DNA of 64,000 nt from Gammaproteobacteria bacterium (GTDB lineage Bacteria > Pseudomonadota > Gammaproteobacteria > JACKNK01). The stretch lies in the NCBI GenBank assembly GCA_024234955.1, contig JACKNK010000001.1, positions 212,835 to 276,834 on the forward strand, in the 5' to 3' direction. Positions within the stretch are counted from its first letter, which is position 1, and each line of letters opens with the position of its first letter. Both the position numbers and the translations under genes were made by a program. Below, piece after piece: positions 1-64,000 of the stretch. A model generated the notes under the pieces. The model saw only the letters and a program-made list of their open reading frames with translations, ran no database searches and was not told the origin of the DNA.

Positions 1-1652
1 AATCCTCGAAGCGTCGACGTCGTTCTTTCTCCTTGAACCTCCACCGTCCAGACATTCATCTCGTCTGGTGTCTTCTTGTGCCAGCCCTTGCGCTGGAATC
101 GCCTCTGCAGGTGCTTCCATTCAATGGCGTTCGCTGCCGCGTATTCTTTGAAGATCTGCGGGCTGACGAGCAGCAATCCCTCTGACAAGCCGTGGACCAG
201 GGCATCCTTGCGGTTGCATGCCATCGATCCCGAAGCGAGGCCATCGCGCAGCCAGGTCATGAATTGATCCTCGATCTCCTTGTTGGCGGATGGTTCGCTG
301 GTTGCGTCCTCGAGGACATCGTTCTGGGGCGTTGCGACCGTTGGTGTGGGGGAAGGATCGGCGAGTCGTGGCATGGGAATCTCCGCATCGCGCTTGTCCT
401 TGACGGGCGCTGGCCCCGGGGCTGGATCCGCTGCAAGAGACGGCGATGCGGTCTGAGCATCGCCGTCTCTTGCAGCGGCGACCGCTGGTGTGACCTCCTC
501 GGTTTGGGTATGAGGCGTCACCGTTCCGGCGATGCTCGCAGGGCGTTCCTCGGGGTTTGGCCATAACCGGTCCAGATGGAAGGCCAGGACGCGCATTTCC
601 TGCTCCCAGCCGTCCTGCAGAGCGATTTGGACCGTGTGTATGGCGCGACCGTCTTCTGTGGTCGTGATCGCGCCGATCGCCTGCAGCTCGTCCATGAGCC
701 GGTTGTTGTCCGTTGGGATGCCGCGGACTCCGAGATTGCTGAGGTAGTCGCGTGCGGCATCGAGGACTTTCTTCGACACCAGCCAGGCGGTATTGCCGGT
801 GATCCAACCGGCGGCGCCACGTTGGTTGAGTGGTAGCTTGTTGTCTCGATGTAGATGCGCGATCGCGCCGAGCACCTGGTCGGCGACTGTTTTGACGTCA
901 CCGGCAACGGCGGGGCGTTTGCCGCCGGTGAGATCGCGAGCGGTCGAATAGCTGTCACCTTGCTTCACCAGTTGGGTGATGGCGTTCTCGCCACCGCTCA
1001 GGGCGCTGATCCAGTGCTCGAAGAGCTCGGGGGTTTCACTCAACCAGGCAAGGCCTTGATCCGGAATTATCCGGGTGGCCACAAGTAGCGAGGCGCTGGC
1101 ATGGAGCTTGTAGCGGCGCTGTGCGTCAAATCGAACGCGATAGAACGTGGTGCCTGTTTCAGCTAGGTTGCTGATCCAGGGGTTCCAGTCGTTGATGACC
1201 ATGCCTTTGTGGTCGACGAGTTCGACCCGCTGATCAGTGATGGGTTTGGCGATGTCGTGGAAGAGGGCGGCCGTCGCGATCGCGTAGCGTTCCTTGGCAG
1301 CCTTGATCTCGGTTTCCTCGACGATGGCCGGGATGATGGCCATGGGGGCGCGCGCTGCTCTTAGTGCGTAGACGGCCACTTCCAGGCTGTGACGCAGCAG
1401 TCCGCCAGCGTCTGCATGGTGGTGGCTTTGTGAGGCAGGGAGTTCTTGTACGAATGAGGCGTAGCGCAGCAGCAGCGTGTGCAGCAGGCGATCGGAGTGG
1501 TGGTGCGGCAACCCGACCTGGACGTTGAGTTCGTCGACCAGGTCATGGTGGCGGGCGAGGAGTGTGCCGGCGTCAGTGACTGCCAGGCAGCCAGGCGGCG
1601 GTGAGACAGTTTGCCGTTGGTTTCGGTGTGGCTTTCGCCAGCGTTGGAGCAT
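1..1652 (-). CDS. traI: MobH-family ICE relaxase TraI (PFGI-1/pKLC102 class), partial because the C-terminus runs off the window start. The start codon is at ~1652, or alternatively ~1766.
   Basis: My own minus-strand translation is open from 1809 down to position 1. It contains the motifs ASQSHHHADAGGLLRHSLEVA and LFHDIAKP, the HD-hydrolase signature of MobH relaxases such as SXT/pKLC102 TraI. It is absent from the ORF track, which only lists complete ORFs. Confidence 0.75.
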   Translation of the reverse strand, partial: MLQRWRKPHRNQRQTVSPPPGCLAVTDAGTLLARHHDLVDELNVQVGLPHHHSDRLLHTLLLRYASFVQELPASQSHHHADAGGLLRHSLEVAVYALRAARAPMAIIPAIVEETEIKAAKERYAIATAALFHDIAKPITDQRVELVDHKGMVINDWNPWISNLAETGTTFYRVRFDAQRRYKLHASASLLVATRIIPDQGLAWLSETPELFEHWISALSGGENAITQLVKQGDSYSTARDLTGGKRPAVAGDVKTVADQVLGAIAHLHRDNKLPLNQRGAAGWITGNTAWLVSKKVLDAARDYLSNLGVRGIPTDNNRLMDELQAIGAITTTEDGRAIHTVQIALQDGWEQEMRVLAFHLDRLWPNPEERPASIAGTVTPHTQTEEVTPAVAAARDGDAQTASPSLAADPAPGPAPVKDKRDAEIPMPRLADPSPTPTVATPQNDVLEDATSEPSANKEIEDQFMTWLRDGLASGSMACNRKDALVHGLSEGLLLVSPQIFKEYAAANAIEWKHLQRRFQRKGWHKKTPDEMNVWTVEVQGERTTSTLRG

Positions 1653-1946
1653 TGCCGGACCTTTTGCCCCGCAGGGGCTGACCCTTTGTGTTGGCCCTTT
1701 CCCGCCCGGGTTGCGCAGCGGCCCGGGCGGGCCCTCTGGGGGTAGGGCCTTTGCCCGTACCGCCATTCCCTTGAGGTTATCCCTTTGGCCCTTTGAGGCA
1801 GTCTGTATCTAGGTGATGTGGTATCCGCAATTATTCTGTTGAGTTCTGCACACGCCTTGGGCGCGAGCTGACTCCTACGGGCGTATTACAGCCGGCTCTA
1901 ACGTTTGAACTAAGCCGCGACGCCAAGCGTCTGCTTGAATCAATTT

Positions 1947-2546
1947 TTAGGCGACATGCGATACCTGATTGAGAAATGTACGCATAGCTTTTCGGTAACG
2001 AAAGAGCATTGAAAAACCGACAGTCAACTCGTCACCAGCCTGCGGCAAGGGCTCAATGAATGATCTGACTATCTTGATTGATTTGTCGTTCCACACACCT
2101 TGTCCGTGTGTAAGTACGTTTCGTACTGCTACGAGTTCAAAGCAGCCATTTGCTGCCCAGTGATAGCGTTGATCCAACCCTTTCTTGAGCTTCTCGACTT
2201 TTGACTGAGGAAAATTTCCCGCTGTTTCACCCCGTGCGGAAAGCGCTTCATTCATCATTTCATCAAGGATCACAACGAGATCTTGCACCAGCATCTTAAT
2301 TACTTGTCGAGATGTGTCTTCGAAGTGCATTGAAGGATCACGCCTGAAGGTAAGCACCTTCTTCCCCTCGGGGTGCGCTAGAAGAACGGAGTTGTAAGAG
2401 CAGTCTGGTGTCACCCAGGTATGCGCGTCGCGAGCGCGCTGATCCAGACTGGTCAAATCTCCAAACTGTTGTTCCCTCGAGATATGTAGCGAGTGAATCA
2501 GAGTGTAAAGAGTGCTGGTCCAGACGTTGACTCTCTCCCAGTCCAC
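1947..2546 (-). CDS. Hypothetical protein in a low-GC island, with a possible HEPN-like Rx4H motif (RNVLTH).
   Basis: 199-aa ORF in a ~48% GC patch. It points the same way as the next two genes. It contains the RNVLTH motif. Confidence 0.45.
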   Translation of the reverse strand: MDWERVNVWTSTLYTLIHSLHISREQQFGDLTSLDQRARDAHTWVTPDCSYNSVLLAHPEGKKVLTFRRDPSMHFEDTSRQVIKMLVQDLVVILDEMMNEALSARGETAGNFPQSKVEKLKKGLDQRYHWAANGCFELVAVRNVLTHGQGVWNDKSIKIVRSFIEPLPQAGDELTVGFSMLFRYRKAMRTFLNQVSHVA

Positions 2547-2607
2547 TTGGATTTCCTCCTATCAAACATCCTTTTGGATGTTTTCGTGGTAACGGGGGAG
2601 AGCCCCA

Positions 2608-3078
2608 TTACGCACAAACTGGCTCAGATTTTAACTTTTCTTCGACGCGAATTCGGTGGCGATTAGAAAGGATGGCTTTTTGTTGTTCTATATCGAGATA
2701 CCTATAACTCTGTGGTGCTACGAACCCCGACATTGCAATGCGCAGGTGTTCTAGTCTTATCGGCTCGATAGATTCGTAATGCGAAAGTTGAACGGCAAAT
2801 CCTGCATCTTGATCTTGGAAGTAGTGGTCGAAGCGATCACGGGAAAGTCCTACTTTTGCCCTATGACGCGCCCACAACTCCGTTGGCTTATCTACGTCGA
2901 TACTCGCAACGCGAACCCTGCCTAGAATCGCCCCGACAGGCAGGGTTACATACAAATAAATCCATGTTCCTTCAGGTGCATCAGGAAAACGGCGGCGCAG
3001 TTCCACGGTCTTTGATCCGCCGGCGATCTTCTCAGCAAACTCTGGTGCGACAGATAACAAAATTGCACGACCGTTCAT
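2608..3078 (-). CDS. ASCH-domain (PUA-like) protein.
   Basis: 156 aa. The N-terminus ILLSVAPEFAEKIAGGSKTVELRRR resembles ASCH/PUA-like beta-barrel proteins. It overlaps the upstream gene by 4 nt, which suggests an operon. Confidence 0.5.
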   Translation of the reverse strand: MNGRAILLSVAPEFAEKIAGGSKTVELRRRFPDAPEGTWIYLYVTLPVGAILGRVRVASIDVDKPTELWARHRAKVGLSRDRFDHYFQDQDAGFAVQLSHYESIEPIRLEHLRIAMSGFVAPQSYRYLDIEQQKAILSNRHRIRVEEKLKSEPVCA

Positions 3079-5162
3079 GCCAACATCCTCATGCCCTCTT
3101 GGTAGACCTCTGTAAACAGCCCCTCTGGCACACGCAAGGGTCCTGGCACACGATTTTTTGTGCCCATGTGGTCAAGGATTAAGTTTTCTAGCCGTTTCCA
3201 TGGCAACGGACAGACCAGTAGTTCTGTTTTCGCAAAGTGATACGCCTTCAGTTTCGCGGAAGGATCTCCTCCTGCGGCGTCCAAAATATTCTGCCATGTG
3301 TACGCACCGAGACGATGGAATTTTCTCGACAAGCGGGTCGCCTCGTCCGTCTCGGTTCCCAGGCAGAGTGAGACTGCACGGACCTCGCTGACAGGGCTGC
3401 TCACGTACCAGAGGATTCGGCTTCCCTCGGGGATCACAACGTTCGACCGAGAGTAGTAGACGTTTTCTAACGCCAGTGCAGGGTGTTCCGGGACATCAAA
3501 AAAGTCGTTTTCCGCGAGATCACGATCGAACAGCGCGGTTGCCCAGTATTTCTGGATTGGAACGATGTAGGTCGATATGCCAGCTCCAAGGACCTTGAGG
3601 GGCCAGAACATCGCCTCAAGTTCGCGAGGTTCGAGGGCGGCCAGTGTCGACACATCTGGGAAGTGGTCGTTTATAAGGTCAATCGCGCCCGTTACATCAA
3701 CCATCTCTCGTAGGGTCTGGAACACAAGAATTCCATCACGCGAATACTGAAACCCCAGTTCCAGAAGAGCTTCCTGAATATCGCCAGAACCGGGGTCATC
3801 GATCATTACGGAGGTGAGCCCCTGCCTATTCGCAATCTCAATCACATCTGCTAGGGCACGCCGCAAGAGCGTACCGGTCAACGGGCCACTGAGAGTGCGG
3901 AGAAAGCGAAGGCGTAGCGAACTGGGTGGCGACTGATCGACGGCCAGGGCTACTCGCGGATGCTCTCCGCGCACGCCGATTAACTGGACTGTGCATCTGC
4001 TGCACGACGAGAGGGTGGTTCGTATCATCCTCAGCCAAGTCGCTTTGGTTTCTCCAGAAGAGAATCGCTGAAAGGGCAGAAGGTCATGTTCCGTGACGAT
4101 CGACCGTCGCTCAACGCGTGTACCGTTGAGACGAACCGGCGCGTATGTTTGTCCGAGAAAATTCCCTTGTAAACGAGCCACCATGTCGCAAGGACGAAGT
4201 ACGGTTAACCCTGTTACCGTCAGAATGTCGTCCGCATGATCGAGAAGAACTTCATCGCGGGTCGCGAAATATTTGGCACCGTCCAGGGATGCATGGGCGA
4301 GTTGGCGACGGTCGGAAAAGTCAGAGTGGGTAACCGGCGTAGGCATTACGTCACCGATCTCGTCCAGCATCTCGTCTAGCTTGTCAGGATGTCCCGCGAG
4401 TTCTTCGAATCGATGAAAGTATGACAACGCCCGTTGCCGCTTTGCGGGGTCCGGTTGGCGTGAGACTTCATTACGAAGTTCACGGGTTACACAAATTTCG
4501 ACATCATCAAGCCAATCACTTAGTAACCCTCCACTCTCCTCATAGTGTGGGGCGGCAGGATCCATGATGTCGAAAAAGACATTGGCATCGATCGCAATTA
4601 GGCGGGACGGTGCTCCAGGCGCGTCCCGGATAGCTCGCAACAGCGGTGCATCATCTCGATTGACTCGGCGCCACTCAAAAAGTGGCATTGAGTCCGCACC
4701 TCGACCGACTATCTCGTTATCCAAGGCGAACCCGTGTTTCGGCCATAACTGATTTGCAGCCTCGTAGTCTTTGCGGCAACGCAAACGAATCGCGTTGGCG
4801 TCCTTGCTTAGATGAATCAGGTGCCGCAAGAGATTTTCGGAGCAATCAGAACCGCGGTGCTCCTCCGCAACACACAGGTGCACCAAGACGACCTCGCCCC
4901 TGGAGCGTCTCCAAGCTGCGTACCCTAGTAGCTCCTCGTTCCGCGTATGGGCAAGAACACAGCCGGCATGTACGAATTCGTCTAACGCGCCACGCGGAAG
5001 AAAGCCGAGTGTGTTGGAGTTTTTACGGTACAAATCCCACACTTTATCCACCAGGATTGAACCAGGTGGTACCAGGGAAAGCATGCTTTCGGTCATCCCT
5101 GCGAATCCTTTCCTTTCGTATGTGCCAATTAGTACGTAGTCATTCGCTTGGTGGACGAGCAC
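3075..5162 (-). CDS. Multidomain protein: N-terminal GNAT acetyltransferase, a PIN nuclease domain, a second GNAT-like region, and a C-terminal domain of unknown (possibly PUA/EVE-like) fold.
   Basis: 695 aa. The GNAT motif is LVHLCVAEEHRGSDCSENLLRHL. The PIN motif is LIAIDANVFFDIMD. A second acetyltransferase-like stretch reads LTSVMIDDPGSGDIQEALLELGF. GC is low. Confidence 0.55.
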   Translation of the reverse strand: MLVHQANDYVLIGTYERKGFAGMTESMLSLVPPGSILVDKVWDLYRKNSNTLGFLPRGALDEFVHAGCVLAHTRNEELLGYAAWRRSRGEVVLVHLCVAEEHRGSDCSENLLRHLIHLSKDANAIRLRCRKDYEAANQLWPKHGFALDNEIVGRGADSMPLFEWRRVNRDDAPLLRAIRDAPGAPSRLIAIDANVFFDIMDPAAPHYEESGGLLSDWLDDVEICVTRELRNEVSRQPDPAKRQRALSYFHRFEELAGHPDKLDEMLDEIGDVMPTPVTHSDFSDRRQLAHASLDGAKYFATRDEVLLDHADDILTVTGLTVLRPCDMVARLQGNFLGQTYAPVRLNGTRVERRSIVTEHDLLPFQRFSSGETKATWLRMIRTTLSSCSRCTVQLIGVRGEHPRVALAVDQSPPSSLRLRFLRTLSGPLTGTLLRRALADVIEIANRQGLTSVMIDDPGSGDIQEALLELGFQYSRDGILVFQTLREMVDVTGAIDLINDHFPDVSTLAALEPRELEAMFWPLKVLGAGISTYIVPIQKYWATALFDRDLAENDFFDVPEHPALALENVYYSRSNVVIPEGSRILWYVSSPVSEVRAVSLCLGTETDEATRLSRKFHRLGAYTWQNILDAAGGDPSAKLKAYHFAKTELLVCPLPWKRLENLILDHMGTKNRVPGPLRVPEGLFTEVYQEGMRMLA

Positions 5163-5445
5163 TAGAATTCAGCGATCGTTCGGGTGATCACGGCGAAGTG
5201 GCGCTGCCTTGAGCGTTGGAGCACGCTTCGTCCCCGGCTATTTGTAGGGCGTTGCGAGGTTCTCTGACCACATCGTCGTCTGATGAGCGAGTGAGTATGA
5301 TCACGATTCGTTGCTTCCGGACAAAGGTAGCGCAAAGTGATCCGATATATCAGCTGACGCTGTTGTTTTCAGAAAATGCTTAGAGTTACTGGTTGGATCA
5401 GTTCTCGCAGCGTTGTTCTTTTGAGTGCGGACTTTTAACAGAATG

Positions 5446-5541
5446 CCCATTTTGTTCAATGTCGGGTGTCGCCGGGTACGGTACGACGGGTTCTCGCGAG
5501 GTCCCGTGACTGACGTGCCAAACTCCGTTTTGTTCAAAGTC
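5446..5541. repeat. Two copies of a ~16-bp direct repeat, ttttgttcaa(t/a)gtcg, 78 bp apart, just upstream of the fimB-like gene.
   Basis: Seen at ~5446-5463 and ~5524-5541, in the divergent intergenic region between the GNAT-PIN gene and the fimB-like gene. Confidence 0.5.
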
Positions 5542-5549
5542 GCGGAGAG

Positions 5550-6134
5550 ATGGTGGTGGAAGAGGGTGTTCAGCTGGTTGTCGATGGCCATGACCGGCAG
5601 GGCCGGGACTTTCTGACCCCATCGGAGATCACGCAGCTGCTCGATGCCGCCAAGAAAGGTCGGCATGGCGTTCGTGACCATGCCTTGCTGCTGACGATGT
5701 ATCGGCATGGATATCGGGTCTCGGAACTCTGTGAGGCGACGCTCAACGACTTGAGTCTTGGCGAGGCGCACATCTGGGTACGGCGAAAGAAGGGATCGAT
5801 GTCGACTCAGCAGCCGATCGAAGGCGACGAACTGCGTGCCTTGCGTCGTTACCTGCGGACAAGGTCATTGAATCAACGATGGCTGTTCCTGTCGGAGCGG
5901 GACGGGCCCTTAACGCGGAATGCGGTGTACTACCTGGTCACGCGTGCCGGCGAAAAGGCTGGACTGCCCTTCACCGTGCATCCGCATATGCTGAGGCACT
6001 CGTGCGGGTACTACCTGGCCAACAAGGGTTACGACTTGAGATTGATCCAGGACTACTTGGGGCACCGAAATCCTACGCATACAGCCAGATATACTCGAAC
6101 CGCATCCGCGCGATTTCATGGACTTTGGTCGTAG
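5550..6134 (+). CDS. FimB/FimE-family tyrosine recombinase, a short site-specific invertase-type recombinase.
   Basis: 194 aa. It is very similar to E. coli FimB throughout, for example HPHMLRHSCGYYLANKGYDLRLIQDYLGHRNPTHTARYT, with the catalytic R..HxxR..Y residues. Confidence 0.85.
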   Translation: MVVEEGVQLVVDGHDRQGRDFLTPSEITQLLDAAKKGRHGVRDHALLLTMYRHGYRVSELCEATLNDLSLGEAHIWVRRKKGSMSTQQPIEGDELRALRRYLRTRSLNQRWLFLSERDGPLTRNAVYYLVTRAGEKAGLPFTVHPHMLRHSCGYYLANKGYDLRLIQDYLGHRNPTHTARYTRTASARFHGLWS

Positions 6135-6179
6135 CCGTGCGAGTGCGTTTTTTAGCAAGCATGAACAAGGAGGCTCTGT

Positions 6180-6491
6180 ATGGATATCGATCCGTTTGCG
6201 CAACTCGTCGGTGGCTATGACAATTTGCTTTATTTCGGGCTGGGTGTGCTCGTATTGGGAGCAATGCTTCGTTGGGTACGTCTCCGTACAGACGTTTACC
6301 TCAACACACCGACGTATCGGAATTACGTTGCGAGACACCCTGAGGCCGCGACCGGAGACGGTGTCAAATGTATTCACTGTGGGAGCGCAAACATCCGGAA
6401 TAGGGGGTATCAGGGCGAACAGGATCGTTCCAGGCTGCATGTCTGCGAGAGCTGCGGCCGGACGCTATACCGGACGACATCGAGTTTTTAG
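6180..6491 (+). CDS. Small protein with an N-terminal transmembrane segment and a C-terminal CxxC...CxxC zinc ribbon.
   Basis: 103 aa. A strong aaggagg Shine-Dalgarno lies 7 nt upstream of the ATG. The cysteine pairs are CIHCGS and CESCGR. Confidence 0.45.
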   Translation: MDIDPFAQLVGGYDNLLYFGLGVLVLGAMLRWVRLRTDVYLNTPTYRNYVARHPEAATGDGVKCIHCGSANIRNRGYQGEQDRSRLHVCESCGRTLYRTTSSF

Positions 6492-6501
6492 GTGGGGGCA
6501 G

Positions 6502-7416
6502 CTAAACGCGCGGCAGCTGCCGAATGACCTGCCGCTGCAACTCCTCGTTGCTGTGTACGTATTCCAGGGTGGACCGGTAGTCGTTGTGTCCCATCAGTTC
6601 CTGCAGGGTGCGTAGATCCGTTTTTGGCGCAAGCATGGTACCGAAGGTGTGTCGCAGCTTGTGCGCGCTGATCGGGATGCTCAGATGGTCGGAGAGGCGG
6701 CGAAAAAAACCGCTGATTTGCTCCGGCGTCAGTTCATCCCCTTTGAAGCGTGTCGTGAACCGGGTCACGTTGAAAAGCTGTTCATCCTGGTCATCGATGC
6801 AAACCTGTATCTCTGACCGGTTCAGCAGGCGCACGAGATGGGGCAGTAAGAGATCCGAGATCGCAATGTCGCGGGCCTCTCCGTTCTTCGAGAACTCGGC
6901 CCGGAGGTGGATGGCGCCAGCGCGAAGGTCGACGTCACCAACACGGATGCCGGCGAGTTGGCGCCGGCGGATTCCGGTGAAGAACAGCGTTCGTATCGCT
7001 GTCGCCCAAAACCAGCCTGGCTCCAAGGCGCAGTCTGGCCCCTCCAGGTAGTCAATCGCAGATTGCACGGTCTCCAGCTGAAGAGACTTCGGCAGCTTCT
7101 TGGGTGGACGTAGCGTTACCCGATCGAAGGGGTTGCTCTCGATGCCTGATTCCACGACATCTTTGCGCAGGAACTCCCACAGGGCCCGCATATGCACGGC
7201 GTAGTTGTTCCAGCTCCGGATCGCTGCTCGGCTCAGTACCTGCTCACGCCAGAGAAGCACGCCTTGCCGGGTCAAGGAGGCCACGTTCCCCACAGGATGG
7301 CCCAGGGCCTCCAAATCTCGCTCGGCGAGAGCAATGACTGTCTGGTAGTGACGCATCGTCGCCGCGCTGGGTAACCGCTCCAGGCGGTAGGCGTTCAGTG
7401 CATCCCACAGTGTCAT
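6502..7416 (-). CDS. Tyrosine site-specific integrase/recombinase of the phage-integrase family, XerC/XerD-like.
   Basis: 304 aa. The C-terminal catalytic region AHKLRHTFGTML...LMGHNDYRSTLEYVH carries the R-H-R-Y signature. Confidence 0.85.
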   Translation of the reverse strand: MTLWDALNAYRLERLPSAATMRHYQTVIALAERDLEALGHPVGNVASLTRQGVLLWREQVLSRAAIRSWNNYAVHMRALWEFLRKDVVESGIESNPFDRVTLRPPKKLPKSLQLETVQSAIDYLEGPDCALEPGWFWATAIRTLFFTGIRRRQLAGIRVGDVDLRAGAIHLRAEFSKNGEARDIAISDLLLPHLVRLLNRSEIQVCIDDQDEQLFNVTRFTTRFKGDELTPEQISGFFRRLSDHLSIPISAHKLRHTFGTMLAPKTDLRTLQELMGHNDYRSTLEYVHSNEELQRQVIRQLPRV

Positions 7417-7505
7417 TTCGCTCCCTCATCCATTGCATTGCGCTTCTCCCTGCACGTGGGAACGACGGCGCGGCTTCCATAATTCCGGAATCTTTCAGAC
7501 CGACG

Positions 7506-8054
7506 TCAATCGATGCGGGTCACAGATTCCTGGAAGTTCCACATCAACCATTCGAGCCCGAACGCCCAGGCGATTCGACCCATGATCTTGATGCAGGGGA
7601 CCGCGCTACGATTCCTGAAGTCGTAGAGATACGTCGCCGAAACGTCGATCGCATCGGCCAGTTTCGTGATCGAGTCGACCGCTTCACCATCTGGAGTCAG
7701 GACGTTGATTGGCGGGTTTTTCTTAATGCCAATAAGAAGATCGATCTGACGATCTACCAATGCGGACATGCCCATCACGAGCCCGTTGGGCAGGTCTCGA
7801 AGAAGTGGGGCGGTGAGGTCGAAGAAACGTCGAAGATCGGTCGGGTTGCTGGGGTCGAGCGTGAATGCGGCGGCGCGGGCCTGTTGGTACAGACCCCGGT
7901 AAATACGGTCGAGATCCGGGCGGAATTCGACGACGGGGACGGATCGATTGGCGGGTTGTGCCATGACAGCTCCTTCTTGGTACTGATGATTTCCGTAAAA
8001 GTGGAAATATTTTTTCAGCGGCATGACGAAGCGGTCAACACACGCTTTCGTCAT
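7506..8054 (-). CDS. XRE-family helix-turn-helix DNA-binding protein. The start may instead be the internal Met at ~7964.
   Basis: The C-terminus has an HTH, ITKLADAIDVSATYLYDFRNRSAVPCIKIMGRIAWAFG. Confidence 0.45.
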   Translation of the reverse strand: MTKACVDRFVMPLKKYFHFYGNHQYQEGAVMAQPANRSVPVVEFRPDLDRIYRGLYQQARAAAFTLDPSNPTDLRRFFDLTAPLLRDLPNGLVMGMSALVDRQIDLLIGIKKNPPINVLTPDGEAVDSITKLADAIDVSATYLYDFRNRSAVPCIKIMGRIAWAFGLEWLMWNFQESVTRID

Positions 8055-8067
8055 GCCACTGGACGCT

Positions 8068-8808
8068 TCAGTACCGGAAATAGAGCAACCGGCTGAACCG
8101 TGGCCAGACGCTCACTCCAAGGCGCTCATTCCAATCTTCAGGCAAACGCAACGTGCCGAAAATCGCGTCCCAGAACGTGATAGTTGCGTAGTTGAACCGG
8201 TGCAGGCCTCGCTGGTGATGCACCAGGTGTTGTTCCGGTATCTGGACCACGTAGCCCAGCGGGCGCAGCCAGCGGGGCGTGTTTACGTTTGCGTGGTGGA
8301 ACGATTCGAGCGTGCCCTCGATGACGAGAACGGACCAGATAATCGTGGCATCGAGGCCCAGTCCAAGCCTGGCGACAATGACGATCACTGCTGAATTGGC
8401 AAAGATTTCGATGGGGTGGCGCCAGAACGCCACCCGCGTTTCCATGTGCGCGGCCGCGTGATGGGCGAAGTGCAGGTAGTGCCAAAGCGGGTGGAATCGG
8501 TGCTTGGCGCGGTGCCACCAGTAGGCCGCGAAGCTGTATACGGCGTACCCGATCAGGAGTTGCTGCCAGTCGCTGAGTCCATCCAGGGGATGCCATATGA
8601 GTGGCAGTCCGGACCAGGCGGAGAGATAACTTGCCGTCCATGCGGCTGCGTAGAGTTGGACGGCTGCCCACCACCAATTCCATCCCGGTGCGTCCGGGTA
8701 GTGACGGGCGGGTTTGACGCGCTCCATGATGAAGAACGAAGTGAAGACGACGGCCTGCATGGCCATGATTTGGGTTTCCATTGCTCCCTCCTGTATTTCC
8801 GTTTGCAA
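8068..8808 (-). CDS. Fatty acid hydroxylase / sterol desaturase-family membrane protein.
   Basis: It has His-box motifs (HRAKHRFHPLWH, HFAHH, HHANV...HLVHH) and several hydrophobic segments. Confidence 0.7.
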   Translation of the reverse strand: MQTEIQEGAMETQIMAMQAVVFTSFFIMERVKPARHYPDAPGWNWWWAAVQLYAAAWTASYLSAWSGLPLIWHPLDGLSDWQQLLIGYAVYSFAAYWWHRAKHRFHPLWHYLHFAHHAAAHMETRVAFWRHPIEIFANSAVIVIVARLGLGLDATIIWSVLVIEGTLESFHHANVNTPRWLRPLGYVVQIPEQHLVHHQRGLHRFNYATITFWDAIFGTLRLPEDWNERLGVSVWPRFSRLLYFRY

Positions 8809-8855
8809 GGAGGAGCGGATGCTACGACTTCAGTTCACGCGGACAGGAAACAGTC

Positions 8856-9509
8856 ATGTGCGGTCGATACAACTTGGTGACCGATGCTCAGGCGCTCGTC
8901 GACTTCTTCGACGTGGCCATGGCGATCGACCCGGTCTTTGTGCCCCGATACAACATCGCGCCGACGCAGTTCGTACCGATCGTTCGTGACCAGGGGCGGG
9001 GCAGGGATCTGCTGAATGCCCGCTGGGGCCTCGTGCCGCATTGGTCGCGGGAAGGTGAGACCAAGTATTCGACGATCAACGCACGCGCGGAGACAGTTGC
9101 CGAGAAGCCCACGTACCGGGCTTCGTTCAGGCACCGTCGCTGCCTGGTGCCGGCGACCGGGTTTTACGAATGGAAGGCTGGCGACAATGGTAAGCAGCCA
9201 TACCAAATCACACTCGCCGGCGGCGGACTGCTTGCGTTCGCCGGGTTATGGGATCGATGGATTGGCCAGGAGGGTGAGCTATTCAGCTTCTCGATCGTGG
9301 TTACCGCGGCCGATGCTTCCATGCAGGGGTTGCACGAACGTATGCCCGTGATGCTGGAGCCGAAGGACTACAGCACCTGGCTGACCGGGAGCGGGGACGT
9401 GGTGAGTTCGTTGCTGCGGCCGCACGGTCAGAACCTGGAGCTTCGTCCGGTGAGCCGGTACGTCAACAGTCCTGCCCACGATGATCCGAGGTGTCTCGAC
9501 CCTGTCTAG
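8856..9509 (+). CDS. yedK: SOS-response-associated peptidase (SRAP, YedK/HMCES family). The start is taken at MCGRY. The listed ORF begins 75 nt further upstream.
   Basis: It has the MCGRY N-terminus and the conserved SRAP core (NARWGLVPHW, ARAET, FYEWK). The catalytic Cys2 requires a start at MCGRY. Confidence 0.85.
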   Translation: MCGRYNLVTDAQALVDFFDVAMAIDPVFVPRYNIAPTQFVPIVRDQGRGRDLLNARWGLVPHWSREGETKYSTINARAETVAEKPTYRASFRHRRCLVPATGFYEWKAGDNGKQPYQITLAGGGLLAFAGLWDRWIGQEGELFSFSIVVTAADASMQGLHERMPVMLEPKDYSTWLTGSGDVVSSLLRPHGQNLELRPVSRYVNSPAHDDPRCLDPV

Positions 9510-10801
9510 TTAGCCGGTGACATGGTCACCGGCACAGACGGTGTTGGCAGCGTGTCCGCCTTCATTTCCTGGCCACTTCGGAGAACGGTCGCAAGCGTCG
9601 CCGACCAGAGCTTCTGACGTGCTTCGCGTTCATACATGAGGCGGTCGACCTCATCCTCGATGCGGTCGACGGCTTCGAGCACGCTGGTTCTTGCCGGCGC
9701 CTGCGCGGCCACCTCCGGGACATCGGCTGCGGTCAAAAGCATCCGCCGGATCAGCAGCGCCTGGTCGACCACACGAGACAGGGCAATGTCGGAGGCGATG
9801 CGGTCCACCAGCCAGTCGCGCATCGGATGGCGTCGGATCGCGTTGAGCAGATCGGGTGTGACAGAAACCGCTTCCGATGAGAGCGACGCAAGCGTTTCCG
9901 GGTCATACGTGTTGCTCGCCAGCGCGGTCGTCAGTGCGTCACGTGTGCGCTCCAGTTCGGGTTGCACCTTGGGCAGCAGCCCGACACCTGGTGTCGACTC
10001 CGGTCGCGCACCATCGGTCGTCTGTATGGCCTGATCGCCGAGCGCGGAGACAGCCCAGAGAGCCGCCTGATCCGGCGAAGGCCAGGCCGTGGAAATTCGA
10101 GACCTGGTCGATCGAGGTAACGCGCTGGTGTCGGCAGCTTGCCGCTCGTGGAGCGTGTTGTATCCCGCGCGAACGGCATCCCGAATCGGACGGATCGGGG
10201 GCTGTCCCTCGCCGCCGGCACGACCGCCCAGCCAGTCAACGCCACGCTTGCCGCCATCCCGGTCGACCGTTCTTTTCGCCTGGCTGGCGGAACTTCCCTG
10301 GCTGGCTTGTTCCCGCCAGGCCTCAACCTGCGAGATACGAACCCAATCATCGAGGATGTCGCCGCCTTCGCGGCCGAGCTGTTCGAGCTGCTCGCACGAG
10401 CGGATCGCCACTCGTACCTGTTCCTCCGCTCGGGCCGTGTATCCCTGCATCATCTGGCAGGCCAGCGAGTTCGCCCTGCAGATGATGTAACCGGGGATGC
10501 CGGCGATGCTCGCGGCAATGTCATCCCGGACCTGGACCAGTTCGTCGCGCAGATTGTCGAGCGTGTGCCGCACGGAGGCCTTCGGATCGAACTTGCCACA
10601 GCCGTAGCCGAGCCCTCCGGAACCACCACCGCCCAGCGTGATGTTTCGCGTAGAACCGGAACCCGAAGTCGAAACCGGATTGGCTCCAATCTCGTAGTAC
10701 AGAGCGCTCTGCGCGGGGGAACGCAGTACCGGTGGTGACGAGGCGTCGACCACAGTACCAATAAGACAAATCGGCAGCGCCGCGAGCCAGGTCGACTTCA
10801 T
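9506..10801 (-). CDS. ICE T4SS protein of the PFL_4711 family (TIGR03755-like). It is exported. The start is taken at MKSTW.
   Basis: Its position downstream of the TraU-like gene fits. It has a signal peptide and a Gly-rich GGGGSGGLGYGCG segment. It overlaps the upstream gene by 4 nt. Confidence 0.45.
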   Translation of the reverse strand: MKSTWLAALPICLIGTVVDASSPPVLRSPAQSALYYEIGANPVSTSGSGSTRNITLGGGGSGGLGYGCGKFDPKASVRHTLDNLRDELVQVRDDIAASIAGIPGYIICRANSLACQMMQGYTARAEEQVRVAIRSCEQLEQLGREGGDILDDWVRISQVEAWREQASQGSSASQAKRTVDRDGGKRGVDWLGGRAGGEGQPPIRPIRDAVRAGYNTLHERQAADTSALPRSTRSRISTAWPSPDQAALWAVSALGDQAIQTTDGARPESTPGVGLLPKVQPELERTRDALTTALASNTYDPETLASLSSEAVSVTPDLLNAIRRHPMRDWLVDRIASDIALSRVVDQALLIRRMLLTAADVPEVAAQAPARTSVLEAVDRIEDEVDRLMYEREARQKLWSATLATVLRSGQEMKADTLPTPSVPVTMSPAN

Positions 10802-11910
10802 TGGAGGCATATCTCCGGGGTGGGGACACTGGTCAGGAAGATGCCGGGACCAGGGATGCAGCATTGATAGGGTCGCCAGTACAGCCAGGCGTACCGGCCA
10901 TCGTCGGATTGGTAGCTCGGGTCGCTCCAATCAGAGGGATCGCCAAACGGCCCGCATCTGCCGCTGTCCACGGGCGAGATCATCTGCCATTGGTCGGTGT
11001 CCTCGTCGGAGCCGGGTAGCCACTGAACCGATCGCTGCTCCGCACATTGCCAAACGTTGTCGGCGACTTCGTCCCAGCTGCCGCCGGTCGCTTCGCAATC
11101 GTCTCGGGTTTGCGCGAATCGATCGCCCCAGACCATTTCCTGGGGACCGTCCCAGCCGTAGGGGGTGTAGATGTGGGGCTGTCCTGTTCGGGTCGTTACG
11201 TCCATCGCGCGCTGGGCCGCCACGGCGCCGGCGCGTGCGTCGTCCGCCTGGTGCATGAACCCGGAACGGGGGTACACGCTGGACCAGCTTCGAATAACGT
11301 CCGGCCCGATCTCCCGCAATCCGGGTGTAACGGCTTCAAGCGATAGCGAGTCAGGAAGACCGGAACGCCAGGCAAGGGCGTCAAGCTCGGACACGAAATA
11401 GGGGAAGAACGGCTCCGCCTTGCTCCGGCAAAGGAAGCGGTTGTTTCGCGTCGCGGCGTACGCGATCGGGTTGCCGATCACGGAGGCCTCCTTGAACCGC
11501 ATTTGCGATGGCCCGTTCAGCCCTTCGGAGTCCTCGAGGTAACCGCCGCCGCCGGCGTCGACGCCAAGCAGGGCGTTGGTGATGGCGTTCAAGCCGGCAT
11601 CGGAGGCCTGGCCCAGGGTCGCCCGCAGTTCATCCCACGGGGTCTCTCCAGGTTGTTCATAGACCGTCGCGACCAGGTCAGGCAGGTTGTGGCGGATCTG
11701 CGGCGTCGTTTGAATCGAGCAGGAAGGAGGGAAGGGCGTGCAGACCAACCAGAAACAGATTCCGACCACGCACCAATTCAAGCAATCGACGTTGGCGCTC
11801 CGCTCTGCCAGGTCGAGCGTGTTGAAGGTGCCCGCGAACGAAGGTGTGCCGGCAATGGAGAGCACCAGCACCAACGCGCGTGTTTGCCTCCCTCGACGAC
11901 GTGCATTCAT
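10798..11910 (-). CDS. TraU-like T4SS protein of the PFL_4710 family.
   Basis: 370 aa with a signal peptide and many conserved Cys and Trp residues. Its position after the PFL_4709-like gene fits. Confidence 0.55.
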   Translation of the reverse strand: MNARRRGRQTRALVLVLSIAGTPSFAGTFNTLDLAERSANVDCLNWCVVGICFWLVCTPFPPSCSIQTTPQIRHNLPDLVATVYEQPGETPWDELRATLGQASDAGLNAITNALLGVDAGGGGYLEDSEGLNGPSQMRFKEASVIGNPIAYAATRNNRFLCRSKAEPFFPYFVSELDALAWRSGLPDSLSLEAVTPGLREIGPDVIRSWSSVYPRSGFMHQADDARAGAVAAQRAMDVTTRTGQPHIYTPYGWDGPQEMVWGDRFAQTRDDCEATGGSWDEVADNVWQCAEQRSVQWLPGSDEDTDQWQMISPVDSGRCGPFGDPSDWSDPSYQSDDGRYAWLYWRPYQCCIPGPGIFLTSVPTPEICLQ

Positions 11911-12350
11911 CGACGTTGCAGCCAGGTCTGGATCGCACGACCGGGATCGAGCGTTCCGTAAACGACGTGGTTCGCATCGCCATCGATGACGACAGCGGGT
12001 AAGCGGGTCAACCGGTACTGGCTGGCCAGCAATCGGCCCTGCCAGGCCTGGCCGATCTGGGTCGACCAGTCCGGTTGCTCCTGCAGGCGTCGAAATACCT
12101 CCTGCTGGGCCTGATCCGATTGAGTGGGCAAACCCTCGCTCATCGCCTGCTGCAGACGTGTGACCGCGTCGAGTGCATGCACATGCACCGCGATACCGCG
12201 CTGTTCCAGCGCCACCTGGTTCTGCAACGAGGTAGGCCGTTCAACGAACACATCTATCCGTGACGGACCCGCAATGGCCAACGCGGGAAGCACCCATGCG
12301 AACAGCACCGCAGCTCGGGCCCAGAGTGAATGTTTTGGCATCGAGGTCAC
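11907..12350 (-). CDS. ICE T4SS periplasmic protein of the PFL_4709 family (TIGR03757-like).
   Basis: 147 aa with a signal peptide. Its position between traC and the traU-like gene fits. Confidence 0.45.
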   Translation of the reverse strand: MTSMPKHSLWARAAVLFAWVLPALAIAGPSRIDVFVERPTSLQNQVALEQRGIAVHVHALDAVTRLQQAMSEGLPTQSDQAQQEVFRRLQEQPDWSTQIGQAWQGRLLASQYRLTRLPAVVIDGDANHVVYGTLDPGRAIQTWLQRR

Positions 12351-12592
12351 GCCTGATTCTCGGCGTGTGCCCCTGCTTCCTTGGCGCGGCGGATCTCCAA
12401 ACGATCGACCTTGGTGTGCCTGGGCGCGACCACCCGCAGGTCAGTTGCGCTCCCCCGATCGCCTCGCGAACGAACCACGGTGATGTACACCGCCTCGTCA
12501 CCCTGGCCGATCACCAGGGTCTGTGTCGGCTTGCGACCGAGCGTGAGCACGGAGTGGGTCGGCGGTATGTCGATATCGGTCTCGTGGGTCAC
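12347..12592 (-). CDS. Divergent CsrA-like small RNA-binding protein embedded in the T4SS operon.
   Basis: 81 aa. LTLGRKPTQTLVIGQGDEAVYITVV...LRVVAPRHTKVDRLEI aligns with CsrA ([22 protein letters not shown]...VRIGVNAPKEVSVHREEI). Confidence 0.5.
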   Translation of the reverse strand: MTHETDIDIPPTHSVLTLGRKPTQTLVIGQGDEAVYITVVRSRGDRGSATDLRVVAPRHTKVDRLEIRRAKEAGAHAENQA

Positions 12593-12601
12593 GGGCTGTC
12601 C

Positions 12602-15301
12602 TCAGGCTGCGTGTTGGGTCATCGCCTCGGCGATGCGGATGGCGGCATCGAGTTCACTGATGCCGTGTTCCTGCTGGAGGGCCGCGCGAGCGGCTTTCTC
12701 ATGCTTCTCGGTCTGCGCCAACGCTAAGGCCAGTGCTGGCGGCACAACCCGGAAAAGGCCGGAAACGGCGCGGGCGATTACGACGCCCTCGGTGTAGAGA
12801 CCAGGCTCCTTACGTGTGGAGAGGAGCAGCGCGGTCTGTTCCTCGGTGAGATCCTTGAACTTGCGGATCTGCTCGACGTCGTCGCGCTCCGTGTTCAGGC
12901 AGATCCACCACTCGGGCAGGTTCAGCAGTTCCTTGGTGCTTTCCGGGAACTGACGCATGTTCTGCGTCGCGATCCACAACCAGGCCCCGAACGTGCGCCA
13001 CATAGCGCCCATGCCGGTCAGATAGGGCGCCAGCAGCGCGTTCTTCAGCAGGACATGCGCCTCGTCGACCAGGGTCACCGTCTGGCGAGGATCGAATTGA
13101 TTCGCCTCGACACGGTCGTGGATGCGGTTCATCAGGCCCACCATGGCCACCGCCAGCTTGTCCTCGTAGCCCTTGCGGGCCAACGCGCCCAGCTCGACGA
13201 TGGTGACGTCGACGTCCGGCCAGGCTTCGCCGGGACGGTTGAATAATTCGCCGGCGAAACCCTCGCAGTACAGGCGCATCGCAGTAGCCATCTCGGTAGC
13301 GCGAGCACGTTGGGCATCGTTCTCTCCTAGCTGGCTCAAGGCCACCGCGACATGCTCGGTCAGCACCTCATCGCGTTGCGAGGATCGTGCGGCCGCGAGG
13401 ATGGCTTCCTGGATGAGTGCGCGATCTGCGCGGCTCATCCTGGCTTCTTCCGCCGCTTCGCCACCGGTGATCATCAAGCGAGCAACCAGCTCCATCTGGC
13501 CCAGCGCATCGCCCCCATCCTCGTCGCTCGCTTGATCGGCGGCTTCTCGAAGCCGCTTGGCCTGGGCGAACGGAGGCAGTGAGATTTTCGAATCCGGGGT
13601 GATCGAGACGTGGTTCACCGTGCAGCCGTGACGTTCGAACCACGCAGCGAGCAGTCCAAACGTGGGCAGCGCGGTGATGATGAACAGGCGAGGGCGATGC
13701 ACTGCCATGGCCTGCATCAGCATGTAGTTCAGCGTCGCCGTCTTGCCGGCGCCGGTCGGTCCAAAGAGGAACAGGTGGCCGTTCTTTCTTCGATCCGCGG
13801 AATTGAGAATGTCCAACGTGAACGGCTCGCCGACGCGATTCCAGAACACCGAACCCGGATTGCCGGATCCGGTGGCGCGTCCCCAGACGGGCAGCAGCGC
13901 CGCCAGGTGCGTATCCCAGGTGAGACGCGCGGCCTTGCCATGGCGCGCGTCATGTTTCCAGTCCCAGCAGCCCGGTAGGGCGCGGGCGGCGTAATCGAGT
14001 GACAACGGGTTGTCATCGAGGGGCATTGTCGAGAAGCCTGCCGCCGCGACGGCGGACTCCGCCGACACCGTCCGGGCATCGAGGTCGTCGACATCGCGAC
14101 CGTGGATGTACAGCCCAACCTGAGTGGCGAGCATGTGGTGGCCCCGGGCCATCCAGGTCTGAGCATCGCCGTACTGCTGGCCGGTAAGACGCGCTTCGGC
14201 GGTTTCCCCGAACGCCTGTTCGGCCACCTTGGCCATGTCATCCCGCACCTGATCTTGTGGCAGGAACGCGATCGAGAAATTCAGGATGCTGCCGTTGGGC
14301 AGTCGATCGAACGGAGCCGCGCGGCCGGCTTCCGTAGAGCGGGTCCAGTGGCCGATCCTCGGCGGGTGGAAGGACGGTTCCAGCGGCAGGTAGCGCCAGG
14401 CGCGGTTTCCCCAGGTCCAGGTGCCTGTCTCCGAATCGGACTGGATTGGTCCTCGGCCAAGGCAGAGTTCGGCCAGATCGAAGTGGGCTGGCAGATTGCC
14501 GCTCGCTTCCGCCTCATGCGGGTACGGCGTCTCATCAAGGAAGGTGTAGGCCTCGGCACCGTTGAACCAGGGATACAGCCAATCCCGAAGTTCTCCGCCA
14601 TCCATACGTTGTGTGGCGATACCGGCTTCCGATAGCGACTCGCAGATCCGCACCGAGGCCTGTTCGAGATCGCTCGCGGATGCCGCGCCCGAACGTTTGG
14701 AACCGGGTGCGCGATAGAGCACGGCGCGTAAGCGGCGAAAGCGCGCAGCCCAGGGCAGCCGCGTAGCCGGGTCTTCGAAATAGCCGTCGCCAGCGGACAG
14801 CCGCTCGACGTGCTTGGCGAACAGCGACAACCAGGCGGCGGCCACGCCAGTGTCCGCAGAGCCGTTGTGGGCCTCTACGTACTGCCGAACGTCATGGATC
14901 AACGCCCGTGCCGGCACGTCTTCCAGATAGACCTGCAAGGTCCAAGGTGGGGCACGCTCTGGCAGGGTCTGCAGCGCCGCCTTGATGCGATCGACGACCC
15001 GAGCCAGAGCTTCTTCCTCCCGGGCCTCGGTATCGAACTGGCGCAGTTCCAGGCATAGAAAACGACGTGAGGAATCCGTTCCAACCAATTGATGAGTATC
15101 AGGATCTATCCAGCGCCACGGGATCCGAGCGGCGAAGGAAGGGGTGTTGGACGTCACACCGAATGTGCCGGGGCCATGTTTACGGAGCGGGGGCGCCGGG
15201 CCAAAGAGCGGATACAGGCCGAGCAGCTTGCCGAGGCGATACGCCAGCGTTGAGGGAACGGCACCATAGCGGGCCGTTGCGTGCTCAATGGGATCGGTCA
15301 A
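12602..15301 (-). CDS. traC: Conjugative transfer ATPase TraC (VirB4-like, PFL_4706 family).
   Basis: 899 aa with a Walker A motif, LFLFGPTGAGKTATLNYM. Size and neighbours fit TIGR03744. Confidence 0.9.
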   Translation of the reverse strand: MTDPIEHATARYGAVPSTLAYRLGKLLGLYPLFGPAPPLRKHGPGTFGVTSNTPSFAARIPWRWIDPDTHQLVGTDSSRRFLCLELRQFDTEAREEEALARVVDRIKAALQTLPERAPPWTLQVYLEDVPARALIHDVRQYVEAHNGSADTGVAAAWLSLFAKHVERLSAGDGYFEDPATRLPWAARFRRLRAVLYRAPGSKRSGAASASDLEQASVRICESLSEAGIATQRMDGGELRDWLYPWFNGAEAYTFLDETPYPHEAEASGNLPAHFDLAELCLGRGPIQSDSETGTWTWGNRAWRYLPLEPSFHPPRIGHWTRSTEAGRAAPFDRLPNGSILNFSIAFLPQDQVRDDMAKVAEQAFGETAEARLTGQQYGDAQTWMARGHHMLATQVGLYIHGRDVDDLDARTVSAESAVAAAGFSTMPLDDNPLSLDYAARALPGCWDWKHDARHGKAARLTWDTHLAALLPVWGRATGSGNPGSVFWNRVGEPFTLDILNSADRRKNGHLFLFGPTGAGKTATLNYMLMQAMAVHRPRLFIITALPTFGLLAAWFERHGCTVNHVSITPDSKISLPPFAQAKRLREAADQASDEDGGDALGQMELVARLMITGGEAAEEARMSRADRALIQEAILAAARSSQRDEVLTEHVAVALSQLGENDAQRARATEMATAMRLYCEGFAGELFNRPGEAWPDVDVTIVELGALARKGYEDKLAVAMVGLMNRIHDRVEANQFDPRQTVTLVDEAHVLLKNALLAPYLTGMGAMWRTFGAWLWIATQNMRQFPESTKELLNLPEWWICLNTERDDVEQIRKFKDLTEEQTALLLSTRKEPGLYTEGVVIARAVSGLFRVVPPALALALAQTEKHEKAARAALQQEHGISELDAAIRIAEAMTQHAA

Positions 15302-15663
15302 CGGACTTCTCCCGGCCGGGCCCAGACCGTGCTGTCGTACATCTTCCAGCAGGTGTCATACGGCGGAACCGGCTGTGCTCCGGCGAAGTGCGCGAACACA
15401 TGGGTGCACAGCGTCGGGTTGGGCAGTGCCTTGAAGTACCAGCCTTGGCGTGTCGACGCCGCTTGAGAACGGGCCGAGGCGTCGGTGATCCCGGCTTGAA
15501 CAGGGCGACTCGGTTCGGGTGACTGTTCCGGGTTCGCGCCTCCCACCGTCGCTTGATAGATCTCGCGCATCGTCGGTCCTTCGCTCAGCACCTCTGGCGG
15601 TTGGGTGGCACACCCGCTCAACAGCAAAACGACGGGGATCAGACGTTTAATCCAGATGCGCAT
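15298..15663 (-). CDS. Conjugative transfer region lipoprotein (TIGR03751-like).
   Basis: Its start MRIWIKRLIPVVLLLSGCATQ carries a lipobox. It overlaps traC by 4 nt. Confidence 0.6.
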   Translation of the reverse strand: MRIWIKRLIPVVLLLSGCATQPPEVLSEGPTMREIYQATVGGANPEQSPEPSRPVQAGITDASARSQAASTRQGWYFKALPNPTLCTHVFAHFAGAQPVPPYDTCWKMYDSTVWARPGEVR

Positions 15664-17065
15664 GGCCACGCTCACGGTCATTGCCGTAGAACAGCTTTCG
15701 ACCGGCCCCTCGGTCGATCAGCAGGGTTTGCTCGATGTGAACTGCCGTCCACTGGCCCGCTGGCACGTAGACCGCGTCCCATTGGTCGGATTGGTGCTCC
15801 GCGAGGTATCGGCTTACCTCACCAAACGCGGCGCTACCAAACTGCCCGGACAGGAAGTCGAAGCTGTCTCCGGTGACCGTCGACGTCGTTGTCCCGGTAG
15901 CCCCCGATTGGGTCTTGGTCGTCTGGGCGTCCGCGAGGCCACCAGCCACCGCCGCAAGCCCCTGCGCGCCGGCGGCGAGGGTGAGGTTCTGCGTCGCGTT
16001 GGAGATGTATTCGCCCGGCAGGCAGGGATTGCCGTAGGCATCGGAGAGATAGCCGAGCGAGCCCGTGGAGACGCCGCTCGAAGCGAGTCCCGTCGACGTG
16101 ACCCGGTTGTCGCCACCGAAGGTCACGATCTCCCCATCCGTGAACACGAACAGTCCGCCGGTGATGAAGCCCCGGACACAGGAAAACGTCGAATCACCAA
16201 CCGCCTTGCCGGAAAACACCATGCCGGACAGGCCGGGAATCATCAGGCCATTGGCGGCGAGATTCTCAGGTCCGACGATCAACTTGAACGACATCGGATC
16301 GGCCACCTGGTCGCGCTTGGGAACGCGCCCGACAAGGGCCGTGTAGGTGGTCGCTCCAAGTAACGTCGAGTACGCCGGGATGGTCGCGTAGGGGACGCCT
16401 TCCGGTTCGCCGATCGCGCCGACGTATTGCACCTGGTCGGTTTGATTGGCGTGATAGGACGCCGTGGGCGCCGAGATTTGCTGACTTTGATAGCGCCGAT
16501 ACCGGCCATTTTCGTAGGACGTGTCCGGCACGGATGCAGCGACCGCCGAAGTGTCTGCCGATGCAGTCTGACCGCCAATCGGCATCAGATCCTGCAACTG
16601 CCTGGGCAGTGGAGGAGGCGTGAGCACTTCCGGTGGACGATCCGAGCTCTCGGAACGCTGTAACTGATTCAGCACACGGGCCGCCAGGGCGTCGACGTCG
16701 ATGGGGGCCGGCTTACTTCCGGAAACCACCCCCAGCTTGCCTTCGAGTTGCTGAATCCGCTGCTGCTGGCGCTGATCGCGTTGCTGCAACTCGGCCATCT
16801 CGCGACGAACGTTGTCCAGGGAATCCTGGAACCCCGTGATCTGTCCGGTCAGAGTCATCAGCGTGGTGACGGTCGAGTCCTTGTCCGGGGATTCGCCAGC
16901 GGAACCCGCGCCGGCGGAGCCGGTTTCCTGCTCTGCTGCTTCTCCAACTGACTGTCCGTCTGAGGCGGGTGCGCCGGACTTCCACATCAGCACGCCGACG
17001 ACCAGTACCGCCATCAATATGGAGGCGATCAGAATGAGCGGGTTACGGCCTTTGTTCTCGCTCAT
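15647..17065 (-). CDS. ICE T4SS protein of the PFL_4705 family (TIGR03752-like, VirB10-like). The start is taken at MSENKG.
   Basis: It has an N-terminal transmembrane segment and a coiled-coil/Gln-rich segment. Its position fits. Confidence 0.55.
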   Translation of the reverse strand: MSENKGRNPLILIASILMAVLVVGVLMWKSGAPASDGQSVGEAAEQETGSAGAGSAGESPDKDSTVTTLMTLTGQITGFQDSLDNVRREMAELQQRDQRQQQRIQQLEGKLGVVSGSKPAPIDVDALAARVLNQLQRSESSDRPPEVLTPPPLPRQLQDLMPIGGQTASADTSAVAASVPDTSYENGRYRRYQSQQISAPTASYHANQTDQVQYVGAIGEPEGVPYATIPAYSTLLGATTYTALVGRVPKRDQVADPMSFKLIVGPENLAANGLMIPGLSGMVFSGKAVGDSTFSCVRGFITGGLFVFTDGEIVTFGGDNRVTSTGLASSGVSTGSLGYLSDAYGNPCLPGEYISNATQNLTLAAGAQGLAAVAGGLADAQTTKTQSGATGTTTSTVTGDSFDFLSGQFGSAAFGEVSRYLAEHQSDQWDAVYVPAGQWTAVHIEQTLLIDRGAGRKLFYGNDRERGHAHLD

Positions 17066-17856
17066 GGCTGCGCGACTCCAAACGCGGCGAGGGCCTTCTG
17101 CCAGGGAAGCACGGACACCAGGTAGAGGGTGCTCTGATCGGACTCGGAGCCTGCCGGCCCCAACCAGCCGTGCTGAATCGTCGCGTAGGCCCAATCACCC
17201 CGTAATGCCTCGTGGTCCCAGGTCACCGCATCGCCGGTGAGATTGCGCACCGCAACCGCCGTCAGATGCCAACGCCTCGTTTGCCACGCCGCGATCGGGG
17301 TGGCCTCGATGCCCGCGCCATACACGAGCTCACGCGTCGGGTCGCTCGCGACGTGGGTGCGCAGTCCTCCGAACGGAACCGGGCCGACTACCCGTTTCGG
17401 CGCGTAGATCCACTGTGCCGCCCAGCGGGTCAGGGCGATGGGTTCTGGAACGCCCTCGATGCCAGCGGGTCCGGTAGCAGCTTCGGCCTCGTGAACGATG
17501 ACGACGGGTTCAATCGCAGCTTTCGCAGCAGCGGTCAGGTAGACCACCACGGGTTGTCGGGTTGTACCCCAGCCTAGGATGACGCGGGTTCGGGGGAACA
17601 GGGTCAACGCCTTGAAGAACACCGCATCACCGACGACGTCGGTGAGCAGCTCCGCGTCGGTGAGGCTGTTTGGAACATCGACCCAAAAGGAGTCGCCTTC
17701 GCCGAGGTCGGTTGGCGCCGGCAACCGGATCATCCGCTCCGCGTCGACCGGCAGATTCAGATCGATCGGCACGCCTTGGTAGGTAAGGGTGTCCGCTGCG
17801 ACATCCACCGCCAGCAACAGGCCCGTCACGAACAAATGAAAGGCGCGTGGCATCAC
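17062..17856 (-). CDS. ICE T4SS protein of the PFL_4704 family (TIGR03749-like).
   Basis: 264 aa with a signal peptide. It is part of the operon, with 4-nt overlaps on both sides. Confidence 0.5.
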   Translation of the reverse strand: MMPRAFHLFVTGLLLAVDVAADTLTYQGVPIDLNLPVDAERMIRLPAPTDLGEGDSFWVDVPNSLTDAELLTDVVGDAVFFKALTLFPRTRVILGWGTTRQPVVVYLTAAAKAAIEPVVIVHEAEAATGPAGIEGVPEPIALTRWAAQWIYAPKRVVGPVPFGGLRTHVASDPTRELVYGAGIEATPIAAWQTRRWHLTAVAVRNLTGDAVTWDHEALRGDWAYATIQHGWLGPAGSESDQSTLYLVSVLPWQKALAAFGVAQP

Positions 17857-18539
17857 GAATCACCACCAGGGCGCACTTCACGCGCCTCGCCGTCCAGACA
17901 ATCGATGGCCAGCGCCCAGGGATTGGCGTCGCGGTCGACGTCATAGGCCACGACACGCAGCGGGTATCGAACCACCAGGTTCTTCACCTCGGTTCGGCCC
18001 ACGTTCTCGACGATCTGCATGTTGAGATGGATTCGCCAGACACCGTGACCGAGTATCTCCACCAGGTCGTCCCGGTAATGCCATCCAGGAGGGGGAGACG
18101 CGACACGTCGACGTCCCTGCAGCTCACCCTTTCGCTGGCGTTCCACCTGGTCCTTCTCCAGCCATGCGTGGCATTGCGGGGTCAGGAATGCGCTCAGCTC
18201 GAAGATGCGCGCCGAGTAGTCCTTTTCACCGTCATCCCAGCGGTTCAGGTACTGCCACAAGTATGCGCTGGTGGAGAAGACGTTCTGCGGGGAGTGCTCG
18301 CCGGGCCGGACAGTCGCTCCGTAACGCAGGTCCGGCGGAATGTCGATCAACAGGCGCTGCTGAGCGGACATCCATCCCACAACGGCCAGAACCAGAAGCA
18401 GAGCCATGAGCGCCATGATGCGAAACTGGATGCGAATCCACGCGCGTAGGTTGTCGCTCTCGGCCTCGAACGGCAGCAACCGGGCGATGCGATCGATCAC
18501 GGGATCACGAGGCATGGCGGACCCCATCCCAACAGCCAT
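17853..18539 (-). CDS. ICE T4SS protein of the PFL_4703 family (TIGR03746-like).
   Basis: 228 aa with one transmembrane segment. Its position fits. Confidence 0.45.
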   Translation of the reverse strand: MAVGMGSAMPRDPVIDRIARLLPFEAESDNLRAWIRIQFRIMALMALLLVLAVVGWMSAQQRLLIDIPPDLRYGATVRPGEHSPQNVFSTSAYLWQYLNRWDDGEKDYSARIFELSAFLTPQCHAWLEKDQVERQRKGELQGRRRVASPPPGWHYRDDLVEILGHGVWRIHLNMQIVENVGRTEVKNLVVRYPLRVVAYDVDRDANPWALAIDCLDGEAREVRPGGDS

Positions 18540-18858
18540 CCCGATGAATGAATCCGGGGTCGGTACCGATCCATCGGGACAGCGTCAGCCGCGCCACTTG
18601 AACGTGGTAACCAAGCGGCCGGTTTCGCTTCGCGCGAGCGAGCAGCTTGGCGCCGAGCGTCAGCGTTGTGCCGATCGAGATGATCGGTGCGCCCAGAAAG
18701 ACCGGCCACGCGCCGGTGAATACCGTTATGACGAAACCGATCAGCACGCCGGCACCGCCGCTGATCATGAGCAGTAACTGGATTTCGTCGCGCGTGCAGC
18801 CCATGAACACCGGGGGTGCCCGATCGAGCGCGTATGGAATGAAATCCGGCCCCTTCAT
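18505..18858 (-). CDS. Conjugative transfer region membrane protein (TIGR03750-like).
   Basis: 117 aa with two hydrophobic helices. Confidence 0.4.
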   Translation of the reverse strand: MKGPDFIPYALDRAPPVFMGCTRDEIQLLLMISGGAGVLIGFVITVFTGAWPVFLGAPIISIGTTLTLGAKLLARAKRNRPLGYHVQVARLTLSRWIGTDPGFIHRDGCWDGVRHAS

Positions 18859-18867
18859 CAGTGAGGC

Positions 18868-19221
18868 TCAGATGACGATGTTCACGACCCAATAGGTCGC
18901 GACGAAGTACAGCAGGAACCCCACGATGACGATGACCAGGCCACCGACGAACGCGCTTCCCAGGAATCGGTCGGCCTCGATCTTGTTGTTCTGCCAGTCG
19001 GCGAAGGCCTTCACGATCTTCGAGGCGACGATCACGAACACGTAAACCCCGATCGCTATCACGGCGATGCCCAGCGCCAGCTTCATGTAGGCAACGAAGA
19101 CGGACAGGATGTCGGTTTCCGTGGCGCCGCTCGGCACCGTCGGTTTCGGAATGGCGGCATGGCCGATCTGGCCAAAGAGGGCGAGCCACATGGAAACGGC
19201 GAGGCGGGTGATTCGGGACAT
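18868..19221 (-). CDS. ICE membrane protein of the PFL_4702 family (TIGR03745-like, pilin-like). The start is taken at MSRITRL.
   Basis: 117 aa with a signal peptide and two transmembrane segments. The listed ORF extends further but overlaps the upstream genes out of context. Confidence 0.5.
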   Translation of the reverse strand: MSRITRLAVSMWLALFGQIGHAAIPKPTVPSGATETDILSVFVAYMKLALGIAVIAIGVYVFVIVASKIVKAFADWQNNKIEADRFLGSAFVGGLVIVIVGFLLYFVATYWVVNIVI

Positions 19222-19232
19222 TTCGGACTCCT

Positions 19233-19466
19233 TCAGACTGAGTAGACGATCGCGGATGCGGTGAAGAGCAGGAACAAGGCGCGCAGAAACGCGCCTTTGA
19301 ATTCGATGGGTTCGAGGCGCTGGTCGGCGAACAGCGCGTAAAGCCCCTTGATGGTCGATGCGACCCAGACCCCTACGACCGTCAACAGAAGGGCGGAGAT
19401 GGCATTGCCGAGCGTGGAAACGGGTACGCCGGCGACGGCCTCGAAGGCGGCGACGGGATCGCTCAT
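19233..19466 (-). CDS. ICE protein of the PFL_4701 family (TIGR03758-like), a small membrane protein.
   Basis: 77 aa and hydrophobic. Its position fits. Confidence 0.45.
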   Translation of the reverse strand: MSDPVAAFEAVAGVPVSTLGNAISALLLTVVGVWVASTIKGLYALFADQRLEPIEFKGAFLRALFLLFTASAIVYSV

Positions 19467-19786
19467 CGGTAGACGCCACGCAAAGGCGGGATTGCCCGGA
19501 TGCGGTTGCGCGGCACGAGCAGAAATTCCTCGATGCCGAGCCGAATGGTCCGCAGGTCATGCCGGAGTGCCGGGTAGTCCAGCTGGCTGACCGCGCCTTC
19601 ATCGGCTCGATTCGAGGCGTCGACGATCAGGTGATCGATGGCCTCCAGTTCGTGCAGGACACGGGCGAGAACTTCATCTTCCGTTTCCGCATGGACCGTC
19701 TGGTCAGTCGGTGAAGCGAGGGTGGCTGTCGAGCCGAAACCAACGGCACCAAGGACCAGCAGGTGAAGAAAGACTTTCATGGGCAT
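19463..19786 (-). CDS. Small exported ICE protein (RAQPRD-family-like).
   Basis: 107 aa with a signal peptide, MPMKVFLHLLVLGAVGFGSTATLA. Confidence 0.4.
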   Translation of the reverse strand: MPMKVFLHLLVLGAVGFGSTATLASPTDQTVHAETEDEVLARVLHELEAIDHLIVDASNRADEGAVSQLDYPALRHDLRTIRLGIEEFLLVPRNRIRAIPPLRGVYR

Positions 19787-19787
19787 C

Positions 19788-20474
19788 TCAGAGGTGCTGT
19801 TTGAAGGTCGCGGTCGTACCCCAGATCGCCAGCGCGAAGATCAGAACGAAAGGCATCACGATGAAGTTCGGATGCACGCTGACGGGCAGGGAGAGATAGA
19901 TCGCGATGGGCAGAACCAGCATCGGGTTCACCCAGCGTTTGACGTGGTGGTAAACGAAGGCCTTCTCGTTGGCGCCACCCCAACGGCGCAACTGCCGAGC
20001 CACCAGGCCGTCGACGAAGGCGACCAGCGCGAAGACCGCGAAAGCGGGCAGCGAGAGCACCATCACGGAAAGGCGTGCCGCGAAGATCTGCACCACCACG
20101 ATCGCGGCGACCAGGTAGGCGCTGATACCTTGAGTGGGCACTTCGGACACGGCGCCGTGATCGACGCCGTTCCAGTAGAACAATCCGCGGTGCAGCGAGC
20201 CGGCGATCGCTTTCGCCAGTCCGGCCGGATCGCCCACGGCATCCTGAAAGTCGCGATGCAGCCAACCGAGCTCGGTCGCAAGCATGCTCACGCTATGGGT
20301 CGCTCCCGGCTCGTCCCACCACTCGAAGGCGATCCCAAGGAGCTCAGTCAGGATGCTGAGCAGTAACGACGCCACCAAGGTGAGAATCAGAACGGTAGGA
20401 AGGCGTATCACGCCGCCGATCAAGCTAACGATCAAACCGGGGCGTTTGGCTGTTTGCGGACGTGCCGTGCTCAT
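19788..20474 (-). CDS. ICE integral membrane protein of the PFL_4697 family (TIGR03747-like). The start is taken at MSTARP.
   Basis: It has several transmembrane segments. It lies immediately downstream of traD with a 4-nt overlap. Confidence 0.5.
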   Translation of the reverse strand: MSTARPQTAKRPGLIVSLIGGVIRLPTVLILTLVASLLLSILTELLGIAFEWWDEPGATHSVSMLATELGWLHRDFQDAVGDPAGLAKAIAGSLHRGLFYWNGVDHGAVSEVPTQGISAYLVAAIVVVQIFAARLSVMVLSLPAFAVFALVAFVDGLVARQLRRWGGANEKAFVYHHVKRWVNPMLVLPIAIYLSLPVSVHPNFIVMPFVLIFALAIWGTTATFKQHL

Positions 20475-22552
20475 GCTGCCACCGCCCATGGCGCTTCACG
20501 CCGCCAAGGATCGTCGTACCAATCCTCGCCCGTGCGATATCGCGCCTTCATGTCTCGCGTAACGGCCTGGAAGTTGTCCGGCAGATCGGCGTCGGATTCG
20601 ACCAGCGGGAAGCGGAGCTTGGTCAGCTTGCCGCCCTCGAGGAGCGCGAAGGCCTGGCCCTTGGGAAGCTGAGTGAGGTCGTAGGCCGCGACCGCCGCCA
20701 CATCCTCCTGACCGACCTGGCCCATCACGCCGGAGGTGAAGTCCACGCCGGTTTCCGGGCTCGGATTGTCCTGGGCGGTCGTTCGCGTGGTGAGTTTGTC
20801 GACTTCGACCTCGGGCACCAGGTTGGTCAGGAACTCGGCGGTCTCCTGTGTCTTCACGCGCAGCATGATCAGCGTGTTGAAGTTGCCGACGATCTGACCG
20901 GCTTTGGCTTGGTCACCGATGCCGGCGAGGATGTCATCCGCCGTCTGGGTGTAGGCAACGATCTCGAAGCCGGCGCCACCGGCCTTGTTGACCATCGGGA
21001 TGAACTGATCCCCGACGAGCTCGTTGAACTCATCACCATGGATGCGTACCCGCATCCGGGTCGCCGGCAGACCGATATCCGGCAGGCCGTGGTCCAGGCC
21101 ATGCTTGTAGAAGTCGCCGGCGACCGAGGTCAGATCGGCGAACATCGAGGCGCCCACTGCGCCACCGACGACGGCATCGGAAAGGCAGTCGAGGCCGATG
21201 TAGACCGTGGCGCCCTGGCGTATCGCGGTCTTCCAATCCAGCAGCGGGCGATCGTCTCCGATGTCCTCGTAGTTCGGAGAGATGAGCTCGCCGATCCGGC
21301 CCGTGGTCAGCTTTTCCAGCAACGGCCCAAGGCTCGACACAATCTTGTCGAAGTAGGTGCGGTCGTAGCGCACCGCCGTGATCAGGCCATCGAGTACCGG
21401 GTCGTAGATCTCCTGCCGCTGGATGTACATCAGCAGGGCCACGGTGCCGTTGGCGCGCCCCTGCAACTCGCGGGGCTTGCCTTTGCCGTCCTGCAACGCT
21501 CGCTCGATGGTTACGACCGACGCTTCCCAGCCATCGGTTCCATGCTCCACCAGATACGACCGTGCGTATCGCACGAACAGCGGTTCGATGTTGGAGATGT
21601 GCCGGCGGATCAGCTGATAGGTGGGGCGCTCGGCGAGCGCGACCAGGGCCTGCGCGATGATGTTGACGAAGCGCCAGCCGAATTCCTTGAACGCGGCCGC
21701 GTTGCCGGCGCTCGGCATCGGGTCGGTCAGGCGGGTGGCCACCTCGGTGATTCGCTGGAAGTGGCCGATCGCGTTGTAACGGCAGGAGACGTCCGGATAA
21801 CCCAGATGGAAGAAGTACACCGGACGACCGGCGCGAAGGCCTTCGTAGATGGTCGTCGTGGCGAGGTCCGCATCGCCTTTCGGATCCATGACGATTGTGC
21901 AGCCGCCGGCGCGGATATCCTGGGTGACCAGGAGCTTCGCGAGCTGGCTCTTGCCGACGCGGGTGGTGCCCAGCACGAGGACGTGACCGACCCGTTCCGA
22001 CATCGGCAGATAGATGTCGGACTCATCGAGCAGACCGACGCCGTGGAGTTCCGGTTTGCCGCCGATAGGCGGATAAGGCCGAACCGGGTTCCAGGGCACG
22101 TCGCGGGAGACCAACCAGGCCACCAGGGCAAGAGCAGGCCCCTTGCCACGCCAGGCGATCTCCACCCTTCGTGCCCACTGCCAGAAGGCGCCAGGTGCCA
22201 GATAAAGGCGTGCGTCACGGCGAGCATCGCGCAGGCGCTGGGTATGCAGCCGATCCCAGGCGAAGCCGCGACCGAGATACAGGTAGCGATCGTTCACCGG
22301 CACTGTTGCGCTCGGCATCGTGAAGCGCGGCATACGCAACAGGCCGCGCTGGTATCGAATGACGGTCATGCCGTCGCGAAATCGCCAGATGGCCAACACC
22401 AGAAGTAGGCCGGCACTCGCCCAAGCGACAGAGGGTGTCAGCAGCAGGACATCCGGTGCCCACAACATGAGTACGGCGGCAGACACACTGGTCACCGCGC
22501 TAAGCAGTTCCTCGGGCGGACGTAGCAAGGCCTCGATGCGATAGGTCTTCAC
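20471..22552 (-). CDS. traD: Conjugative coupling protein TraD (VirD4-like, SXT/TOL subfamily).
   Basis: 693 aa with N-terminal transmembrane segments and a Walker A motif, VLVLGTTRVGKSQLAKLL. Confidence 0.9.
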   Translation of the reverse strand: MKTYRIEALLRPPEELLSAVTSVSAAVLMLWAPDVLLLTPSVAWASAGLLLVLAIWRFRDGMTVIRYQRGLLRMPRFTMPSATVPVNDRYLYLGRGFAWDRLHTQRLRDARRDARLYLAPGAFWQWARRVEIAWRGKGPALALVAWLVSRDVPWNPVRPYPPIGGKPELHGVGLLDESDIYLPMSERVGHVLVLGTTRVGKSQLAKLLVTQDIRAGGCTIVMDPKGDADLATTTIYEGLRAGRPVYFFHLGYPDVSCRYNAIGHFQRITEVATRLTDPMPSAGNAAAFKEFGWRFVNIIAQALVALAERPTYQLIRRHISNIEPLFVRYARSYLVEHGTDGWEASVVTIERALQDGKGKPRELQGRANGTVALLMYIQRQEIYDPVLDGLITAVRYDRTYFDKIVSSLGPLLEKLTTGRIGELISPNYEDIGDDRPLLDWKTAIRQGATVYIGLDCLSDAVVGGAVGASMFADLTSVAGDFYKHGLDHGLPDIGLPATRMRVRIHGDEFNELVGDQFIPMVNKAGGAGFEIVAYTQTADDILAGIGDQAKAGQIVGNFNTLIMLRVKTQETAEFLTNLVPEVEVDKLTTRTTAQDNPSPETGVDFTSGVMGQVGQEDVAAVAAYDLTQLPKGQAFALLEGGKLTKLRFPLVESDADLPDNFQAVTRDMKARYRTGEDWYDDPWRREAPWAVAA

Positions 22553-23085
22553 GAGCGGGCATCCCGAACGAGGCGGCGTAAGGTTTCGGCGACCCGCTCC
22601 CGGTACCGACGCTGACGATCAGCTTTGCCACTGTGATAGCGCCCGACGCCCGACCAGATGTCGTTCTCCGCGCGAACCGCGTTAGCGAGCACCCAGGCGC
22701 CGACCCGCACGTTGTGGGTGGGGTCGAGCGCCAGCCAAGCACTACCAAGCCGGTCCCGATGCCATAGCCAGGACACCTGCATGGGACCGATATCGACGTT
22801 GTCTTCACCCGATTTGAGGAATGACCGCAGCGCCAGCCAGGCCGCTTGCCGACTTGGGTAGTAGTGGCCCGTTCCAGCGACGTTCAAAGTCCAGGGCCAG
22901 GGTCGGAGGCCTTCAGCGGTCTGGCGCCCGGACTCCACCAAAGCGATCGCGTAGAGCAGGGCGGGCGCGACACGAAACTCGTCGCCGGCGTGAACGAACG
23001 CGGACGCAGAATCACTCCCGGCAGCAGGGCTCTGCATCCATGCCACCAACAGGACTGCCGCCCAGAGGCGGTGCTTAATCGCCAT
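22549..23085 (-). CDS. Lytic transglycosylase (SLT domain). The start is taken at MAIKHRLW.
   Basis: It has a signal peptide and the SLT motif LLYAIALVESG. Confidence 0.75.
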   Translation of the reverse strand: MAIKHRLWAAVLLVAWMQSPAAGSDSASAFVHAGDEFRVAPALLYAIALVESGRQTAEGLRPWPWTLNVAGTGHYYPSRQAAWLALRSFLKSGEDNVDIGPMQVSWLWHRDRLGSAWLALDPTHNVRVGAWVLANAVRAENDIWSGVGRYHSGKADRQRRYRERVAETLRRLVRDARS

Positions 23086-23389
23086 GAGCAAGCCGTTGGC
23101 TGGCATAGATCGCCAGCGTGGAGAGCAACGGATCAGTGTCGAAGTGCGCGGCGATACGCGCGACACCGTGTTTCCGTCGTTCATCGTCAGGCTTATCGAG
23201 CAGCGCCAAAGCCGCTTCGAATCCGATATCCATCCGAGGCTCCGCCGTACTGAGCACCAAGTGCTCAAAGACATCCCAAAACGCCTCCGAATCGGAGGCG
23301 ACACCTTGGACTCCAAGTGTCTGGCAAGCCAATGTGACCCACGGCTGAAACGCGGCGTGTGCCGGCGCCGGGTTTCCTCGCTTATTCAT
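23075..23389 (-). CDS. ICE protein of the PFL_4695 family (TIGR03765-like).
   Basis: About 100 aa. Its position between the PFL_4693-like gene and the transglycosylase fits. Confidence 0.4.
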   Translation of the reverse strand: MNKRGNPAPAHAAFQPWVTLACQTLGVQGVASDSEAFWDVFEHLVLSTAEPRMDIGFEAALALLDKPDDERRKHGVARIAAHFDTDPLLSTLAIYASQRLAHGD

Positions 23390-24071
23390 GTTCCGGGGCA
23401 CCGCTCAATGGATCGAGCCGAATCCAGGAGCCCCCAAGATTTCCGTACAGTCCAGGAAGATGACCGGAACGATCGTGTTGCAGGACGATCTGCCGTGACT
23501 GAACCAGCGACAGCGGAATCTGTTGCGTCGCGGCCCATTCCCGGTAGGCCTGGTCGTCGGATGCACCGCTCAAGAAGACTTCGAGCGGCGTGCCTATCCG
23601 TTTGGCCGACCCGAGAACAAGGCGAAAGGCCGCATCGTCGATGCCGAGGCGACCGTACCAGCGCCACCCCGACGCCTGGACGGCGGTTCCTTCATGGGTG
23701 ATCGCGTCGCCGTACATCGCCGAGAACGCATCGCCATACGCTCGTTCGAAGGCCAGTTCCTGTTCCAGCCGCTGGTGCTCGATCCGCGCGAGAATCTTCG
23801 CGTAGCGGGTGCGCTCAGCGTCGTCGCGTGCATGGATGCCCAACGCCGTGACGGGATCGAGGCCAGGCGACCAGGTGCCACGTGGCCCAGCCATGATTTC
23901 TTCGTAACGAACCCAATCTTCCGAAGTCAGGTTCCACTGTTCTGCCTGGACCTGGACGTCGACGGTTCGGGTATCGATGGGTGTGGTGCCCTCGATGGCA
24001 GGAGTGGCGCCAGCGGTAAACGGCAGAACCAGCAGCGCGGTCAGAACGAAGAAGAGCCGCGTTCCTGCCAA
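23382..24071 (-). CDS. Exported ICE protein of the PFL_4693 family (TIGR03759-like). A TTG or GTG start is inferred at ~24071-24086.
   Basis: After the inferred start there is a signal peptide, LAGTRLFFVLTALLVLPFTAGA. The long listed ORF 23382-24737 overlaps the upstream OmpA-like gene and is rejected for that part. Confidence 0.45.
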   Translation of the reverse strand: MAGTRLFFVLTALLVLPFTAGATPAIEGTTPIDTRTVDVQVQAEQWNLTSEDWVRYEEIMAGPRGTWSPGLDPVTALGIHARDDAERTRYAKILARIEHQRLEQELAFERAYGDAFSAMYGDAITHEGTAVQASGWRWYGRLGIDDAAFRLVLGSAKRIGTPLEVFLSGASDDQAYREWAATQQIPLSLVQSRQIVLQHDRSGHLPGLYGNLGGSWIRLDPLSGAPEHE

Positions 24072-24628
24072 ACGGTGATCGACACCGCACGCTGGTTTTT
24101 GGTCGTCTTGTGCGGAAGCCAAGTGATGCGGCTTGGCGGAGTTCCCAATCGTGTTAACGCCTGTTCGACGGCTCGCGCCCGCTGCAGGGCGATCCTTTCG
24201 TTCAGTTCGCGAGATCCGCTGGCATCCGTCATCGCTTGCAGGAAGATGCGACTCGCTTTCCTGATCCCCTCGAATTGCCCATTGATGCTTGCGGAGGCCT
24301 CCGGCGAGAGGTCGGACGACCCGGAAGCAAAGCCCACCTCGAACCGCAACGGTCTTGGGACATTGATGGACACCGTCTGCCGCCATCTCAGTTGATCGGG
24401 CACCAGCTCCTCCGGGACCGCTGCTTCGCTCCTCGCACAACGATAAAACCGACGTTCGCCCCATGGGATCGTGAGATCCGTGAGAATTCGAGCGCAACGC
24501 AAAGTCTGTGTTGCCAGCGCCTTCGGCGTGTCGATGATTCGCGGCGAGACCGCGTCCGGTGTGGGACGCTCGAACGAGGCGCACCCGGCCATGGTGACTG
24601 CGAAGCAGCAAACAAAGAGGAATCGCAT
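24041..24628 (-). CDS. OmpA/MotB-domain lipoprotein.
   Basis: It has a lipobox (TMAGCAS) and a C-terminal OmpA-like peptidoglycan-binding motif (FASGSSDL...QRARAV). Confidence 0.55.
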   Translation of the reverse strand: MRFLFVCCFAVTMAGCASFERPTPDAVSPRIIDTPKALATQTLRCARILTDLTIPWGERRFYRCARSEAAVPEELVPDQLRWRQTVSINVPRPLRFEVGFASGSSDLSPEASASINGQFEGIRKASRIFLQAMTDASGSRELNERIALQRARAVEQALTRLGTPPSRITWLPHKTTKNQRAVSITVWQERGSSSF

Positions 24629-24631
24629 TGA

Positions 24632-25360
24632 TCATTGATCGGTCGAAGTGGGGGTGAGTGAAAGTTCGCGATGGGGATCGCGTAGCGAAACGACAGTGAC
24701 GCGTTGCTGGTCGACGTCGATATCGCTGATCTTCCACTCACCAATCTGGTCCCCGACCGAAAAGGCACCGACCTGAAACCCAGCCATTTTTTCGCCACCC
24801 CACGTTCGTACCCATTGGGGGCGCTCCGGAGATGGCTGTTGCTGCCGCACCTTCGCAGCTGAACGCTGTGCGGAAAGTGCGTCACGAACCTGACGGACTT
24901 CCTCGTGAAGCAGGGCCAGGCTGCTTTCTATTCCACTGACTCGTTCACCGAGATCGACTTGGGCCTGTCGAGTCCGCTGAACGTCCTCCGCCAGAGAGAC
25001 TGTTTCATCGCGGATCGAGGAAATGCTTAGCCGATGGGCTGTATCCAACTGTTCAACCGACCGAGCGACCAGATCAATGTTCGCTTGAAGAGTGCTCGGC
25101 AAGTCATTGTTTGTAGGCGCAACCGTGTCACTTGGAACGACGGGGTTCGCAGCTATCGGCGTGTTTTCCGAAGCGGGAATCGCTGCTGCGGGAGCAGTGT
25201 TTGGCGGTGCGGTGATGGCATCGATCAGCGCGGTCTGGGTCCCAGAGACTCCCGGGCCTTCCATGGGAGCTGCGCGCCAAATGACGATGACCACAAGAGC
25301 GGCAGCGACAATGACCCCGACCGTCGTCAACGCCCAACGACGTGGCAGCCTCATAGCCAC
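24632..25360 (-). CDS. Membrane-anchored coiled-coil protein, possibly a PilM-like pilus-cluster protein.
   Basis: It has an N-terminal transmembrane segment, a Pro/Ala-rich linker and a coiled coil. It is the last gene of the pil cluster. Confidence 0.35.
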   Translation of the reverse strand: MAMRLPRRWALTTVGVIVAAALVVIVIWRAAPMEGPGVSGTQTALIDAITAPPNTAPAAAIPASENTPIAANPVVPSDTVAPTNNDLPSTLQANIDLVARSVEQLDTAHRLSISSIRDETVSLAEDVQRTRQAQVDLGERVSGIESSLALLHEEVRQVRDALSAQRSAAKVRQQQPSPERPQWVRTWGGEKMAGFQVGAFSVGDQIGEWKISDIDVDQQRVTVVSLRDPHRELSLTPTSTDQ

Positions 25361-26341
25361 TGACTCAAAAGCTCGGTGGCGACCCCGTCACGCATCAATT
25401 GCCGTGCGCATTCGTGGAGCATCGGTCGCCGTTGCCGAGTCTGGTGATAGCCCAACTGATTGATTGCCTCCGCGCCTCGCGAGAGGACGGCGCGGCACTC
25501 ATCATCGATGGCCAGCGATTCCCAGACCGGAAGCGCTCCGGCAGGCGTTCGAACAAGATGCTGCGCAACGACGCCCTGAAGGGCGCCGGGCAGCATTTCA
25601 TCCCCTTGGTCGTCCAGGCGATCCCACATCCGCTCAATCGCCTGGCGGACCGAGTCTGCATGGATGGTGGCCAACACGCGATGGCCACTCAACCCGGCGT
25701 CGATCGCGGCCGCAGCGGCTTCGGGTTCCCTGATCTCGCCAATGACGATCGTTTTGGGAAACTGCCGTAAGGCGTTACGCACACCCTCGGCGAAGGAATC
25801 GACATGTGTGCCGACTTCCCTCTGATGGATCAACGGATCCCCGTGATCGTACTCGATCGGGTGTTCGATGGTGATGGTTTTGCCCAAACAGCCCCGTGCA
25901 AGCTGTGACCGAATCACCGCCGCCATCGTCGAGGACTTGCCGGCACCGGTTGGACCGGCGAAGAGAACGAGGCCGGTACCGGAGCAAAGCGAGAGCAGCT
26001 GATCCTCTTCGAAGCCAAGGCTTTGAAGCTCCGGCATGGTGGTCGGTAGAGCACGTAAAGAAGCCGATCGTCCGTGGTGATGGCCATAGACACACGCACG
26101 CCAGCGCTGATCACCCAGATCTACGGTGAAGTCCTGATCTCCTGAATTGCTCTGCTCAGACGGCATCAGGCGTTGATACCAGTCCCGGTAAACGGACCCT
26201 TCCGGTGCTGAATATCGAATAGCCGTGACAGTGCCCTCTGCGGTCGTGACGACGGCCACGTCCCTATTGAGGTCGATGTCGGTGATGGTGTTCAGCTTGG
26301 AGCTCCGCCCATTACCGGACGCATCTGGCGAAGCTGCCATC
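25351..26341 (-). CDS. PilT/PilU-type (retraction-like) type IV pilus ATPase. The start is taken at MAASPDAS.
   Basis: It has a Walker A motif (LVLFAGPTGAGKSST) and the conserved GEIRE and His-box region. Confidence 0.75.
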
Positions 26342-26884
26342 CCACGCCTGATTGGTGAAGCCGGGCGGGCATCCCCAGGCTGGTTGGAAATAGTTCTGAC
26401 CGGCCCCGTAGTACGTCCAGGACGCCGCCTGGTCCGCACGGTTCTGCGCATTGATGGCACGAGACCGCCCATCGTTGGCCGTGCTCTGGGCGTTGATCGC
26501 ACGACTCCGGCCATCCACACCGATTGAGTACGCGCTATCAGCGCGATTCTGCGCATTGATGGCGCGATTCCGCCCATCCTGTGCGTATGCCCATGCGTTC
26601 TGCACCGTGCTATGGCCACCAATCATCTGGTTGATGGTGTTGACCTGGCCGCTGGTGAACCCAGCCGGCGTGAACTGCCGAGCAGCGTTTGCCGTCGCAG
26701 ACCGTTCGGCGACACCGCCGTTCTGGCCTACGCCGCGTCTCTGCGCGGCGCATTCCCGAAGGGTCAGGTTCTGCTCGAAACACGCCTCCCAGCCGGGCTG
26801 TTCGGCCAACAACCCATCGGACGCTGCGAAGCTGGGGGAACCGATACTGAGCAGAAGCAAGGCAAGCAGAAGTTGTCGATTCAT
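26312..26884 (-). CDS. Secreted protein carrying three tandem ~14-aa repeats, DGR(N/S)RAINAQ(N/S)(R/T)A(D/N).
   Basis: It has a signal peptide, MNRQLLLALLLLSIGSPSFAAS, and the three repeats are visible in the translation. The listed ORF begins at a TTG. Confidence 0.5.
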   Translation of the reverse strand: MNRQLLLALLLLSIGSPSFAASDGLLAEQPGWEACFEQNLTLRECAAQRRGVGQNGGVAERSATANAARQFTPAGFTSGQVNTINQMIGGHSTVQNAWAYAQDGRNRAINAQNRADSAYSIGVDGRSRAINAQSTANDGRSRAINAQNRADQAASWTYYGAGQNYFQPAWGCPPGFTNQAWDGSFARCVR

Positions 26885-26903
26885 GGCGACTCTCCAGTCG
26901 TGG

Positions 26904-27761
26904 TTAGGAACATTTCGCAATCACCGTCATGCGCACGTAGGTACTGTTGACGGCCTCAACCCCGCCGGCGCCGGTCATGACCGGATCAAACTGCCATTGG
27001 GTACCGAGATCGGTCACCGTCACGTCCATGCCGTAGATCGCGCCGGCGGACGGTAGGGAAGCGCGGCGGAAACCCGCCCAGACGGACGCAGAGGTACCGC
27101 TGGGGCAATCGGGTTTCGTGACCACCTCGCCAGGGGTCACCTCGGTCGCGAAGGTCACCGCCTCGGCGAGTGACTGGCCGGTCTGAGTCACCACGTCCTC
27201 CGGATTCACGATCGAGTTGCCGCCCATATCGAGATTCGCGGTCATCTCGCCTGTTGACCCATCACGTGCCAGGAAAGCGTCCAGCGCCGGAATCGCGGCG
27301 GGAAACGGCCAGGCGCCCGACACGGTCGAGCCTGACGTCGACGAAGCGGGCAGGGTGTTGGCGATTACGGACGCACTGGTGGAGTCGCCGGCATCGACCG
27401 AGACCGTGAACGTCCCGCTATTTCCCGTGGTGCAACTCGTCGAGTACGAGGCCCCAGTGGGGGACGCGGAGATGAAGCTGGTGATGTATCCGTCGGCATC
27501 CAGCGTGGCCACCGCGCCAGCGCAGCTGTTTCCTTCGTCAGGCCACGCACCGGCGTTGTCCAGGGTGTAGGACTGAGCGGCCTGGGCGATGTATCGCATC
27601 TGTTCGGCGGTCACGCTCTGAATCTGGCGATCGATTTCGGCAACCTCAGACAGAGCGTTAGCACCGTACCAACCGCCTAGTAGTACGGACGCAACCATCA
27701 TGGAGGCCATCAACTCCAGCAACGTGAAACCGCGCTGTTTACGACTGATGGAGATCACCAT
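26904..27761 (-). CDS. pilV: PilV-like minor pilin/adhesin with a prepilin N-terminus.
   Basis: It has the prepilin motif QRGFTLLELMASMM and a Ser/Thr-rich C-terminal domain. Confidence 0.65.
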   Translation of the reverse strand: MVISISRKQRGFTLLELMASMMVASVLLGGWYGANALSEVAEIDRQIQSVTAEQMRYIAQAAQSYTLDNAGAWPDEGNSCAGAVATLDADGYITSFISASPTGASYSTSCTTGNSGTFTVSVDAGDSTSASVIANTLPASSTSGSTVSGAWPFPAAIPALDAFLARDGSTGEMTANLDMGGNSIVNPEDVVTQTGQSLAEAVTFATEVTPGEVVTKPDCPSGTSASVWAGFRRASLPSAGAIYGMDVTVTDLGTQWQFDPVMTGAGGVEAVNSTYVRMTVIAKCS

Positions 27762-28234
27762 CGCGGGGATTCTTCGTAGAGCTGTCGAGAGTCGACCACA
27801 GAGCCAAGGTACGACCGTGAACCGTGAAACGATGAACTGGCGGTTAGCGTGGTCTGGCCATTCGTCGATGCACTCGAAACCAGAACACCACCCCTGCCGG
27901 TGAGGCTCGGAACGGTCAGCTCAATCGGGATCACGGCGCGCGCGTGACGAAATCGATTCCTCACCGCAATTTCGTAATTCCCACCCCAAGGATCGGTTGC
28001 GAAATCGGTAATCCCGATGACGCTGGGCGCGTTCCAACCGGCAAGAGGGCCGGCGCTGAGCCAATAGTCGTCCGCCGCGCTGACCAGATAGCTCAACGCG
28101 GCGACGGTCGATCGCACCTTGGCGCTCTCTTCACGGGCCTGCCAGCTCGAGCCGATAGATATCAGCGAGACGATGGCGCCCAAGACAAGGGCCAACTCCA
28201 CCAAGGTAAACCCGCGTTGGCGAAGTTCGGTCAT
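27755..28234 (-). CDS. Type IV (minor) pilin with a prepilin-type N-terminal cleavage/methylation domain.
   Basis: It has the motif RGFTLVELALVLGAIVSL. Confidence 0.65.
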   Translation of the reverse strand: MTELRQRGFTLVELALVLGAIVSLISIGSSWQAREESAKVRSTVAALSYLVSAADDYWLSAGPLAGWNAPSVIGITDFATDPWGGNYEIAVRNRFRHARAVIPIELTVPSLTGRGGVLVSSASTNGQTTLTASSSFHGSRSYLGSVVDSRQLYEESPRW

Positions 28235-29397
28235 CTTCCGGCACCCGACATCGGTAGGAGGTAACCGAAAGCGAGGAGCATCACCATGCCCAGTGACGAG
28301 ACCATCCCGGCGCCATATAGGCCCATGGCGAGCCGAGCGGACCGCACACGATCTTCCTCGTTGAGCGCCCGAACCAGTGTCCGCAAAAGCCGTTCACGGC
28401 TATCCGGTGTCGCGGACTCGAAACCTTGGATCGATTGCACGAGGGTGCGCGACCACCAGAATGTGGTTTTTTCGATGGCGGCGGATAGTGAATACCCGCG
28501 CCGCATCTCTGCCGTCAGGGGAGCCGCCGCCGCTCCCAGCGTGCGGCGAACAATCGGCATCATCTGTTCAGGCTTCACACCGGCCGCGTACAGGGGGCGC
28601 AGGACGGTGAGGAGATTCGCGCTTCGCTTCGGTCGACGCAGCGATTGAATCGGTGAAACCAGTCGCGCCCAGGTCGGGTGATCCGACCAGGCGTCAGCGC
28701 GAAGCCAGAGCACCACGATTACCGCAAGAAGGACGATCAGAACGACCCGCAAAAGATCGTCGCCACCATCTCGGAGCCAGATCAGGATCTTCGTCGCCGA
28801 ACTGGGCTCCAACACGCCCAGAGCGTGCTGTATCCGAAGCACCTGATCGATACGTTTACCGATCATGTCTGGGGTCTGGAGCAGACCGACGATCGCGCCC
28901 ACGAGCAGCACCATGGCCATGACCAGATGCCCCATGTTCGATTTCTTCTGATCCGCAGCCAGCGACAGATAGTCGGCGGCTTCCTCCAACATCTCTGAGA
29001 GACGACCGGAGGCTTCCCCGGCCTTCACCATCGGGGAGATGACGGGGTCGAAACCCAATGCCTCGATCAACCCTGACAGCGGTTGATTGGTCGACCAACC
29101 GCAGCTGTCGAACTGCCTTCTAAGGGAACTGTGAGCACGAATCAGCTCGGGTACCCGGGCGAACCCACCACTGCTGGTTACCAACGCCGCCAACTGCGTG
29201 AGCACCAGCCCCTGAACACGCAAATTCGGGCGTGCCTCATTCGCCATCCGCCACCAGTCGGGTGTCGCCCGCAGGATTTTCTCCGGGCGCTCCCCGCTGA
29301 GTGCGCGGGCCTGCTCAGCACTATCAGCCCGCACACTCAGTCTTTTGGTGGCTCCCGTGCGGGTCGCCACCAAAACACGCCAATACCGAACGTTCAC
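28231..29397 (-). CDS. pilR: PilR, a GspF-family inner-membrane platform protein.
   Basis: 388 aa. It has the tandem T2SS-F-like domain architecture and lies between the pilQ-like and pilin genes. Confidence 0.75.
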   Translation of the reverse strand: MNVRYWRVLVATRTGATKRLSVRADSAEQARALSGERPEKILRATPDWWRMANEARPNLRVQGLVLTQLAALVTSSGGFARVPELIRAHSSLRRQFDSCGWSTNQPLSGLIEALGFDPVISPMVKAGEASGRLSEMLEEAADYLSLAADQKKSNMGHLVMAMVLLVGAIVGLLQTPDMIGKRIDQVLRIQHALGVLEPSSATKILIWLRDGGDDLLRVVLIVLLAVIVVLWLRADAWSDHPTWARLVSPIQSLRRPKRSANLLTVLRPLYAAGVKPEQMMPIVRRTLGAAAAPLTAEMRRGYSLSAAIEKTTFWWSRTLVQSIQGFESATPDSRERLLRTLVRALNEEDRVRSARLAMGLYGAGMVSSLGMVMLLAFGYLLPMSGAGR

Positions 29398-29416
29398 GCC
29401 TGGAACCCGACTAGCG

Positions 29417-29872
29417 TTACAACGTGTAGGTCACCGACAACGTGTCGGTCGTGGCGTTGTAGGACGCCGCGCTGACCGGCGATGTGGTGAACATGTCCGT
29501 CAGGAACAGCACCAATTTGGGGCCGTCGACGTCAGCGTCATCCGCGCTCGTCAGGGGATAGGCGATCGTCACCGTCCGCGCACCGGTGGCACTCACGGAC
29601 CACGTATCGCCCCAGGCGGTGTCGGTCGAATCACTCAACCCGGCCGCCGTCACTCCAGAAAGGGTCTTGGCGGCCGCCCAGTAGGCCGAGACTCCCTGGG
29701 GAATCCGGTTGCCGAGCTGGGTCTGGGCGACCGTGTTCTCGGACTGATTGATGACACCGATGCCCGCACCGACGATGCCTCCAATGATGATTGCGAGGCC
29801 GATCGCCACCAGCGTCATCTCGACGATGGTGTAGCCGGACTGGCGCTTGGACAGACGGATTTGACGTTTCAT
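29417..29872 (-). CDS. pilS: PilS major type IVb prepilin. The start is taken at MKRQIRL.
   Basis: It has a long leader with the processing site KRQSG|YTIVEMTLVAIGLAII. Confidence 0.65.
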   Translation of the reverse strand: MKRQIRLSKRQSGYTIVEMTLVAIGLAIIIGGIVGAGIGVINQSENTVAQTQLGNRIPQGVSAYWAAAKTLSGVTAAGLSDSTDTAWGDTWSVSATGARTVTIAYPLTSADDADVDGPKLVLFLTDMFTTSPVSAASYNATTDTLSVTYTL

Positions 29873-29912
29873 TTGTCGTTTCACGGGTGTACTCCTTCTG
29901 GGAAAGATGAGG

Positions 29913-31601
29913 TCAAGCAAGGCGGCTCTCGCGGCCTTCGGTAAATGTCCGCCCATAGGCGGAATAGGGGCCGAGCACGTTCGCGACTTCATCCAAAGCC
30001 GTGTGCCCGTGACGGCAGAGCTCGAAGCCGTTGATCCAGAGATCCGATGCACCTTTCTCCCGGCGCGCCTGCGCGATCACACGCAGCGATTTGTCGGCCT
30101 GAATGGCTTCAACGGTGGCTTGGTTGATGACGGCAAGTTCAGAGACGAGAAGTCGCCCCTTGTAGCCAGCGCCACACTTGTCGCAGCCGTCACCAGCGAT
30201 CCGAAACCCGTCGCTCGCGGACGGACGCCGATACAGATTCCCGTACTCGAACATCGCCTCGCGATCGGCGTTGAGATCGAACGGCGTCGAGCACGAGGGA
30301 CAGACGCGGCGGAGCAGGCGTTGCGCGTAGGCGCCAAGCAGGTGCGTCATGATCAGATGCCGGCTCACCCCGAGATCCAGAAGCCGGTCGATCGTCTCCA
30401 GCGCCGTATTCGTATGGAGCGTGGCCAATACCAGATGGCCGGTCAGCGCCAGGCGCATCGCATGTTCGGCGGTAACGGCGTCGCGGATTTCACCGATCAG
30501 AATCACGTCGGGGTTGGTGCGCATCAGGGAGCGCAGTCCTGCCTCCCATCCGAGGCCCGCGGCTTCATTGATCTCGGTCTGGGTGATCCCCGGAATGAAC
30601 TGCTCAACGGGATCTTCGAGTGTCTGGATGTGACGACCGGGAAAGGTCTCCTGAATCCATCGCAACAGGGCATACAGCGTGGTTGTCTTGCCGGAGCCCG
30701 TCGGCCCCGTGATCAGCAACAACCCGTGGCGGCGGGAAGCCAGACGTTTCAGCGACACCAGGTCGTTCGGCGGCAAACCGATCGCATCGAGGTTTTGTGC
30801 CGGCGCACCGGCGCCAAGAAGCCGCGCGAACAGCGCGGGCCATAGCTGCCCGAAGATCGATACCGGACGCATGGCGAGGCGTACCTCGATGCGACGTCCG
30901 TTGACGATCGAGAGGGAGCCGTCCACCGCGCGCTGATAGTGGCCAGGGTGGCAACCTGCCATCCGCATCAAGGTGTTGGCGACCAGGAGAAACGGTGGGC
31001 GGCCGTCGTCTGGAACCAGGGGATATTCAAGCGCCAGGGTTCGCTGCCCGTCGACGGTTGCATACAGCCGGGCGACGTGCTCGTTATGGGGTTCAAACGA
31101 AAGGTCGGTATGTCCCTTACTGGCCGCATTCTTCAGCCATTCGGTGACCATTTCCTCGGTCTGTGCCTTCGCAGCCTCTTCGTCCTCGACCATCGGGCGG
31201 ACGGTGGAAATCAGCCCCAATGCACGGAACGCCTTCGCGTGCGTGCCAAGAACTGCATCGGGGTTGGCCCACCTCGGATCAAAAGGATCCTCAACGAACA
31301 GCACGCCATCCGCCGAAAACGACCAGCCGGCGTCTTTTGTGACAGGCACCCCATGGACGTTCGGATCGTAGATCGACCAACCCAGGACGTTTGCCAACAC
31401 ACCCGTGACCAGCTCCGGGTTGGTGCTGTCCTGCAGGAGCCGGTCGTGCATGTCGCCGACGGACGGACAGGGGGTGGAGGCTTCGGTACGCGGCAGTGCC
31501 CCGGCCTGAATCAGTGCCTCCAGGGTCTGTTTCCAGATGTCCTGCAGATGGGCGCTGGGCGGTACCGAAGTCGAAGATCGAACCCGGCTCATTGCGGCCA
31601 C
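29913..31601 (-). CDS. pilQ: PilQ, a GspE/PilB-family secretion ATPase.
   Basis: It has a Walker A motif (LLITGPTGSGKTTTLYALL) and a C-terminal tetracysteine motif (CPSC...CDKCG). Confidence 0.9.
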   Translation of the reverse strand: MAAMSRVRSSTSVPPSAHLQDIWKQTLEALIQAGALPRTEASTPCPSVGDMHDRLLQDSTNPELVTGVLANVLGWSIYDPNVHGVPVTKDAGWSFSADGVLFVEDPFDPRWANPDAVLGTHAKAFRALGLISTVRPMVEDEEAAKAQTEEMVTEWLKNAASKGHTDLSFEPHNEHVARLYATVDGQRTLALEYPLVPDDGRPPFLLVANTLMRMAGCHPGHYQRAVDGSLSIVNGRRIEVRLAMRPVSIFGQLWPALFARLLGAGAPAQNLDAIGLPPNDLVSLKRLASRRHGLLLITGPTGSGKTTTLYALLRWIQETFPGRHIQTLEDPVEQFIPGITQTEINEAAGLGWEAGLRSLMRTNPDVILIGEIRDAVTAEHAMRLALTGHLVLATLHTNTALETIDRLLDLGVSRHLIMTHLLGAYAQRLLRRVCPSCSTPFDLNADREAMFEYGNLYRRPSASDGFRIAGDGCDKCGAGYKGRLLVSELAVINQATVEAIQADKSLRVIAQARREKGASDLWINGFELCRHGHTALDEVANVLGPYSAYGRTFTEGRESRLA

Positions 31602-32266
31602 CCCGGCAACACCGGTGGCAGGTAGGGCAATGCGTTACCCGTTTGCGGAGTAGCCGGCGCGCGAGGCCCTGCTGGTGACGGGTTGTCGCCCCAGCGAAGA
31701 ACCAGCCGACGGGTTTCTCCGTCTGGCCCCGCCAGGTCGCTACCGCGCAATGAGATGGACTTGACGACCCATCCCGACGGCAAGGCCTCGCCAGCACGTG
31801 CCTCGATGATGTCGCCAAGGTCATCGAATTGAGCGCGCTCCCCGATGACGCCAACCAAACGTGGGAGCGACAAGGCCGTCACGGTTGGAGTCGGCGCCGC
31901 ATAGGCCATCGGTGATACGGAAGGAGCCGGTGCGTCCACGGCTTGTACCGAACTCGCCGGCGTAGGCGTCGCAGGGGTAGCGGCGTCGACGTCGACCTCT
32001 GACTCATCCATTGGTGGCAACGTCGGCGTTGTGACTTCCAAACCGCAAGGTACGCCCAGATCGGAACAGCGACGCAAAGCGGTCGCGGCACGGGCCTGCA
32101 ACTCCAGCAACCGCGCTGCATACTCGGCGGCTTTCAAGGAATCGTTGCGTTCAGTCTCCGCGAGCGCAGCGGACTGAATCTGTTCCTCAAGTCGTTCGCG
32201 TATCGGATCCTCGGCCCATGAGTGGGCACTCAGCACCAGCAGTGGAATCAAAACCAGGCGCTTCAT
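31589..32266 (-). CDS. Exported Pro/Ala-rich protein of the pil cluster.
   Basis: It has a signal peptide, MKRLVLIPLLVLSAHSWA. Confidence 0.4.
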   Translation of the reverse strand: MKRLVLIPLLVLSAHSWAEDPIRERLEEQIQSAALAETERNDSLKAAEYAARLLELQARAATALRRCSDLGVPCGLEVTTPTLPPMDESEVDVDAATPATPTPASSVQAVDAPAPSVSPMAYAAPTPTVTALSLPRLVGVIGERAQFDDLGDIIEARAGEALPSGWVVKSISLRGSDLAGPDGETRRLVLRWGDNPSPAGPRAPATPQTGNALPYLPPVLPGWPQ

Positions 32267-32568
32267 GGGATGGACATCTCCCGCTGGGAATGGATCGAGG
32301 AGCGCCAGCGCGAAAGTACCTTCGAGCGCTGCAACGAATCACGCGAACCAAGCACGGATGCGGTCGTCAACACGATGAGGCCCAGCAGCGAAAGCAGATC
32401 CCGAATGGCGTCCTGATCCAGGAGACGGACAAGCGCAGCGGTACGGACCAGATCCGCCCAATCCATCCATGCCCAACCGACCAGCAGTAAAACGACGCTG
32501 GTCGCGACGAGGTGCAGTGCATCGAGAAGGGTGTCGCCGGCCAGAGCGAGGGAAGCGTGCAGGTTCAT
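32263..32568 (-). CDS. Small membrane protein of the pil cluster.
   Basis: 101 aa and hydrophobic. It is translationally coupled (4-nt overlaps) to both neighbours. Confidence 0.4.
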   Translation of the reverse strand: MNLHASLALAGDTLLDALHLVATSVVLLLVGWAWMDWADLVRTAALVRLLDQDAIRDLLSLLGLIVLTTASVLGSRDSLQRSKVLSRWRSSIHSQREMSIP

Positions 32569-33056
32569 TTCGTTCCCTCCGGTGCCGAGCCGAACACACC
32601 GATCAGCGCCGTCGCCTCGTCACCTTTGACGTGCATCGCCAGCGGGCGATAGCGGTCCCACATCGGTTCGATGGCGAGCAGGGTTGCCGTGACATCCCCC
32701 GTCTTGCCGAGTAGCGCGCCTTTCCAGGCCGGCGCGGTGCCGCCCGACCAGAACGGCTCGAACTCTGTCTCAGTCGCCGCAACGACCCTCGTGGCATGAC
32801 GATCGGCGAGTAGCCGCAGCTCGTTCCAAGCCTGATACGCGGGCCGCAACGGCGCCTGCGCCTGCAACGTGGCAGCCTGTGCCATCAGTCGATCCCGCTG
32901 CTGATGCGCGGCGGCAAGGGCAGAACGAGCGGCGATAGCCTGGGTGTGCCAGGTGCTGGACCAGGCGACGAGCCCAATGACCAGCAGCGGGACGGAGACC
33001 AGCCAGGTGCGAGATTCCGTGATCTCGATGAGGCGTTGCGTCGTAACCCGGTTCAT
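32565..33056 (-). CDS. pilP: PilP-like protein.
   Basis: It has an N-terminal transmembrane segment. Its position after the pilO-like gene fits. Confidence 0.5.
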   Translation of the reverse strand: MNRVTTQRLIEITESRTWLVSVPLLVIGLVAWSSTWHTQAIAARSALAAAHQQRDRLMAQAATLQAQAPLRPAYQAWNELRLLADRHATRVVAATETEFEPFWSGGTAPAWKGALLGKTGDVTATLLAIEPMWDRYRPLAMHVKGDEATALIGVFGSAPEGTK

Positions 33057-33955
33057 GGCGACGCACTCCAGCTGAGCTGGGTAGCGCCGTCGACGCTCGG
33101 CAAGGCGTGATCCGCATAGCGGAGCACCAGGGGAAGATACGACCCGACATCCTGAGGACGAAGAGTCATGACGGCAGCTCCCTGTGCGGCCGCCAATCGC
33201 TGAGCCGTGATCGTCAGAGAGACGATCTGGCCATCCGCGAGGTAGGCCAGTCCCCGGATGACGCGCACGTTGTGCGCGATGCGGTCCTTTTCGCCGGGTG
33301 CGTAGTCCGGAATACGGGACCCCAACAACCGATCCCGTTCGGCCTCGTACTGACTGATCTCGATCTGAACGGCAGACAAGTCATCGCGTGCCGTGGCCGC
33401 ACCCCAGGTGTCGGAGAGCCAGGTAGCCACCAGGCCGACGGTCAGGACAGCGGCAGGCAGAGCGTGCCGGACGATGATCCGGTGCCAGCGACGTCGCAGC
33501 GCGACAACGGCTTCTTCGGGTAGCAGGACGGGTGTGGGGGGAAAGACGATATCGACCGGTTCGAGCACCATCGCGGTCTCGATCGAGACACGATCCAGGC
33601 CCACTGACCTGCCGGCGTTAAGACGACCGCTGCGCCAAGTGCCGGCGGCGACCGCGACGTAGTAGCCGTCTTGCCGGACGAAATCGGTCCACACGATCCA
33701 GGTGCCATCTTCAACGGCACGGATCAGACCGCTATGAAATACGGTTTGCCACAGGCCGAATACGGGCACGTCGGGCGCCTCCGCGCGTGCTTCGGCCACC
33801 TGGTCTTCCGACACCCAAGACAGCGGCGCATTCAGGGCCTGCGTCAGGGTCAGACCATCATCACCGACCTCGTCGGAAACGACATCAGCCAGCAGAAATC
33901 CCGGCTGGCCGTCGATGTGGATCGGCTGATTCAGCAGCCAGTTCGAGCCGCTCAT
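33053..33955 (-). CDS. pilO: PilO-like protein.
   Basis: 300 aa. Its position after the pilN-like gene fits. Confidence 0.5.
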   Translation of the reverse strand: MSGSNWLLNQPIHIDGQPGFLLADVVSDEVGDDGLTLTQALNAPLSWVSEDQVAEARAEAPDVPVFGLWQTVFHSGLIRAVEDGTWIVWTDFVRQDGYYVAVAAGTWRSGRLNAGRSVGLDRVSIETAMVLEPVDIVFPPTPVLLPEEAVVALRRRWHRIIVRHALPAAVLTVGLVATWLSDTWGAATARDDLSAVQIEISQYEAERDRLLGSRIPDYAPGEKDRIAHNVRVIRGLAYLADGQIVSLTITAQRLAAAQGAAVMTLRPQDVGSYLPLVLRYADHALPSVDGATQLSWSASP

Positions 33956-35529
33956 GTCGCCAATTCCGTGGGCGTGATGATGAACAGCAACTCACGATGA
34001 CTCTGTTCATCGAGTGACGATCCGAGAACCCGGTTGAGCGGATTGTCTGGTGCCAAGGGCAGCTGCTTGAGAGCACGGGCAACGCGATCGGAGGTCACGC
34101 CGCCGACGTAAACAGGCCGACCGGAGCGGGAGATGACCTGGGTAGCGGTCAGCGCGGGACCGACCACCGGACTCTGGAAGGTCTGCGATCCGCTGGTCAG
34201 GGTGTCGAAGCGGGTAACGCTCGACAGTTCCGGTGCGAGGTCGATCAGGATGCGGTCGTTGCGGGTGGTGCGGGCCGATACCAGGAACTTCGTGCCGACA
34301 CTCAATCGACCCAACGTCGCGGTCTCGGTCACATTGCCGTTCAGATCGGCCAGCGCCTCGATGTCCGCGACATAGGAAAATTCTTCACCCACGTTGATGT
34401 AGGCACTGCCGCCGTTCAGCAGCGTGATGCTGCCGCGCGTGATGTCGTAGCTGCGCGCGTTTTTCGCGAGCAGTTCAGTGAGGATATTCAGGGTCCATTT
34501 GGTCCCGGAAACCAACGACCCGGTGACGGCCCAGGTTCCGGAGTCCGCGATCGCGGAGCGTGCGCTGGAATTCAGCGTCACGCTGGAACGGCCATCATTG
34601 AACACGGCAGACCAGTCGAGCCCTTGGGCGACCGAGTTCGACCAGGTCACGTCCACGACGATCAGCGACAGATGGATCTGGCGGAGTCCTCGATCCGCGA
34701 GGTCGGAGAGATAGCGATCCAGTTCGCGGATACGTTGCGGTGGACCACCAGCGGTAATCGTTCCAAGCCGGCGATCCGCAGCCAGCCACGTGCGCGGAGC
34801 GAAATCCGAGGGCGTGTTGGATTCCGAGCTGGCTTGCGCAGGCGCAGCCGGGAAGGCGGGCGGGAATGTCTCACCGGTCGCATCTGCAACGGTCGATGCC
34901 CCAGCGCCACTGTCAGTCTCGGAAACGCCAAGGATGCGTTGCGAGTTCTGAACCGCGACTTGAAACGCATCGTCGGCATTGCTCAGCTCCAGCTTGGTCG
35001 ATCGACCACCTGAGCTTTCGCTCGACGACTCCGATGAACCATCGCTTGCCGACGAAGACGACTCATTGCTCGACGAGATGCTCGCGGACGATGTGTTGGC
35101 CGTGGCGATCGCGGACAGATCCCAGGTCTTAACCGACGTCGACGCGATCCGGATGGTTCGCCCATCCAGCGTGACGTCGTAGCCGGTGATGCCGGCGATG
35201 TAACGAAGGAAGTCGGAGACGGGCAGCTGACCGGCCACAATCGAGATGGGTTTGCGCAGATCGACGCCCGCATCCATCGGCAGGATGGCGTGTCGCGGCA
35301 GCGCGTCCGACAGCGCATCCGCCAATGCGGCGTGCGGTAGGTTCAGTGATACGCGTGCCTCACTGGTTTTGCGCTCGGGCGTGACCACGCGGAGGAAGGT
35401 CTTCGGCGCACTCGGGGTGACCTGTACCTGCGGGATGCTTGCAACGGACTCCGCCGGATCCAGCGGTTCGAGGGTCGTGCAACCAGCCAGTGCAACCGGC
35501 ATCACAGAAATGACGGCCCAGCGGATCAT
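33952..35529 (-). CDS. pilN: PilN secretin-family lipoprotein (type IVb).
   Basis: It has a lipobox (LAGCTT) and a secretin C-terminal domain (ELLFIITPTEL). Confidence 0.75.
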   Translation of the reverse strand: MIRWAVISVMPVALAGCTTLEPLDPAESVASIPQVQVTPSAPKTFLRVVTPERKTSEARVSLNLPHAALADALSDALPRHAILPMDAGVDLRKPISIVAGQLPVSDFLRYIAGITGYDVTLDGRTIRIASTSVKTWDLSAIATANTSSASISSSNESSSSASDGSSESSSESSGGRSTKLELSNADDAFQVAVQNSQRILGVSETDSGAGASTVADATGETFPPAFPAAPAQASSESNTPSDFAPRTWLAADRRLGTITAGGPPQRIRELDRYLSDLADRGLRQIHLSLIVVDVTWSNSVAQGLDWSAVFNDGRSSVTLNSSARSAIADSGTWAVTGSLVSGTKWTLNILTELLAKNARSYDITRGSITLLNGGSAYINVGEEFSYVADIEALADLNGNVTETATLGRLSVGTKFLVSARTTRNDRILIDLAPELSSVTRFDTLTSGSQTFQSPVVGPALTATQVISRSGRPVYVGGVTSDRVARALKQLPLAPDNPLNRVLGSSLDEQSHRELLFIITPTELAT

Positions 35530-36365
35530 GATTGCTCGTCCGTCACGACCAGAATCGGGGGAACCCGATCCGCGTAGGGATAGATGGTCAGGCCGAAACG
35601 CTCCGCGATCTGCTCGAGGACGTTCTCCACCAGGGTGTTCTCACCTGTCAGATCGACCGTCGACTCCGCACGGGTCGGATCCAGCAAGAACAGATCGACG
35701 CGCCAGCCCGGCAGAATCGCTTCCAAGGCGATTTGCAGCGGGAGGCCACGGAAATCTGGGGAAACCAGATCGGAGAGTTGCGCGTTACGAGGTAAAGGCG
35801 GGGGTGCGCTTTCGGAAAAAGACTGCGCACCGGTAGCGGCATCCGACACGGAATCCGGCATCGCTGCCGGAGAAGCTGGGGAAAGGGGCGCGGCTACCGG
35901 TGCGTCAGCAAAGACCTCCGGAGCGGAGGGGGGAGGATTGCCAGAAGCGACGGGGTTGAAGCGGAACTCGGGGCGTAACTCAAAACTCACCCAGCGATGC
36001 ACCGGGTCAAACACAGGGCGCCATGCGTCGCCGGCGAGCGTGGCCAGCGCCTGGTCCAGTCGGATCGGCCCCAGGCGGCGATGAATCGCCGGCAACGGGA
36101 GATCCATCAGGATGGGAAGTGCGGGATCGGCGCCGGCGTCGGAAAGGACGTAGCCGGACGGCTCCAGGAGCGACCGAATCGCATCACCCACCGTCTGCAC
36201 ACCCGTGTTGAAGCGCGTTTCCGTGACGACGCTGAGAATGTCCCGCTGGGAAGCATTCGGAACGGGCGCAGTCACCGTGTAGCGCCCGGACGCGGCCAGC
36301 GCGGCGGACGAACAGGCCACTAAAGTGACAAACACGACGACAACAGGAGAGCGGATCATGGGCAC
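35526..36365 (-). CDS. pilL: PilL-like lipoprotein (TIGR03748-like).
   Basis: It has a lipobox. It is the first gene of the pil operon. Confidence 0.6.
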   Translation of the reverse strand: MPMIRSPVVVVFVTLVACSSAALAASGRYTVTAPVPNASQRDILSVVTETRFNTGVQTVGDAIRSLLEPSGYVLSDAGADPALPILMDLPLPAIHRRLGPIRLDQALATLAGDAWRPVFDPVHRWVSFELRPEFRFNPVASGNPPPSAPEVFADAPVAAPLSPASPAAMPDSVSDAATGAQSFSESAPPPLPRNAQLSDLVSPDFRGLPLQIALEAILPGWRVDLFLLDPTRAESTVDLTGENTLVENVLEQIAERFGLTIYPYADRVPPILVVTDEQS

Positions 36366-36643
36366 ATGATCCGGACAGGCAGCGCGAAGCCTCGATAAAT
36401 GCCGGCAACGCGGGTGGCGGAATTGTTAAAAAGGGAAGGGCGCGGCGGGACGTAGACGCGTGAAGTGTCCCGCCGCGGCTGACAAGTGACGACCCTGGGA
36501 GAGAGATATCAGGCGTGCCGTAACACCTTCTGCTCTGGCTCCGGTTCGAAATCAGGGTGTGCGAACCGATACACGTGGCACGGGCGGAACCGCACAAAGG
36601 GACTCGCTATTTCCCGACAGCGAGTGGCCGGTGTCGTAAGCAG

Positions 36644-36721
36644 GCGAGACGCCTGCCCGAAATTCACCAAGCAGCCAGGGGCGACAACAACGCTTGCGCG
36701 CGCTTCGGGCAGGCGTCTCGC
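36644..36721. repeat. Perfect 18-bp inverted repeat, gcgagacgcctgcccgaa / ttcgggcaggcgtctcgc, with a 42-bp spacer, in the non-coding leader upstream of pilL.
   Basis: Both arms were read directly from the sequence. Confidence 0.7.
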
Positions 36722-37105
36722 AATCCCGGTGCGAGCCACTGCCACATGTAGGGCCGACCAACGAAGGTCGGCGAGGTGGAGTTATCGGCCCGGCCACCAC
36801 CGGGGATTACGTCAAGCCATCGGCTCCCACGCCAGGGATCAAAAAAGGGAAACGATGGACATGGAGAGTCTCACGGCGAACCGCGCGCAACGTCTCGGAC
36901 TCTGAAGCGTTGCTTACCGGCGAACCGGCGGGATCCCACAATTACCCGTGTGGGACGGGGTGAACCTAGATGGTCTGAATAGTTCCGTTCAGTCAGGCAC
37001 TCCTAGCAAATGAGTGCTGCATATTCGAATCACTATAAAACTAAAACACATATCAAAACTTTTGAGTCACAACATTTTGGTATGTCAACCGTGTTTTATA
37101 ACAAA

Positions 37106-37136
37106 AAAACGCACCAGAATGGTGCGTTTCGATGTT
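37106..37136 (-). terminator. Rho-independent terminator on the minus strand: stem acgcacc/ggtgcgt followed by a T7 run.
   Basis: On the minus strand the sequence reads aaacgcaccattctggtgcgttttttt. Confidence 0.65.
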
Positions 37137-37157
37137 TTCTAACTCTGAAAATCTTGC

Positions 37158-37379
37158 CTAGTCATAAAATCTAGTAATTAGGCTTTTTTTTAATGCCGAT
37201 AATCGCAAACCAACTAAGGCTGTTATCAATGCAGCCAAAGCATTCATAGTTCCGCCAAAGGCGTTAATGATGTTTGCTAGATCGTCGAACGGCATAGTGG
37301 CACTAGGAGTTAGGCCGATAATGGACTTCACGCTATCACTGGAAGGGGCAGGGCGCAATATGCGCCCTGCCAATCCCAT
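37158..37379 (-). CDS. Small hydrophobic ORF in an AT-rich islet. The true start may be the internal MPFDDL at ~37295.
   Basis: The surrounding 36960-37400 stretch is ~35% GC. A strong terminator follows the ORF. A GC hairpin lies at 37347-37369. Confidence 0.3.
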   Translation of the reverse strand: MGLAGRILRPAPSSDSVKSIIGLTPSATMPFDDLANIINAFGGTMNALAALITALVGLRLSALKKSLITRFYD

Positions 37380-39602
37380 TTACGCCACCAACTGCTTGGC
37401 GAGTGCCACCTCGATCGAGTCGCCTTCCGGATTCAAGGCCTCCAGCCCTGTCTCCGGAATGTCCCCCGATGTGCTCTGCGATACCGCGATCTTCTGAGCC
37501 ATCAGCGCTAGGCACGCCTCCTGTGCCGTCCCGGCATAGCCCATGAAGATCACCCGAACAGGTTCCGTCTGTCCGATACGCCAGCTGCGCCGTGCCGCCT
37601 GCTGAACCGTGTACACGTTGTAACCGGTCTGCAGGAACACCACGGTCGGAAACTGGAGCAGGTCCAGGCCCGTCTTCACGAGCTCCGGATTACAGATCAG
37701 GACATCAATGCCCCGGTCCACCTGTTCCAGAATCCAGTCCTCGCGCTTCTCGGTCGAAACCGATGACTTGAGAACCGCTGCCGTCAGGCCCGCCTCGCTG
37801 AGCTGTCGCTTCAGCCGGGTGGTGGTATCTCGGGTACCGGTGTACGTCGTGTACACCAACACCCGCCGCCCGTTGGCTTTCTCCTCGCGGCACAGATCGA
37901 TCAACGCTTCTTCCTTGGGCGTCGGTGTCGCGTCGTCGAAGAGGGCCGGAGCCTTCGCCAAGATCTGCCGCGTGTGCGGATGCTTGACGACTTCCTCTCG
38001 GAAGCAGGTGTCCGGCCAGGCCAACAGCGCGTTCAGGACCACACCCATTAGGCTGTGGTCGCCGGCGCGCAGCGCGTCGTTGAGGTGTGCCTTCAGCGTC
38101 ACGGCGAGCGACGAATAGACGGTCTCCTGGGCCGGCGTCATGTCGAGTTGCTCAAGCTCCTCGTCATACGCCGGCAGGACATCGCCGCCGATCTCCTTCA
38201 GCTTCAGGAACACGGTGATCGGCAGGACCATCCGGACGATGCCGGCGGGTCCGAAGCCCGGTGCCTTCTGCGTGCGCACCGTGATCTTCTTGCCGCGTGA
38301 CGTCTTGTGATCGCCGTTGTTGACCTCGGTGTAGATGTCCTTCAGCACACCATGGGTGCGCATGAAAGCCATCTGAGCCGGTCCCAGGCTGCCCCGATCG
38401 TTGGCACGGAACCCTTCCGCGATCATGCGGCCGGGGTCCATACGCCAGAGCAGGTAGAACAGGTCATCCGCGTAGCCACCCATCAGGGTGCCCGTCAGCA
38501 TCAGAACCTTGCTCGCCTGAGACGCGACGACGCCGAAGGCCTCGCCCTGGGCGGATTGGTTCTTGTACTCGTGACCTTCGTCCACGATGCACAAGCCAAA
38601 CACTCCGCGCAGGTGCCGTTTGATGAACTCGCTGGCCTGGAAGCCACCCTGTCCGAACGAGATTTCCGTTCGGGCCAGGGCGCGCTCCATGCGCAGGGCT
38701 CGCCGGTCGTTGAAGACCAGGTCGCCGTCCTCGTCCATCAGGTTCAGGAAGCCGTAGACGTTGTCCTCCAACATCGTGGCCAGCATGTCTTCGCCAAAGG
38801 CATCGAGCAGCTGACCCGCCGTCTTCGGACCCACGGTCGGTAACGAACACATGGCCTCCTTGACCATGTCGGCACGGGACTTCGAGGCGCCGTCCTGGCG
38901 CTTCAAGGTCCACAACGGTTCATGGCAGGACTGGCATTGCAGCCGTCGATCAGTGGGCACGAACTCCAGCGTCATCGGGTCGTTGTTGTCCAGCTTCTGC
39001 GGCGCACCGCAGCTCGGACAGCACACAACCGGATTCCGCCACCGGGTACCGCCAACGACGCGAGTCGTTACCGGTGCCGGTCGCCAATGGAAGCCGAGCC
39101 GCATCCGGACCCGCCCGAGCACGTAGAAGGTCGGACGGTCGCACGAGGCACCCGCACGCACTTCCGCGCGCAGCCGCAACAGCTTCGCCAGGGTGTCCGG
39201 TCCATTTAGAACCTCCACCCGGGCGCCCGGAACGGTTTCGAGGATCTCGCGCCGCCACTTGTAGACCAGGTGGGGCGGAGAGAGCACCAAGGTGCGGCGA
39301 TAGCCCTCGGCGTGCATCACTGCCGCCGTACAGATGGCCATCATCGTCTTGCCGGTACCCATCTCGGCGTTGATCACGGCGGCACGCTGGTTTTCGTCGA
39401 CCAGGAGCCTTGTTACCGCCTGAACCCGATCCCGCTGAGGCGGGAACGGCTGACGGGAGAGCGCATCGAGGACGCGATCCCGGTCAGGGGCGGTGTGGCC
39501 GTCGAAGATCGGCGGCATTTCCCGGCGCACGGCCTCCAGGAGCCCGGAGCCGAACTCGTTGACGAAGACCTGCAGGGGAATGGGTTGAGCTTGAGTAGTC
39601 AT
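37380..39602 (-). CDS. SNF2-family DNA helicase.
   Basis: 740 aa with a Walker A motif (AEMGTGKTMM), a DEGH box (IVDEGHEYKN) and a Cys cluster. Confidence 0.85.
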   Translation of the reverse strand: MTTQAQPIPLQVFVNEFGSGLLEAVRREMPPIFDGHTAPDRDRVLDALSRQPFPPQRDRVQAVTRLLVDENQRAAVINAEMGTGKTMMAICTAAVMHAEGYRRTLVLSPPHLVYKWRREILETVPGARVEVLNGPDTLAKLLRLRAEVRAGASCDRPTFYVLGRVRMRLGFHWRPAPVTTRVVGGTRWRNPVVCCPSCGAPQKLDNNDPMTLEFVPTDRRLQCQSCHEPLWTLKRQDGASKSRADMVKEAMCSLPTVGPKTAGQLLDAFGEDMLATMLEDNVYGFLNLMDEDGDLVFNDRRALRMERALARTEISFGQGGFQASEFIKRHLRGVFGLCIVDEGHEYKNQSAQGEAFGVVASQASKVLMLTGTLMGGYADDLFYLLWRMDPGRMIAEGFRANDRGSLGPAQMAFMRTHGVLKDIYTEVNNGDHKTSRGKKITVRTQKAPGFGPAGIVRMVLPITVFLKLKEIGGDVLPAYDEELEQLDMTPAQETVYSSLAVTLKAHLNDALRAGDHSLMGVVLNALLAWPDTCFREEVVKHPHTRQILAKAPALFDDATPTPKEEALIDLCREEKANGRRVLVYTTYTGTRDTTTRLKRQLSEAGLTAAVLKSSVSTEKREDWILEQVDRGIDVLICNPELVKTGLDLLQFPTVVFLQTGYNVYTVQQAARRSWRIGQTEPVRVIFMGYAGTAQEACLALMAQKIAVSQSTSGDIPETGLEALNPEGDSIEVALAKQLVA

Positions 39603-39690
39603 GTCATGTCCTCATGGGAAGAGGGCAGACCGACCCCTCACGGGGCCGGAATGCCCCGTGGGGTTAAGTAGAAAGTGCTGAGTCAGAGAC

Positions 39691-40791
39691 TCACTTGATG
39701 GTCAGAACGTCACCGTAGGTTTGGCTACCCGGCGTGACATCGATGGCGCGAATGACCGGCACGAACTTGTCGGTACGGATTCGCGTTTCACGGACATTGC
39801 CCTTGCTGTCGGTCTCGTTGACCACCAGCTCGTCTTTGTCCTTGAAGGTCGCCCCTTTGACGATGAAGACCTTGCCGGTCTCCGATCGCACCGTGCCGGC
39901 AATCTCACCGGCCGCGAGGGCCAGAGCGAGGTGCCATTGGGATAGGGGCATCAGTGGACGCCGGCGAGGACGGCCCGAGGTCGCGAAGTGCGTCTCGAAC
40001 TGGCCCCACAGGCCCGTGGTGGGCTTCAGGACGTCGGCAAGCTGCGCCTGGTCCATACGGGAGGTGAAGAACCGCACGTCGCCCTCCGGGGCGGTGGGTA
40101 CGGCGTAGGTGATCGGCAGCTCCTCATCGAGCGCCGGCAGCTCCTGGACGTCGCCCTCACGGGCAGCGAGCAGTTGCTTGACGATCGCCGACTTGCCGGA
40201 CCCGGAAGCCCGGCGCCGGACACCCATCACCACCAGCTGGCGATAGGTGCGATCCACGGCACGGAACACCGTGACATCCTCGAAGTGAGAGCCGATCCAG
40301 CCGGACAGCTCCGCATCGAGGACGTTGCTCGGTACGAGCAGGACCATGACCCCGCCGAACTGAAGGAGGGGATTGGTCTTCTCGTAGAACACCTTCTCCA
40401 GGCGTTTACCCCTGGAGTTGGGGCCGCTGGTGAGCATGGCCTTGTCGGCCACGCCATCGCCGTAGGGAGGGTTCAGCCAGAGCAGGCCGAACTTCCGTTT
40501 GTCGATCGAGCAATCCGCCAGGTCGGCGTGGATGGCCACGTCGAGCATCTTCTTCGCGTGCCAGGCACGTTCCGAGTCGTACTCGACCGCCATTGCGGTG
40601 GTGAGATCGGCGCCGAGTCGATGCTTGCACTCGGCCAGGGCGACGCCCTCGCCGGCACACGGATCGAGGATCCGCATCGGCCCGTCACTGGGTTGAAGGA
40701 AACGAAGCACCCGCTCAAGGGTGGCTTCGTCGGTGGGGTAGTAACCGTTCTTGGCGAAGTTGCGCGCGATACGGGGAAACATCAGAGCCAT
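39691..40791 (-). CDS. Orphan N6-adenine DNA methyltransferase-like protein (class I SAM MTase with an NPPY motif).
   Basis: It has the motif LLWLNPPYGDG. Confidence 0.65.
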   Translation of the reverse strand: MALMFPRIARNFAKNGYYPTDEATLERVLRFLQPSDGPMRILDPCAGEGVALAECKHRLGADLTTAMAVEYDSERAWHAKKMLDVAIHADLADCSIDKRKFGLLWLNPPYGDGVADKAMLTSGPNSRGKRLEKVFYEKTNPLLQFGGVMVLLVPSNVLDAELSGWIGSHFEDVTVFRAVDRTYRQLVVMGVRRRASGSGKSAIVKQLLAAREGDVQELPALDEELPITYAVPTAPEGDVRFFTSRMDQAQLADVLKPTTGLWGQFETHFATSGRPRRRPLMPLSQWHLALALAAGEIAGTVRSETGKVFIVKGATFKDKDELVVNETDSKGNVRETRIRTDKFVPVIRAIDVTPGSQTYGDVLTIK

Positions 40792-40802
40792 ATCGCACCC
40801 CC

Positions 40803-41390
40803 TTACGCCGCAATCGGCAGTTGGAAGTCACGGATCATTCCGCCGACCAGGTCGTCGACCTCGTCGTCGGGCAGGTGCAGCCAGGTGCCATGAACACCGA
40901 TACCGCGACGCGATTCGATCCAGCCCCGTTCCTCGAAGACCGGCAGGATGTGATCCCGCCAGTCATCGAGCAGCGGTATCGCGGCCAGCTCGCGAACGGT
41001 CGCCCAGATGCGGTCGGACAGACTTACGTCTTCCGATCGACTCAGAACCACCGCCTTGCGGTTGCCGAGATCCGGTTTGAGCACCTTCTGATCGAAGATG
41101 AACAGGTGAACCAGCTCACCGAACAAGGTGCCCGGCACGCGGCCGTTCAGCTTGTCGAGCCGGCGAGCATCGCCGACCAACGCCTCGAAGGAATGCTCCC
41201 CCTCGAAATGCAGCGAGTCGATGCTGTCCTGTTCGTTGGGACCGAGTGTCATGCGGCCCAGGAGCTCCTGGATGCCGGTGTCCCGACCCCAGATGGACGC
41301 CATGGTGAGATACCCCTTGCTGTCGACCAGAACGGCGTCGGCGAAGAGGCTGTGGACTTCGCTGATGCGAAGGATGGATTGAGGTTGCAT
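40803..41390 (-). CDS. Conserved ICE hypothetical protein.
   Basis: The start is taken at MQPQSILRI. It is part of a co-directional backbone gene block. Confidence 0.4.
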   Translation of the reverse strand: MQPQSILRISEVHSLFADAVLVDSKGYLTMASIWGRDTGIQELLGRMTLGPNEQDSIDSLHFEGEHSFEALVGDARRLDKLNGRVPGTLFGELVHLFIFDQKVLKPDLGNRKAVVLSRSEDVSLSDRIWATVRELAAIPLLDDWRDHILPVFEERGWIESRRGIGVHGTWLHLPDDEVDDLVGGMIRDFQLPIAA

Positions 41391-41470
41391 GAGGTGTACT
41401 CCGTAAAAAAACGCGGGGCACACCCCTTGCGGGACGTGCCCCGCGAGGGTGGTGATGAAAAGCCGGTTGG

Positions 41471-42085
41471 TCAGGCCGCTTTGCGGTATTCCCACTGCTG
41501 TTCGGTGAAGTTGAAGCGGTAGCCGAGTTCCTTGAGACGGCTGGTCTGATGACGGAATCGCTGCCGGTCGATGGTCGGGTCGAGCCGGATGACATCGGCC
41601 AGGGCCTCGACGTCTGGGTAGATCGTGGCGCCGAAGAGTGATTCGTCGTCGGATTGCGTTTGCCCACCGACCGGTTCGCTGTCCGGCTTATGGGGTTTGG
41701 TGGTGGTCTCCGAAGATTCGGATTTCGCTTTGGCTTTGGCTTCGATCGACGTGACCTCAGCCTTGGCAACGGACGCCTGCGGCGGTTCCTCGATGGGATC
41801 CATTTCCACGGGCGGTTCGTCGACGACATCCTCGTCCTTGGTGTTGATCACCATGAACGCGAGGAATGCCCGCATTTCGACGACCAGGCGGCCATCCGTG
41901 AAGTAGGAACGCGGAGCAACCTCGGTAATACCAAAGTCGCCTTCGTACTCACCGGCGTCGTACTGATCCAGCTCGGGATCCTTGACGACGAATTTGCCGA
42001 TGGAAGTGGACAGAGTGCCGACGGCGAACTCGCCGTTACGGCCATTGATGCGCCGCACGCGCAAAGAGCCTTCAGTCTTGAACAT
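41471..42085 (-). CDS. DUF3275-like ICE protein with an acidic, Lys/Ala/Glu-rich C-terminus.
   Basis: The start is taken at MFKTEGSL. The composition is typical of this family. Confidence 0.4.
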   Translation of the reverse strand: MFKTEGSLRVRRINGRNGEFAVGTLSTSIGKFVVKDPELDQYDAGEYEGDFGITEVAPRSYFTDGRLVVEMRAFLAFMVINTKDEDVVDEPPVEMDPIEEPPQASVAKAEVTSIEAKAKAKSESSETTTKPHKPDSEPVGGQTQSDDESLFGATIYPDVEALADVIRLDPTIDRQRFRHQTSRLKELGYRFNFTEQQWEYRKAA

Positions 42086-42116
42086 GATCAGTCTCCTGAT
42101 GGGTGGTTGATTAGCG

Positions 42117-42572
42117 TTAGAGCAGGCCGCGTTCCGCGAACGAAACGGGTTCGTCCGCACCGACGACCAGGTGGTCGAGAGTGCGGACATCGACGAGGGA
42201 CAGCGCCTCTTTGAGACGCCGGGTGATGGCCATATCCGCACCGCTGGGTTCAGCGACGCCGGACGGGTGGTTATGCAAAAAGATGACGGCGGCCGCGTTC
42301 AGTTCGAGAGCGCGGCACACGACAACGCGGGGATGGACGGAGGCACCGTCGATGGTGCCGGTGAACAGTTCCTCGAAGGCAATCAGGCGCTGCCGAACGT
42401 CGAGGAAGTAACAGGCAAAGACCTCGAACGGACGTTCGGAGAGTGCCAGCCTGGCGTGGGCTTTTACCGATTCAGGCGAACTGAATTCGGCGGCGTCACA
42501 ACGAGATGCCATGCGCCGTTCGAGGATTGAGATCGCACGGGCAATGACGAGGGTTTCGGAATCGAATTTCAT
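42117..42572 (-). CDS. radC: RadC-family JAB/MPN-domain protein.
   Basis: It has the HNHPSG JAMM motif, and [15 protein letters not shown] is typical of RadC. Confidence 0.85.
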
Positions 42573-42897
42573 GAGGCGTGTCTCCAGAAGTAGGGGAGAC
42601 AGCGCCCCAATCCGGGGACGTGTCCCCGTTGGGATGAAGCAAGAGCCCCCTGACCGAAGTCAGCGCACCGTGAAGGGCTCGAAGCGGTGCAGAAGTCGCG
42701 GAGACCGCGACGAAAACCTTGCCTGGTCACCCTCAGCGAGGATGACCAGGCAAGGCCCCGGTCAACCGGGGCAATGCTGAGTCAGCGTTTGTTGCGATGG
42801 TGTTCCTGGCGGTATGCAACGAAGCCCAGCAGGGCCACGAAAACCGCGATGAACGTGACCGCGACGGTCACAGGGTGAGTGATGAACTCGATCATGG

Positions 42898-43092
42898 TCA
42901 TGGCCGTTGATCCTCCTTATGCACAGAGGATAGCCCGGACAACCAGACGACCGCACCGATGAACATCGAGTACAGCGCGGTGGGTGTCGGAGCCTCATCC
43001 AGGATCAAACCGATCAAACCGGCCAACAACAGACCGATCCCCAGATTGCGGAGATCCGCCTTGAAGGCCGTGGTGTCGATGGTGAACGTCAT
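42898..43092 (-). CDS. Small membrane protein.
   Basis: 64 aa with two hydrophobic helices. Confidence 0.3.
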   Translation of the reverse strand: MTFTIDTTAFKADLRNLGIGLLLAGLIGLILDEAPTPTALYSMFIGAVVWLSGLSSVHKEDQRP

Positions 43093-43168
43093 AGGGTTCT
43101 CCTTGGAACAGGAGAAACGACCCCAGGGGATGGTTTCCCCTGGTGGGTGGTTGAATTGGTGTGACGTA

Positions 43169-43486
43169 TCAGTCGCGGGCGCGGCGAGGCTTTTCCAAGC
43201 CCCAATCCTTGATCATCTGTTCCCAGATCTGTCCGCCGTTCTTGAAGTACCGATGCACTTCCTGAACCGGCGAATGATCGAGACGCAGGACGTTGATGAC
43301 GTGCTCGAGCAAATCGGTGTCGAGCAGGCGGAGGTCGGTCAGATCGACCTTGAATCGGTAGCCGTTGTAGCAACTGGCCAACACGGTCGCGATGACACGT
43401 GCCTGACCGGTGTCGCTCTGCGTGGCGATGCGAAGCAATTTCTCCAACGACGCAACTTGGTCGGTTCGAGTGGATTCGTTCATCGT
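43169..43486 (-). CDS. Conserved small ICE hypothetical protein.
   Basis: The start is taken at MNESTRTDQ. The longer listed ORF has an implausible N-terminus. Confidence 0.4.
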   Translation of the reverse strand, partial: TMNESTRTDQVASLEKLLRIATQSDTGQARVIATVLASCYNGYRFKVDLTDLRLLDTDLLEHVINVLRLDHSPVQEVHRYFKNGGQIWEQMIKDWGLEKPRRARD

Positions 43487-43677
43487 GAGTGTCCTCCAAG
43501 TGAGCGAGGAACACACCCCGCAGGGAGATATTCCCCGCGATGGGTAAGACGCCCCGGGAAAACCCCGGGGCGTGTGATCAGACGAGTCCGAAGAGCAGAC
43601 CCAGAACCGCCAGCGCCAGGCCGCCGGAAGGGCGACCTGATGCCGAACGGTTGCGGTCCTGGTGATCGGCAAGCGGC

Positions 43678-44367
43678 TTACGCGGCTTGACGGATCCAGG
43701 CGCCGAGTTCGCGATCCCAACGGAAGCCGTGGTCACGCAGAAATCGACGCTTGTCGTCGAACTTCGGATCGGCCTTGTCGAGCTTTTCCACGTCTTCCAG
43801 CGACCGGTCGAACGGGGAATCCGCACCAGCGGAATCACCTTCGTCGGCAGCGGTTTCGGTCCGAGTCGGCTCGGCGGAGGCCTTCGCGTCGTCATCGGAA
43901 TCCGTCTCGGTATCGGTGTCACCGTCATCGGTGGAATTCACCTCGCCGTAGACGAGTTCGTCGTTTACAAAAAGCCACATCACCTCGAACAGACGCCCCT
44001 TGATCACCAGCTTCGGCTTGTCAGCCTCTTTGCCGGGGATCGCATACGGGTACGAATCGCCGATCTTGAAGCCGAGCTTCACTCTCGGGCGATCTTTCGC
44101 GTCGTAATCGAAGTTGTACTTCGCCATCAGCCCCTTGATCAGATCGATCAGCTCCGGGGTCACGACCTTGCAGTCGTAGGCGGTGGAGTTGTAGCGGACA
44201 TGGCCGGACTTGGGATCCTGCTTGGCCTTGCCGCGTTGGGCGGAGATGGAGACCCACAGGGTGGAGTCGCCTTCTTCGGGGGTGAACCAGCGCGGGTAAT
44301 TGAGATAACCCTTACCGGTGGTGACCAGGTTGGCAAAGGTGCCTTCGTTGTTGAGATCAGTGCTCAT
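43678..44367 (-). CDS. DUF3577-like ICE protein. The start is taken at MSTDLNNEG.
   Basis: It has an acidic D/E/T-rich C-terminal tail and lies in a conserved position next to csrA. Confidence 0.45.
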   Translation of the reverse strand: MSTDLNNEGTFANLVTTGKGYLNYPRWFTPEEGDSTLWVSISAQRGKAKQDPKSGHVRYNSTAYDCKVVTPELIDLIKGLMAKYNFDYDAKDRPRVKLGFKIGDSYPYAIPGKEADKPKLVIKGRLFEVMWLFVNDELVYGEVNSTDDGDTDTETDSDDDAKASAEPTRTETAADEGDSAGADSPFDRSLEDVEKLDKADPKFDDKRRFLRDHGFRWDRELGAWIRQAA

Positions 44368-44583
44368 TGGGGTTTCCTCCAGAGGAAATGAAACCGAGAG
44401 ACACACCGATCTCCCATCCGGGAAGGCGTGTTCCCGGTGGGATTGACGTTGAGAAGTGGGACTCATCGATCGCTGGGAGCGGTCGATCGCGACGTTACGG
44501 AGTCCGAGGCGTCGCTTTAGTCGGCCTACCGAAGCAGGCACGAAACTGATTCGGACCCTAGATCAGGTCCGAAGAACAGGCAG

Positions 44584-44628
44584 AAAAAAGCCGGCGCAGC
44601 CTGTCAGGCATTTTCGCGCCGGCGATCA
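44584..44628 (-). terminator. Rho-independent terminator downstream of csrA: stem gccggcgc/gcgccggc followed by a T6 run on the minus strand.
   Basis: Read from the sequence. Confidence 0.5.
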
Positions 44629-44655
44629 GAAACCCACGGAGGGGCGATGAGGTGC

Positions 44656-44856
44656 TCAAGCGGCGTTGGACTCCCCATCACCGGCACCGGCCTGCTCACT
44701 CTTGATGCGCTCGTAGATCTCCTCACGGTGCACCGCGACGTCGCGAGGGGCGTCGATACCAATGCGCACCTGATTGCCCACCACTGCCAACACGGTGACC
44801 GAAACGTCGTCACCGATCATCAGTGTTTCACCAACGCGACGCGTAAGGATCAGCAC
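44656..44856 (-). CDS. csrA: CsrA/RsmA-family carbon storage regulator, the ICE-borne copy.
   Basis: [51 protein letters not shown] is near-identical to the CsrA consensus. Confidence 0.9.
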
Positions 44857-45143
44857 GGCTTGACCTCCTTCACGCGCTCTTTGAGCGCCTGACCCGGCTT
44901 GAAGCCGATGGAAGTGCGCGCCGGCGCCGTCTGCATCTCGCCGGTTCGCGGATTGCGTACCTGCCGCGCATCACGGGCTCGGAGCTGGAACGTGCCGAAG
45001 TCACGGATCTGCACACTGTGACCCTGCGCGAGTGCGTCGCTGATCGCCTCGATGACGGCATCGACCGCGTCACCGGCAGCCTTGTTGGACATGCTCAAGT
45101 TGTCGGCGACGGCTTCCACCAGGTCGCGCTTAATCTTACTCAT
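44850..45143 (-). CDS. HU/IHF-family DNA-binding protein.
   Basis: It has the motif [22 protein letters not shown]...GFKPG. Confidence 0.85.
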
Positions 45144-45516
45144 CGGTCTTCTCCTTCAGAAAGGTCACATCCTTCACCGCGATGGTGTCGAGTGCAACGT
45201 GCGACACGTTCATCGCCATGCCACGCTGTTCATTCTGACCTTCATCCTTCCAGGCGTCCTGCCGAAGTGAACCGATGACGATCACGGGCTGGCCTTTGCG
45301 AAGCAGGGCGGTCAGACGATCAGCGAAGTCCGGGTTCCTGGTCCACCGCGTGCAACCGAGCCAGAAGCCGCCCTGGTCCTTGTACCCACCGCTGCCATCC
45401 GGCACGCGGTTCTCGACGAACACGCGGAAATTGATCGCGTAGCGTTCGCCCTCGGGAGTGGAAGCAGTACGGCGCACCGCGTCCGCACCGAGGTTTCCAT
45501 TCTGGGTGATCTCCAT
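45136..45516 (-). CDS. ssb: Single-stranded DNA-binding protein. The start is taken at MEITQNGNL.
   Basis: It has the OB-fold SSB pattern (NLGADAVRR...RYAINFRVFVENR...GFWLGCTRW). Confidence 0.8.
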   Translation of the reverse strand: MEITQNGNLGADAVRRTASTPEGERYAINFRVFVENRVPDGSGGYKDQGGFWLGCTRWTRNPDFADRLTALLRKGQPVIVIGSLRQDAWKDEGQNEQRGMAMNVSHVALDTIAVKDVTFLKEKTDE

Positions 45517-45628
45517 AAACGTCTCTCCAATGAGCCGAACCAAGGTTCAGCGGTTGATTCACATCGGCGACTGCCGACGCTGGAGGACGCTAACACCGGC
45601 GGTTACGACACCCGCCGTAAACGCTGAT

Positions 45629-46057
45629 TCAGAACGGCACGTCATTTCCCACTGATTCACGGAGCCGTGTGACGTGTCCGCGCTGATCCAGCCACTTGGA
45701 CACACGCTGCAGTTCGTACAGGGCCACCGCCAGCTGGTGATTCAAATCCTGCCGTCGTACCTCGAACTCCACCCATACCGGCCACGCAAGTTCCGGCAGT
45801 TGCTGCCGGACCGCCTGGCCGTCGGTGTCCCACAGCTCGAAGCGAGGATTGTTGCCGCCGGATAGCCGCCACCGCATGGCGGTCAATGAGCCATCCGGAT
45901 TCATGGCCAGGTAAGCCGGTCGACGGCCACGAGGAAATTGCCGATTGAACTCGTCAATCATCGAATGGGCTTCCAGGTTGAGTGCCTCAACCCGCTGAGC
46001 CAACTCCTGGCGCAGTTTCCGTTGCGCTGCCACCGTGTACGAATGACTCACAGCCAC
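45629..46057 (-). CDS. Conserved ICE hypothetical protein.
   Basis: 142 aa. Its promoter region carries repeats (see the next entry). Confidence 0.4.
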   Translation of the reverse strand: MAVSHSYTVAAQRKLRQELAQRVEALNLEAHSMIDEFNRQFPRGRRPAYLAMNPDGSLTAMRWRLSGGNNPRFELWDTDGQAVRQQLPELAWPVWVEFEVRRQDLNHQLAVALYELQRVSKWLDQRGHVTRLRESVGNDVPF

Positions 46058-46243
46058 CCTTCCCTTAAAAGGCCCTTTCAGGAACCGTCACCCAAAGCCT
46101 GCCAAGGACCGTCAGTAAACGGAAGGGCAGGGACCGTCAGTGAGAATGCGGCACGGCTGCTGGTAGGACGGCATAAAAGTGTGGGTCATGATCGCCCGAT
46201 TACACGGCTCTTACCGGCGCCATATTTCAGTCCTGAGCGGGAG

Positions 46244-46268
46244 CGAAAGCTTTAAACCACTGGTTTAA
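46244..46268. promoter_or_regulatory. Perfect 23-bp palindrome, gctttaaacca-c-tggtttaaagc, an operator-like site. Three gRaccgtca motifs lie upstream at ~46100-46170.
   Basis: Read from the sequence, in the intergenic region upstream of the 142-aa gene. Confidence 0.5.
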
Positions 46269-46317
46269 AGCGTTTGGCACGATCTTTGAGACACGGCGAG
46301 CGGATCACCCGTGCCGA

Positions 46318-47130
46318 CTACTGAGCCACCTCCTCATCCGCCGGCTCATCCACCTCGCCGTCGACCTTGAAGTCCATGTCGGAATTCGTCTCGGTGTCCC
46401 GCTCATGTTGAGCCATGGCCATGCCACGGTTAAACACCGGCAGCCGTGGAGGAGCGAAGGGCGCAACGACGGTGCCGGTCAGAATCTCGGATGGAATCTC
46501 GCCATACTTCTCCACTGCCTCACGCGCTCGCTTGGTGTTGTGCTCGAAGTCCGCGTGGGACACACCGGTGAATCGATAGCCCTGCGTCAAGATGAACGCA
46601 TGCCGCACTGCCGAGCTCGCCTCGCCGATCAGGCGATGCGCGCGTTCACGTTCCAGGAAGCCGATATGGGCCAGCGTGCGTACCGTGCGCACATAAGTGT
46701 CGAGATCCTGCAACAGATAGGCGCAACGGAACCCATACGGGTTGTTGAAGCGCAGCGTGATGGTCGCTGGGCGTCTCGTGATACCGGGCTCCGCAGTGAC
46801 ACCCGGCCGCGATGCCATCAGCTTGCGACCGCCTTCAAGCAATTTGGACAGGTACTCGGCTTTCTCGGTCAGGGACTCATGAACCCGTACCAGCATCCAG
46901 TCGGCATACGGATCGCCATCGCGATAGCCGGCAAGGATGTTACGCAGCGCGGCGCCCGCCTGGCGTAGGCCGATGATCCCGTGCTTGCCGGTGTCGTCAT
47001 CGCGCCGGCGACCGTCGACCAACATGAACGCGGTGCGGGTATGCACCACCATCGTGGTCTCGGATACCAGTCCACCGGGCGGATTGTCTGAATGCGGGGC
47101 AACGCCCGCCGTTGCTTGAGGCTCGGTCAT
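46318..47130 (-). CDS. ICE protein, PFL_4669-family-like (TIGR03761/DUF1845-like).
   Basis: 270 aa with an acidic C-terminus. It lies in a conserved backbone position next to the putative origin region. Confidence 0.4.
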   Translation of the reverse strand: MTEPQATAGVAPHSDNPPGGLVSETTMVVHTRTAFMLVDGRRRDDDTGKHGIIGLRQAGAALRNILAGYRDGDPYADWMLVRVHESLTEKAEYLSKLLEGGRKLMASRPGVTAEPGITRRPATITLRFNNPYGFRCAYLLQDLDTYVRTVRTLAHIGFLERERAHRLIGEASSAVRHAFILTQGYRFTGVSHADFEHNTKRAREAVEKYGEIPSEILTGTVVAPFAPPRLPVFNRGMAMAQHERDTETNSDMDFKVDGEVDEPADEEVAQ

Positions 47131-47459
47131 GGCTCAGCTCTTGGTGTGGATGTAGAGCCGGGAACGTACCGATGCGATCAGGAGACACGCGTAAAAGCCC
47201 GTAGTACGGGCTACGCGATTAATTCAAACGAATGCAGGACGGGAGCGTTAGGCGCGCTTGGAGCGCGCCCTGGTGGCGACAAGGATGTCGCCCCTACCTG
47301 GACTCAGCACAGGGATGCGTGCGTGACCAGATCGGAACGGGGTTCGGTCACGGCGCCGAGGTCCGATGCAGCCCGAACCTGACACCCTTCAAAACCATAC
47401 GGCCTGTTGGTTCACGATGACCTGGCAGGAAACACGCCAACGGTACTTATCAGTTGGGA

Positions 47460-47980
47460 AACGGATGCTGTCCAGGGACGGACTCCGAGTAGAAGCGACA
47501 GGATGTCGCGTTCAGGCCGCGTAGCGGGGCGGAACCAAGGAAGGTGAAGGGTAGGCGCGTCCTTGTTTGAAGTCGCGGACTGGGGCGGCTTGAGACAAAT
47601 CCCCATCGAGGTCACCAATGGGAAACTGCTGTCCATGGATGGACGCCTTTCATGCACGGCAGGAAGCCGTGCTTAGGCCGCGAAGCGGGGCGCAGCCAGG
47701 ACGGCGGAGGGTAGGCGCGCGAAGCGCGGTCGAAATTCGCGGTTTTTCCACACGTGAACCGCTTCCAAAAACTACAGGCTTTATATAAAGGTCTGAATAG
47801 GGAGCTACAGGTAGGTACAGGCGGTTCGCTGGAGGCCGCATCTACATTGCCTTTCGGGCCTGTCAGCGGGAGTGATTCTGCGTCAGGGCGGGAGTGATTC
47901 TGCGTAGGACCGGGAGTGATTCTGCGTAGGACCGGGAGTGATTCTGCGTAGGGCCGGGAGCGATTCTGCGCGTACTTCCA
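47460..47980. repeat. Iteron-like repeat region. It has two degenerate ~160-bp direct repeats (47467-47627 and 47628-~47790), an AT-rich core (ttatataaagg) and a DnaA-box-like ttttccaca. Five tandem 22-bp repeats, ccgggagtgattctgcgtagga, span 47867-47976. It is a candidate origin of replication.
   Basis: Repeats were read directly from the sequence. The region is a ~940-bp non-coding gap. Confidence 0.6.
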
Positions 47981-48071
47981 CAGGGTATGCACAGCATATC
48001 CCCAACTACTGAACAAATAGACGCCACCGGCTGCGCCCCGTCGACAGACTGGGTGAGCCGGTTGGCTGAAA

Positions 48072-48851
48072 TTAGAGAAGGCTGGCTTGAGCGCCGAGCT
48101 TTGGCATGTCGTCCCATGTGCGGCCACTCAACAGCCGTCCATTCTTGGACTTGGCTCGCCGCTTACCGTCAGCACCCCAACCACCCCATTGCTTGAAGAA
48201 GAAAAGCACGTGGTCACGGTCGCACTGCCGCTGCACGTTCAAAGCCCATTCCTCATGCATAGGGCGAGCTTTCGGGCCTGATTCACCGCCGACAATCACC
48301 CAATCGATGCCGTTCAGATCGAGCCGGCCGAGATCCTCAAGCAGAGGTTCGACGGACAAGAAGCGGATTGCGGCGTCAACGGTACGAAGGGCATCAATAC
48401 GCGGCAATCCGTGTTTGCGGTTCTCCACGCTGACACCCAGCCAGACGTTCACTGGCGCTTTCCGTGTCGAGAAGTATTCCGCCATCCGCTCTGCGCGTTT
48501 GGTCAGGATCTGATAGGTGTGCTGCGGCGTTTCAGTGATTACCTTGAACACTTGGTCAAGGAATGAGTCTGGGACGTCCTCGTGGAACAGGTCGCTCATC
48601 GAGTTGACGAAGTAAACGGTCGCTTTTTTTCGCTGCCTCGGCTCGTCTAGCCGTTTTGCCAACAGCGTCAGGTTGAAGCCGTTCCCATATCCAGGCGCGC
48701 CCATGGCTTGCAGCCGTCTAGCCATCACTTCGGCGTAACAGTGCTTACAACCAGGAGAAACCTTGGTACAGCCGGTAGTCGGGTTCCAAGTCCTCTCAGT
48801 CCATTCGATTTTTGACTCGGTCCCCATGGGACATCCTCCAGAAGGCCGCAC
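48072..48851 (-). CDS. DUF5131 / phage Gp37-Gp68-family three-Cys-motif protein.
   Basis: It has the N-terminal motif KIEWTERTWNPTTGCTKVSPGCKHCYA (C-x6-C-x2-C). GC is low. Confidence 0.7.
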   Translation of the reverse strand: MRPSGGCPMGTESKIEWTERTWNPTTGCTKVSPGCKHCYAEVMARRLQAMGAPGYGNGFNLTLLAKRLDEPRQRKKATVYFVNSMSDLFHEDVPDSFLDQVFKVITETPQHTYQILTKRAERMAEYFSTRKAPVNVWLGVSVENRKHGLPRIDALRTVDAAIRFLSVEPLLEDLGRLDLNGIDWVIVGGESGPKARPMHEEWALNVQRQCDRDHVLFFFKQWGGWGADGKRRAKSKNGRLLSGRTWDDMPKLGAQASLL

Positions 48852-49111
48852 AACGACTGTACGAATAATCAGTATTATAGTGCTCCTTCACGACCGAAGG
48901 AGCTCATTCACATGCAGATATTGCGGCTGCTCAACCTCAGCCGAAGCAAAACCATGTCTCAAGGTCGCCGCTCTTATAGCCGATCGTAGCTGGCTAACGA
49001 CAGTGCGTACGTTCCACGACTGGTGTTCGCGCAGGGGGCAAGCCTGCACGGTCACGCATACACTTGGCTTTTTTCAGTACGCCGGAACGAGGAGCCGGAA
49101 GGAAACCAAGG

Positions 49112-50269
49112 ATGAAATTACCAGAGCGATACCACCGCCATGAACAGGCCTATGTGAAGCACGAGTTGCTATCCGGCTACCTGGAAGTGCTTCTAATGAT
49201 TATCGGCCAATGGGCGAAGGAAATCGTCTACATCGATTGTTTCGCCGGCCCTTGGTGTGACGATTCCGATGACATCGAGGGAACCTCCATCGCTCGGTCG
49301 ATCGCAATCATGCAGAAGGCTCGAGACAGCCTCGCGTCGGCTGGTAAGTACGTCACCATGCGTGCTTTGTACATTGAGCGTGATGACGATGCCTACACGC
49401 GGTTGCAAAATTACTTGGCAACCAAACGAACGGCTGTTGAAACTCAGTGCCTGAAAGGCGATTTTGTCGAACTCAGAGACCAGATCCTTCAGTGGGCCGG
49501 ATCTCGTGCCTTTGCCTTCTTCTTCGTCGACCCCAAAGGCTATCGCGATGTGGCGCTACCGCATCTACGACCGCTTCTGGAACGACCGCAGAGCGAGTTT
49601 TTGATCAACTTCATGTACTCGTTCGTCAACATGGCCAACTCCGACAAGAACAGGCAAGCATTTTCGAAATACCTTCTGGAGCTGTTCGGAGAAATCCCGG
49701 TGGTTGATGGTCTGTCACCAGTCGAACGCGAGGACCGATTGCTGTCCTTGTACACGGATCGGGTGAAGGATGGTGTGGGTCCAGACGCCAGGGCGACCGC
49801 AGTAAAGGTCTTAGACCCAACCAAGGACCGGACGAAGTATCACCTCGTGTATCTCACGCGCAATCCGCTTGGCATCATCAAGTTCATGGAACAGTCCGAG
49901 CGATGCGCAATCGTCCAGGAGCGTGTGCGCCTCGACGCCAAACTGAGAGCAAAAGAAGAACGTACCGGAACAGGTGATTTATTTGCGGATGACGACGGAG
50001 ACGATTCCGTCTCAACAATGGCTGCAACCGACTTCCAGCAACCGCTCCGAGAACATTGGCTTGGGTGGGTCAGTACGGTTCCCAAAGCGTTCACGAAAGA
50101 AGATTTCGCCTCCATGATCGAGACCACTGGTGCATATCCAAGTCAGATTCAAATGGCATTGGGATCCCTGATCAGTGAAGGTCGAATACAGAATCTCGAT
50201 TCACGCGGTAAGCGAAGAAAGAATTTCGTTCATTTCTCCAAGAACGAACGGCTTGTTCTGTTCCAGTAG
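49112..50269 (+). CDS. tcmP: Three-Cys-motif partner protein TcmP-like. The start is taken at MKLPERYH.
   Basis: It has the motifs HEQAYVKHELLSGYLEVLLMIIG...IDCFAGPW. An SD (aagga) precedes the internal ATG. It is divergent from the DUF5131 gene. Confidence 0.6.
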   Translation: MKLPERYHRHEQAYVKHELLSGYLEVLLMIIGQWAKEIVYIDCFAGPWCDDSDDIEGTSIARSIAIMQKARDSLASAGKYVTMRALYIERDDDAYTRLQNYLATKRTAVETQCLKGDFVELRDQILQWAGSRAFAFFFVDPKGYRDVALPHLRPLLERPQSEFLINFMYSFVNMANSDKNRQAFSKYLLELFGEIPVVDGLSPVEREDRLLSLYTDRVKDGVGPDARATAVKVLDPTKDRTKYHLVYLTRNPLGIIKFMEQSERCAIVQERVRLDAKLRAKEERTGTGDLFADDDGDDSVSTMAATDFQQPLREHWLGWVSTVPKAFTKEDFASMIETTGAYPSQIQMALGSLISEGRIQNLDSRGKRRKNFVHFSKNERLVLFQ

Positions 50270-50401
50270 ACATTAGATGAACCATGTAACATATTGAGTA
50301 CAAAAGAAAATACACAATTGTCTTCTTGACTTTGACTTGGTTGCGGGACTACGGTGATATCAGGAGCCCACCAATAGGGCTTATGGCAGGAGACGACAAT
50401 C

Positions 50402-50638
50402 ATGGATTGGCAGACGATTTTGGTGGATTGGGTGTTGCAAGGCGCGATCGTTATCGGCGTCGTGCGTTTCGTCGTGCTGCCGCTCTATCGCAACGGAGTT
50501 TTTGATCGTATCGGCAATGCGCTACGCAACGCGGATACGAGTGTACCGATCACGGGACACGATGACGGCACTTACGACAGCCTCTCCTTTGAAAAATTTG
50601 ATCGTCTACCTGGTCCAGGAACGATTAGAGAGGATTGA
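50402..50638 (+). CDS. Small membrane protein.
   Basis: 78 aa. An AT-rich promoter region lies upstream and a bidirectional terminator downstream. Confidence 0.4.
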   Translation: MDWQTILVDWVLQGAIVIGVVRFVVLPLYRNGVFDRIGNALRNADTSVPITGHDDGTYDSLSFEKFDRLPGPGTIRED

Positions 50639-50654
50639 GTCCTTGTCCACGCCG

Positions 50655-50692
50655 CTGATCTAATGACTGAGGCCCCTAATAGGGGCCTCAGT
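50655..50692. terminator. Bidirectional rho-independent terminator: perfect hairpin gactgaggcccct-aat-aggggcctcagtc with a T run, between convergent genes.
   Basis: Read from the sequence. Confidence 0.7.
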
Positions 50693-50701
50693 CATTTTGG
50701 C

Positions 50702-52219
50702 CTATGACCCAATGAGCGACGTTCCCTTGCTGCCGGCTTGCTCAGCCAATTGTTGGCCTCCTCGCTCAGTTAGTCGGTTTAGCGCGTCCGTCGTCCTGTG
50801 GCCGGCGATAGCCATCATGTAGCTCCATGCCAGCGGAAAAACGATGTAGAGCGATAGCGTGACCAGGTTGAGCATCATCATCTGGTTGTTCGCTACGTTG
50901 CCGATCCAGTCGTCGACGCTCCATTCATCGTTGAGGCGAGCGATCATTTCGTTGTCGATCCAGTCGGCCAACCGCCACAGAACAGTCCACATACTGATCG
51001 TGAAGTAGGCGAATGAGTAGTTCACAACCGCTTCCCATCCATACCCGGAGAACAGCAAGCCAAAGGGCATCGTCCACACAAGGATGAATAGCAGGAATGC
51101 TTGAATCATCGGGAAAGCAACGATTACTGCGTCCATGGTGAACTCCATGATGGCGTTCATGATCCAGGTTCCGATTACGGTGATTGCACGTTTCCCGGCG
51201 GATGTAAGTAGATCCCAGAGCCCGTCGGTCGCCTTTTCTTGATTAAGGTCCGGTCGTGTTGCAACAGCTCCCGTGTTGTCCAGCAGTGCTCGAACCACAC
51301 TGTCCTCGGCGGCTTCACGGTCAACCAAGGACTGCAACGAGACGCCAAGGCCCCCGAGGATCCCGAGATTGACGCCTTGAGCGTTGGCCTGGGTTAGCAG
51401 CTTCTGCTTCAACCCATGACTGTTGTCGGACCACCATTCGTCACATCGAGGTCGACCGTAATCTGCTGTCACCTGGCCGTTATCGTCGTACCAACTGAAC
51501 GACCAATCACGACGTTCCGTCGTCGCCTGCATACCAGCGCCACATACATTCGGGTTGCTGCATGGCTTGTAGTAGCCGGACGTCTCCAGGAGGACGTGAG
51601 ACCCCATCCAATCGACGTCTTCACCCCATTGGTCGATTGCATCAATGGCTTCGTACTCCGGCCAGGCGCGTCGATCGGCAGGCGCGGCCGCAGGCTTCTC
51701 CTGTTGATACTTGGCCAGCGCCGGCAGATAGCACTGCGAGTAGAACTCGTTGACCTCGGCGCGCAACGCCTGGTCGCGGATATTGATTCCGGAAAGGTTG
51801 TGCAGCACGGCGCGTAAGTCGTCTCCCTCCGGCATCAATGCTTGGCCGGCCGCGACGAAGGCCTCGGAGGTCTTCACGATCAATGCCCACCACATCGGTA
51901 CCTGGACGTGGGTCGGTATATCCCGATTCGAGTTCGACGGGATCGCCTGTCCACTGTTCAAGGTGATCAGTGGCGCCAGGCAGAACAGGATGACGACGAT
52001 CGAGCGGTAGAAGTCGATCTCGATCTGCTGCAACGCCAGCATCGCGCCTGGCTTTATCGGTGAGCTGGCCTTATGGCCTTCCACCCATCCCGAAATGATG
52101 AACACCACGAACGGCAGTAGGTATAGACCGGTTGCGCTGAACAGGTGCCACCAGCCGTTGAATCCATGCCACCCAAAGAGGGCGGTGTAGGCATCAAGGG
52201 CGGAGAGGGATTCGAGCAT
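50702..52219 (-). CDS. TraG N-terminal-domain-like integral membrane conjugation protein.
   Basis: 505 aa with several transmembrane segments at both ends and a large periplasmic loop. Confidence 0.5.
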   Translation of the reverse strand: MLESLSALDAYTALFGWHGFNGWWHLFSATGLYLLPFVVFIISGWVEGHKASSPIKPGAMLALQQIEIDFYRSIVVILFCLAPLITLNSGQAIPSNSNRDIPTHVQVPMWWALIVKTSEAFVAAGQALMPEGDDLRAVLHNLSGINIRDQALRAEVNEFYSQCYLPALAKYQQEKPAAAPADRRAWPEYEAIDAIDQWGEDVDWMGSHVLLETSGYYKPCSNPNVCGAGMQATTERRDWSFSWYDDNGQVTADYGRPRCDEWWSDNSHGLKQKLLTQANAQGVNLGILGGLGVSLQSLVDREAAEDSVVRALLDNTGAVATRPDLNQEKATDGLWDLLTSAGKRAITVIGTWIMNAIMEFTMDAVIVAFPMIQAFLLFILVWTMPFGLLFSGYGWEAVVNYSFAYFTISMWTVLWRLADWIDNEMIARLNDEWSVDDWIGNVANNQMMMLNLVTLSLYIVFPLAWSYMMAIAGHRTTDALNRLTERGGQQLAEQAGSKGTSLIGS

Positions 52220-52331
52220 GGTGTCCTGACTGCGCGATGGAGTAGGACGGCCACGTTACCTTCAGTGTCATCGACCGCGACGGAAAGCCAGCGTCGCGGG
52301 TTGGAGAGATTCGAAGTCTGTTTGGCCTCAG

Positions 52332-52619
52332 CTACTCCAAACGTTGCTCGGCAGTTTTGTACGCCTGTTCGCCCTCGCGTTTACCGATCGCGACCACGAA
52401 CACGACGACGCGCTGCTCTTGTACCTGGTAGACCAACCGATAGCCCAACTGCTTCAATTTGATCTTGTAGCAATCCGGCAGCCCGCGCAGCCGGTTGGCC
52501 TCGATGCGCGGTGCGTCGAGGACGTGCGCGAGCTTTGTTTTGAATTGACGCTGGATGGTTTCGTCGAGCTTCCGCCACTCCTTCAGTGCGCGGCGGTCGA
52601 ATTCCAGTTCAAAGCTCAT
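52332..52619 (-). CDS. relE: RelE/StbE-family type II toxin.
   Basis: It has the motifs IKLKQLGYRLVYQVQEQRVVVFVVAIGKRE. Confidence 0.85.
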   Translation of the reverse strand: MSFELEFDRRALKEWRKLDETIQRQFKTKLAHVLDAPRIEANRLRGLPDCYKIKLKQLGYRLVYQVQEQRVVVFVVAIGKREGEQAYKTAEQRLE

Positions 52620-52848
52620 CGAGCGTTACACGCACGGCGTCCGGGTTCGCCAATCGCTCCTTGACGATCGCGACCAGCTCCGCGTCTTCCTCGGTCAACA
52701 GAACTTGCTTGAACGGCAATTTTCCTTGCTCGGCGACGTATTCCAAGGTTTGGCGTAGGAGATCGGACGGCGTCACGCCGAGCTTCTCCAGCGCGGCGTA
52801 AGAACGTGCTTTCAAGTCATCGTCCACGCGGATGTTGATCGTGCCCAT
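52609..52848 (-). CDS. relB: RelB/DinJ-family antitoxin.
   Basis: MGTINIRVDDDLKARSYAALEKLGVTPSDLLRQ forms an RHH fold. It lies upstream of the toxin gene and overlaps it. Confidence 0.8.
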   Translation of the reverse strand: MGTINIRVDDDLKARSYAALEKLGVTPSDLLRQTLEYVAEQGKLPFKQVLLTEEDAELVAIVKERLANPDAVRVTLDEL

Positions 52849-52921
52849 GTTTGGCGCCCTTGTCGTTACATTCGTAAAGACACTATGGGCTGTCCCACGT
52901 GATCATGCAACCGGCGTGAGC

Positions 52922-53878
52922 TCACGCTTCGTCGCACAAATCCCCGAGCACGTCGCGCGCCACCGCCACCAAATCCGGACGGCGTTTGGCCCGATCTGCC
53001 GGCAATCCGATCAGGTTCTGAAAATAGGCCGGATCGAAGGCGATGACTTTCTCAAACAGGACCGGCGCTTTTTCCAGACCGAGCCCCGTGTCGCTGAAGA
53101 CCCTCATTTTCATAGTTTCGATCAGTCCCTGGTCAGCATCCATCGCCTGTGTATGGTGAATAAAGCAGACGCTCAATTGGAAGAAACGCGTGTGCCCATC
53201 GGCATGAACGCGATTGACGATATGGCCGCGGGCATCGATGTTCGCGTCGGGCACCCCGGCCAGAATCGCCTTGCCGAGATCGGAATCCGCGTCGACGCGC
53301 TGATTGAACAGTGACTGGGCATTGCTCATGTAGGCGAAGATCCATGGCACGTTCGTCAACGTTGCGCCGGTATACAGATAGCCCTGCCAGTAACGATAAG
53401 TCGTCAGCATCTTGCGTAGATGTTGGCGGGAGAAACGAACTCCTGTGTCCTTCTCCAGCAGGTAAACGACACGATCGAACTGCTCGATCAACGTCGTCAG
53501 GATTTTCCGCGCGACACCGTCGAGCCGGGCGCGTCGCGACGCGGGATGATGCGGACGTGGCTGGTAGTAAGGGCAGCAACACGCACGGCGTTCGACATCG
53601 AGATCAGCAAGACCCGGAACCGAGTGGTTCGCATGCCGGGCGTAGGGCCGCGTCACGCCTTTCGGCAACTTGTAGAGGCCGATGATCTGGATCGGGTTGT
53701 CGCAGCCAGGGCAAACGGCGTAGGGGGATTGCTCCTGGGGCGAACCCGATTCGGTTTCCGGATACCAGGGCGGGTTCTTGTGCGTACCCGCCTCGAACTC
53801 TTCCTTCGAGATGGTCTGGAACCCGATATCGCTTTGATGCAGCTTGTAAACGTCCATGTCGTTGCGTGTCCCGCTCAT
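52922..53878 (-). CDS. Cys-rich hypothetical protein (CPGC and CCC motifs).
   Basis: 318 aa. It has no family I recognise. Confidence 0.4.
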   Translation of the reverse strand: MSGTRNDMDVYKLHQSDIGFQTISKEEFEAGTHKNPPWYPETESGSPQEQSPYAVCPGCDNPIQIIGLYKLPKGVTRPYARHANHSVPGLADLDVERRACCCPYYQPRPHHPASRRARLDGVARKILTTLIEQFDRVVYLLEKDTGVRFSRQHLRKMLTTYRYWQGYLYTGATLTNVPWIFAYMSNAQSLFNQRVDADSDLGKAILAGVPDANIDARGHIVNRVHADGHTRFFQLSVCFIHHTQAMDADQGLIETMKMRVFSDTGLGLEKAPVLFEKVIAFDPAYFQNLIGLPADRAKRRPDLVAVARDVLGDLCDEA

Positions 53879-54165
53879 CGTTTCGGTGATGCGACCTTAT
53901 AGCGCCGCACGACATCGAGCCACCAGGGAGACGGGAGGACCGGGACAGCGCCTTCCTCCTGTGCCAAGGCCAAACATTGCAGGATTGTCGACATACCCAC
54001 GGAGAACGTGTGATGGCGATCGCGCAAGGCGAACACCATCTCATCCAGGCACTCCGGACACGGTGGCATCGCGGGCGAACCGGTAAGCCGCGCCTCGTTG
54101 TCCAAGACCTGGGCGTGATCGATGATTTCTTCGGTCTGCTTGTCGCCTGTCGGTGCTCGGTTCAT
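53875..54165 (-). CDS. Hypothetical protein.
   Basis: 96 aa. It overlaps the next gene by 4 nt. Confidence 0.3.
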   Translation of the reverse strand: MNRAPTGDKQTEEIIDHAQVLDNEARLTGSPAMPPCPECLDEMVFALRDRHHTFSVGMSTILQCLALAQEEGAVPVLPSPWWLDVVRRYKVASPKR

Positions 54166-54190
54166 GTGTCATCTCCAGTTCTGGGGTTCA

Positions 54191-54433
54191 TCAATCCGCC
54201 TCGCGCAGATACTCCGGCAAGCCCTTCCGGGCACCGATCGTGCGGATCTTTTCGCGGGCATGTTTCTCCATGTAGTAAATCGCCTGGTGCGAGCATCCGC
54301 AGACGTCGGCAATGTCCCGACAGCTGAGCGTCTGTCCCGGCCTGGCGACCGCGCACAGCACACTCAGCCCCAGGTCGATATCCCGGTGTTTCTCGGGCGA
54401 TGTGGTCGGGTTGCGGCGTAACCGGGTATTCAT
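54191..54433 (-). CDS. Small HTH DNA-binding protein.
   Basis: It has the HTH LSCRDIADVCGCSHQAIYYMEKHAREKI. It overlaps the topB stop. Confidence 0.4.
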   Translation of the reverse strand: MNTRLRRNPTTSPEKHRDIDLGLSVLCAVARPGQTLSCRDIADVCGCSHQAIYYMEKHAREKIRTIGARKGLPEYLREAD

Positions 54434-56604
54434 GCCTTAACCCACTCGAAGTGCTTGCACTCCGGGAACCTGCTGCATCCGAGAAAGGGTGAACCCGGAC
54501 TGTTGCCGCCTTTCGTGGAACGCAGCACCAGCTTGCCGTTACCGCAACTTGGGCATGTCTCACCGGCGCGCCCGGGCGTCGGCGCATCACCACCGCTCGC
54601 GGCGCCAGGCGCCGCGCTGCGCTTCCCAGGCTTGCCCTTCAGATCAGGCAACGTGGTCTTGCAATCCGGATAGTCGGTGCAACCCCAGAAGAACCCCTTA
54701 CTGCTTTTACGCCGCTGCATCGGCTTGCCGCACTCCGGACAGGCGTGTTGCGCCGCCGCCGGCGCGGCCGCGATCGCCACCGCGCCAGCCTGACCGACAA
54801 GCGCCTGCAGTGTCCGCAGCTGCTGATCCATGAACTGATCCAACGTCATCTCGCCACGCTCGATCTGAGCCAGCATTTCCTCCCAGATCGCCGTCGTCGC
54901 CGGGTCGCTGACCGGCGACGGCACCGCGTCAACCAGTGTTCTGCCGTTCGGTGTCGACTTCAGGGCTTTCTTGGCCTTTACCAGCAAGCCGCGTTGCACC
55001 AGATTCGCGATGATCGAAGCGCGTGTCGCCTCGGTGCCGATACCGGACGAATCCCGTAGCCGCTTCTGCAGATCCGGATCATCAACAAACCGCGCTGCGT
55101 TCTTCATGGCAGCGATGAGCGTGCCTTCCGTGAATGGCGCCGGTGGCCGGGTCAGTTTCCGCTCGATCTCCGCATGACCGGGTAATGCCTCGTCGCCGGC
55201 CTGAACCGGCGGCAAGGTCTGCACCTCGCCGGCGACGTCGTCATCGTCGCCCAGCACCACGCGCCACCCAGTGACACGCGGGACACGGCCGGTGACACCG
55301 AAGAACGAAGCGGCGCACTCGATGCGGACCACCGTCTCATCGAACTCGTAATCCGGGTAGAACTGCGCCAGGTAGCGCCGACGAATCATGTCATAGACCG
55401 CCGCTTCATCGGCGGACAGCTTCCCCATATCCACGGTCGCCGCGGTCGGGATGATCGCGTGGTGGGCAGTGACCTTCTTGTCATTCCAGGCCCGTGACCG
55501 GTGCCCGGCGTCCGCGTCGTCGACCAGGTCGACGAGCGCCGCGTCGGACCGCGCCATCGCGGCGAGCACATCCGGTGCATCGCCGAGCTGACTCTCCGGC
55601 AAGTAGGAACAGTCCGAGCGTGGGTAGGTCGTCGCCTTGTGCGTCTCGTACAAGGCCTGCGCGATGCTCAGCACCTGGTCTGCGCCGAGCCCCAGCTTCG
55701 CGTTGCAATACTGCTGCAAGTCGGACAGTGAAAACGGCAAGGGCGGCGGCGTGCGCTTTCGGGAAGTGTCCGCCTGGAAAATCTCGCCGACGGGGCGTGG
55801 CGTCGCCGACAGGGCGGCGACTACTGCCTGGGCCGCCGCTTCGTTGACGCAGCGGTCTTCATCGTCGGTCACCGCCTCTGGAGCGATCCAGCGCGCGGTC
55901 AGCGGTCCGCGCGGCGTGGAGAACTGCACGGCCAGCACCCAATACGGCGCCGGCGTGAAATCCTCGATGGCACGGTCGCGCTCGACGACCAGGCGCAGGG
56001 TAGGGGTCTGAACCCGCCCGACCGGGAAAAGTGCGTCGTGGCCAGCACGCCGCGCGAGCAGGGTGTACAGCCGTGTCAGGTTCATGCCGATCAACCAATC
56101 GGCACGAGCGCGACCAAGGGCAGCTTGATACAGCGATTCCGTCGCAGACCCTGGGCGAATGCTCGCCAAAGCGTTCTTGATGGACGCAGAGTCCAGTGCC
56201 GTCAGCCACAGGCGCGTGACGGGCCCGTGCCAGCGGCATTGATCCAGGAGCTCCCGAGCGATCATCTCACCCTCGCGGTCGGCGTCGGTTGCAATCACGA
56301 CCGACGAAGCCTTGCCGAGCAGCGTCTTGATTACCTTGAACTGACCGCGACCACGTGAGGTCACGCCTAGCTTCCAATCATCAGGAGCGATCGGGAGATC
56401 TCCCAGCTCCCATCGCTTGTATCGCTCGTCGTAGGCGTCGGGCGTCTGCATCTCCAGCAAGTGCCCGAGCGCCCAGGTCACCATCTGGTCGCCGCCATCG
56501 ATGTAGCCATCTCCCCGTCGCGTGAAACCCAGCACCTGGGCGAGGTCTCGTGCTTGGGACGGCTTTTCGCAGATGTAGATGCGTGTCATGAGAGTTCTTC
56601 CCAC
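54430..56604 (-). CDS. topB: DNA topoisomerase III (TopB-like) with C-terminal zinc ribbons.
   Basis: It has a TOPRIM N-terminus (MTRIYICEKPSQARDLAQVLG...DADREGE), the catalytic Tyr region, and C-terminal CPECGK/CPSCGNG motifs. Confidence 0.9.
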   Translation of the reverse strand: MGRTLMTRIYICEKPSQARDLAQVLGFTRRGDGYIDGGDQMVTWALGHLLEMQTPDAYDERYKRWELGDLPIAPDDWKLGVTSRGRGQFKVIKTLLGKASSVVIATDADREGEMIARELLDQCRWHGPVTRLWLTALDSASIKNALASIRPGSATESLYQAALGRARADWLIGMNLTRLYTLLARRAGHDALFPVGRVQTPTLRLVVERDRAIEDFTPAPYWVLAVQFSTPRGPLTARWIAPEAVTDDEDRCVNEAAAQAVVAALSATPRPVGEIFQADTSRKRTPPPLPFSLSDLQQYCNAKLGLGADQVLSIAQALYETHKATTYPRSDCSYLPESQLGDAPDVLAAMARSDAALVDLVDDADAGHRSRAWNDKKVTAHHAIIPTAATVDMGKLSADEAAVYDMIRRRYLAQFYPDYEFDETVVRIECAASFFGVTGRVPRVTGWRVVLGDDDDVAGEVQTLPPVQAGDEALPGHAEIERKLTRPPAPFTEGTLIAAMKNAARFVDDPDLQKRLRDSSGIGTEATRASIIANLVQRGLLVKAKKALKSTPNGRTLVDAVPSPVSDPATTAIWEEMLAQIERGEMTLDQFMDQQLRTLQALVGQAGAVAIAAAPAAAQHACPECGKPMQRRKSSKGFFWGCTDYPDCKTTLPDLKGKPGKRSAAPGAASGGDAPTPGRAGETCPSCGNGKLVLRSTKGGNSPGSPFLGCSRFPECKHFEWVKA

Positions 56605-56825
56605 GGATCAATTCCAATGGCAGATCTGAAGGTCTGCCGTAGGCGATCAGGCGCACTCCGGTCGCCGGACAGCGCCATGTAGACGAGAGAGCGAGCGCAG
56701 TTGGCGCGCTCTGCGATGTCCTTGATTTCCACCGATTCGAGACGTGCCAGTAGCTGGACTGACAACGTGAGTGGGACACCGTGTTTTGTGAGATCTCGGA
56801 AGATTGCCTCGTTCCGCGTAGACAC
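56586..56825 (-). CDS. Small HTH DNA-binding regulator.
   Basis: 79 aa with the HTH KDIAERANCARSLVYMALSG. Confidence 0.4.
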   Translation of the reverse strand: MSTRNEAIFRDLTKHGVPLTLSVQLLARLESVEIKDIAERANCARSLVYMALSGDRSAPDRLRQTFRSAIGIDPWEELS

Positions 56826-56855
56826 AGTTCACCTACTTGTCTTAGTTTGTCGGCC

Positions 56856-57115
56856 AATGACCATGGGGTGGGGGCACGGTCCTCGTGTTCGTTTCCGCAA
56901 AGCTCGCCATCGAGCAACGGTAACGTTCAAGCGAACGATGGCCCCTTTGGTGGTGGCCACTCCGAGAGTGGCTCACTACCCGTCGGCCCACGCACCGGTG
57001 CCGACTTACCGGAGCGACCCCTCTGAGCACCCTTGGCCGGGGTGTACAGAGCGTTGCCACGACGTTTCGTGGTGCTTGAGCGGCGACGTCGCCGTGCCCC
57101 CACCCCATGGTCATT
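56856..57115. repeat. Perfect 24-bp inverted repeats, aatgaccatggggtgggggcacgg / ccgtgcccccaccccatggtcatt, flanking a ~212-bp non-coding segment. Its structure is MITE-like.
   Basis: The arms at 56856-56879 and 57092-57115 were read directly. The right arm overlaps the stop of the RepA-like gene. Confidence 0.7.
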
Positions 57116-58052
57116 TCTTTGTTTTGTTCTTTACGTTCACCGGCCTTACATGCGTCCGTGACGGATAGAGCCGTAGGTATTCTGCGTCGTGGTCGACACG
57201 CGCTTGGGGAAACACCTGAAGGACGTGCTTGAGGTTTGGGATGAAGCCCTTGTTCCTGAAGTCACGTAAGCCCTGAGTGGTGTCGGGATAGCCGGCCCCG
57301 AACTGCTTTTGCAGGTAGATCCAGGGGATCGGCGTTGGTCGCCGTAAGTACGAGAACCGATGTGTGAGCCAGCAGTAGATGTCCATGGCCATCGAGGAGC
57401 CACGCAGCGCGTGCATGGCTTGAAGGCTGATCGGAATTGGTGCGGCGGTTACTTCCTCGAAGAAGTTCTCAGAGAGCTTTACGGAGGACTGACCTAAGCC
57501 AAGCTGGTTGGGGTTGTCCGGATCCCACCAAAGGCTGACGTCATCGGTGATGTCGCATTTGCGCTGTGAGAAGGCCTTCCCATCGTCGTAGATGATCCGG
57601 ATCGATGCCGTGAACAATTTGATCGACTGGTCACGCACGACTCGAATCGTGCCGCGTTGGCCCCCCGTCATGTGATCGATGCCGATGTTGGCCAGGTAAT
57701 CACCGAACGTGGCGCCGAGGCCGATCCATCGCTCCTTGGTTTCGACCGCGCGCGTCGTCAACCAAGCGAGGATCAGTCGCGGCTTTGGCCCGTAGGGCAG
57801 GCCGTATCGCGGATCGGAGCTCACCACGACTCGTAGATGGCCATTCGCACGTTCGTGGGAGTAGGCACGGGTGCGTGCGTGGGGCAGGGTCGCACGGGCC
57901 AGTGTCTGAGCCATGTATCCGACCGCGCCGGCGGCGCGGGCTTCTTCGGTCTCCTGTCCCAACGCCTCCTCATACAGCAGATCGAGCGAGGCTTGCTGGC
58001 TCGCCTGCTCGGTCGCGGACAGATCGTTATCCAAGGCGTGACGTGAACTCAT
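57111..58052 (-). CDS. Conserved ICE protein, possibly a replication-initiator-like (RepA/RPA-family) protein.
   Basis: 313 aa. It is located between parB-like and topB, as in related ICEs. The family assignment comes from memory of the element layout, not from a motif. Confidence 0.35.
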   Translation of the reverse strand: MSSRHALDNDLSATEQASQQASLDLLYEEALGQETEEARAAGAVGYMAQTLARATLPHARTRAYSHERANGHLRVVVSSDPRYGLPYGPKPRLILAWLTTRAVETKERWIGLGATFGDYLANIGIDHMTGGQRGTIRVVRDQSIKLFTASIRIIYDDGKAFSQRKCDITDDVSLWWDPDNPNQLGLGQSSVKLSENFFEEVTAAPIPISLQAMHALRGSSMAMDIYCWLTHRFSYLRRPTPIPWIYLQKQFGAGYPDTTQGLRDFRNKGFIPNLKHVLQVFPQARVDHDAEYLRLYPSRTHVRPVNVKNKTKK

Positions 58053-58610
58053 GCGGCGTTCTCCTTGGCGTCGTGGAAGATCGCCCGGAGTGAGATGCCG
58101 GTGAGTCTGGCTACTGCCAGATAGCCGTGCGCCAGACGGGTTTTGTCCTCGTCATCGCGTCGGATTCCACGAGTCTGTTCCAGGTTGTCCCACGCATCCT
58201 CTACCAACGCTTCGTCAACGGCGCCGAGGTGCGGAGGGCGACCGACCAAGGGGGGGAGGGCCAGGCGGTTTCGCCGCCGCTGGTATTGGTGCTCGCTCCA
58301 ACCAAACAGAAATTCCATCAATGAGCGAGGCGCTTCGGCCTTGAGCAGCGCGTCCTCGATGGAGCGGCCGCGTTTCGCATCCCGCGCTCGACGCACCAGA
58401 TCCTGGAGGCTTTGGACGTTCAATACGTTAACGACGACCGCGCGTGCAGAAAGGATCGTTTCGGGGTCGAGTCCTTCCGCGATATCGAGCCGCATGGCTT
58501 CATCGATGCCGAGATCTCGCAGCGTTGTCACGCTGCCGTTGTTCACCAGACCCTGGAGGTAATCCAACACGGCTTTCGCCAGCAGCCCCTCATTCGTGAT
58601 CGCGTTCATC
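58049..58610 (-). CDS. Conserved ICE hypothetical protein. The start is taken at MNAITNEG.
   Basis: About 187 aa. It sits in the operon with parB-like. Confidence 0.35.
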
Positions 58611-60330
58611 GCGCGCCCCTCCCTTCCCAAAGCGGTATCCCGAGCGAGGTCATCGCGCGATAGGTCGCGATCAAGTCGTCGACCAAATCCGCGTCTCGAT
58701 GCCCGCTTTGGGTTGCCAGGGACAACAGTCCCGGCGCGAAAGCGGGGCCATGGAGCATCTGCGCGTGATCCTGGGCGATTCGGAACACCACCTCCGGTCG
58801 ATCGCTGTCCGCGATCGCAGGTGTGATTGCCCGTTCAGCCCATGCCGGAGGGAGTGCATGACGAACGGTGTCCGGGTCCGCGTGAAACTGCTCGGACAGG
58901 CTCGCAAGGAACCACCAGGCGGCATGACCCTCCGGCTTGATCGATGATGCTCCGACACCGAGGGAGGTCACGAAGTCGATGACGTATCCCAGCCCGGTGG
59001 CATGCACTGTCGGTTCCACCAAGGCGCCAAGGCCATGACGCGTCGCCAGCTGTTTTGCCAGCGTGTACATCCGGGCGCGGTGATTCTTCACCTCATTGGG
59101 CGTCGGGCGTGCTGCGGAATCGTGTCGCGGCGCTGCTGATTGCGCTTCGTCCGGTGTCACTCGGTGCGCCGGCGGAAATGTAGTGCCCGTATCCCTGGAA
59201 AGTTGAAACGATCCACTACCGCTGCCGTGACTGGCGCCACCGCTGGAGAGCGGCTCATCGTCTCCCCATACGTTCCCTGGTTCGAAATCACCATCCTCCA
59301 ATTCATCCGGATGGGACGGGTCGCCGGTTAGATCGAATGGTGGTTCGTCTTCGGTTGGTGTTGATCTTTCGGGGCGTTCTGCCGACCTGGGCTTCGAGGG
59401 CTTCTTCGCCTGGGAACGCGCGACAGCGTCGCGATAGGTGTCGCCTTCCGGGCGGGCGGCGCCGGGATCGCCGAGATACGAACCGATTTCGCAGCCGGCC
59501 ATCATTACGGTGATTTCCGCAAATTGACTGGCGTTCTCGTCCAGCCGCCGGCGTAGCTTGTTCAGGTCGAAATCCGGGCCATCGAGCGCACCGAGGATTT
59601 GCAGAAACGCTTCGTGACCGGTTTCAGGTGCTCCGCATTCGCGCCAGGCCCACCACGACATCCAGGCCTCGTAGTGGGACTTGATCTCAATGACAGTCGG
59701 TCGTCCCAAGCCGAAGCTGAAGGCCTCCGGGAGTGATTCCCCGATCACTTCAACGGCGAATTGCATCGCACCGAGATGCTGTTGGTGAGCCCGGTAGCCC
59801 TTGTCCGCGAGCAACTCGACCAGACGCTTCTGCGTTAGCGATTCGCCGAGCTCTTCCTCAAGCGCGCGTTTGGCGTTGTGAATACCAAGTGCCCGTTCAA
59901 AGAATTTCAGATCGGTGCGCTGGTCGTTCTCGGCGAGGTGCTGGGCGTAGAGCCACGCCTCGCCCTGGTAGGGGATAAAGGTGACCGGGACAGTCTTGAA
60001 GCGCGGTACCGCCGGATATTCGACCGCGAGCTCGTTGAGAATCCCCAGCCGGGTGTTGCCGCCCTCGGAAACGACGTAATGCTCTTCACCCGGCCGACGT
60101 GTGACCGGGATGCGATCACGGAGTCTGGTTTTGAGGATGGAGTCCTTGATTTCGTCCCACTTCGAGTTCTTCGTGATTCGGGGATTGCCCTCGAATCGCC
60201 GGATCCGATCGAGCGGCAATTCCATGTCGGTGATTTCCACCGGGTCTTGCGACGCTATCGTCCCGTTGTTGCCGAAGTGGGTTGCTCCCAATGCTTCTTT
60301 CGCCAGTTCGCTTGCAACCTTCTTAGCCAT
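58606..60330 (-). CDS. ParB-like nuclease-domain protein. The start is at MAKKVASE. The listed ORF start overlaps parA by 337 nt.
   Basis: It has the ParB N-terminal region ELPLDRIRRFEGNPR...VVSEGGNTRLGILNEL. The ATG lies 2 nt after the parA stop. Confidence 0.7.
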   Translation of the reverse strand: MAKKVASELAKEALGATHFGNNGTIASQDPVEITDMELPLDRIRRFEGNPRITKNSKWDEIKDSILKTRLRDRIPVTRRPGEEHYVVSEGGNTRLGILNELAVEYPAVPRFKTVPVTFIPYQGEAWLYAQHLAENDQRTDLKFFERALGIHNAKRALEEELGESLTQKRLVELLADKGYRAHQQHLGAMQFAVEVIGESLPEAFSFGLGRPTVIEIKSHYEAWMSWWAWRECGAPETGHEAFLQILGALDGPDFDLNKLRRRLDENASQFAEITVMMAGCEIGSYLGDPGAARPEGDTYRDAVARSQAKKPSKPRSAERPERSTPTEDEPPFDLTGDPSHPDELEDGDFEPGNVWGDDEPLSSGGASHGSGSGSFQLSRDTGTTFPPAHRVTPDEAQSAAPRHDSAARPTPNEVKNHRARMYTLAKQLATRHGLGALVEPTVHATGLGYVIDFVTSLGVGASSIKPEGHAAWWFLASLSEQFHADPDTVRHALPPAWAERAITPAIADSDRPEVVFRIAQDHAQMLHGPAFAPGLLSLATQSGHRDADLVDDLIATYRAMTSLGIPLWEGRGAR

Positions 60331-61171
60331 GACGCGTCTCCTCGTCAGTGGCCATGACAATCTCGCGATCACGCAGGTGCTCGAAGAGCTCGTCGACGAG
60401 TGCTCGCATGGTCTCGGCAGCACTTGGCGTCGGCCCGCGACGTACCGGTTCCACCAGGTGGACGGGTAGGGCGCGGGTAGCGGCGTTTGCGTACGCAACG
60501 GTGTGTGGAATCTGAGTGTTGAGAATGCGGACTCGGCCTTGCGACCGGGTGAAAGCAGCTTCTCGAAGCGCGGCCACGAAGGCTGCGGAGTCGGCGGTTC
60601 GCTCAACACCATTGACCAGCCCGTACAAGGTGCCGATCGACCCATCGCGGAAGACGCCATCGATGTCTTCGACGGCCTCGATCATGCCTCGCGCAAATTC
60701 TTGCGCCGCAAGGCGACTCGGCATGATGGGGCTCAGTACGAAATCACCGGCGAGCAGGGCCGCGTGGAGAAGCGGGCTTCTGGTTCCCGGCGAGTCGATG
60801 AGAACGACGTCGTAGCCGGAAAGCGCCCGTACCGCGCGCCGGAGCCGGATACGCCCATCCGGCGTCGACTCCATCCAGCGTTGAAGTTCGCCCTGGCGGT
60901 CGTTGGACACCACCAAGTCGAGATTCGGGAAACTGGTCCTGGAGATGACCCCATCCCAGGCTTCCGTTGGATCCCGCCTGGTCACCAGTTCCACCAGGCC
61001 TGCTTCCGCCGGTTCGTCGATCTTGAAGTACGACGACAAACCCGGCTGGATGTCTCCGTCGATTAACAACACTCGTTCACCGAGTGCCGCTAACATGCCC
61101 CCCAAGTTGGCGGTTGTTGTGGTCTTTCCGGTACCGCCTTTACTGCTGCAAACCGCTACGATGATCGTCAT
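60323..61171 (-). CDS. soj: ParA/Soj-family partition ATPase, the first ICE gene next to the att repeat.
   Basis: It has a deviant Walker A motif, VCSSKGGTGKTTTTANLG. Confidence 0.9.
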   Translation of the reverse strand: MTIIVAVCSSKGGTGKTTTTANLGGMLAALGERVLLIDGDIQPGLSSYFKIDEPAEAGLVELVTRRDPTEAWDGVISRTSFPNLDLVVSNDRQGELQRWMESTPDGRIRLRRAVRALSGYDVVLIDSPGTRSPLLHAALLAGDFVLSPIMPSRLAAQEFARGMIEAVEDIDGVFRDGSIGTLYGLVNGVERTADSAAFVAALREAAFTRSQGRVRILNTQIPHTVAYANAATRALPVHLVEPVRRGPTPSAAETMRALVDELFEHLRDREIVMATDEETRHG

Positions 61172-61242
61172 CGTCCTTCCTCCGAATCAGGTCCATGTTC
61201 CTGAATACGTTGAGAAAAAACCGATAGACGCCAATTGAATGG

Positions 61243-61284
<42 letters not shown>

Positions 61285-61477
61285 CACAATCTGGTCCGAT
61301 TACCCTGATCCAATTGGCCAGAATAAAGACCGGAGGTTGCTTCTCCGTTGCGAAGCTCGAAGGTGTTACGCCTCCTCGGGCTTTTTTTATGTCGCGTAAC
61401 TTCCGGATTTCGTCACACGGCCCTAAGCTCTGGGGATTTCGTAAGCTGACGCGTGCGTCTCGCTTTAGCGGTATCCC

Positions 61478-61520
61478 CACAAAAAAACGCCCATGTCGGG
61501 TGACACGGGCGCTTTCGTTA
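61478..61520 (-). terminator. Rho-independent terminator of apbC: stem cgcccgtg/catgggcg followed by a T7 run on the minus strand.
   Basis: Read from the sequence. Confidence 0.55.
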
Positions 61521-61541
61521 TCAAAGGAAAGTAGGCGTCGA

Positions 61542-62633
61542 TCAGTTGTTCTGAATGACGATCTTCGGGAACTTGGCGGCGTAGTTCTTGGATTTGCGAG
61601 AGAGTTTCGCAGAGGCGCGACGGGCGATGTCCTTGTACACCTCGGCGATGCGACCGTTCGGGTCGGCAACGACCGTCGGCTTGCCTGCATCGGTGCCTTC
61701 ACGGATCGAGGAATCGAGGGGAATGGAGCCGAGGAAGTCGACGTTGTACTGGTCTGCCATGCGCTGACCACCACCCTCGCCAAAGATGTGCTCTTCGTGC
61801 CCACACTTGGAACAGATATGTGTGGACATGTTTTCGACGATGCCGAGCACCGGCACCTCGACTTTCTCGAACATCTTCAGGCCCTTCCGGGCATCCAGCA
61901 GGGCGATGTCCTGCGGGGTGGTGACGATGACCGCACCCGAGACCGGCACCTTCTGCGCCAGGGTCAGCTGGGTGTCGCCGGTGCCCGGCGGCAGGTCGAT
62001 GATCAGGTAGTCGAGGGCGTCCCAGTTGGTGTCGTTAAGGAGCTGCTCCAAGGCCTGGGTGACCATCGGGCCACGCCAGATCATCGGGGTTTCCTCGTCG
62101 ATCAGGAAGCCGATGGACATGGCCTGGATGTGGTAGCTGTTCATCGGCTCCAGCTTCTTGCCGTCCTTGGAGTCCGGACGACCTTCGACACCCAGCATGC
62201 GCGGCTGCGAGGGGCCGTAGATGTCGGCGTCGAGGATGCCGACGCGGGCACCTTCGGCGGACAGCGCGAGGGCCAGGTTGACGGAGACCGTGGACTTGCC
62301 GACGCCGCCCTTGCCAGAGGCAACGGCGATGATGTTCTTGACGTTGTCGATCGGGTTCAGGGCCTTCTGCACCGAATGGGCGACAACCTTGAAATCGACG
62401 CTTACGTCAGCGCTGCTGATGCCGTCTGCCGCCTCGAGAACCCCCTTGAGCTTGGTCGCCAGGGTGTCGACATAGCCCTTGGCCGGAAAGCCCAGGGTGA
62501 TCTGCACCGCAACCTTGTCGCCGCTCACGTCGATGCCTTTGACGCACTTGCTGGATACCAGGTCCTTATCAAGATACGGGTCGATGTAGCCCTTGAGGAT
62601 TTCCTCGACCTGGGCTTGGTTGATCTCAGACAT
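61542..62633 (-). CDS. apbC: Iron-sulfur cluster carrier protein ApbC/Mrp (chromosomal). The start is taken at MSEINQAQ.
   Basis: It has a Walker A motif (ASGKGGVGKSTVSVNLA), a CSKCGH motif and an N-terminal DUF59-like region. Confidence 0.9.
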   Translation of the reverse strand: MSEINQAQVEEILKGYIDPYLDKDLVSSKCVKGIDVSGDKVAVQITLGFPAKGYVDTLATKLKGVLEAADGISSADVSVDFKVVAHSVQKALNPIDNVKNIIAVASGKGGVGKSTVSVNLALALSAEGARVGILDADIYGPSQPRMLGVEGRPDSKDGKKLEPMNSYHIQAMSIGFLIDEETPMIWRGPMVTQALEQLLNDTNWDALDYLIIDLPPGTGDTQLTLAQKVPVSGAVIVTTPQDIALLDARKGLKMFEKVEVPVLGIVENMSTHICSKCGHEEHIFGEGGGQRMADQYNVDFLGSIPLDSSIREGTDAGKPTVVADPNGRIAEVYKDIARRASAKLSRKSKNYAAKFPKIVIQNN

Positions 62634-62791
62634 GCGATGTTCTCCTGATGGCGCCATAGCGACGGCGACAAACGTTGAAAAAGGTGTTCGAACGGGCGAT
62701 AGGGCGCGGATTCTACACAAAGGCCGGTCGCCAACCGCTATTTCCCCCGGAGCCAGGAGGCTTTAGCGCCCATATGGGAACAAGGGAATGG

Positions 62792-63307
62792 TTACCAGCC
62801 CATGAATGTCGCGATGGTGCGTGCCTGCTGTGCGGCTTGCACCGCAGCCCGCCCGTCGAAGAGCAGGACAATGGAGGCGCTTTTGTCGATTTCAAGGGCG
62901 GCCTCGATCCAGCGGCGGAGTTCCGCAGGGTGTGGCGCTTCTTCGGTAATAACGGAGGCGACGACCAATCCGCTGCCGGCACTGTGCCCGGTGCGCGCAA
63001 AGAGGCTTAGACGCGGTATTTCATCCCAGATCAGGGGCACGACATCGTCAACGGTCAATGCCTCTGGAAGTGCGTCCGGATCGTCGTCGATCAGCGTCTG
63101 CAGCCCGGCTTCCAGGGCTTCGACCCACGCTTCGATGTGTTCATCGCCGGTGTCTGCCAGGTGCCGGGCGGCAGTGAGCACGCAGCGAACTTCGTTGCCA
63201 AGATAGATCGGTCGCCATGCGTCCGGGAGGTCCGAGGGGTAGAAATCGTCCTGCCAAGCCGCGTCGGCATGAACGTGGAGGGCGATCCAGAGGGTTCTTT
63301 CAGACAT
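62792..63307 (-). CDS. Hypothetical protein (chromosomal).
   Basis: 171-aa ORF with plausible codon usage. Confidence 0.35.
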   Translation of the reverse strand: MSERTLWIALHVHADAAWQDDFYPSDLPDAWRPIYLGNEVRCVLTAARHLADTGDEHIEAWVEALEAGLQTLIDDDPDALPEALTVDDVVPLIWDEIPRLSLFARTGHSAGSGLVVASVITEEAPHPAELRRWIEAALEIDKSASIVLLFDGRAAVQAAQQARTIATFMGW

Positions 63308-63382
63308 TATCGGTATGTGCGGGTAAGTGCCGGCGGATGATTGCTAGAATGCGCGCCCACTTTCTCCGGAGTCCAGCCAACC

Positions 63383-64000
63383 ATGCTTTATGCCAGTCTC
63401 GCCATACTCACCGGTTTTGCCGTACTGGTGTGGGGTGCAGACCGTTTCGTGACCGGGGCCGCCGCGACGGCGCGCAATCTGGGCGTATCGCCTTTGGTAG
63501 TCGGTCTGACGGTCGTGGGCTTCGGCACCTCGGCTCCGGAAATGCTGGTCGGTTCGGTGGCGGCTTGGCTGGGCAGCCCGGAAATTGCGATTGGTAATGC
63601 GCTGGGCTCGAATATCGCGAATATTGCGCTGATTCTCGGTGCAACGGCCGTGATGGTTCCGTTGTCTGTGCATTCCAATATCCTGCGCCGCGAGTTTCCC
63701 TTGTTGATGTTGGCGACCTTGATCGCCGCCGCAGTGGTCATGGATGGCGATCTCACCCGCGTCGATGCACTCGTGTTACTGACCATGTTGGCCGGGCTGC
63801 TTTACTGGATCGTGCGCGTCGCATTGGAAGAGCGTCATGGTGGAAAGGGGGATCCGATCGACGATGAGTTTGACGCCGAGATTCCCGCCGATATGGGGCA
63901 GGGCGCGGCGACCTTCTGGCTGATCGTCGGATTGGCGGCGCTGTTGGCAAGTTCCCGTCTGCTGGTCTGGGGCGCCACCGAAATTGCGGTGGCATTCGGG
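63383..64000 (+). CDS. yrbG: CaCA-family cation/calcium:proton antiporter (YrbG-like), partial because it runs off the window end.
   Basis: My own translation MLYASLAILTGFAVLVWGADRFV...GTSAPEM..GNALGSNIANI shows the alpha-repeat motifs. It is not in the ORF track because no stop falls inside the window. Confidence 0.7.
   Translation, partial: MLYASLAILTGFAVLVWGADRFVTGAAATARNLGVSPLVVGLTVVGFGTSAPEMLVGSVAAWLGSPEIAIGNALGSNIANIALILGATAVMVPLSVHSNILRREFPLLMLATLIAAAVVMDGDLTRVDALVLLTMLAGLLYWIVRVALEERHGGKGDPIDDEFDAEIPADMGQGAATFWLIVGLAALLASSRLLVWGATEIAVAFG

Follow-up and report, generated by a model that had tools for sequence, protein, structure and literature searches.

The perfect inverted repeat that lies between a RepA-like gene and the next gene of a proteobacterial mobile island raises the question of what kind of element it closes. 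The initial annotation had offered a miniature transposable element, an invertible or recombination site, or a long-stem structured RNA or DNA, and we analysed these possibilities in the window, i.e., the whole stretch of 64,000 nucleotides (64 kb) in which the repeat lies. The arm AATGACCATGGGGTGGGGGCACGG at 56856-56879 was compared with the sequence at 57092-57115, which is its exact reverse complement (24/24 positions complementary) with 212 nt in between, so the perfect 24-bp repeat with a spacer of about 212 bp was described exactly, at 100% complementarity over 24 nt. A search of the 64-kb window for the 24-mer with up to 3 mismatches found just two sites, which were the two arms, and this pair is the longest well-separated perfect inverted repeat of the window. 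The match was reached in 0 of 100 dinucleotide-preserving shuffles, which bears out the earlier view that the repeat is beyond chance. The right arm was also rightly said to overlap the stop codon of the RepA-like gene, but only the outer 5 nt of the arm take part, namely the TGA stop (57111-57113) and two bases of the last Lys codon of the RepA_C open reading frame. The spacer had been called non-coding, and this was confirmed by codon-position G+C, which in the two frames open across the interval was flat (0.65/0.62/0.66) compared with the flanking genes (0.60/0.45/0.73), and by the gene calls of three other assemblies, in which the interval was left without a gene. A 90-aa open reading frame starting from an ATGA overlap was considered as a genuine gene and dropped, as its codon-position G+C is flat and it was never called.

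The window belongs to a conjugative island of the ICEclc/PFGI-1 type in a gammaproteobacterial MAG. The gene order, all on the minus strand, is ParA, a long ParB-like protein, DUF2857, RepA_C, the element, a 79-aa HTH protein and topoisomerase III, and farther downstream there are a RelB/ParE toxin-antitoxin pair, TraG_N, AcaB, SSB, DUF3577, RadC, DUF3275, a methyltransferase and an SNF2 helicase. The structured element as a whole (56856..57115, 260 nt) was recognised from the inverted repeat, the folds and the covariance-model homologues in the loci L087, L093 and L089 described below, and it is listed on the minus strand simply as the strand of the surrounding genes. Its upstream neighbour is the RepA_C-family gene (57111..58052, minus strand), and its cassette partner is the 79-aa Cro/Xre-type HTH gene (56586..56825, minus strand), which has a GTG start and a Shine-Dalgarno sequence AGGTG at 56830-56834. 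The stop codon of the HTH gene overlaps the ATG of topB (ATGA), and the topoisomerase III gene follows at 54430..56589 on the minus strand, with the ATG at 56589 being the start used in other assemblies. The operon is thus tightly coupled, with stop and start codons overlapping on both sides, and a scan of 56500-57400 showed nothing resembling a terminator or a promoter on the gene strand, so transcription of the element is expected on that strand.

The closest related island (L001), with a RepA 94% identical and DNA 81% identical to the window, has three other genes (~1.47 kb) between repA and topB and no element. Homology between the window and L001 ends sharply at 57139 and restarts at the topB ATG, and from these sharp breakpoints we conclude that the last 8 RepA codons, the element and the 79-aa gene behave as a cassette in a variable slot (56590..57138, minus strand). 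Two assemblies (L004 and L005) were identical to the window and another (L006) was identical across the element, which means that they represent the same island and are uninformative on conservation. The 80 RepA_C loci from GTDB genomes contained nothing similar to the element, nor did an inverted repeat recur among them downstream of repA, and this indicates that the element is tied to the HTH gene and not to RepA.

The 79-aa protein had no close relative but itself. An exhaustive HMMER search gave a family of 41 remotely related proteins, counting the query, which are mostly 75-127 aa long and have the pattern ...GVPL..SV.LL.R...A..AG..R..LY..L.G.R.P...LR...LG.DPW, and many members matched HTH_31/HTH_3, which makes this a Cro/Xre-type HTH family. 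The DNA around eight HTH homologues was examined, and these loci were similar island regions adjoining AcaB, SSB and topoisomerase III. A long-range inverted repeat was again found directly upstream of HTH homologues, with arm sequences unrelated between loci: the arms were 14 nt with 197 nt between them in L087, 14 nt with 142 nt between them in L091, 23 nt (one mismatch) with 188 nt between them in L093/L094, and 15 nt with 136 nt between them in L098, and a second copy in L087 had arms of 13 nt with 222 nt between them. The homologues in L096 and L099 had no such element upstream. We estimate that a perfect repeat of at least 14 nt would arise by chance within 335 nt of upstream sequence with a probability of about 2e-4 at each locus. 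The distance from the end of the repeat to the start codon was 16-58 nt in each copy (30 nt from the left arm to the GTG start in the window), the element had the same orientation relative to the HTH gene in all copies, and the Shine-Dalgarno sequence was unpaired in all of them. In the window, L091 and L098, the stop codon of the upstream open reading frame lies at the 5' base of the closing stem. In L087 the element and the HTH gene are tandemly duplicated together, and the second HTH gene (1008-1259, uncalled) is 67% identical to the first.

Seven copies of the element were obtained in total, one of them partial and six of them beyond the window, all from metagenomes, and their closing stems are 13-24 bp long and unrelated in sequence in each locus. 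The interior has a shared order in the window, L087 and L093, which we describe on the gene strand (minus strand, window coordinates). The closing helix P0 begins with its 5' arm (57092..57115), which contains the RepA_C stop, and is followed by the P1 hairpin CCACG/CGTGG with a conserved GAAAC loop (57057..57072) and then by the conserved GGCAACGC. The P2 hairpin CTCTG/CAGAG (57021..57051) has a variable inner stem-loop, the conserved motif GGGGTC (57016..57021) is unpaired between P2 and P3, the P3 hairpin CCGGT/ACCGG occupies 56995..57012, and the P4 helix GGTAGTG/CACCACC encloses an inner hairpin (56949..56980). The conserved motif CAAAGGGGC (56941..56949) comes immediately after P4, and a variable 3' domain (P5 region, 56880..56940), whose fold is a single-sequence prediction with detail that is not conserved, leads to the 3' arm of P0 (56856..56879). 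L093 carries variants of two of these motifs, with GGCGCTGC in place of GGCAACGC and CAAAGGACT in place of CAAAGGGGC.

Because MAFFT misaligned the copies, a covariance model was built from the window copy alone and then iterated. The first model, with the window core and only P1-P4 specified, was searched against 104 kb and found L087 with 30 bits (E = 1.3e-4) and L093 with 13 bits (E = 0.38). With the model from these three sequences, the second L087 copy (702-949) scored 23 bits (E = 2.3e-4), and 31-39 bits were reached by the start of a third copy, with which L089 ends. In the alignment of the window, L087 and L093, 98% of the cells pair and compensatory changes occur in 11 of 21 pairs, including 3 of 5 pairs in P1 and 4 of 5 pairs in P2; these pair counts refer to three sequences in an alignment fitted to the model. 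None of 500 shuffles matched the alignment values, and slid controls were 38-53% paired. All helices checked by script were complementary in every copy. Compensatory changes were also present in P0, both between L091 and L098 (G-C to A-U) and between the two L087 copies.

The copies in L091 and L098 are of a shorter type from which P1 and P2 are absent. From the position, the closing stem and the order GGGGNC-P3-P4-AAAGGG, which both types have in common, and from flanking sequence that the window also has (AATGA... at the 5' base and ...CATT...CAAnCTAA..AGGTG after the 3' base), we infer that the short type is probably linked to the long type; blastn, nhmmer and the covariance model each gave no connection between the two. 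The long type itself comprises three to five sequences only. Helices that pair despite different sequence, together with conserved unpaired motifs, are present in independent islands, and this is the mark of a structured cis-element. We read the 24-bp repeat as P0, the helix that closes a conserved element of several helices with a length of about 170-260 nt, and the earlier proposal of a long-stem structured RNA or DNA holds in the form of a multi-hairpin fold conserved in other islands, as seen from the covariance matches and compensatory changes.

The folding check suggested in the initial annotation gave the same picture, as the interval was far more stable than shuffled sequence on both strands. 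For the 291-nt interval with short flanks folded as RNA, z was -7.5 on the minus strand and -8.1 on the plus strand, and for the 260-nt element folded as DNA, z was -7.8 (minus) and -8.6 (plus). The 212-nt interior alone, folded as RNA, gave z = -2.4 (minus) and -4.2 (plus).

Searches for further copies and for known families were then evaluated. Rfam 15 gave nothing in the window at gathering thresholds, and only chance-level matches were found at E <= 10 in 56500-57500. By blastn, the element matched nothing in plasmids, phages or E. coli genomes. Plasmids also gave no match to the cassettes of L093 and L091 or, by tblastn, to the HTH protein. An exact scan for the arm 20-mer returned 0 sites in 185,579 species genomes (one genome each) and 0 in JGI metagenome contigs, and translation of the element in six frames, meant to detect open reading frames wrongly called across further copies, gave 0 matches in 5.8 billion protein clusters. 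Motif-pattern scans of viral contigs gave 0 matches for three patterns and 18 for a fourth, and the scan of metagenome contigs gave 38 matches; all of these proved to be chance matches in coding DNA or redundant phage sequence. No earlier description of the element was found in the literature searched. With no Rfam match and no such description, we treat the element as a new family of structured cis-element, which is rare and, as far as the libraries and literature searched show, new, and whose roles proposed below are putative. Three other candidates were rejected. A retron msr-msd was dropped in view of the neighbours (RepA_C, HTH and topoisomerase III), with no reverse transcriptase among 32 open reading frames scanned with Pfam; Tn3-type inverted repeats had only a 'GGGGGCAC' resemblance, with repeats too short and no duplication; and an oriV was dropped because there are no iterons and the sequence is not A+T-rich.

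We read the element and the adjacent small HTH gene as a two-part cassette in the regulatory/establishment region of ICEclc-like islands, near topB, ssb and acaB. Stems that vary freely yet stay complementary, conserved loops and junctions, and a fixed orientation and gene distance point to a folded single strand and not to transposon ends or operators. Which single strand is used is a matter of graded likelihood, and the reading that we tentatively hold to be the most likely, without putting it at even odds, is that the element may act as a cis-acting RNA in the repA-HTH-topB operon mRNA. The element would be transcribed within the message running from repA to HTH to topB, and P0 would loop out about 210 nt and bring the repA stop, at the 5' base of the stem, near the HTH ribosome-binding site, which is predicted to stay unpaired 21 nt past the 3' base of P0. 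In L093, a sigma-70-like promoter that overlaps a palindrome was found about 20 nt upstream of P0, which favours transcription of the element on the gene strand. A perfect 24-bp duplex is a textbook substrate of RNase III, and the P0 duplex is a candidate RNase III target. The core, with its conserved purine-rich unpaired motifs, could be a platform for a factor (a protein or a ligand), and the bound factor might set the processing, stability or translation of the HTH-topB message.

The same structure could instead work as folded single-stranded DNA, with the transferred or template strand being the plus strand of the window, in conjugative transfer or rolling-circle replication. It would act either as an ssi/sso-type priming signal for the complementary strand or as an Frpo-type promoter for early expression of HTH, topB and ssb. 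We regard this alternative as possible, on the doubtful side. The evidence of strand is partly in its favour and against a gene-strand RNA, since the three non-Watson-Crick positions in conserved helices (window P4, L093 P0 and P4 of the second L087 copy) are all A.C on the gene strand and G.U or G.T on the opposite one; in P4 of the window this is one A.C mismatch that becomes a G.T pair. The composition-corrected folding z-scores of the four long-type copies also favour the strand opposite to the genes, as does the window interior, and the plus strand folds as DNA at z = -8.6, but the short-type copies fold better on the gene strand. The establishment-region context suits this alternative as well, with topB, SSB, DUF3577, RadC, a methyltransferase and a toxin-antitoxin pair nearby, and in one locus two complete copies and the start of a third stand in one orientation, each complete copy with an HTH gene right after it, as reported for Frpo in plasmid leading regions (PMC11541004). 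The question of RNA or single-stranded DNA had also come up for the STAXI motif, which occurs near ssb, topoisomerase and antirestriction genes (PMC2864571). However, no -35/-10 pair was found on either strand in or around the element (56500-57400), and P0 with 13-24 bp is too short for both hexamers, which leaves a sigma-70 promoter of the Frpo type unsupported. As for a pure priming site, it need not keep 16-58 nt from the start of one gene, nor be duplicated along with that gene.

The sso of rolling-circle plasmids and ICEBs1 is a folded region of 150-300 nt that is strand- and orientation-specific, has conserved unpaired motifs and primes the second strand, and sso families have their own conserved motifs (RSB, CS-6) and no link to a particular downstream gene. 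The element is alike in being a folded region of similar size with conserved unpaired motifs, and differs in being linked to the HTH gene. The likeness to Frpo/ssi of F and ColIb-P9 (PMC11541004) is that of a structured non-coding element of a few hundred nucleotides in a conjugative establishment region, upstream of genes such as ssb, in one fixed orientation and with several copies per element possible. Frpo lies on the transferred strand of the leading region before early genes, and the gene context here (topB, ssb and HTH) is compatible with such a place. Frpo is essentially one long imperfect hairpin whose stem carries the -35 and -10 hexamers (Masai and Arai 1997, via PMC11541004), whereas the element here is without hexamers and has a multi-branch core, a closing stem of 13-24 bp and conserved unpaired motifs. 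The window element had no match among plasmid records, and the comparison with Frpo is one of descriptions. STAXI (RF01728; PMC2864571) is likewise a candidate structure of mobile elements, with ssb, topoisomerase, antirestriction and integrase genes as neighbours, but it is a tandemly repeated small pseudoknot of Enterobacteriales, and the element here has a different architecture and is tied to a small HTH gene; there was no STAXI match from Rfam at the element even at E = 10. A further extension, which we consider unlikely, takes the element for a single-strand signal of a new class that is specific to conjugation in proteobacterial ICEs. The transferred strand would fold in the recipient and be recognised by a primase, by RNA polymerase together with an island factor, or by the HTH protein itself, to start the second strand and/or early HTH-topB-ssb expression. 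Such a signal, if true, would match Frpo/ssi in function while sharing neither their architecture nor the sigma-70 hexamers.

A complex of double-stranded DNA sites for the HTH protein or another island protein is an improbable alternative. The arms would then be inverted identical operators used for looping or autoregulation, or the region would be an oriT-like locus with the HTH protein as accessory protein, and the arms would co-vary through fitting one protein and not through pairing. The tight linkage of a DNA-binding gene would fit this, as would arm sequences that vary by locus, as in co-evolving pairs of protein and site. Operator-like palindromes also adjoin the element in L093 and L087. 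In ICEclc, the region bisD-bisC-orf96323-PinR-inrR-ssb is the control centre for transfer competence, and the interval between orf96323 and inrR holds the bistable PinR promoter and the inverted-repeat bisS sites used by the ParB-like regulator BisD in the same region (PMC12409273). From the text of that paper, the position of this interval appears equivalent to that of the element, as it comes after bisD-like and bisC-like (DUF2857) genes and the next open reading frame, and before a small regulator and ssb/topB. But the bisS sites are short palindromes (GAGCTATCCCCnGGGGATAGCTC) bound as duplex DNA (PMC12409273), no bisS-like sequence is present in the window, and the individual arm of the repeat is not palindromic. 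An oriT is also normally single and not duplicated together with a gene, and the relevance to oriT or nic sites that the initial annotation raised found no specific support. In the interior, the four short hairpins keep their pairing by compensatory changes and have conserved loops and junctions, as is characteristic of a single strand that folds and not of an array of operators.

That the repeat is just a big hairpin of the terminator or attenuator kind, or a chance palindrome without conserved function, is very unlikely. The initial annotation would have fallen back on such a hairpin if the element were single-copy, had no target-site duplication and showed no conservation of its interior. 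The element is indeed single-copy and has no target-site duplication. Other islands, however, keep both the sequence and the structure of its interior, and a plain terminator or attenuator is for this reason too simple a reading. In favour of a terminator, a T-rich run, TTTCTTTGTTTTGTTCTTT, comes after the stem on the plus strand, and Rfam gave a weak match of terminator-like kind (ncS16, E = 0.24). But that T-run encodes part of the RepA tail and lacks conservation at other loci, the stem on the gene strand is followed by GGCCGACAAAC with no U-tract, and a multi-branched 'loop' of 212 nt is not terminator-like.

Correia elements of Neisseria and ERIC have many dispersed copies, conserved termini and target duplications. 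A Correia- or ERIC-like MITE inserted between repA and the next gene would account for a 260-bp unit with perfect 24-bp terminal repeats and for the absence of the element from L001, and the element resembles Correia/ERIC in size, in its perfect terminal inverted repeats, in its intergenic place within an operon and in a transcript hairpin that RNase III could cut. Still, we consider this explanation highly improbable, and the proposal of a miniature transposable element was not sustained. The element is present once in the 64 kb, its flanks GTCGGCC and TCTTTGT form no direct repeat of any length at either possible boundary, and no transposase was found among the 32 window open reading frames scanned (Pfam). 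The check for further copies of the arm came out negative in the window, in the species genomes and in the JGI metagenome contigs, and the translated search and blastn were empty. In addition, every copy stands before the same gene family in the same orientation, and the arms differ between loci while the interior motifs are kept, which is the opposite of terminal repeats recognised by a transposase; unlike Correia/ERIC, the element thus has variable termini and a fixed gene partner.

An inverton, in which a recombinase would flip an invertible promoter segment at the 24-bp repeats, has the typical geometry of perfect repeats around about 200 bp upstream of a regulator gene but is barely credible, and the earlier suggestion of an invertible site was not supported, because there is no internal promoter-like site on either strand, the only tyrosine recombinase among the 32 open reading frames scanned (Pfam) lies at 6502-7416, 50 kb off, with no invertase, a single orientation was found in all four assemblies that carry the element (at the assembly level), and the interior of the homologous copies is fixed in orientation relative to the gene.

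Islands of the ICEclc/PAPI-1 type are vehicles for the spread of catabolic, virulence and resistance genes, and their early-establishment/regulatory region is only partly understood. A conserved folded element that moves as one cassette with a small HTH regulator, just before topB, would add a new point of control over island gene expression or establishment. Whether read as a cis-acting RNA or as single-stranded DNA, the element also provides a concrete case for the long-standing RNA-versus-ssDNA question about motifs of mobile elements. There is also a lesson for annotation. The HTH gene of the window is absent from the annotation of the NCBI MAG records, and gene callers place spurious open reading frames across elements of this kind and miss the real small HTH gene.

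The interval between repA and topB was found to be a hot spot for cargo when the window (56590-57138) was compared with its closest related island, L001 (1989-3477). The place taken in the window by the structured element and the HTH gene is occupied in L001 by a gene with a TraI_2_C domain and two unknown genes. We also compared the window with L006, a near-identical island from another sample, and this comparison gave only 45 mismatches, all of them clustered within 315 bp of topB (window 55759-56073), a pattern that looks like a recombination tract.

The cassette of element plus HTH gene was duplicated in tandem in the metagenomic locus L087 (702-1259), and the start of a third element was seen at the contig end of the locus L089 (1228-1311). 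The second HTH gene of L087 was left uncalled by gene calling, and the ORFs that were called across the elements (L087 128-433, L087 695-886, and L093 2622-2999) were spurious. The NCBI MAG records apparently carry no annotation for the 79-aa HTH gene of the window either (56586-56825, minus strand), and RepA and topoisomerase III are numbered consecutively there (MCB1733670.1 and MCB1733671.1). In the same records RepA MCB1733670.1 is named "pirin," which is apparently a mis-annotation.

Other repeats and structured regions were also present in the window. The TraG_N gene (50702-52219, minus strand) is followed, 5 nt after its stop codon, by a perfect 35-nt palindrome, AATGACTGAGGCCCCTAATAGGGGCCTCAGTCATT (50662-50696), which is probably a terminator hairpin; this palindrome starts with AATGAC, as do the arms of the element. 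Two further long perfect inverted repeats were found, one at 428-478 with 22-nt arms and a 7-nt loop and the other at 36644-36721 with 18-nt arms spaced 42 nt apart. Upstream of radC (42117-42572, minus strand), the intergenic region (42573-42960) was unusually structured (RNA z = -6.6) and contained several G+C-rich hairpins, one of them of 18 bp, and the covariance model of the element gave only a chance-level match to this region (E = 2.9). Within the island, a tRNA-Pro (GGG) gene on the plus strand (44441-44523) is located between the genes for DUF3577 and SSB, and the DUF3577 ORF in its long version overlaps this tRNA gene, which may be the sign of an internal att site or of a composite island.

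Candidate binding sites and binders were seen in two other metagenomic loci with element copies. In L093, the 14-bp palindrome GTGACACGTGTCAC occurred three times (about 2697-2710, 4033-4046, and 4238-4251), with one copy overlapping the predicted -35 immediately upstream of the element and two flanking the region that precedes ssb, and these palindromes look like operators or parS/bisS-like sites. In L098, HU-like and CsrA-family genes (69-624) precede the element at a distance of two to three genes, and a CsrA encoded by the island is a candidate binder of the conserved AAAGG(G/A) motifs.
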